A stretch of 25,857 bases of DNA from a virus (IMGVR_UViG_3300040985_000942:1-25857); one strand, 5' to 3'; positions 1-25,857 are shown, counted from the stretch's first letter. Notes: generated by a model from the letters alone, not told the origin. A program made the numbers and translations.

Positions 1-1
1 A

Positions 2-106
2 TTGATTCACCTGCGGGAAATGGACGAAGCAGAGCAGGAACTACGGGCAGCGAATGAGGCGGTTGTGTTGCCGGTGGACTTCACTAAAAACATGGATGCA
101 TTTTAG
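2..106 (+). CDS. 3' end of a hypothetical protein (partial, runs off the window start)
   Basis: Open frame LIHLREMDEAEQELRAANEAVVLPVDFTKNMDAF* ends in TAG at 104-106, directly before the GGGGGAG RBS of the next gene. Confidence 0.5.
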   Translation: MIHLREMDEAEQELRAANEAVVLPVDFTKNMDAF

Positions 107-111
107 GGGGA

Positions 112-354
112 GTGATGACGATCGATAACATACGCAAGGAAGCCGCAGAATGGACCGACCTGAACCCGTGCAAACTGTACCAGGGGCACGTAGCCAACGA
201 GCAGGCGGCTATGGTGAAGAGGTTGCTGGCAACCGTTGACATATTGGCGGCGAAGGTGGAAACGGGCAAATCAAAGCACCACACAGCACCGACGCACCTT
301 GTTGAGTACTGGGCTAAGTGGGCAGATGAAGGGGGCGACGATGCCACTACATAA
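112..354 (+). CDS. hypothetical phage protein
   Basis: 80-aa ORF with a GGGGGAG RBS; overlaps the next gene. Confidence 0.65.
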   Translation: MMTIDNIRKEAAEWTDLNPCKLYQGHVANEQAAMVKRLLATVDILAAKVETGKSKHHTAPTHLVEYWAKWADEGGDDATT

Positions 355-526
355 GTACGTCTGCAACGGCTGCTCCATATCGTTTGAGCACCATACAAGG
401 GACGGTGCGCCACTGTGCCCGAGGTGCGGGAAGGATGCTGACAAGAGGGTGCCCGCTGAATGCACGTTTGTTTTGAGGGGCTTAGGGTGGGCCGATGATG
501 GCTATTGCGGGGGTTCAAATGACTAA
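341..526 (+). CDS. FmdB-family zinc-ribbon protein
   Basis: MPLHKYVCNGC..FE..CPRCG..FVLRGLGWADDGY matches the FmdB/CxxC_CxxC_SSSS pattern (MPxYxYxCxxC...CPxCG...FxLKGxGWY). RBS GAAGGGGG precedes ATG 341. Confidence 0.8.
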   Translation: MPLHKYVCNGCSISFEHHTRDGAPLCPRCGKDADKRVPAECTFVLRGLGWADDGYCGGSND

Positions 527-740
527 ACCACTAGACCGCACACACAAGCAACCAGACAGAGCCACCGAATACGGGTATCACAAGATCAAGTTGCCACCAA
601 AACCGGGCTGGCCTAAGCAGTTGCCATGCCTCGGCAGATGGTGCGGGTATGCAATGCGAGAGTCAATGTCTGCCGGTGATAGGCTGTGCAAGCAGTGCAA
701 GCACATGATTAGCCTTAGTGGGGGGTTAGATGAACACTAG
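519..740 (+). CDS. small Cys-rich (putative Zn-binding) protein
   Basis: ATG 519 follows GGGGG; contains CLGRWC and RLCKQCK. Confidence 0.6.
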   Translation: MTKPLDRTHKQPDRATEYGYHKIKLPPKPGWPKQLPCLGRWCGYAMRESMSAGDRLCKQCKHMISLSGGLDEH

Positions 741-894
741 CCAATGCACCACCTGCAACTGTGAGATCACCACCGACAAGGACGGGGCAGCGGTATCGTT
801 CCTTATCAAGGGTGGCACGGCGCTATGCCAGGATTGCAAGGCGAAATGGGAAAAGGTTATTGCTGTTAGGAAGATGGGGAGGGTTTTGGGATGA
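730..894 (+). CDS. small zinc-ribbon protein (54 aa, not in ORF track)
   Basis: MNTSQCTTCNCEITTDKDG...ALCQDCKAKW; G-rich RBS; ATGA overlap with the next gene. Confidence 0.6.
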   Translation: MNTSQCTTCNCEITTDKDGAAVSFLIKGGTALCQDCKAKWEKVIAVRKMGRVLG

Positions 895-1178
895 TGTTCA
901 CGGATCAGGATAAACTAAGCCTCAAGGAAGCAATTGCAAGGTGGGGCACACCGATCCAATTCGAGATGGTGATTGAAGAGTGCACAGAACTTACCCTAGC
1001 AATCCAGCACTATAAGCGAGGCCGTGGGAACCTTGACGCCATCATGGAAGAGGTTGCCGACGTGCAGATCATGATTGGGCAGATGGAAGAGATGCTGTGC
1101 CCGGTAACGATTGCCCGGTTTAGGCGTGAGAAGTTGGACCGACTTAGGCTTAGACTGGACAAGCGGTGCAACCGATAA
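891..1178 (+). CDS. MazG-like nucleotide pyrophosphohydrolase
   Basis: EECTEL...IMEEVADVQIM is the EExxE...EExAD motif of phage MazG-like proteins. Confidence 0.8.
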   Translation: MMFTDQDKLSLKEAIARWGTPIQFEMVIEECTELTLAIQHYKRGRGNLDAIMEEVADVQIMIGQMEEMLCPVTIARFRREKLDRLRLRLDKRCNR

Positions 1179-1210
1179 GATGAACAATCCCAGCCACTTG
1201 CACGCGCCAC

Positions 1211-1261
1211 GCAAAAAAAGATGCAAAAAAGAGTTGACAGGGGTTTCGGTTGTGGTATCTT
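1211..1261 (+). promoter_or_regulatory. sigma70-like promoter with A-tract UP element
   Basis: TTGACA (1234-1239), 16-nt spacer ending in TGG, TATCTT (1256-1261); two GCAAAAAA tracts upstream. Confidence 0.65.
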
Positions 1262-1301
1262 GATGTTGTCGCAAGGGAGCGACTGATAGAGAGGGTGGAC
1301 A

Positions 1302-1487
1302 ATGGCAACAGCAAAACAGATGACGAAGGAAGCAAACGAATCAATCCGCAACGCACAGCGTTTGATTCATGATGCAATCAACGCCAACATGGACATCAAC
1401 GGAAACACCGACCCTAAGCTGTTTGCGGCACTAGGTGCCCTTGAAATGGCTCGCAGCAATACGACTCTTTGGATTCCTACAGACTAA
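1302..1487 (+). CDS. hypothetical protein
   Basis: 61-aa ORF with GAGGG RBS, directly downstream of the promoter. Confidence 0.7.
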   Translation: MATAKQMTKEANESIRNAQRLIHDAINANMDINGNTDPKLFAALGALEMARSNTTLWIPTD

Positions 1488-1532
1488 CTAACAACAGCCC
1501 AGCCGGGGGCAATACCGGCACGGAGGGAGTAG

Positions 1533-1712
1533 ATGAGCGACTACGGCAGAGCACACAGCGAAGAGATTCAGGACCGAATCGACCGGGTAGAGCGCTTCCG
1601 GGGGGAAGCTGAATTCGATTACTTGCAGCGTGAGAGCCCGGAAGATAAGGCTTGCAGGTTGTATCACGAGAAGAAGGACCGGGAACTGGAGGAAGGGCGG
1701 CCTTGCAAATGA
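1533..1712 (+). CDS. hypothetical protein (59 aa, not in ORF track)
   Basis: GGAGGGAG RBS; MSDYGRAHSEEIQDRIDRVERFRGEAEFDYLQRES...GRPCK*. Confidence 0.65.
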   Translation: MSDYGRAHSEEIQDRIDRVERFRGEAEFDYLQRESPEDKACRLYHEKKDRELEEGRPCK

Positions 1713-1731
1713 TCTCCCAATGTGCCATAGT
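1703..1731 (+). promoter_or_regulatory. sigma70-like promoter of HNH cassette 1
   Basis: TTGCAA, 17-nt spacer ending in TGC, CATAGT; same layout as 5210-5238. Confidence 0.7.
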
Positions 1732-1737
1732 AGTTGG

Positions 1738-1825
1738 GCCAAGGAATGATCCCCTTGGCGAGCGATATGCTCACGTGGGGGGTAGGGTCCGAGCCTACCC
1801 CCTGCGTCCTAACTCGGAGGGCACC
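1738..1825 (+). ncRNA. structured 5' leader RNA, copy 1 (three hairpins; loop complementary to the RBS region)
   Basis: P1 GCCAAGG/CCTTGGC; P2 GAGC-GATAT-GCTC; P3 14-bp stem 1773-1786/1794-1807 with loop GTCCGAG complementary to CTCGGA (1813-1818), which overlaps the SD GGAGG. Confidence 0.7.
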
Positions 1826-2500
1826 ATGAGAGGAACACCGCTTACTGTAGACCAGATCGTAAAAATCAAGAAACTTCTCGTCGCAAAGTTTGGGACCATG
1901 GCTGAAATAGGCGCAACCGTCAGCGTTTCCGCTGCTGCCGTCTGCTATGTGGCAAACAGAATAACCGGAGAAGCTGTTGCCGTTCCTGGTTTTGACAAAT
2001 GGCGAAAAATGCGAGACTGGAATCGCAGGCCAAAAGTCAAATTTTTGCGCAGGGTCATGGAGGACAATGAAAACGGTTGCTGGAACTGGACTGGAAAGAC
2101 AAACAAAAAAGGCTATGCCCTTGCTGACGGCGTTGTGACCGGTGATTACCTCGGGCACAGAACATCATATAGGCTCTACAAAGGTGACATTCCGGACGGC
2201 CTGTATGTTCTACACAAATGCAACAACCGGCGCTGCGTAAATCCTGACCACCTATACGCTGGGACACAATTTCAGAATATGCAGGATTCAATCAGGGCCG
2301 GAACGCATGTCAGTATGAGGAAAGGCTTTATGTCAAACCACAAACTTACGGAAGTGATGGTTATTGATGCCCGCAGAAGGTTTGCTGCCGGTGAGTCACA
2401 ACCGTCAATAGCGGCGGACATGGGAGTGCACAAGTCTACTATCCTGAACGCAGTCAACGGGCACACATGGGGCCACGTAAAGGAGGGATTGAAATGTTGA
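1826..2500 (+). CDS. HNH endonuclease with N- and C-terminal HTH-like domains
   Basis: GCWNWTG..GY..HRTSY..IPDGLYVLHKCNNRRCVNPDHLYAGTQFQNMQD (His-Me finger, HNH_3 type); C-terminal KLTE..IAADMGVHKSTI..GHTWGHV. ATG 1826 has a GGAGG SD. Confidence 0.9.
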   Translation: MRGTPLTVDQIVKIKKLLVAKFGTMAEIGATVSVSAAAVCYVANRITGEAVAVPGFDKWRKMRDWNRRPKVKFLRRVMEDNENGCWNWTGKTNKKGYALADGVVTGDYLGHRTSYRLYKGDIPDGLYVLHKCNNRRCVNPDHLYAGTQFQNMQDSIRAGTHVSMRKGFMSNHKLTEVMVIDARRRFAAGESQPSIAADMGVHKSTILNAVNGHTWGHVKEGLKC

Positions 2501-3297
2501 AACCCGTTCACCTCACAACAAGCGCAGCCCTATTCGCTGAGTGTCTAGTTGCCCGCGGCGTCGACAAGGTACACGCCGCAATTTACGCCATTATGATAGC
2601 CCGCTCGAACCAGATGGTAGACGAATGGACGCCCGACAAGGCGACGATTGATTGCCCTGCCACGCAGGTAGACATTGACGACGCCGCAACGGTTGCGATG
2701 GTTCTCACCGGGAACACTTACCCGCTGATGACACGGGGCGATAGGTTCCATTTTGATAAGTCGCAAGGGTGGCCCAAAATCGAGCAGCTGATTGCCCGCC
2801 TGATCCGGTGTATCAATGAGGGTGTTGTCTGTGACGACTTCACGTTGATGGCTATCGGTGTGGCCCTGCACAACATATGGGACACATCTGGCCCCCATGC
2901 TGATTACCTCGGATACCCACACAATGCCAACCGTCTACTGGCTATCAAGCGGCGCTCTGAGCGTGGTGATTCCGTTGGATTCTGGTGGCGCTGGAAACTC
3001 AGCAAGGCGGCAAGTTGGGGTCATTCGGCAGATCGTGATGCTGACAACATCGAGCATAACAGGCAAGCGACGAACGATAGCGCGGTGCGTTTGTGGTCAA
3101 TGGTGACTGGCAGGGATGCAGGATACCTTGACGAGATACGGACCATTATCGCAATCAACAAAGCTGCCAACGATGACGAGTTGCACGGGCTCTGTGCGAC
3201 CATCTTTGAGCTAGCGACTGGTGAGCACTTCCCGGGGTTCGTACCGTTTGCGGGGGGTGAGTTGGTGACGTGGAAGTCTGTGGTTGGAGGGGCGTGA
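2494..3297 (+). CDS. hypothetical protein (267 aa)
   Basis: AGGAGG RBS; overlaps the HNH stop; no recognised motif. Confidence 0.75.
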   Translation: MLKPVHLTTSAALFAECLVARGVDKVHAAIYAIMIARSNQMVDEWTPDKATIDCPATQVDIDDAATVAMVLTGNTYPLMTRGDRFHFDKSQGWPKIEQLIARLIRCINEGVVCDDFTLMAIGVALHNIWDTSGPHADYLGYPHNANRLLAIKRRSERGDSVGFWWRWKLSKAASWGHSADRDADNIEHNRQATNDSAVRLWSMVTGRDAGYLDEIRTIIAINKAANDDELHGLCATIFELATGEHFPGFVPFAGGELVTWKSVVGGA

Positions 3298-3536
3298 TGA
3301 GCAAATTCATCGAAGTATGCTGGCACTTTGACGAAGAGTACATTCCCGTTCGTGGTCACGTCGATTTGGCGACGTTCAACCGGGAGACATGGGCGTATGG
3401 ATACGAGCCTGTCGGGCTCATTCGGCACACGTATTGGCGATGCGTGCCGGATCGTACTGGTGAGTTTGCTTTTCGCTACGTGTTCGATGTTTTGCCTGGG
3501 CGAGGGGCGTTTGCTGTGACGGTTTATGACTGCTAA
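3297..3536 (+). CDS. hypothetical protein
   Basis: GGAGG RBS; TGATG coupling with the previous gene. Confidence 0.7.
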   Translation: MSKFIEVCWHFDEEYIPVRGHVDLATFNRETWAYGYEPVGLIRHTYWRCVPDRTGEFAFRYVFDVLPGRGAFAVTVYDC

Positions 3537-3546
3537 CGGAGAAAGC

Positions 3547-3690
3547 ATGACCACCAAACCAACAACCCGCCACTTCATCCGCTACGGCTGGCGGTCCCTC
3601 AGAGAAGCGGTGCCCGTGGTGGCGCTGTGGACCGTGGGGCTGCTGGTGGTCACGGTGGAGGGATGGTGGCGCAAGAGGAGGGGGAGATGA
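3547..3690 (+). CDS. small membrane protein (47 aa, not in ORF track)
   Basis: GGAG RBS; hydrophobic AVPVVALWTVGLLVVTV followed by WWRKRRGR. Confidence 0.55.
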   Translation: MTTKPTTRHFIRYGWRSLREAVPVVALWTVGLLVVTVEGWWRKRRGR

Positions 3691-4196
3691 TAGGTGATCA
3701 ATTTTGGATGATCAGGCGAACCGTCAACGGACAGGCGGAATGGTTGGCGGGGTGGGAGCCTGTGTCACTACAGGACATGCAGAAGTTGGGCAGCCCTGAC
3801 CTATGGGTGCAAGATAAGGCGGTCTGGTCAAGCGTCACGATGAAGAGTTGCATGTACCCGGAGAGTCATGCCGAAGCGATGGCCAGAATTGCCGGGGGAG
3901 AGGCGTTACTGTTTGGGATGGTTGCCGCCAAGGACGCCGAGATCTCCCGGCTGACAGCGGAGAATAGCCGCCTGCTGGACCAGCGTGACCGCATCGACTG
4001 CGAGGTGCGTGAGGGCAACGGGACGTACCACTGTGCGCTGGATAACAAGTGCGATGCGTGCCTGATGCGGGGGGAGATTCGGCGGCTCAAGGAACGTGCA
4101 AGCGAATATGCCAACGCCCTGACGTACATCGAAAACGCAGTGCCTGACGGGATTGCGTTGGTGGCGAGGGCACTTACTGCGGGGAGGGGGAGATGA
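3687..4196 (+). CDS. hypothetical protein with coiled coil and Cys cluster
   Basis: GAGGGGGAG RBS; KDAEISRLTAENSRL coiled coil; C..HCALDNKCDAC. Confidence 0.7.
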   Translation: MIGDQFWMIRRTVNGQAEWLAGWEPVSLQDMQKLGSPDLWVQDKAVWSSVTMKSCMYPESHAEAMARIAGGEALLFGMVAAKDAEISRLTAENSRLLDQRDRIDCEVREGNGTYHCALDNKCDACLMRGEIRRLKERASEYANALTYIENAVPDGIALVARALTAGRGR

Positions 4197-4489
4197 AACT
4201 GTACGAATGGCGCAGCGGTAGTGAGATTGCGGGGATTGTGGCACCAACTAAGGCCGTGGCACGGGCGACGTATGAAGAGTATTTGCGCACGGACTGCGCA
4301 CTAGACGAGGACGACATTTTGGATGAGATGCAGTCGGGCCGGGTCGTAGATGTGTTGAAGAGAGCACTTGACGCCGAATGGATTGACGACCTTGACACCG
4401 ATCTCAACCCCATCAGAACGTCGTGGCGCAAACAACTTGCTGCGTGGGGCGACGCTGCCCCCTGCGTGGCGTATTCGGACCAGTGGTAA
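4193..4489 (+). CDS. hypothetical acidic protein
   Basis: ATGA overlap with the previous gene; strong G-rich RBS. Confidence 0.7.
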   Translation: MKLYEWRSGSEIAGIVAPTKAVARATYEEYLRTDCALDEDDILDEMQSGRVVDVLKRALDAEWIDDLDTDLNPIRTSWRKQLAAWGDAAPCVAYSDQW

Positions 4490-4499
4490 GGAGGGGGAG

Positions 4500-4646
4500 A
4501 TGAGCGGAGCCGCCGTTGAGATAGTGCAGGTCTTTGCCCTGCTTGTGATATTTGGTGCCGTGATGTGCATCGCTGGGATCGTCAGTGAATACGTTTTTAG
4601 ATGGAAAGAACGCCGCCGAATAAGGCGGGTAATGGGGGGGAAATGA
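4500..4646 (+). CDS. small single-pass membrane protein
   Basis: AAGGAGGGGG RBS; IVQVFALLVIFGAVMCIAGIV followed by a basic tail. Confidence 0.65.
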   Translation: MSGAAVEIVQVFALLVIFGAVMCIAGIVSEYVFRWKERRRIRRVMGGK

Positions 4647-4942
4647 GTTACACGGTCAAAGAATTGCAGGAAGTAATGAGTGCAAAGTGTCCAAAGTGCG
4701 AAGAGTTTCCCGGCACCGGCTGGCGTTCCTGTTTGAGTTGCGCCAAGTACCGCATCACAGTTTCGCATGGCATAGTAGGAGAACAGCAATCAGAGATCGC
4801 CCGGCTGCGGGAAGCGGTGCGGGTGCGGGACGTGCCAATACGTTCACTCGGCTTCGGTAACGTCTGCCGCCACTGTTCAGCGAGCAACGAAGGGCATGCC
4901 GACGACTGCCCCACCGTCACCCACCCACTGGAGGCCAAATGA
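4643..4942 (+). CDS. Cys/His-rich hypothetical protein
   Basis: CPKC..CLSC..EIARLRE..CRHC..GHADDC. Confidence 0.7.
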   Translation: MSYTVKELQEVMSAKCPKCEEFPGTGWRSCLSCAKYRITVSHGIVGEQQSEIARLREAVRVRDVPIRSLGFGNVCRHCSASNEGHADDCPTVTHPLEAK

Positions 4943-5106
4943 CCACCACCGAAATCATCAAAGCCATCCTCGCCGCCCTAACCGCTGGAGTGGAGGCTCA
5001 GTTGACCTTCGACGGTATCAACCTCGACGGGATCGGGGAAATCAAGGCGCTCACCGTGACGCTACGGGCGGGCAAAACGAAGGAGGGCGATGGACTGAAG
5101 CGGTAG
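4939..5106 (+). CDS. hypothetical protein (55 aa, not in ORF track)
   Basis: GGAGG RBS, ATGA overlap; MTTTEIIKAILAALTAGVEAQLTFDG...GLKR*. Confidence 0.6.
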   Translation: MTTTEIIKAILAALTAGVEAQLTFDGINLDGIGEIKALTVTLRAGKTKEGDGLKR

Positions 5107-5209
5107 TTTTGTGCGCCGAATATCACATCAAGATTCTTGGCGCGGCGAAGATGGCAGGCCAGCAGCCGAGTTCGAGTCTCGACACTTCGTCTATGAATAT
5201 AAAAAACAA

Positions 5210-5238
5210 TTGCAAGGCACGGCGCAAAGTGCCATACT
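5210..5238 (+). promoter_or_regulatory. sigma70-like promoter of HNH cassette 2
   Basis: TTGCAA, 17-nt spacer ending in TGC, CATACT; A-tract upstream. Confidence 0.7.
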
Positions 5239-5244
5239 GAGGGA

Positions 5245-5329
5245 GTCAGGGAGTAATTACCTTGGCGAGCGATATGCTCATACGGGGGCAGGGCCCGAGC
5301 CTGCCCCCGTAACCTACTCGGGAGGTGTC
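5245..5329 (+). ncRNA. structured 5' leader RNA, copy 2
   Basis: P1 GTCAGGG/CCTTGGC; P2 identical to copy 1; P3 perfect 12-bp stem 5281-5292/5300-5311 with loop GCCCGAG complementary to CTCGGG (5317-5322), which overlaps the SD GGAGG. Confidence 0.7.
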
Positions 5330-5986
5330 ATGCAAGACCCAGAAACCCACGGACAGCATCAGCAGTATAATAATGACAACCTAACAGGCGAGATCTGGTT
5401 GCCGGTTCCTGGCTACGAAGCCCAGTACGAAGTTTCGTCATTCGGAAGGGTTCGGTCAAGGCGCTGGGATAGGAAGTTTTTATCTTTGGCTGCGCTGCGA
5501 GAAGGATATCCGGTTGTTACACTATGTTATGGAGGGAATTGTCGCAGTGAAAACGTGCACAGGATAGTGCTTGCAGCGTTTCGAGGCGAACCGCCAACAA
5601 GGAAACACGTATCAAGACACCTTGACGGGAATCAAACCAACAACCGCCTCGACAACTTAGCATGGGGGACTCAGAAAGAAAATATCGCTGACGCGAGGCG
5701 ACACGGAACCATGGCAAGAGGTTCCAGAGCTGGGGCTTCAGTGCTGACGGAATCTGGCGTTGCTGAAATAGCGGTGCTTATCAGCAAGGGGGTCTCCGAC
5801 CGGGTCATTGCAGATAGATTCGGCATGTCCGAAAGTGCCATATGGGGAATCAGGTCAGGCAAGAGTTGGGGTTGGCTTACTGGAATAGACAAGAATAGAC
5901 CGCGCCCCAAGCGAACGCGGAGATGCACGCAGAGTCGCAACAAGTCTGGTCAATTTTGTCACAATGACAACGAGCCCAACGAATGA
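5330..5986 (+). CDS. NUMOD4-HNH endonuclease with C-terminal HTH
   Basis: EIWLPVPGYEAQYEVSSFGRVRS (NUMOD4); VHRIVLAAF..SRHLDGNQTNNRLDNLAWGTQKEN (HNH); LTE..IADRFGMSESAI..GKSW. Confidence 0.9.
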   Translation: MQDPETHGQHQQYNNDNLTGEIWLPVPGYEAQYEVSSFGRVRSRRWDRKFLSLAALREGYPVVTLCYGGNCRSENVHRIVLAAFRGEPPTRKHVSRHLDGNQTNNRLDNLAWGTQKENIADARRHGTMARGSRAGASVLTESGVAEIAVLISKGVSDRVIADRFGMSESAIWGIRSGKSWGWLTGIDKNRPRPKRTRRCTQSRNKSGQFCHNDNEPNE

Positions 5987-6624
5987 GATCCCTTTTCGCA
6001 CACACACCAAACATGAACGCCAAAGAAGGCGAATACCGCGGCGACCGTGAGACACCCCGCAGCCTTGCTCGTCTACTGTCACGAGACTTCGGGCCATTCG
6101 ACATTGACGTATCAGCGGCACCGCATAACGCCGTGTGCGATCGGTTCTTCACTGCCGAGGATGACGGGTTGGTGCAACCGTGGGGGCCTGTCGATTACAC
6201 GCACAAGCGCAAGACGTTGACCAGAGCAGCGAACTGCTTCTGCAATCCGACTTACAGAGAGCCAGCGCCCGAGCAATTCAGCGCAAAGGCCCTTGACGAA
6301 GCACTAGCGGGCAATGCCGCCACGTTGATGCTGATACCCGGCACCAAGACAGAGCAAGACTTCTGGCACCGTTACGTTGTGGGGTTGGGCAGCAAGGGCG
6401 CACCTGGGGCGGGAGCATCTGCAATCATTCACGTAGTCGGGCGCATCGCATTTGAGTTGGGCGGCGTGCCTCAGAAGGGCAGCGATCACGCATCCGTGTT
6501 GATCTACTGGCGACCGGGTTACGTGTCGTCTGTGGAGCGGTGGCACCATCGGTTGCCTATCGTGGGGAGTTACCACCAGCGCCTTGGCATGATGCCGGGG
6601 CGAGAGTTTGAGTGGAGGGAGTGA
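5983..6624 (+). CDS. phage DNA N6-adenine methyltransferase (Dam-like)
   Basis: ETP..FDIDVSA..NAVCDRFFTAEDDGLVQPW..FCNPTY..LIP..T..W..GRIAF fits the phage Dam (T1/HP1-type) family; the catalytic motif reads NPTY. Confidence 0.85.
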   Translation: MRSLFAHTPNMNAKEGEYRGDRETPRSLARLLSRDFGPFDIDVSAAPHNAVCDRFFTAEDDGLVQPWGPVDYTHKRKTLTRAANCFCNPTYREPAPEQFSAKALDEALAGNAATLMLIPGTKTEQDFWHRYVVGLGSKGAPGAGASAIIHVVGRIAFELGGVPQKGSDHASVLIYWRPGYVSSVERWHHRLPIVGSYHQRLGMMPGREFEWRE

Positions 6625-6625
6625 G

Positions 6626-6925
6626 ATGTGGATTTTACAGTTGAATGACATGCGAGGCAGAACAGAAAACTTCAGACAGGTAGCCAGAGGGGAAAGCAAG
6701 GAAGCCCTGCAAGCGTGGGTCGAGCGAGAAAAAGTTGAAACATATGATGATGGCATATGGCGAAAGAGCTTTCCAGTTGGCCACCCATTGGAATGGTGCA
6801 ACACGCCTTGGGACGAAGGCATGCACTTCCCGCACTATGTAGACGTAGGGACGCTAGATGAAGCGGTGCAGGGAACGATTGACGATTGGAATGGCATAAT
6901 CAATAGGTTGCCTGAAGCACTTTGA
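6626..6925 (+). CDS. hypothetical protein
   Basis: GGAGGGAG RBS; MWILQLNDMRG... Confidence 0.7.
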   Translation: MWILQLNDMRGRTENFRQVARGESKEALQAWVEREKVETYDDGIWRKSFPVGHPLEWCNTPWDEGMHFPHYVDVGTLDEAVQGTIDDWNGIINRLPEAL

Positions 6926-6950
6926 CGATCTCAACCCAACCTGCTACAGT
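6922..6950 (+). promoter_or_regulatory. sigma70-like promoter
   Basis: TTGACG, 17-nt spacer ending in TGC, TACAGT. Confidence 0.65.
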
Positions 6951-6977
6951 GGCTTTTTCAACTGACGAGGTATCAAA

Positions 6978-7253
6978 ATGAAATTCCGAACCGCAGCAAT
7001 CCTTATCGTGCTGGCCATGTCCGTGTGTGGATGCAAGGGCAGCGACAACCCCATGCCCGCACCCGACGCAACGCAGGAAGTCAAGAGCGACTCGCCAGCA
7101 CCCGTTGACGTGACGCCGCTTGACGTTCCAGCAGTCGCAGAAGTCAAGGCCGAGCTGCCGCAGTTGACGGACGTTGTACCGGTGCAGGAAGTGAAACTTG
7201 ACGTGCCGAAGATTGAGGAAGTGAAACCAGCGTCGGAGGTTTTGGCGCAATAG
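6978..7253 (+). CDS. putative lipoprotein with low-complexity P/V/E repeats
   Basis: MKFR + hydrophobic core + lipobox-like VCGC; four EVK repeats; GAGG RBS. Confidence 0.7.
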   Translation: MKFRTAAILIVLAMSVCGCKGSDNPMPAPDATQEVKSDSPAPVDVTPLDVPAVAEVKAELPQLTDVVPVQEVKLDVPKIEEVKPASEVLAQ

Positions 7254-7264
7254 GGGGTGGGGCA

Positions 7265-7633
7265 ATGGACATGAGTTATGAGCTTGACAGAGCAAAGCAC
7301 GCATTCAAAAAAGGCCGTGGGTTTACTCACATGAGCAACCGGCTGAAGAGCGCAATCTTCCGCTCCAAAGTCAACCTTGTGCGCTACATCATGCGTGGGC
7401 ATACTTGCATCATCGGGGCGTCACTGCCGCAAGGTATCTCCATCAGCAAGCAGGGGTTTGACATTTCCGAGGGGTTGAATCTTCGGGGCAAGTTTGCGCT
7501 GATTGACTGTGAGGCTGGTAAGAATCGGAAGAACGATGCAGCCGTTTCAATTCATGGCGGTGCTGAAGTCTACATATCGGACACTAAAATCAATGCAGAT
7601 GGGATGGTTGCGGCGATGAGGCTTTACACGTAA
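7265..7633 (+). CDS. hypothetical protein
   Basis: 122-aa ORF with G-rich RBS that fills the intergenic gap. Confidence 0.65.
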   Translation: MDMSYELDRAKHAFKKGRGFTHMSNRLKSAIFRSKVNLVRYIMRGHTCIIGASLPQGISISKQGFDISEGLNLRGKFALIDCEAGKNRKNDAAVSIHGGAEVYISDTKINADGMVAAMRLYT

Positions 7634-7644
7634 AGGGGGAGACA

Positions 7645-8013
7645 ATGGACAACACCAACGAACTAGCAGCACTCACCGCTGCCCTAATCACAGGCGGCGC
7701 ACACACCGAAACATGCCAGCATTGCGGGGCTCCTGAAGCCGGGGCACTACGTTACAAGTGCGGATCATATTGGCGACTGAACGGTGACACTCCAGAAATG
7801 GTCACCACCGAGCAGTGCCGAATCTTCACGTTGCAACGCACCTCGTGCGAAGCCCTAATCAAGACACTGAACCACCAGAGCAAGACTGAGTTAGTGCGGC
7901 GTATGTTTGTACCACCAACCACCACAAGCGGGACGGAAGAGTGGTCTATCAAGGTCGAACTGGTAGACGTAGCCGACGACCGCAAGAGCCGCTTGAATCT
8001 TGTGGACCGTTAG
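7645..8013 (+). CDS. hypothetical protein with zinc ribbon
   Basis: GGGGGAG RBS; CQHCGAPE..YKCGS..C. Confidence 0.7.
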   Translation: MDNTNELAALTAALITGGAHTETCQHCGAPEAGALRYKCGSYWRLNGDTPEMVTTEQCRIFTLQRTSCEALIKTLNHQSKTELVRRMFVPPTTTSGTEEWSIKVELVDVADDRKSRLNLVDR

Positions 8014-8026
8014 CAGATAATGCGCC

Positions 8027-8182
8027 ATGGCCATTTGCAACAAGTGCGGGGAGAAAGCGGCAGCATGGGAGAATGTGTGCTTCGAATGTCGGAGCAAGGA
8101 AGTTCAGGATAAATTTGACGATGTAGAGGGGGAGGATGATGGACAGTCAAGAGAAAGCGATGACGGGGAAGGCAAGCACTGA
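8027..8182 (+). CDS. small zinc-ribbon protein with acidic tail (51 aa, not in ORF track)
   Basis: MAICNKCGEKAAAWENVCFECRSKE..; no SD, but a promoter-like TTGAAT-17-GATAAT ends 5 nt before the ATG. Confidence 0.5.
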   Translation: MAICNKCGEKAAAWENVCFECRSKEVQDKFDDVEGEDDGQSRESDDGEGKH

Positions 8183-8354
8183 AGAGATACTCAGAACAGC
8201 ACTCATGGGCACGCTGGCCGCCCAGATCAAGAAGAGTATTCCGAACGTCAACGAGAAGGGGCTTTACGATATGACGATGGTGGCATATGACGCCGCTTTG
8301 GTGATGGCTGAAGGGCAGTTGAAATCACAGGAGGAGCAAGACAATGGAGACTAG
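8136..8354 (+). CDS. hypothetical protein
   Basis: GAGGGGGAGG RBS; 72 aa. Confidence 0.65.
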   Translation: MMDSQEKAMTGKASTEEILRTALMGTLAAQIKKSIPNVNEKGLYDMTMVAYDAALVMAEGQLKSQEEQDNGD

Positions 8355-8676
8355 CACATGCCCCAAATGCGGAGCGCCAGAAGTTGCCCCCGGCATCTTC
8401 GAGTGCGGCACCGTGATCAAGCGCAAGTGGTACGGTGTCAAGCGGTACGCCTATCACCATGACTGCATTCAGAACAAGGCGTGCGGGGATGCCTGCATGA
8501 TGCTTGTGATGGACGCTATCAACCGCAAGGCGCAATCGCTGAATTGGCCCCTTGAGGATGTGGTTCACAGAGACGGTAAAAACTTCGGGGATTGGGTTGT
8601 TACGGTGACGTGCAAGAGCCGCAGGAAGAAACCGGCGAACGTGCGCAAGGCTGCGCGGAAGAGCCGCCAAACCTAA
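8344..8676 (+). CDS. hypothetical protein with zinc ribbon and basic tail
   Basis: GGAGGAG RBS; CPKCGAPE..FECGT..C. Confidence 0.7.
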   Translation: METSTCPKCGAPEVAPGIFECGTVIKRKWYGVKRYAYHHDCIQNKACGDACMMLVMDAINRKAQSLNWPLEDVVHRDGKNFGDWVVTVTCKSRRKKPANVRKAARKSRQT

Positions 8677-8682
8677 CCCCCA

Positions 8683-8711
8683 TTGACCCCGCCGCCTCCA
8701 CATGGCACACT
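8683..8711 (+). promoter_or_regulatory. sigma70-like promoter
   Basis: TTGACC, 17-nt spacer ending in TGG, CACACT; followed by GGAGG and ATG 8732. Confidence 0.5.
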
Positions 8712-8731
8712 ACCGCAAACGGAGGTCTCCA

Positions 8732-10051
8732 ATGCGCACACTCAGAAACATTGTATTTCTATCCTGTTTCCTCTTCACCACATCGGCACTCGGGCAGCAA
8801 GTCATCTTGCAAGGGGTGTACAACCCGCTTACCGATGACAATCAGACGTTCCTTATCGATCCAGTCACCGGTTTACCGAGCCAGCAATGCTACATGAGCG
8901 ATGGCACCGGCACTCCCATTACATCGACGGGTGGCAAACTAGACGTAGCCATGGCACTTCCCGCGGGCGGGGCTACTGAGGCGAAGCAGGACGATGCGAT
9001 TGCACTGCTCACCACGATAGACGCCGATACCAGCAAGATCCCGGCGTCACCCGCCACCGCTGGGGCACAAGCAACCGGCAATATGTCCCTCTCAGCCATT
9101 GAAGGCGACTCGGCAAGCATGGCCCTGAACAATGCTACGAAGGCGAATCAGGTGTTGCAGTTGACCGATAGCGGGATTATTGCGGGGGATACTACGGCCA
9201 TATCTGTCGACACTCTCGCCATTGCAGCAGACACCGCACAACTCGTGATCGATATGGTTTCGCTACTGGCGGACACCGCTGCGATGCTGGCCAAACTACC
9301 GACGTTAGAAGACGGCATGCAGCCAACGATTGCCTACCCGGTAATGATTTCAAAGGGGCTAGTTGCGGGCCACGTCGCCCTAAACAAATTTGGATACAAC
9401 CCCGCAGTAGGTGTAGACTGGGAGCCAATATGGGAGGGTTCAGCGGTCTACGACTTCCTGTCAGTTGAAGAAGAGTTCAAGATCAAGAGCGATAGTGTTG
9501 AGGATGACACAGACAAGGGCGGGGCTGTACCGGGGACGGGGGCGTTCACTGTCGAGGTGCAATGCATCAATCAGGCCGGTGCGCAAGTGGTTCAGGTGTA
9601 TACCCTGAATGGCCAAACAGCCGTAGACATGACTCTAGGTGATTGCCTTATCGCATATCGAGCGAGGGTACTCACTGCTGGTACGGGCGGGGCAAACGAT
9701 GGAACCATTACAATCTATCAAAATGACGGGGCCACTGCACAACTCCTGATTACCCCCTTCAACAACCAGAGCCTTCAGGCGTTATGGCCGGTGCCAGCGG
9801 GCAAGACTCTTTATATCACCCACATAAATGCATCCGAAGTAGGCAACCAGAACGTAGAGGTTGGGTTGTTTGTGATGGAGTTGGGGGAGCTATTTCAGAT
9901 CAAGCAGCACGCCATTTTCAAGAACGAAGTATGGGAGCGCCCACTACGTTACCCGATCGTGGCTGGCCCTCAGTCGGTTGTCTACATGGGCGCAAGGGCA
10001 CTAGTCGGTTCAGGGAACGTTTCAGCGATGTTTGATGGCTGGTATGAATAG
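8732..10051 (+). CDS. signal-peptide protein with coiled-coil stalk and beta-rich C-terminal domain
   Basis: MRTLRNIVFLSCFLFTTSALG|Q signal-like N-terminus; heptad IxxDT repeats; beta-rich domain starting ISKGLVAGHVALNKFGYNP. Confidence 0.75.
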   Translation: MRTLRNIVFLSCFLFTTSALGQQVILQGVYNPLTDDNQTFLIDPVTGLPSQQCYMSDGTGTPITSTGGKLDVAMALPAGGATEAKQDDAIALLTTIDADTSKIPASPATAGAQATGNMSLSAIEGDSASMALNNATKANQVLQLTDSGIIAGDTTAISVDTLAIAADTAQLVIDMVSLLADTAAMLAKLPTLEDGMQPTIAYPVMISKGLVAGHVALNKFGYNPAVGVDWEPIWEGSAVYDFLSVEEEFKIKSDSVEDDTDKGGAVPGTGAFTVEVQCINQAGAQVVQVYTLNGQTAVDMTLGDCLIAYRARVLTAGTGGANDGTITIYQNDGATAQLLITPFNNQSLQALWPVPAGKTLYITHINASEVGNQNVEVGLFVMELGELFQIKQHAIFKNEVWERPLRYPIVAGPQSVVYMGARALVGSGNVSAMFDGWYE

Positions 10052-10081
10052 CCCCCCACGCACGTAAAGAAGAGAGCGCTG

Positions 10082-10110
10082 TTGCCGTGGAAGTAGAAAG
10101 GCTGTATGCT
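10082..10110 (+). promoter_or_regulatory. sigma70-like promoter upstream of the packaging genes
   Basis: TTGCCG, 17-nt spacer, TATGCT. Confidence 0.55.
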
Positions 10111-10132
10111 GTATGTAGTAGAGGGGGTGACG

Positions 10133-10696
10133 ATGGCGACCCAGAAGAAAACCAGAAAGAAGCCTGAGAAGCCGGGGCCAAAGCAACCCGACAGACACCC
10201 GATCCTGTTGCTGCCTGATGAGGCTTTTGAACACGCAGCCAACGGGGCAACCGATAGCACCATCCGCAAAATCTATGGGTTGAATAGGCGGGATTGGTAC
10301 AACGGGCTAGAGCAACACGCAGAGATTCGTGAACGTCTACTGCGCGCCCGCAATCAGATGTTTGCTAATGTCGAAAGCGCCTTGTACCGCAGAGCCATGG
10401 GCGTACTCGTCGAGCGGGAAACAAAGGACGGCGGATCGTTTGTCTATGAAGTAGCCCCGGACGTTGCCGCTATCAAGTACCTGCTATCCACGCAGAAGGC
10501 TAGGGACTGGCAGGCAGAGAGTAAGTTGAACGTCAACCACTCAGGCAGCGTTGACAAGAAAGCCCCCGCCCTAGAGGACATGACGCCGGAGGAAATCACC
10601 GCACAGGTCCAAGCGGCCATTGCAGAGCAGGCGAAGCGGGCGGCTCAGGAGAGCGGTGGCGTTGCTGTTGAGTCAAGCGAGACTGTGCCGAATTAG
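10133..10696 (+). CDS. terS: terminase small subunit
   Basis: N-terminal HTH; VESALYRRAMG..VAPDVAAIKYLL..W pattern; position at the start of the packaging module. Confidence 0.75.
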   Translation: MATQKKTRKKPEKPGPKQPDRHPILLLPDEAFEHAANGATDSTIRKIYGLNRRDWYNGLEQHAEIRERLLRARNQMFANVESALYRRAMGVLVERETKDGGSFVYEVAPDVAAIKYLLSTQKARDWQAESKLNVNHSGSVDKKAPALEDMTPEEITAQVQAAIAEQAKRAAQESGGVAVESSETVPN

Positions 10697-10723
10697 ACAA
10701 CCCGCCACCGAATATGGTACCTT
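10694..10723 (+). promoter_or_regulatory. sigma70-like promoter of the methyltransferase-nuclease cassette
   Basis: TAGACA, 18-nt spacer ending in TGG, TACCTT. Confidence 0.5.
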
Positions 10724-10735
10724 CCACTAGAACCT

Positions 10736-10790
10736 GTCAGCCGGGGCGGTGGACTGGAAGCTGTCGCCTTGGCTGGCACCCTTCCAGAGG
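10736..10790 (+). ncRNA. structured 5' leader hairpin, copy 3 (different sequence, same architecture)
   Basis: 17-bp stem 10736-10752/10761-10777 with 6 G-U pairs; loop ACTGGAAG complementary to CTTCCAG (10781-10787), which runs into the SD GAGG. Confidence 0.65.
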
Positions 10791-10797
10791 TTGACAC

Positions 10798-11883
10798 ATG
10801 GAAACGCCAAAGATTGACCCTGCCTTTCAGTCTCAAATCCCACCACTAGCCGAAGACGAGCGGGCCTTACTTGAATCTAGCATTGTCGCTGAGGGTTGTC
10901 GTGATGCCCTAGTTGTCTGGGAGGAAATGGGAGTCTTGCTCGACGGGCACAACCGCCTGTCTATCTGCATGGACCATGGCATCCCGTATCAATTGCTGTA
11001 TATGGCATTTGACGATAGGGAAGATGCGGCTGATTGGGTAGATGCTAACCAACTAGGCCGCCGCAACTTATCACCTGACACCATGAGCCTGATCCGGGGC
11101 CGACGGTACAACCGGACAAAGAAGGCGGCGCACCGTCCAAAGAAAGGGGGTCAAAATGATCCCGTTACTGGGCGTACCGCCGAACGCCTAGCCAAAGAGC
11201 ATGGGGTAAGCGCGCCGACAATCAAGCGAGACGGGCGGTTCGCAGCATCAGTTGAAACGCTCAAGCCAACCATGCCCGACATTGAGCAGCGAGTGCTGGC
11301 TGGTGACATACCAAGTAAGGCGGCAGTGGTGGAGGCCGCAAGGGAACCAGAGACAGCGCCAGAAACACTCGCACGAAAGCCGCACGTATCCAACAACTCA
11401 GGCAACAACGAGTGGTACACGCCAGCGCCATTTGTCGAAATCGCACGGGTTGCAATGGGCGGCATAGACTGCGATCCTGCTTCATCTGAGATTGCCAACG
11501 AAACAGTAAAGGCCGGTACGTTCTACACGGTCGAGGATAACGGTCTTGCTCAGGAGTGGGGCGGGAACGTTTTTCTAAACCCGCCGTATTCACAACCGCT
11601 AGTTGCTCACTTCTGCGATAAGCTCTTGCTGGAAATTGGTAGCGGTAACGTGCATCAGGCTTGCGTGCTCGTCAATAACGCCACTGACACCGTTTGGTGC
11701 CAGGGGCTACTCGAAGCATGCTCTGCCGTGTGTTTGCTGCGGGGGCGGGTTAGGTTCACCGGACCAGAAGGGGAGAAGGGGGCACCGCTACAGGGGCAGA
11801 TCTTGCTTTACTTTGGTTCCGGTTTTGAGGGGTTCGCAAAGGAGGCCAGCGCCAAAGGCGTTGTGCTGTTCAATGGCATTTAG
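10798..11883 (+). CDS. ParB-like domain fused to a Dam-like N6-adenine methyltransferase
   Basis: IPPL..E...LE.SI..EG.RD.LVVW..LLDGHNR..NQLGRRNL (ParB-like); EWYTP..IDCDPAS..DNGL.QEW.GNVFLNPPYS..LVNNATDT.W..GRVRF (methyltransferase). Confidence 0.9.
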   Translation: METPKIDPAFQSQIPPLAEDERALLESSIVAEGCRDALVVWEEMGVLLDGHNRLSICMDHGIPYQLLYMAFDDREDAADWVDANQLGRRNLSPDTMSLIRGRRYNRTKKAAHRPKKGGQNDPVTGRTAERLAKEHGVSAPTIKRDGRFAASVETLKPTMPDIEQRVLAGDIPSKAAVVEAAREPETAPETLARKPHVSNNSGNNEWYTPAPFVEIARVAMGGIDCDPASSEIANETVKAGTFYTVEDNGLAQEWGGNVFLNPPYSQPLVAHFCDKLLLEIGSGNVHQACVLVNNATDTVWCQGLLEACSAVCLLRGRVRFTGPEGEKGAPLQGQILLYFGSGFEGFAKEASAKGVVLFNGI

Positions 11884-12400
11884 GGAAACGCTAAAGTTTG
11901 GCCGTCTTGCTGAGTCTGCGATTGCTCAGTGGCTCATGCGGCGAGGCTTTGCTATCCTGCCAGCCTACGAACTTGAATCAGGTGACAGGTTCAAGGGGCC
12001 ACAATTCTATTGCACGGATGCATCATTTGCCACACCCGACCTGCTTGCTGCCCGACGAAGTTTGAGCGAATGGCAGGTGATGTGGATTGAGGCGAAGCAC
12101 AAGACAGCCTTCAGTTACTACCGAAAGACCGGCGAGTGGTGCACCGGGATCGACCTGAAGAGTTACGCCGATTACATTCAGGTGGCAAAGCGGTCGCCGT
12201 GGCGCGTGTGGTTGCTGTTCCTGCACCGTGGGGGGCAAGCAAAGGATAGCCCGGCAGAGAGCCCGGCGGGGCTGTACGGTAACTCCCTTGAGTACCTGCA
12301 AAAGCATGAGCACCACCGATCGGACAAGTACGCTAACGGCATGGTATACTGGGCAGAGAGCGTATTGAAGAAACTGGCAGAACTTGACGAGGTATTGTGA
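11873..12400 (+). CDS. PD-(D/E)XK restriction-endonuclease-fold nuclease
   Basis: G..AE helix, TPDLLA..WIEAKHK catalytic motif; overlaps the methyltransferase stop; start taken as ATG 11873. Confidence 0.75.
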   Translation: MAFRETLKFGRLAESAIAQWLMRRGFAILPAYELESGDRFKGPQFYCTDASFATPDLLAARRSLSEWQVMWIEAKHKTAFSYYRKTGEWCTGIDLKSYADYIQVAKRSPWRVWLLFLHRGGQAKDSPAESPAGLYGNSLEYLQKHEHHRSDKYANGMVYWAESVLKKLAELDEVL

Positions 12401-13881
12401 CCCCCGAATCCAACCGCGCCCTACTCACCGAGTACCTGCTACGGGAAGCCCGCAAAGACCCCGCCGTGTTCAATCGGTTGGTGTACCGGGACAGCCGCAA
12501 CGGTAAGCCGTGGGAGATGCAGGAGTTTCAACGGGAATGGGAAGAGGCGATTGAGGCGCATGACCGAATTGTTATCTTTGCGCCCATGGGTCACGCCAAA
12601 ACGGAATCCATAGCAAGATCATGGTTGACACGCAAGATTGCCCAGAACCCGGAACTGAAAGCCGCAGTGGTGTGCAACAAGGAAGGGCCAGCGGTTGACC
12701 GTGTGCTGGCCGTCCGTGGTGACATTGAATCAAACCCCCGGTTGCACGCAGTCTATCCCCACCTAAAGCCGGGCGGGAAGTGGCTTGATAGTGCGTTCAC
12801 TGTAGAGCGAGGAATCCACAGCAAAGACCCCACCCTGCAAGCCGTCAGTGTCGGTGGTGACGTTATTGGTGCCCGCCTCGACGTTGGCGTGGTAGATGAC
12901 CCCGTGAACCAGAAGTTGACCTTGACGCATGAGCAGCGCAAGAAGGTGCTGAAGTGGTTCCTGATTACGTTCGAGACTCGATTCGACGGGCGGGGCAAGA
13001 TCGTTGTCATTATGACCAGTTGGCATGAGAACGACTTAGGGCACATGCTTGTCAAACACCACGGCTACCACGAAATCAGAATGGAAGCGTGCGACGCTAA
13101 CTTCCAGAACATTCTTTGGCCTGAGAAGTTCCCGGAAGAGATGTTGCGCCACATGCAAAGCGTCAACCCTGGGCCGGTGGAGTTCGCTCGTGGCTACCGC
13201 AACATAATCATGGACGACTCATTCCGCCGTATCAAAATGGAGTGGATACAGAAATGCTTAGACCGTGGGCTAGGGCTAGACGCTGGAGTAGTGCCGCAAG
13301 GTGCGACTGCTGTCTATTGCGGAGTTGACCCAGCTGGCGGCAGAAGTAAAAACCGTGGCGACTTCTCTGCACTGTTCACATTCGCAACCATGCCCAACGG
13401 TGACAGATACGCCATTGACGGTGAAGAGGACCGCATTACTTCTCCCGAGTTGCGCAGCAAGATAATGACGAAGTGGAACCTCTACCATCCGCTGATATGC
13501 GTCGAGAGCAACGGTGTGCAGATATGGCTAGAGCAGGAGATTGTAGCGCAGTCGGCTATCCAGATTGAGAGCCGTGACACAGGACGTGATAAGTCTGACC
13601 CGTCCACCGGAGTAGAGAGCATCGGTAACGAGATGAACAACGCAAAATGGATTATTCCTTCTGAGTTAGGGCCGGGCGGCAGGGCGATAGCAGCAACCCC
13701 CGGATTGCAGGCATGGGTGGACCAGATGACCAACTATGAACTAGGGGCACATACCGGCGACATGTTGATGGCCTGTTACGTTGCCCGTTGCGTTGCCCGT
13801 GAAAAGGAGAGTTGCCAACCACTAGACGTTAGTGGTATAGATTTTGGTGCAGGCTTAGAGCGAAAGAGCAATTGGAGATAG
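12397..13881 (+). CDS. terL: terminase large subunit
   Basis: Walker A APMGHAKT, G.R.D..VVDDP Walker B, MT.WH..DL, LWPE, and RNase H-like GVDPA..D.SA..VESNG.Q..D motifs. GTG start. Confidence 0.93.
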   Translation: MTPESNRALLTEYLLREARKDPAVFNRLVYRDSRNGKPWEMQEFQREWEEAIEAHDRIVIFAPMGHAKTESIARSWLTRKIAQNPELKAAVVCNKEGPAVDRVLAVRGDIESNPRLHAVYPHLKPGGKWLDSAFTVERGIHSKDPTLQAVSVGGDVIGARLDVGVVDDPVNQKLTLTHEQRKKVLKWFLITFETRFDGRGKIVVIMTSWHENDLGHMLVKHHGYHEIRMEACDANFQNILWPEKFPEEMLRHMQSVNPGPVEFARGYRNIIMDDSFRRIKMEWIQKCLDRGLGLDAGVVPQGATAVYCGVDPAGGRSKNRGDFSALFTFATMPNGDRYAIDGEEDRITSPELRSKIMTKWNLYHPLICVESNGVQIWLEQEIVAQSAIQIESRDTGRDKSDPSTGVESIGNEMNNAKWIIPSELGPGGRAIAATPGLQAWVDQMTNYELGAHTGDMLMACYVARCVAREKESCQPLDVSGIDFGAGLERKSNWR

Positions 13882-13882
13882 C

Positions 13883-15166
13883 ATGGCAAAGCGGCAGAAG
13901 GCACAAACCCCCACCGTTAGAGCCGATGACATAGGCCCCACATCATTCACCGACGAGATAGGAACCACCGGACTAAACCAGTCGTTTGGCTACATCCGTG
14001 AAGATTTCCTATCGCAACTGAATGGCGTTGAGGGTAACGAGACGTGGCGGGAAATGAAGGATAACTCGCCCGTTGTCGGTGCAATGCTCTTCACAATCGA
14101 GGCACTGTTTAGGCAGGTAGCCCCGCAGTTGACCGAAGCCGACCACCCACGGGGAGAGGAAGCACGGGATCTGGTGCTGTCTTGCATGGCTGACATGCAG
14201 CACACGTGGGAAGAGTTCGAGAGCGAAGCCCTTTCGATGTTGCCCTATGGATTTTCCCTGTTTGAGCCAGTCTACAAGAAACGAGAGGACGGGCGCATTG
14301 GGTGGGCAAAGATTCCCATTCGTGCGCAATGCACTATCCGGCGATGGGAGATTGCCGACAATGGCGACATCTTAGGGGCAGAGCAGCAGGCACCACCGAA
14401 TTACACCACGCAGATAATCCCTGAAGATAGATTTGTGCTGTTTCGCACCACGTCGGCTAAGAACAATCCGCAGGGTAGGAGCATCCTCAGAAATGCCTTC
14501 ACTGCATGGTACGACATGAAGCATATCGAGCGGTTCGAGGCTATTGGAATCGAGCGCAATACTGCCGGTTTCCCGATGCTGAAGTATCCTGCTGAATGGT
14601 CCAGTCAGGGTGCAACGCCAGCGCAAAAGGCAGCTCTTGCCGATGCTAAAGAGATGGTGCGACGGATTAGGGTTGACGATCAGATGGGCGTGTGTATCCC
14701 CGCTGTTTTCGATGACAAGGGCAACTCCCTGATGGACTTCAGTCTGATCAGCGCATCGGGTAGCGTAGCCAATGCCGACACCAGCGTAGTGGTTACACGC
14801 AAGACCAACCAAATACTCCAGACGACCATGACAGACTTTATGCAGTTGGGCCACGAATCGTCCGGTTCATGGGCACTCGCAGACAGCAAGACTAAGACCT
14901 TCGCCGTGGCAATCAGCGCATGGCTGAAGGGTATCGCCGCAACCATCAACCGGGTACTCTTCCCCCGCCTGATGGAAGCCAACGCTATCCCACTCGAAGC
15001 AATGCCAAAGTTGTTCTACGGTGACCTTGAAACGCCGGACCTTCCGTCACTAGCTGAATACGTGAGCAAACTTGTGAGCCTCGGAGTAATCACCCCCGAC
15101 GAGACGCTAGAGCGATATCTGCGCAAAGCGGGCAACCTACCCGACGCCGAAATAGACATGGACTAG
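13883..15166 (+). CDS. portal protein (DUF935-like)
   Basis: EIGTTGL..EDFL.QL.G..MLPYGFS.FE.VYK..NPQGRSILRNA..GIER..AGFP..GSWALA; directly after terL. Confidence 0.88.
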   Translation: MAKRQKAQTPTVRADDIGPTSFTDEIGTTGLNQSFGYIREDFLSQLNGVEGNETWREMKDNSPVVGAMLFTIEALFRQVAPQLTEADHPRGEEARDLVLSCMADMQHTWEEFESEALSMLPYGFSLFEPVYKKREDGRIGWAKIPIRAQCTIRRWEIADNGDILGAEQQAPPNYTTQIIPEDRFVLFRTTSAKNNPQGRSILRNAFTAWYDMKHIERFEAIGIERNTAGFPMLKYPAEWSSQGATPAQKAALADAKEMVRRIRVDDQMGVCIPAVFDDKGNSLMDFSLISASGSVANADTSVVVTRKTNQILQTTMTDFMQLGHESSGSWALADSKTKTFAVAISAWLKGIAATINRVLFPRLMEANAIPLEAMPKLFYGDLETPDLPSLAEYVSKLVSLGVITPDETLERYLRKAGNLPDAEIDMD

Positions 15167-15167
15167 C

Positions 15168-16070
15168 ATGCACTTCGTGGCCAACAATACCCCCGTGACA
15201 AGGGCCAGCAAGGGCAAGACAAAAGCGTACAAAGCACTTGAAAAGGGCACCGAGAACAAGATCAAGAAGCTCGCTGCAACATCATTCGAGTACATGCAGG
15301 AAGGCGTAGACCTTGACGGCGTGATAGCAGGCATCGAAGCGGGCAGCGGTGACGTGGCATACGCAGCTACCAACGTAGCCACACGTAGCGCCAGCCTTGA
15401 AGCGATGACCCCCGTCATCGAAGAGGCTTACATTGCCAGCGCCAATATCGCCATCACAGAGATAGCGGTGCCCGGTGGCTTTGTGTTCAATCCAGCAGCC
15501 CCGCATATTAGGCACGTCATAAACGAGCAGGTAGCTACCCGTATAACCCGCGTTACCAATGCAACAGAGTTAGCGGTGCGCAACATTGTCACCGACGCAG
15601 TAAGCACAGGGCGTCACCCATTAGCAGCGGCGAAGCAGATCAAGGGCGGCATAGGTCTAACGCCCCGGCAGACTAAAGCGGCTGAGCGGTTGCGGCAGAC
15701 GTTGATAGAGAAGGGGATCAAGGGTGACAAGTTGGAAGCCAGGATTGCCCGGTACCAGAAGAAGCAACTCAAACTCCGCTCGCAGATGATAGCCAGAACC
15801 GAGACATCACAGGCGCTAAACGGTGGCAGGCAAGAGTTGTGGGAGCAATTACAGAATGGTGGGGCGTTGCCTGAGACTCAGGAAATCAAGTGGGTGACTG
15901 CGGAGGATGAAAGAGTATGTGAGCAATGCGGCCCAATGGATGGCACTATCGTTGGGTTGCGTGAGGATTTCAGTCTAACCATTGATAGGCCGGTTGCAGG
16001 GGAGACAACGTACACAGCGCCACACCCCCCATTGCATCCGTCTTGCAGATGTTCCGTGGTACTTGTATAG
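15168..16070 (+). CDS. minor head morphogenesis protein (Mu gpF / SPP1 gp7 family)
   Basis: R..MIARTET..A..KWVTAEDERVC..C..PPLHPSCRC. Confidence 0.9.
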   Translation: MHFVANNTPVTRASKGKTKAYKALEKGTENKIKKLAATSFEYMQEGVDLDGVIAGIEAGSGDVAYAATNVATRSASLEAMTPVIEEAYIASANIAITEIAVPGGFVFNPAAPHIRHVINEQVATRITRVTNATELAVRNIVTDAVSTGRHPLAAAKQIKGGIGLTPRQTKAAERLRQTLIEKGIKGDKLEARIARYQKKQLKLRSQMIARTETSQALNGGRQELWEQLQNGGALPETQEIKWVTAEDERVCEQCGPMDGTIVGLREDFSLTIDRPVAGETTYTAPHPPLHPSCRCSVVLV

Positions 16071-16077
16071 GAGAGAA

Positions 16078-16257
16078 ATGGAATACGTTGGAACGATAAA
16101 GCGAGTCTACATTGCCAACGGAAAGGCGTGGATAGAGGCCCAGACCGATGACGATGAAAACGAGGTGCGCATTGCGCTTCCAGTTGGATACGCAACCACG
16201 TTGAAAGTGGGCGCATCGTTCCGCATGGAAACTTCGGGAGCCCCATGCCAGACGTAA
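16078..16257 (+). CDS. small hypothetical beta-rich protein
   Basis: AGGAG RBS; 59 aa. Confidence 0.6.
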   Translation: MEYVGTIKRVYIANGKAWIEAQTDDDENEVRIALPVGYATTLKVGASFRMETSGAPCQT

Positions 16258-17312
16258 ACCGACTCGGAACGGGCACGCACATACAGGCCGTCATTATGCC
16301 CAAATCCGACTGGACCAAAGCCGAGTGCAAGGCGTGGCTCAAATCCCATGACTACCACACGGACGGGCTAGACGAAACGGACGGCGCATACCGCTGGCGA
16401 CAGGTTGACCCGCAAGAGGATATATTCGGATACCAGACGGACGGGCAGAATAGCGAAGACGGCAAGCCGCTAAAGGTGGTGCTAGGTTACCCCCTCAGTG
16501 CGGATAGAAGCGTGACGTTCCGGGGCCGGGTGATGGGTGTTGACGATGTGGAGAACGGTCAGATTGCGACCATCGGCGTGCGAAGTTGTGACAGCGTTGT
16601 ATCTGTGACGGAGCCCGTAGTTTCCGCAGACTGTAGCAGGATGGGTATCAACTGTGGTGACGTGGTGCTAGTACGCTGCGATTGGGGCGAGAGTCATTGC
16701 CTGTCAAGAGTGGTGGCAGTCTCACTATTTGACGCCGTACCTGATACAGCCGCAGAGTATAATGCCAAATTGGCAAACGGCACCGCAGACCATGAGCCTA
16801 TTACCCGCTCCGCACCCATCGTTAGCCACAAGGTCACACGTGACGAGGGCGGTAAGGATCGGCAGTTAGTAACCTGCGTGGTGTACGAACCCGGTCGCAT
16901 TGATAGAGGGTGGGGAACTACAGCCAGCAAGGCCACGGTCGAGAGTTGGGCGCACGCATTTCTAATCAGCAATATCGCCATGCAGGGCGCAACCATCACT
17001 GATGAGCATTGGGCCAAAGATGAGGATGGCAACTGGCTACTGGCTGACCCCGAGTTAGGCGACGTGATAGTTGACGGCGCACCCATCAACCGAGTAAAAG
17101 CACCAGCAGTCGACGCCTACGTGGTGGAATCGTGGATTGAGAGATTCGGCGGGACCCTCGGCGGCATGGAGATAGCAGTCGGCACGTGGATGGTAGAGAT
17201 TTGGATTCGTGACCCTGCTATTTGGGCAAAGGTATTATCCGGTGAGTATACCGGCGTGAGTATTGAAGGATGGAAACACACTGGCCAACCCATGGAGGAT
17301 TCAAATGGCTAA
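16245..17312 (+). CDS. prohead maturation protease (XkdF-like) with N-terminal accessory domains
   Basis: RQLV..VVYEP..D..AHAFL..EH..VVESWI..GTWM..IWAKVLSGEYTGVSIEG. Confidence 0.85.
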   Translation: MPDVNRLGTGTHIQAVIMPKSDWTKAECKAWLKSHDYHTDGLDETDGAYRWRQVDPQEDIFGYQTDGQNSEDGKPLKVVLGYPLSADRSVTFRGRVMGVDDVENGQIATIGVRSCDSVVSVTEPVVSADCSRMGINCGDVVLVRCDWGESHCLSRVVAVSLFDAVPDTAAEYNAKLANGTADHEPITRSAPIVSHKVTRDEGGKDRQLVTCVVYEPGRIDRGWGTTASKATVESWAHAFLISNIAMQGATITDEHWAKDEDGNWLLADPELGDVIVDGAPINRVKAPAVDAYVVESWIERFGGTLGGMEIAVGTWMVEIWIRDPAIWAKVLSGEYTGVSIEGWKHTGQPMEDSNG

Positions 17313-17832
17313 AGCACGTAAGCCGCGGGCACCGCGCAAGAGTAAGAAAGTAGAAGCCGCAGTAGTGGCCCCGGCACCGATGCCAGAGCCAGAGGCAGAC
17401 AACCTGCCAGCGATTATCGAGGAAGATGTGGTGGAAGTGGCACCCGCACCTGAGCCGGAGCCGGAACCCGTTGAACGTGACTGGCTCACTCTGTCAGAAG
17501 TAGAGGTTGCCGTGGGTGTGAGCGCATCCACCATCCGCAGTTGGGTACAGTCGGGTTACATTCCGCACATGGAACCCAGCAAGCAAGGGCAGAAACAGGA
17601 ATGGCACTCGCACCACGTAGCCAGCCTCAAGCGTATCATTGCCGTGCGTGACGCCGTGCGCAGCCTTGACGATATGGGCAAGATTGCCGCAGCATGCAAT
17701 GTTGACCCGGCACGCCTCGACGGTCGCATCACCATGATCACGAGCGGCGGCATGCGTATCGCTGATGAGGGTAGCAAGATTGGCACCCTGAAATTTATCA
17801 GCCGTGACCCGATGGTTATCATCCCCTTGTAG
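17305..17832 (+). CDS. MerR/excisionase-like HTH protein with Pro/Glu-rich N-terminus
   Basis: WLTLSEVEVAVGVSASTIRSWVQSGYIP winged HTH; GGAGG RBS. Confidence 0.7.
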   Translation: MAKARKPRAPRKSKKVEAAVVAPAPMPEPEADNLPAIIEEDVVEVAPAPEPEPEPVERDWLTLSEVEVAVGVSASTIRSWVQSGYIPHMEPSKQGQKQEWHSHHVASLKRIIAVRDAVRSLDDMGKIAAACNVDPARLDGRITMITSGGMRIADEGSKIGTLKFISRDPMVIIPL

Positions 17833-17880
17833 CAAATCCCCCATACCCTACGGGTATAAAAAGAAAGCTCAAAATCTATT

Positions 17881-17910
17881 TTGTCAAAATGGCAAAACAA
17901 AACGTAATCT
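17881..17910 (+). promoter_or_regulatory. putative promoter for the scaffold/capsid genes
   Basis: TTGTCA, 18-nt spacer, TAATCT in an AT-rich gap; ends 6 nt before ATG 17917. Confidence 0.5.
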
Positions 17911-17916
17911 GACCGC

Positions 17917-18936
17917 ATGGTTGATGAACTAGAAGATCAGACCGGTGACGATGTGGAGACAAGCCCCGGATTGAAGGGACTGTTTACGCCTCGCATGGCC
18001 TTTACTGGCAAACCGGCAAACGTGCAAGGAATCCCACAGACCAGATCAGAAGGAGATCCAATGGCCGACGAACGCACTCAGATCGAAATCCCGACAAGCC
18101 TAGTTGAAATCGTCCGCACCATGGGCGAAGGGCTTGAAGCCGCTGGCGTGAAAATCAAGGAAGGCGAAGTGTTGCGTGGTGAGAAGGCGGACAAGTATGC
18201 CGACGCCGTAGCCGCTGCCCTTGCCGTGCTTGAACCGCTGAAGGGCCAGATGGAGCATGATGATTTTGCCCGCCTTGCCTCGCTGGTAGGGTACAACATT
18301 GGCGACGTTGCATGGATCGACCGGGCAGAGAAAGCTATCGTTCGCAGCGACGCACTTGACGCCGCAGAAGAGGAAGAACGGAAAGCCGCAGAACTGCGTG
18401 CCGCTTCCGAATTTCCGCTTACCGCTGAGGGTGGTCTTGACATCGAGGCCGTGCCTGAAGCCGTGCGTTCCATGGTTCAGAATCAGTGGGACCGGGAGCA
18501 GGCGCTTGTCACTCGCGAAGCCGCTGCTAAGGAATTCGAGGAAGCGCAGGCCGCACGTGAAGCGGAACTTGCTGAGACGGAATTCCAGGCTGACATCACC
18601 CGCAGCATGGGAGAGATCGAAGGTCTGGCCGGTGACGTTGAACTGCGCCGCTCTACCCTCGTGGAAGCGAAGCGCACCAATGAAGTCGTCTACAGCAACA
18701 TGGTCGAACTGTGGAAGCAGGAAGCCGCCGCCGCCCGCGCATTGCAGCCGGAAATTGGAAGCACCGCAGATGTGGACCCCGGACTTGACAGCAAGGCGCA
18801 AGCGATGCGCACAGCCGAAGTCCGCATGAAGGCACTGATGGACGAAGATCCAAAGGTCACTCGTGCGGATGCGATGGTCACGGTCTTCAGGAATGACCCC
18901 GCCCTTTACAAGCAGCACAAGGGCATCACCGAATAA
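17917..18936 (+). CDS. capsid scaffolding protein
   Basis: Acidic, Ala/Glu-rich coiled coil; N-terminal F.GKPAN motif; C-terminal A...V....P.LY motif; located between protease and capsid genes. Confidence 0.75.
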   Translation: MVDELEDQTGDDVETSPGLKGLFTPRMAFTGKPANVQGIPQTRSEGDPMADERTQIEIPTSLVEIVRTMGEGLEAAGVKIKEGEVLRGEKADKYADAVAAALAVLEPLKGQMEHDDFARLASLVGYNIGDVAWIDRAEKAIVRSDALDAAEEEERKAAELRAASEFPLTAEGGLDIEAVPEAVRSMVQNQWDREQALVTREAAAKEFEEAQAAREAELAETEFQADITRSMGEIEGLAGDVELRRSTLVEAKRTNEVVYSNMVELWKQEAAAARALQPEIGSTADVDPGLDSKAQAMRTAEVRMKALMDEDPKVTRADAMVTVFRNDPALYKQHKGITE

Positions 18937-18977
18937 TCAAACCCCCGGTGTAATGCCGGACAACGGAGGATTCAAAA

Positions 18978-20357
18978 ATGGCGAACGAAAGCACAACCAA
19001 ACTCAGTTATGTATCCGGTGCAGACCTTAGCACCAAACGTTATTACGCTGTCCGACTGAGTGCGGCAGATACCGTCAACGTCGGCTCACTCGGCGGCAAG
19101 ATTGTCGGTGTTCTGGCCAACCAGCCGGAACTAGGATACGCAGCCGAAGTTATCACCGCAGGCCGTGCGCAGATGTTGGCAGCGTCCACCATTACCGCAG
19201 GCGATGACATCGAATCCACCGCAACCGGGCTTGCTCAGACGAAGACGGCAGACGGGCACAAGATCGGCGTGGCTGTAACGTCCGCTACCGCTGGCGACCT
19301 GTTTGACGTGCAACTCATGCAGGGCCATCAGGGCGATGGAGTGGCTCGGTTCCTCGATGACGGCGGGATCACCGTTGGGCTTATTGTGCAGACGGGAACC
19401 GCAGATGGTGATGTAGCCGTTGCCGACGCCAACGCAAAGCCGTTTGGTGTAGCCGCCGCAACATCCATCAATAACGCCCATGCATACATCTATGTTGAGG
19501 GCGTCTGCGAAGTAACTTCTGGCGCAGTATTTGCCAAAGGCGCTAGCCTCACTTCAGACGCAGCCGGTAAAGCTGTAGCCGCTGGCACGTTGGGCAACCG
19601 CCACTGTATCGGGTATGCACTTGACGCAGCCACGGGCGCAGACGAATCGATCACCATGATTATCTCGCAGCACGTGTTCTCCCCCGTCAACACTTCGTCC
19701 GACCTCGTTGCCGGTGAAGACCTCAGTTCCTCGCAATATTACGCAGTAAAGGTCGACCCCGCAGACGACAAGATGATCCTCGGTGCCGCTGGCGACCTTT
19801 GCGTTGGGCTGGTGCAGAATGCACCCATACTGGACGCAGAAGCAATCGTTGCCACATCAGGCGTCGCAACCGGGATCGCTGGTATCGGTGGCTGTACCTC
19901 CGGTGCAGAGGTTGAATGTGACGCATTTGGTACGCTGATTAATGCCACCGGCACCGCTGGATACAATACCATCGGGATCGCCCTGAATGATGCAATTGCG
20001 ACCGCAGAAGTAACCGTGCTCCTGACCACCCGCAAGCAGGTAGCATCGGAAGTTATTGGCGTTGCCGCTGGTTATGCAATCGCCCGCGGCATCAATACTC
20101 AGGTCGCAGCGATTGACACAATCGTAACTGGCTTGACGACCGTCGTGGCCGTCTTTGCCACACTGGAAACTGACCCCGACCCAACATGCTTCTTGGCTTC
20201 TGCTGACATCGGCAATCAGGTTGGCGCACCCGCAGCCGGTAGTATCTTGCTGAAGACGTGGAAGGCGACTACTGCCGGTGCTGGCGGCAACGCCGATCCA
20301 GTCGCAGCCACTGCGTTTGGACAGTCCGTCAATTGGTTTGCAATCGGCACCATCTAA
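18978..20357 (+). CDS. capsid decoration/cement protein (three DUF2190-like repeats plus a C-terminal domain)
   Basis: Three ~115-aa Gly/Ala-rich repeats, each with G......G..V..DA.G.A......IG.A...A...D.; directly upstream of the major capsid gene. Confidence 0.75.
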   Translation: MANESTTKLSYVSGADLSTKRYYAVRLSAADTVNVGSLGGKIVGVLANQPELGYAAEVITAGRAQMLAASTITAGDDIESTATGLAQTKTADGHKIGVAVTSATAGDLFDVQLMQGHQGDGVARFLDDGGITVGLIVQTGTADGDVAVADANAKPFGVAAATSINNAHAYIYVEGVCEVTSGAVFAKGASLTSDAAGKAVAAGTLGNRHCIGYALDAATGADESITMIISQHVFSPVNTSSDLVAGEDLSSSQYYAVKVDPADDKMILGAAGDLCVGLVQNAPILDAEAIVATSGVATGIAGIGGCTSGAEVECDAFGTLINATGTAGYNTIGIALNDAIATAEVTVLLTTRKQVASEVIGVAAGYAIARGINTQVAAIDTIVTGLTTVVAVFATLETDPDPTCFLASADIGNQVGAPAAGSILLKTWKATTAGAGGNADPVAATAFGQSVNWFAIGTI

Positions 20358-20366
20358 CGTAAAACC

Positions 20367-20400
20367 GGGGGCGTAGGCAGCCAGTGCCAGCCCCCTTTTT
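20367..20400 (+). terminator. intrinsic terminator-like hairpin
   Basis: GGGGGC-GTA-GGCA..TGCC-A-GCCCCC followed by TTTTT. Confidence 0.5.
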
Positions 20401-20416
20401 GAAATAGGAGAGCACC

Positions 20417-21394
20417 ATGCCACTTCCGAATCAGGTACACGTTGACGCAGTACTCACAAACATGAGTCTGCAAATCCTGCAAGAGCCGGACAGTTACATC
20501 GCCGGTAAAGTATTTCCCATGGTTCCCAGCAAGAAGGAAGCTGACTTTTACTACAAGTATCAGGACAGCGACTTTTTCAAGGATCAGGCGAAGAAACGGG
20601 CACCGAATACCGAAGCCCAGATCGGTGATTACTCACTGACCACCGACAACTTCTTCTGCCAGGAATGGAGCTTCGGCACTGACATTTCCGTGCGTGAGTA
20701 CGAGAATGCAGACAACCCGCTCGATCCTGAAGGCGACGCAACCCGCTTTGTCACCGAGATCCTCAAGATCCGCAAGGAACGTTTGTGGATGGAGAATTTC
20801 TTTGGTGCATCCATTTGGGGCACCGATGTACAGGGCGGCGTTGGGTTTACGGTGTGGTCCGACTACACCAACGGCACCCCCGTTGCAGACGTGAAATCGT
20901 GGCGGCGTGCGGTACAGTTGGCAACTGGCAAGAAGCCCAACAAACTCGTGCTCACTCCCGATGTTTGGGACGTGCTGTGTGAGGCTCCTGATGTGAAGAA
21001 CCGCCTCCAGTACAACAACACGAAGTACGACCAGAATGGCGGAAACGTCACCACCGGCATGGTTGCCATGATGATGGAACTGGACGAAATCCTGATTGCC
21101 GACGCGGTCTACAACACCGACGAAGCACCGGGCTCCTCTTCCAACGCATTCATTGCTGGCGAAAAGAAGGCGCTGCTTTGCTACGCAGAACCGAATCCGG
21201 GAATCCGCCGTGCATCCGCTGGCTATACCTTCGCATGGACCGGCAAGCAGGGTGTCAACTCTGAAGCCATGTTCATCGCAACTGAGGAAGTTCCTCTGCG
21301 CAATACCTGGGAACGAGTGGAAGGCAGTATGTTCTTCCAGCAGAAGGTTGTAGCCGCTTCCCTGGGCTACTACGCCTACGACGTTATTGCGTAA
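20417..21394 (+). CDS. major capsid protein
   Basis: HVDAVLTNMS..YIA.KVFP.VP..YYKY..G.KPNKLVL...VW..L..P..SAGYTF.W; 325 aa; AGGAG RBS. Confidence 0.88.
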   Translation: MPLPNQVHVDAVLTNMSLQILQEPDSYIAGKVFPMVPSKKEADFYYKYQDSDFFKDQAKKRAPNTEAQIGDYSLTTDNFFCQEWSFGTDISVREYENADNPLDPEGDATRFVTEILKIRKERLWMENFFGASIWGTDVQGGVGFTVWSDYTNGTPVADVKSWRRAVQLATGKKPNKLVLTPDVWDVLCEAPDVKNRLQYNNTKYDQNGGNVTTGMVAMMMELDEILIADAVYNTDEAPGSSSNAFIAGEKKALLCYAEPNPGIRRASAGYTFAWTGKQGVNSEAMFIATEEVPLRNTWERVEGSMFFQQKVVAASLGYYAYDVIA

Positions 21395-21436
21395 CTGAGC
21401 GAGGGCCGCGACTGGCCATGATGGAGGTTTTGAACC

Positions 21437-21832
21437 ATGCCTTACGGTGGAGATCCGAGCGCAAGTTTTGCCGATGCGGTACGCTATACAATTGGCGACA
21501 CCGATCCGCTGAATGAGCTGGTATCCGATAGTGAGATCACGTATCTCATTACCATCGTAGGGTCTGACGTCATGGCAGTCGCGGCACAAGCAGCACTCAA
21601 CCTATCCCATACCTATGCGGGCAGAGTCGATCAAACGGTCGGCAAGGTGTCCGTCAAGTACTCGCAACTAGCAGCACAGTGGCTTGCCGTCTACGAGAGC
21701 CTTCGCAGGCGCATGTCACTGGACGCACCGCCATATGCTGGCGGCATAAGCATCAACGACAAGGCCATTGACGAAGCAGACACCGACGCACCAACCCCAG
21801 CGTTTAGCGTGGGCATGATGGATAACAGTTGA
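21437..21832 (+). CDS. head-tail adaptor (head completion) protein
   Basis: DAVR..IGDTD....LVSD.EI.YL..VGKVSVKYSQ; position after the capsid gene. Confidence 0.75.
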   Translation: MPYGGDPSASFADAVRYTIGDTDPLNELVSDSEITYLITIVGSDVMAVAAQAALNLSHTYAGRVDQTVGKVSVKYSQLAAQWLAVYESLRRRMSLDAPPYAGGISINDKAIDEADTDAPTPAFSVGMMDNS

Positions 21833-22350
21833 TGGCTGACAGCGGAACCACTGACAAAGATTTAGGATACAAGCAGATCCTGCGTGAAGTGGGAAAGGCA
21901 AGGAGTTCCTATGTTGATGTTGGGTACTGGGGTGGCAAGACTCACCCTGGCGACAGTTCTGCAACCATTCCGTATATCGCCAGCATCCATGAGTTTGGGA
22001 CTAAGCCGGGCACTACCCCGAGCATCCCAGAGAGGTCATTTGTTCGCAGTACCGCAGACGAGAACCGCAGCAAATATCAGGCCATGCTTGATAAGGGACT
22101 CGGGCAGATTCTCGCACGAAAGGCCACCGTCAAAAACGTTCTGGCGATGGTTGGTGAATTCATCATCGGTGACATCAGGCAAAAGTTGACGAAGAGTGAT
22201 CCGAGTTGGCCGGAGTTGAAGGATAGCACCAAAGCCAGCCGCCAGCATGGAGGGACACAACCTCTCTTTGATACGGGCGCACTTGCCCGCAGTGGCGGCA
22301 CTCGGGTTATCATCAATGGCGCTAAGGTAGCAGAGAAGGGGGCCAACTGA
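21832..22350 (+). CDS. neck / tail-completion protein
   Basis: VDVG..IASIHEFGT..IPERSFVRST..PLFDTG.L. Confidence 0.8.
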   Translation: MADSGTTDKDLGYKQILREVGKARSSYVDVGYWGGKTHPGDSSATIPYIASIHEFGTKPGTTPSIPERSFVRSTADENRSKYQAMLDKGLGQILARKATVKNVLAMVGEFIIGDIRQKLTKSDPSWPELKDSTKASRQHGGTQPLFDTGALARSGGTRVIINGAKVAEKGAN

Positions 22351-22706
22351 TGCTGCAACCCTCTGAACTGTTTGGCACTGTAGCAGTGACCCGGTATGCC
22401 GCTGGAGCGCACAGCGCCACCACAGGCGACTGGGTGGAAGGTTCAACGTCTGCCTTGTCCATTACTGCCAACGTGCAACCAATGCCCCCTGAGCGTATGC
22501 AGTTGCTTGAGGAAGGGAAGCGTGGCACCGCTGGCATTATCCTGTTTACCGATACTGAGTTGCGTACCGTGAGCGAGGACGACCAAACCAGTGGTGACCG
22601 CATCACATGGAAGGGTGACGAGTGGGAAGTTGTTTCCATTGATGACTTCTCTGAGGGCATGAGCCTACCTGAGAACCACTATGAAATACTGGCGGTGCGA
22701 AAATGA
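22350..22706 (+). CDS. head-closure (stopper) protein
   Basis: G.WVEG..ITANVQPM...MQLL.EG.R..D.I.W.G..WEVV. Confidence 0.75.
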   Translation: MLQPSELFGTVAVTRYAAGAHSATTGDWVEGSTSALSITANVQPMPPERMQLLEEGKRGTAGIILFTDTELRTVSEDDQTSGDRITWKGDEWEVVSIDDFSEGMSLPENHYEILAVRK

Positions 22707-23227
22707 GCGTGCCAGATTTCCAGAAAGCCGTCCGCACGTGGCTACAGGATGCCACCGGCGCAACCGTTATCAACGGGCATGGCTCTGGGCCTAAGCCGCC
22801 ATTGTCGTTCGTTAGCGTTACCGTGACCGCAGCCGTTCCACGTGGCCTGCCAGACCGTGACCCGATCCTCGACTCATCAGACGAGCGGGAACACAGGCAG
22901 GAATTCCGTGCATCCATGTCGGTGCAGTTTTACGGGCCATCAGCAGAGACGTTTGCGTTTCAGGCACGGGAAGCGTTGGCCTTTGACGCAACCATCGCAA
23001 AGTTCCGTGCGGTCAATGTGGCAGTCCAAAGCACAGGCGGAATCTCAAATATCCCGGTGCAGGTCAACGCAGATTGGGAGAGCCGATACCAGTTTGACAC
23101 GTTCATCGGATTCCGTGGGGCGGTCAGTGAAGAATTGTACTGGATCGAGAAACTGAAGGACGTGGTTTATACCCTCTATTCAAGCTCTGGTGCGGTCCTC
23201 AAGACTGGCACCTTTGACGTACCATAG
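22703..23227 (+). CDS. tail terminator / neck protein
   Basis: P.P...F..V..SVQFYG..WE.R.Q.D..; position directly before the sheath gene. Confidence 0.7.
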   Translation: MSVPDFQKAVRTWLQDATGATVINGHGSGPKPPLSFVSVTVTAAVPRGLPDRDPILDSSDEREHRQEFRASMSVQFYGPSAETFAFQAREALAFDATIAKFRAVNVAVQSTGGISNIPVQVNADWESRYQFDTFIGFRGAVSEELYWIEKLKDVVYTLYSSSGAVLKTGTFDVP

Positions 23228-23236
23228 GAGAGCAAC

Positions 23237-24355
23237 ATGGTAGACAAAATCAGCAGCATTATTCAAGTCAACATTTCCCGGAGTTCTACTACCGTGTCGC
23301 AGGCTGGATTCGGTACGGCTCTGCTAATTGGTGACCTTGCCAATACCTACGACGAGGGCTTCCCTGCACTGTGGGCGACTCGGGTTATCAGCGTGAGCAG
23401 TGCTGGTGAGCTTGATACTACCCACGGCTTTGACACCACGAAGGCGATTTACCACGCTGCGCTGGCCTACTTCTCTCAGGAAGTGAAGCCGACCGCTCTC
23501 TATGTCGGGTACTACGATAGTGGCACAGGTGAGTCAGCAACGAACGGGCTGGCCGCAATTCGTGCATCCGCATCAGGCGATGACTGGTATGCGCTGAACT
23601 GCACAGACAGAACTAGCGGTGCCGCTGGCGATCAGTGGGAACTTGCGCAGCTCATGCAGGCTGAAAACCGCATTTTCTTGTCAGCCAGTGCGGACGTGAA
23701 CACGTACGATACTGCCGATGCCACATCGACGGCGTACCTTGCGAAAAATGCTTCGCACCAAAACACTGCCATCTTGTACCACAGCGGAGCAGCCGCAACG
23801 ACGACCACTGCTGGATGGGCAGACATGGCATGGCTGGGGCGTATGTTGCCGACAGAGCCGGGTGAAGTTACGTGGGCATACAAGACCCTCGTGGGAATCA
23901 GCCCAGACAACGCACTGACGACAGCACAGCGCAACGCTATCACCCCGCACATTGGCTACTCTGGTGTTACGCACTATGCCTCGTACTACGATACCATCAA
24001 ATCGAAAAGCGGCACTCGGTTTGGCCATGTTGCATCCGGGCTATACCTTGACTCTATCAGGCTGGCCCACTGGACCGTTGCCCGATGTCAGGAGGCTCTG
24101 TATGCGAAGCTGGCAGCGTTGCCGAAGTTGCCGTTTACTGACGAAGGCATCAGCGTTGCAAAGAGCGAAGTACGCAGAGTGTTAGAGCGCAAGGTGCCGG
24201 AAGCAATCGCACAGATTGACTATGTTACAGCCCCGAAAGCGGCTGATGTTAGCTCTGCAAACAAACTGTTGCGCACCCTGCCCGATCTTGACTTTGGCTA
24301 CACTGAGTCGGGCGCTATCCATATGGCCGTTGTCAACGGCGTCGTGAGCGTCTAG
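23237..24355 (+). CDS. contractile tail sheath protein (DUF3383-like)
   Basis: I.VNIS......QAGFG..L..A.AYFSQ..P..DWY..PG..TWAYKTL.G..G.YLD..KLPFTD.GI..GAIH...VNG.V. Confidence 0.88.
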   Translation: MVDKISSIIQVNISRSSTTVSQAGFGTALLIGDLANTYDEGFPALWATRVISVSSAGELDTTHGFDTTKAIYHAALAYFSQEVKPTALYVGYYDSGTGESATNGLAAIRASASGDDWYALNCTDRTSGAAGDQWELAQLMQAENRIFLSASADVNTYDTADATSTAYLAKNASHQNTAILYHSGAAATTTTAGWADMAWLGRMLPTEPGEVTWAYKTLVGISPDNALTTAQRNAITPHIGYSGVTHYASYYDTIKSKSGTRFGHVASGLYLDSIRLAHWTVARCQEALYAKLAALPKLPFTDEGISVAKSEVRRVLERKVPEAIAQIDYVTAPKAADVSSANKLLRTLPDLDFGYTESGAIHMAVVNGVVSV

Positions 24356-24366
24356 GAGGTTTCATC

Positions 24367-24849
24367 ATGGCTACTGTAACATTTGATCCGGGCAAGTTCG
24401 CCCTCAATATCTCCGGCGTGCTCATCTCTGGGTTTGACGATGGGACATTTATCGAGGTGTCTCGCAACGTCGCCATTGCTGAGACTAAGGTTTCCGCAGA
24501 CGGCAAGGAGACGGCGAGGGTTCAGCGGCGTAACAAGTCGGGAACCATGACTGTCACGCTACTCGCCACCGCAGAAGCCAATTCCTACATTGACGGTTTG
24601 CGTCAGTTACAGGAAGCGGGCACCCTGACCGACTTTCCCATCGGCATTGACGACGCAACCAACACTGAGATCTTCGCCGCTGAGGCATGGATTCAGGAGT
24701 TGCCGTCGTACTCATACGGTGTGGAAGTTGGGAGCCGTGCGTGGACGTTTGGCCTTGCCAACATCAACTACGTCGTGACGCCGCAGACCACCGCATGGAG
24801 CACCATCAAGAACACCATCGGTGACATCGTCACTGACATCTTCGGATAG
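24367..24849 (+). CDS. tail tube protein (DUF3277-like)
   Basis: TFDP......G..ISGF.DGTFI..V.ADG..SGT.TVTLL..AWI...P...YG.EV..R.W. Confidence 0.85.
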   Translation: MATVTFDPGKFALNISGVLISGFDDGTFIEVSRNVAIAETKVSADGKETARVQRRNKSGTMTVTLLATAEANSYIDGLRQLQEAGTLTDFPIGIDDATNTEIFAAEAWIQELPSYSYGVEVGSRAWTFGLANINYVVTPQTTAWSTIKNTIGDIVTDIFG

Positions 24850-24879
24850 ACCGAGGGAAACGACAATGGGAGGCAGTAA

Positions 24880-25386
24880 ATGCGACGTACAGCAACTAAG
24901 GAATTCGATGGGCACGCCTGGGAGCTAATCCAACACCCTGCCACTGAAGGCCATGCGGTAATGACAAACGTGACCCGGTTACTCGGGACGGCGTTCGAGT
25001 CTGCCATGGAGGGAGGGGTTGACGGTGACGCAGAGATTGATACCGCCCTATTTGCCAAAGTGGCACAGGGACTACTCAGCAAGGTCGATGACGACAAACT
25101 CACGTGGCTCATAAAGCTGATTGTCAAGTATGTCAAGCGGGACGGTGAGCCGGTTGGTGAGGGTGCATTTGATGACGCCTTTGCCGGTGCCTATGACACC
25201 CTCTACCGTGTTGTTGCATGGGTGCTCAAAGAAAACTTCGCCTCAGTTTTTCAATCAACCGGAATCGCAAGTTTCCTCGAAGCGGTTCCGGGCATGGCGA
25301 AGGATTCGATGGGCCACGCATCGAAGTCAGCCTCGGCCCGCAAAACGCAGCCCGTGTCTCGGCGCAGTGGCCGATCTGGAGGGTAG
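24880..25386 (+). CDS. tail assembly chaperone (gpG-like)
   Basis: Between tube and tape measure; FDDAFAGAY..LY.V...VLKENF motif. Confidence 0.8.
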   Translation: MRRTATKEFDGHAWELIQHPATEGHAVMTNVTRLLGTAFESAMEGGVDGDAEIDTALFAKVAQGLLSKVDDDKLTWLIKLIVKYVKRDGEPVGEGAFDDAFAGAYDTLYRVVAWVLKENFASVFQSTGIASFLEAVPGMAKDSMGHASKSASARKTQPVSRRSGRSGG

Positions 25387-25511
25387 TAATGGCGAAGGCC
25401 GCCACATTGCAGGAGTTGGAGACACACTGGTCGCTGGTGGACCTGCACAACTGCCTGCTTGCCCTCGACTGGATTGACGCACAGTCGGCGCATCACGCTA
25501 AGGGTAAGTAA
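25246..25511 (+). CDS. -1 frame extension of the tail chaperone (gpT-like)
   Basis: Overlapping -1 frame encodes WPIWRVV..ATLQELETHWSLVDL..ALD and stops at the tape measure start. The start coordinate is the inferred slip site. Confidence 0.65.
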
Positions 25512-25857
25512 TGGCCGGGGCAATCACGGTCAGGGAGTTGGTGACTCGGTGGGGTTTCAAGACCGACACTGCCGCAGTAGAGAAATTCAACAAGCAAATT
25601 GACGGTGTAAAGCGTGCGGCGAAGATTGCAACCGGGGCAGTAATTGCTCTGGGTGCTGCTGCCAGTGGCATCACCATGGCATTCGCAAAGAGCGGTGACG
25701 AGATAGCCAAAACCAGCCGGGCGCTAGGCATCGCTGCTGATGAGTTTCAGCGCCTAGTGTACGCCACTCAGATCGGCGGTGCATCACAGCAAGAGGCAGT
25801 TGTTGGTATTCGCACATTGTCACGGGCAATCAATGAAGCATCGCAGGGTGTCGCAGC
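25511..25857 (+). CDS. tail tape measure protein (5' partial)
   Basis: MAGAITVRELVTRWGFKTD..GDEIAKTSRALGIAADEFQRLVYA..; TAATG coupling; open to the window end. Confidence 0.85.
   Translation, partial: MAGAITVRELVTRWGFKTDTAAVEKFNKQIDGVKRAAKIATGAVIALGAAASGITMAFAKSGDEIAKTSRALGIAADEFQRLVYATQIGGASQQEAVVGIRTLSRAINEASQGVA

What the first reader, a model, noticed from the sequence alone, without database searches (positions are those of the whole stretch)
1703..5332. Same promoter + structured RNA leader in front of two different HNH nucleases, with compensatory changes
Seen: 1703-1828 and 5210-5332 share a layout. Each has TTGCAA-17-CATA(G/C)T, hairpin P1 starting about where +1 is expected, an identical 21-mer CCTTGGCGAGCGATATGCTCA (1753-1773 = 5260-5280), a long hairpin P3, a 5-nt linker, a loop-complementary hexamer overlapping GGAGG, and the ATG. 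Differences keep the pairing: P3 T-A becomes C-G (GTAGG/CCTAC vs GCAGG/CCTGC), P1 changes give G-U pairs (GCCAAGG vs GTCAGGG against CCTTGGC), and loop and target change together (TCCGAG/CTCGGA vs CCCGAG/CTCGGG). The downstream genes have different architectures (HTH-HNH-HTH vs NUMOD4-HNH-HTH), so this is not a plain gene duplication. Inference: a portable expression-control RNA module for toxic or mobile HNH genes, or an RNA that associates with the nuclease. I do not recognise it as a named family. RBS-sequestering hairpins are established for T4 homing endonucleases such as I-TevI, but those are simple cis hairpins.
Basis: partly seen in the sequence, partly recalled or inferred. Interest (0 to 1): 0.85.

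Follow-up and report, generated by a model that had tools for sequence, protein, structure and literature searches.

The report
Pseudoknot leader before phage DNA enzymes
An uncultured, probably marine, phage and a relative put the same promoter-like signal and folded leader, a hairpin whose loop is complementary to the ribosome-binding site, in front of five interchangeable DNA-cutting or DNA-methylating gene cassettes, where it likely throttles their translation and likely helps the cassettes swap.

Summary
A related phage record (G001) carries a third copy before a third kind of nuclease, with six double compensatory changes in P3 and a changed loop/target pair. All 33 loop-target pairs are Watson-Crick; 0 of 900 shuffles give three such sites. 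P1 and the 21-mer occur only in the three nuclease copies, which are mosaics of each other. No Rfam family matches. A nuclease-bound RNA is unlikely: the cargo proteins share no domain. Best reading: a portable promoter-leader cassette whose CPK-1-type pseudoknot masks part of the ribosome-binding site and damps translation. Against it: the in-molecule pseudoknot is energetically marginal in four copies and unfavourable in one, so activation or pairing between molecules remains open. No RNA data exist. Earlier notes of this scan report similar leaders in other phages (unchecked). New variant of a known kind.

The parts
1533..1712 (+). Small upstream ORF (59 aa, no family); its last codons hold the -35 of copy A and its stop overlaps an ATG at 1709 that is in frame with HNH A
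1703..1731 (+). Copy A: sigma-70-like promoter candidate, -35/17/extended -10
   Evidence: 28/29 identical in G001; not mapped
1738..1759 (+). Copy A: P1 hairpin (7 bp, 8-nt loop) at the predicted 5' end
1753..1773 (+). 21-mer (P1 3' arm + P2 hairpin 1760-1772), identical in A, B and G001; similarity of A to G001 ends at its last base
1773..1807 (+). Copy A: P3 (14 bp; top 9-10 bp = predicted pseudoknot stem 1), loop 1787-1793
1813..1820 (+). Copy A: loop-complementary hexamer 1813-1818 overlapping SD 1816-1820
1826..2500 (+). HNH endonuclease A (HNH_3, C-terminal HTH), 224 aa
5210..5238 (+). Copy B: sigma-70-like promoter candidate
5245..5279 (+). Copy B: P1 (two G-U pairs relative to A) and P2
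5281..5311 (+). Copy B: P3 (12 bp), loop 5293-5299
5317..5326 (+). Copy B: loop-complementary hexamer 5317-5322 overlapping SD 5321-5326
5330..5986 (+). HNH endonuclease B (NUMOD4-HNH_3-HTH), 218 aa; codons 2-14 match the start of the G001 nuclease (30/39 nt)
5983..6624 (+). Dam-family adenine methyltransferase, start overlapping the stop of HNH B
10694..10723 (+). Copy C: sigma-70-like promoter candidate (-35/18/extended -10) right after the small terminase stop
10735..10778 (+). Copy C: P3 (18 bp, 6 G-U), loop 10753-10760; no P1 or P2
10781..10791 (+). Copy C: loop-complementary heptamer 10781-10787 overlapping SD 10786-10791
10798..11883 (+). Dam-family methyltransferase with an N-terminal domain that looks ParB-like by eye (label recalled), 361 aa; cassette absent from G001 and from Logan relatives
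11873..12400 (+). Probable PD-(D/E)xK nuclease (no Pfam or PHROG family; predicted fold near Hjc clusters, TM 0.62-0.70, below the naming bar)

Best explanation
This is a reusable promoter-and-leader cassette that this phage lineage places in front of accessory nuclease and methyltransferase genes, and its leader RNA likely folds into an H-type pseudoknot that masks the first 2-4 bases of the Shine-Dalgarno site and so likely holds translation down. Shown by sequence: five copies in two phage records, full complementarity with compensatory changes, conserved spacing, mosaic boundaries and exchanged cargo genes. Inferred: a host-type promoter starts the RNA at P1 (or just before P3 in copy C); the top 9-11 bp of P3 act as stem 1, one purine crosses the 6-7 bp stem 2, and 8-10 nt form the long connecting loop; the lowest pairs of P3 compete with this fold, so the leader would be poised between an extended hairpin and the pseudoknot and would let only part of the ribosome traffic through. 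Inferred too: the conserved blocks (promoter-P1, 21-mer, P3, first codons) serve as crossover points through which nuclease genes are swapped.
For: Copy G1 was found by the 21-mer alone and copy G2 by a model without the pseudoknot (12.7 bits, E 0.25), yet each has 7 of 7 Watson-Crick loop-target pairs. Across five copies: 33 of 33 loop-target pairs Watson-Crick, 45 of 45 top-stem pairs canonical, junction pairs G-C and A-U invariant; loop-end-to-target 17-20 nt, target-to-start 7-10 nt. A/B/G1 alignment: 8 of 30 pairs with double changes, 96.6% of cells paired against 35-48% in slid controls. G-U pairs favour the sense strand by 4-12 kcal/mol. 3 sites with SD+start in the window against a mean of 0.02 in 900 shuffles, none with 3; 0 in 45 unrelated methylase loci and 0 in 72 HNH loci. 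Geometry fits CPK-1 (PMC3835772, passages). RBS-masking structures repress T-even homing endonucleases (PMC2988022, passages). Mosaic identities; cassette C absent from relatives; better-matching promoters at 1234 and 6922 before non-enzyme genes have no such leader.
Against: No expression, probing or reporter data. By nearest-neighbour bookkeeping before any pseudoknot penalty, the in-molecule pseudoknot is only -2.5 (A), -4.6 (B), -1.2 (G1), +0.2 (G2) and +5.9 (C) kcal/mol from the nested fold; C must open about 7 basal pairs (15 kcal/mol; the loop-length rule used is recalled). The nested fold already pairs SD bases in a 4-5 bp hairpin in A, B, C and G1, so the pseudoknot may not reduce access. 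Three SD bases stay free. Only two phage records; A, B and G1 share descent. The descriptor was written after seeing four copies, so only C is a fresh test (16 of 900 shuffles give one such site). A VRR-NUC nuclease gene in G001 has no leader. No trigger was found.
Confidence: 0.55

Rival explanations
1. Activator pseudoknot: loop-target pairing opens the small SD hairpin (P4) and presents the rest of the SD and the start codon, working like the repZ/repA pseudoknot of IncI1/IncB plasmids, perhaps after a ribosome has run through the leader.
For: A 4-5 bp hairpin over the SD is in the nested fold of A, B, C, G1; three SD bases remain free in the pseudoknot. The leader is an open frame, in frame with the nuclease, in A, B and G1 (59, 77, 68+ codons), with an ATG overlapping the upstream stop in A. 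repZ precedent: PMC8053102, passages.
Against: The target overlaps the SD instead of lying beside it. The in-frame open leader is absent in C and G2, its peptide is not conserved through P3, and no protein with such an extension was found. No minus-strand U-tract for an antisense RNA.
Confidence: 0.17
2. Pairing in trans: the loop of one transcript pairs with the target of another (symmetric dimer or chain), leaving the full stem intact; repression would rise with transcript concentration.
For: The two longest stems (C 18 bp, G2 about 18 with internal loop) leave only 2 free nt before the target, too few for an in-molecule knot. C, G1 and G2 loops pair only with their own target (-9.3 to -9.7 against -4.4 or weaker).
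Against: Loop-to-target distance is held at 17-20 nt, as an in-molecule knot needs. A and B of the same genome cross-pair (-7.6). mRNA concentrations are low (general knowledge).
Confidence: 0.12
3. Mainly a DNA-level PeSL-like shuffling cassette or terminator/operator; the RNA pairing is incidental.
For: Promoter + G/C-run stem-loop + SD before variable genes, with mosaic boundaries, as for PeSLs (PMC2839356, passages). P1 and P2 are inverted repeats just downstream of the promoter and A and B have HTH domains.
Against: G-U-type substitutions on the sense strand only; covarying loop-target pairs have no DNA-level reason; no U-tract after P3 on either strand; the stems lie downstream of the -10, not within the promoter as most PeSL stems do.
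Confidence: 0.07
4. Ligand-sensing riboswitch (for example SAM, since three of five cassettes encode methyltransferases) in which ligand stabilises the marginal pseudoknot.
For: Poised energetics; SAM/SAH riboswitch is an H-type pseudoknot (PMC7367207, start of abstract).
Against: No Rfam riboswitch match at E<=10 on the copies; almost no conserved unpaired bases among five copies; two cassettes have no methyltransferase.
Confidence: 0.05
5. RNA partner, guide or scaffold of the HNH nuclease (HEARO/omegaRNA-like; names recalled).
For: P1 and the 21-mer occur only in the three nuclease copies.
Against: The G001 nuclease shares only its first 12 residues with B and lacks HNH_3, NUMOD4 and HTH hits; the core also heads methyltransferases; no 3' end signal; 0 of 72 HNH-B relatives carry it (CM on 25 of them); no Rfam match.
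Confidence: 0.04

Closest known systems
RBS-sequestering hairpins of T-even homing endonuclease genes (I-TevI, I-TevII, I-TevIII, segB, Aeh1 mobE; PMC2988022 and PMC3014915, passages)
   Same: Cis RNA structure over the ribosome-binding site of a mobile phage nuclease gene with its own promoter.
   Different: There the SD is in a simple hairpin stem and a late promoter inside the 5' arm frees it. Here the SD is met by a loop, the only promoter candidate lies upstream of the whole fold, and methyltransferase genes use it too. The non-masking seg43(25) hairpin has a loop with no complement to its SD.
PeSL cassettes of T4-type phages (PMC2839356 passages; PMC4122927 first third)
   Same: About 100-130 bp: sigma-70-like promoter, G/C-run stem-loop, SD, start; repeated before variable genes; chimeric copies point to crossover.
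   Different: PeSL stems usually lie between or over the promoter boxes and act as terminators; no loop-to-SD pairing in the passages read. Here the stems are transcribed, lack U-tracts, have no AT-rich upstream tract in A, C or G1, and the cargo is nucleases and methylases.
CPK-1 pseudoknots, founded by the phage T2/T4 gene 32 autoregulatory pseudoknot (PMC3835772, PMC3014915 passages)
   Same: Stem 2 of 6-7 bp, 1-2 nt crossing loop, no gap between the stems; in a phage 5' leader.
   Different: The gene 32 knot lies about 67 nt upstream and nucleates gp32 binding; here stem 2 contains SD bases, stem 1 is long with a competing basal extension, and no binding protein is apparent.
repZ/repA activator pseudoknot of IncI1 and IncB/O plasmids (PMC8053102 passages)
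   Same: Hairpin loop pairing with bases at the translation start region.
   Different: That knot is required for translation and is blocked by an antisense RNA with a leader peptide; no antisense unit or universal leader peptide here.
Pseudoknot riboswitches that mask the SD (preQ1-I, SAM-II, SAM/SAH; mostly recalled)
   Same: H-type knot whose second stem takes in the first SD bases.
   Different: No Rfam match and no conserved ligand pocket.

Membership tests
T-even HEG RBS hairpins | Upstream of a mobile endonuclease gene | tested here: met
   A, B, G1 precede HNH-type nucleases; C and G2 do not
T-even HEG RBS hairpins | SD inside the stem of a very stable simple hairpin | tested here: not met
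   SD lies outside P3; only a 4-5 bp hairpin or the loop contact covers it
T-even HEG RBS hairpins | Late promoter within the 5' arm that yields a structure-free transcript | tested here: inconclusive
   Only sigma-70-like candidates upstream of the fold were found; this phage's late promoter is unknown
PeSL | Sigma-70-like promoter + stem-loop + SD repeated before variable genes | tested here: met
   promoters are weak matches (8 of 12)
PeSL | Stem-loop between or over the promoter boxes, acting as terminator | tested here: not met
   Stems lie downstream of the -10, no U-tract; termination itself not assayed
PeSL | Recombination between copies, mini-circles | tested here: inconclusive
   Mosaic copies; no joint seen in Logan contigs
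CPK-1 pseudoknot | Stem 2 of 6-7 bp, crossing loop 1-2 nt, stems adjacent | tested here: met
   5 of 5 copies by sequence
CPK-1 pseudoknot | Both stems form at once in one molecule | tested here: inconclusive
   Needs 3-4 basal pairs opened in A, B, G1, the lower stem in G2, about 7 in C; no probing
repZ-type activator pseudoknot | Leader peptide coupling and antisense RNA across the hairpin | tested here: not met
   Open in-frame leader in 3 of 5 copies only; no minus-strand terminator tail
repZ-type activator pseudoknot | Pseudoknot needed for translation | not testable with these tools
   needs reporters
Known riboswitch or other Rfam family (incl. HEARO) | Covariance-model match | tested here: not met
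   only chance matches far below gathering scores
Nuclease-associated guide/scaffold RNA | Fixed partnership with one nuclease family | tested here: not met
   Five unrelated or distant first genes; 0 of 72 HNH-B relatives

The most novel reading that the evidence does not exclude
A protein-free feedback device for phage DNA-enzyme cassettes: leader RNAs pair loop-to-SD between transcripts, each cassette with its own loop code, so that a nuclease or methylase message shuts off its own translation as it accumulates; the same cassette doubles as the crossover site that moves these genes.
Probability: 0.12. Interest if true: 0.87.

Novelty: new variant of a known kind. Interest (0 to 1): 0.57.

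Why it matters
Phages must ration the nucleases and methylases they pick up. The described solutions are simple RBS hairpins tied to T4 late promoters, and transcription-level PeSL cassettes. This shows a third design: one portable leader, kept by structure and not by sequence, reused for homing-type nucleases and methyltransferases, with natural compensatory variants that make it directly testable in reporters. If unchecked notes on other phages hold up, loop-to-SD leaders are a recurring, uncatalogued class of phage translational control.

Tried and rejected
Metagenome scan with a 19-mer: 5 of 5 hits were chance, inside other genes or without the fold. Viral scan 14-mer+SD: 9 of 10 chance, 1 the G001 copy. 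N-terminal codon pattern: only G001. GTDB genomes: nothing by pattern or by the neighbour-gene alignment. Neighbour gene in viral contigs: none, then only G001; 16 further homologous proteins exist but their DNA could not be fetched. Annotated phages: one chance blastn hit; terminase relatives at most 26%, so no host could be named. Capsid-gene relatives: CM match in 1 of 10 records, G001 itself; descriptor 4 hits without SD+start in the 9 others, mostly fragments. Leader-as-coding-sequence idea: open frame in 3 of 5 copies only, no homologous peptides. Upstream-decoy idea (P1 arm or upstream bases pairing with the loop): p 0.06-0.78 against shuffles, not supported. Frameshift or readthrough signal: no slippery heptamer seen by eye, first genes of C and G2 have in-frame stops just upstream. 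Terminator: no U-tract. Sequencing runs: no RNA holder listed; contigs cover the region patchily. seg43(25) hairpin is not a loop-to-SD case. PMC3851714 had nothing on a folding-delay precedent; the MS2 maturation-gene timer is recalled only and not used as evidence. No structure or complex prediction was run. Supplements were not read.
Full report
Setting. The window is a whole 25,857-base virus record: early-type small genes, then terminase, portal and structural genes. Near-identical pieces lie in contigs of seawater DNA runs. No cultured relative is close (terminase at most 26% identical), so the host is unknown.

Observation. The two leaders are the largest direct repeat in the window, fold as P1-P2-P3 far better than shuffles (z -3.6 and -3.5), and match nothing in Rfam 15 (narrower scans at E<=10). 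The promoter is a weak consensus match (8 of 12 plus extended TG) and is unmapped. HNH A and HNH B are 25% identical over 185 residues.

A third nuclease copy. An exact search of viral contigs for the 21-mer gave one record, G001, a syntenic relative (capsid about 50%, small terminase 92%). At the same site as copy A, before an orthologue of the 2494-3297 gene, it has the leader, but behind it a zinc-finger nuclease of another family (phrog_2340; no HNH_3 hit). Its P3 has a different sequence and keeps the stem; its loop and target have changed together. On the three-copy alignment, 8 of 30 pairs show changes on both sides (6 in P3, 2 in the loop-target helix), 96.6% of cells pair, against 35-48% when partners are slid. 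With three related sequences this is not a formal covariation test.

The copies are mosaics. Promoter: A-G1 28/29, others 20/29. Start of P1: A-G1 20/21, others 9-10/21. 21-mer: identical. Inner P3 and loop: A-B 22/25, others 13-14/25. Codons 2-14: B-G1 30/39, others 10-11/39. The blastn match of A to G001 stops at 1773, the last base of the 21-mer. HNH B therefore begins with a remnant of a G001-type gene start followed by NUMOD4. One Logan contig (X2, record 10) has ten listed differences in 1547-1616 and none listed in 1617-1818, which would fit recent exchange of the leader, though an assembly chimera is possible.

The core is not HNH-specific. A covariance model of the three copies, which does not model the loop-target helix, gave a weak extra match in G001 (12.7 bits, E 0.25). 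It precedes an SNF2-helicase/N6-N4 methylase at the site where the window has HNH B plus Dam, and has 7 of 7 loop-target pairs. A descriptor (stem of 7 or more, loop 6-10, 6 or more Watson-Crick loop-target pairs, SD and start) then found exactly three sites in the window and two in G001, all with SD and start. The new window site, copy C at 10735-10800, precedes a Dam-family methylase and a probable PD-(D/E)xK nuclease. This cassette sits between the terminase genes and is replaced by a small ORF in G001 and in Logan relatives, whose loose ends at 10672 (X1, X2) and 12398 (X2) read as G001. Controls: 900 shuffles of the window gave a mean of 0.02 sites, one or more in 16, three in none; 45 methylase loci of other phages (330 kb) gave 7 knots, 0 with SD and start; 72 loci of HNH-B relatives (117 kb, many redundant) gave 0; 9 more distant capsid relatives gave 4 knots, 0 with SD and start. 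The descriptor was written after seeing four copies, so only C is a fresh test, but C also shows features the descriptor does not ask for (below). All three nuclease or methylase cassettes that I could identify in the window have the leader; in G001 two do and a VRR-NUC gene does not. Two better promoter matches before non-enzyme genes have short leaders without it.

Shared anatomy. A G-C closing pair; one unpaired purine (two bases in G1); 6-7 loop bases running to the loop's 3' end; 33 of 33 loop-target pairs Watson-Crick, with G-C and A-U invariant at the junction; 45 of 45 canonical pairs in the top nine of the stem; 17-20 nt from loop end to target; target covering the first 2-4 SD bases; 7-10 nt to the start codon; a promoter-like element just upstream (score 9 in four copies, 8 in one; 2 and 9 of 167 controls reach these). 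The sense strand folds 4-12 kcal/mol better than the antisense, as G-U pairs in an RNA would give. This is the CPK-1 geometry (stem 2 of 6-7 bp, 1-2 nt crossing loop; PMC3835772, passages).

The difficulty. The full P3 is 12-18 bp and leaves 2-5 free bases before the target, too few to span it (rule of thumb recalled from the IBV knot). An in-molecule knot needs the basal 3-4 pairs open in A, B and G1 (4-6 kcal/mol), the lower stem in G2 and about 7 pairs in C (15 kcal/mol). The crude balance against the nested fold is -2.5, -4.6, -1.2, +0.2 and +5.9 kcal/mol before a knot penalty. The constant 17-20 nt spacing argues that the in-molecule knot is what is selected, with the basal pairs as a competing state; copy C argues for extra stabilisation or pairing in trans. 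In the nested fold a 4-5 bp hairpin already covers SD bases in four copies, so the sign of the effect cannot be read from sequence.

Mechanism. I commit to damping (0.55): host polymerase would start at P1, the leader would equilibrate between extended hairpin and knot, both hiding part of the SD, and nuclease or methylase output would stay low. Basis: sequence and controls above; precedent of RBS-masking structures before T-even homing endonucleases (PMC2988022, PMC3014915, passages). Rivals: activator knot as for repZ (0.17; PMC8053102, passages), pairing between transcripts (0.12), DNA-level PeSL-like element only (0.07), riboswitch (0.05), nuclease partner RNA (0.04).

Comparison. It works like the T-even hairpins but fails their defining simple-stem feature. 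It is built like a PeSL (PMC2839356, passages; PMC4122927, first third) but its stems are transcribed and lack terminator tails. It has CPK-1 geometry but takes SD bases into stem 2. Five literature searches (listings only, open-licence library, so subscription papers are missing) listed no paper whose title or abstract start describes such a leader before phage nucleases or methylases. Earlier notes of this scan describe similar loop-to-SD leaders in other phages; a look-up by sequence found no look-alike, a second word search and the look-up by place found nothing, and I did not check those notes. The PeSL lead came from one of them.

Verdict. New variant of a known kind; interest 0.57, limited by two records and no functional data.

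Noticed in passing
window 1709-1825, 5111-5329; L001 3-206: In the three nuclease copies the whole promoter-leader is free of stops in the nuclease frame (59, 77, 68+ codons); in A and G001 an ATG overlaps the upstream gene's stop, so an N-terminally extended nuclease could be made by coupling from read-through transcripts.
   Followed up: partly
window 10673-12397: Methylase plus probable PD-(D/E)xK nuclease inserted between small and large terminase genes, replacing a 76-aa ORF found in G001; possibly a phage-borne restriction-modification-like pair.
   Followed up: partly
window 2494-3297: 267-aa protein without Pfam or PHROG family, 17 relatives at 39-60% identity with invariant C, H and D residues; lies right behind the site-A nuclease in both phages and may be its homing target.
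   Followed up: partly
L020 2997-3038: G2 stem has a 3x3 purine-rich internal loop between a 9-bp upper and a 6-bp lower stem; resembles but does not fit a kink-turn (consensus recalled).
   Followed up: no
L020 2563-2790 and 2830-2960: Gly-Ser-rich repeat ORF after a DUF6948 gene, then about 130 nt of non-coding DNA before leader G2 that shares short blocks with window 5075-5140.
   Followed up: no
window 1669 (run X3, record 17): A related strain diverges from the window 34 nt before the copy A -35, within the last codons of the upstream gene; it may lack the cassette, but only 30 loose letters were shown.
   Followed up: no
window 1266-1281: Small hairpin (5 bp, 6-nt loop) in the leader behind the promoter-like site at 1234-1261; no loop-to-SD complement.
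   Followed up: no
L104 541-640: A 16-bp hairpin just upstream of an unrelated HNH gene without an SD, seen while screening HNH loci.
   Followed up: no
window 8702-10051: 449-aa ORF absent from G001, matching only phrog_8198 (unknown function).
   Followed up: no
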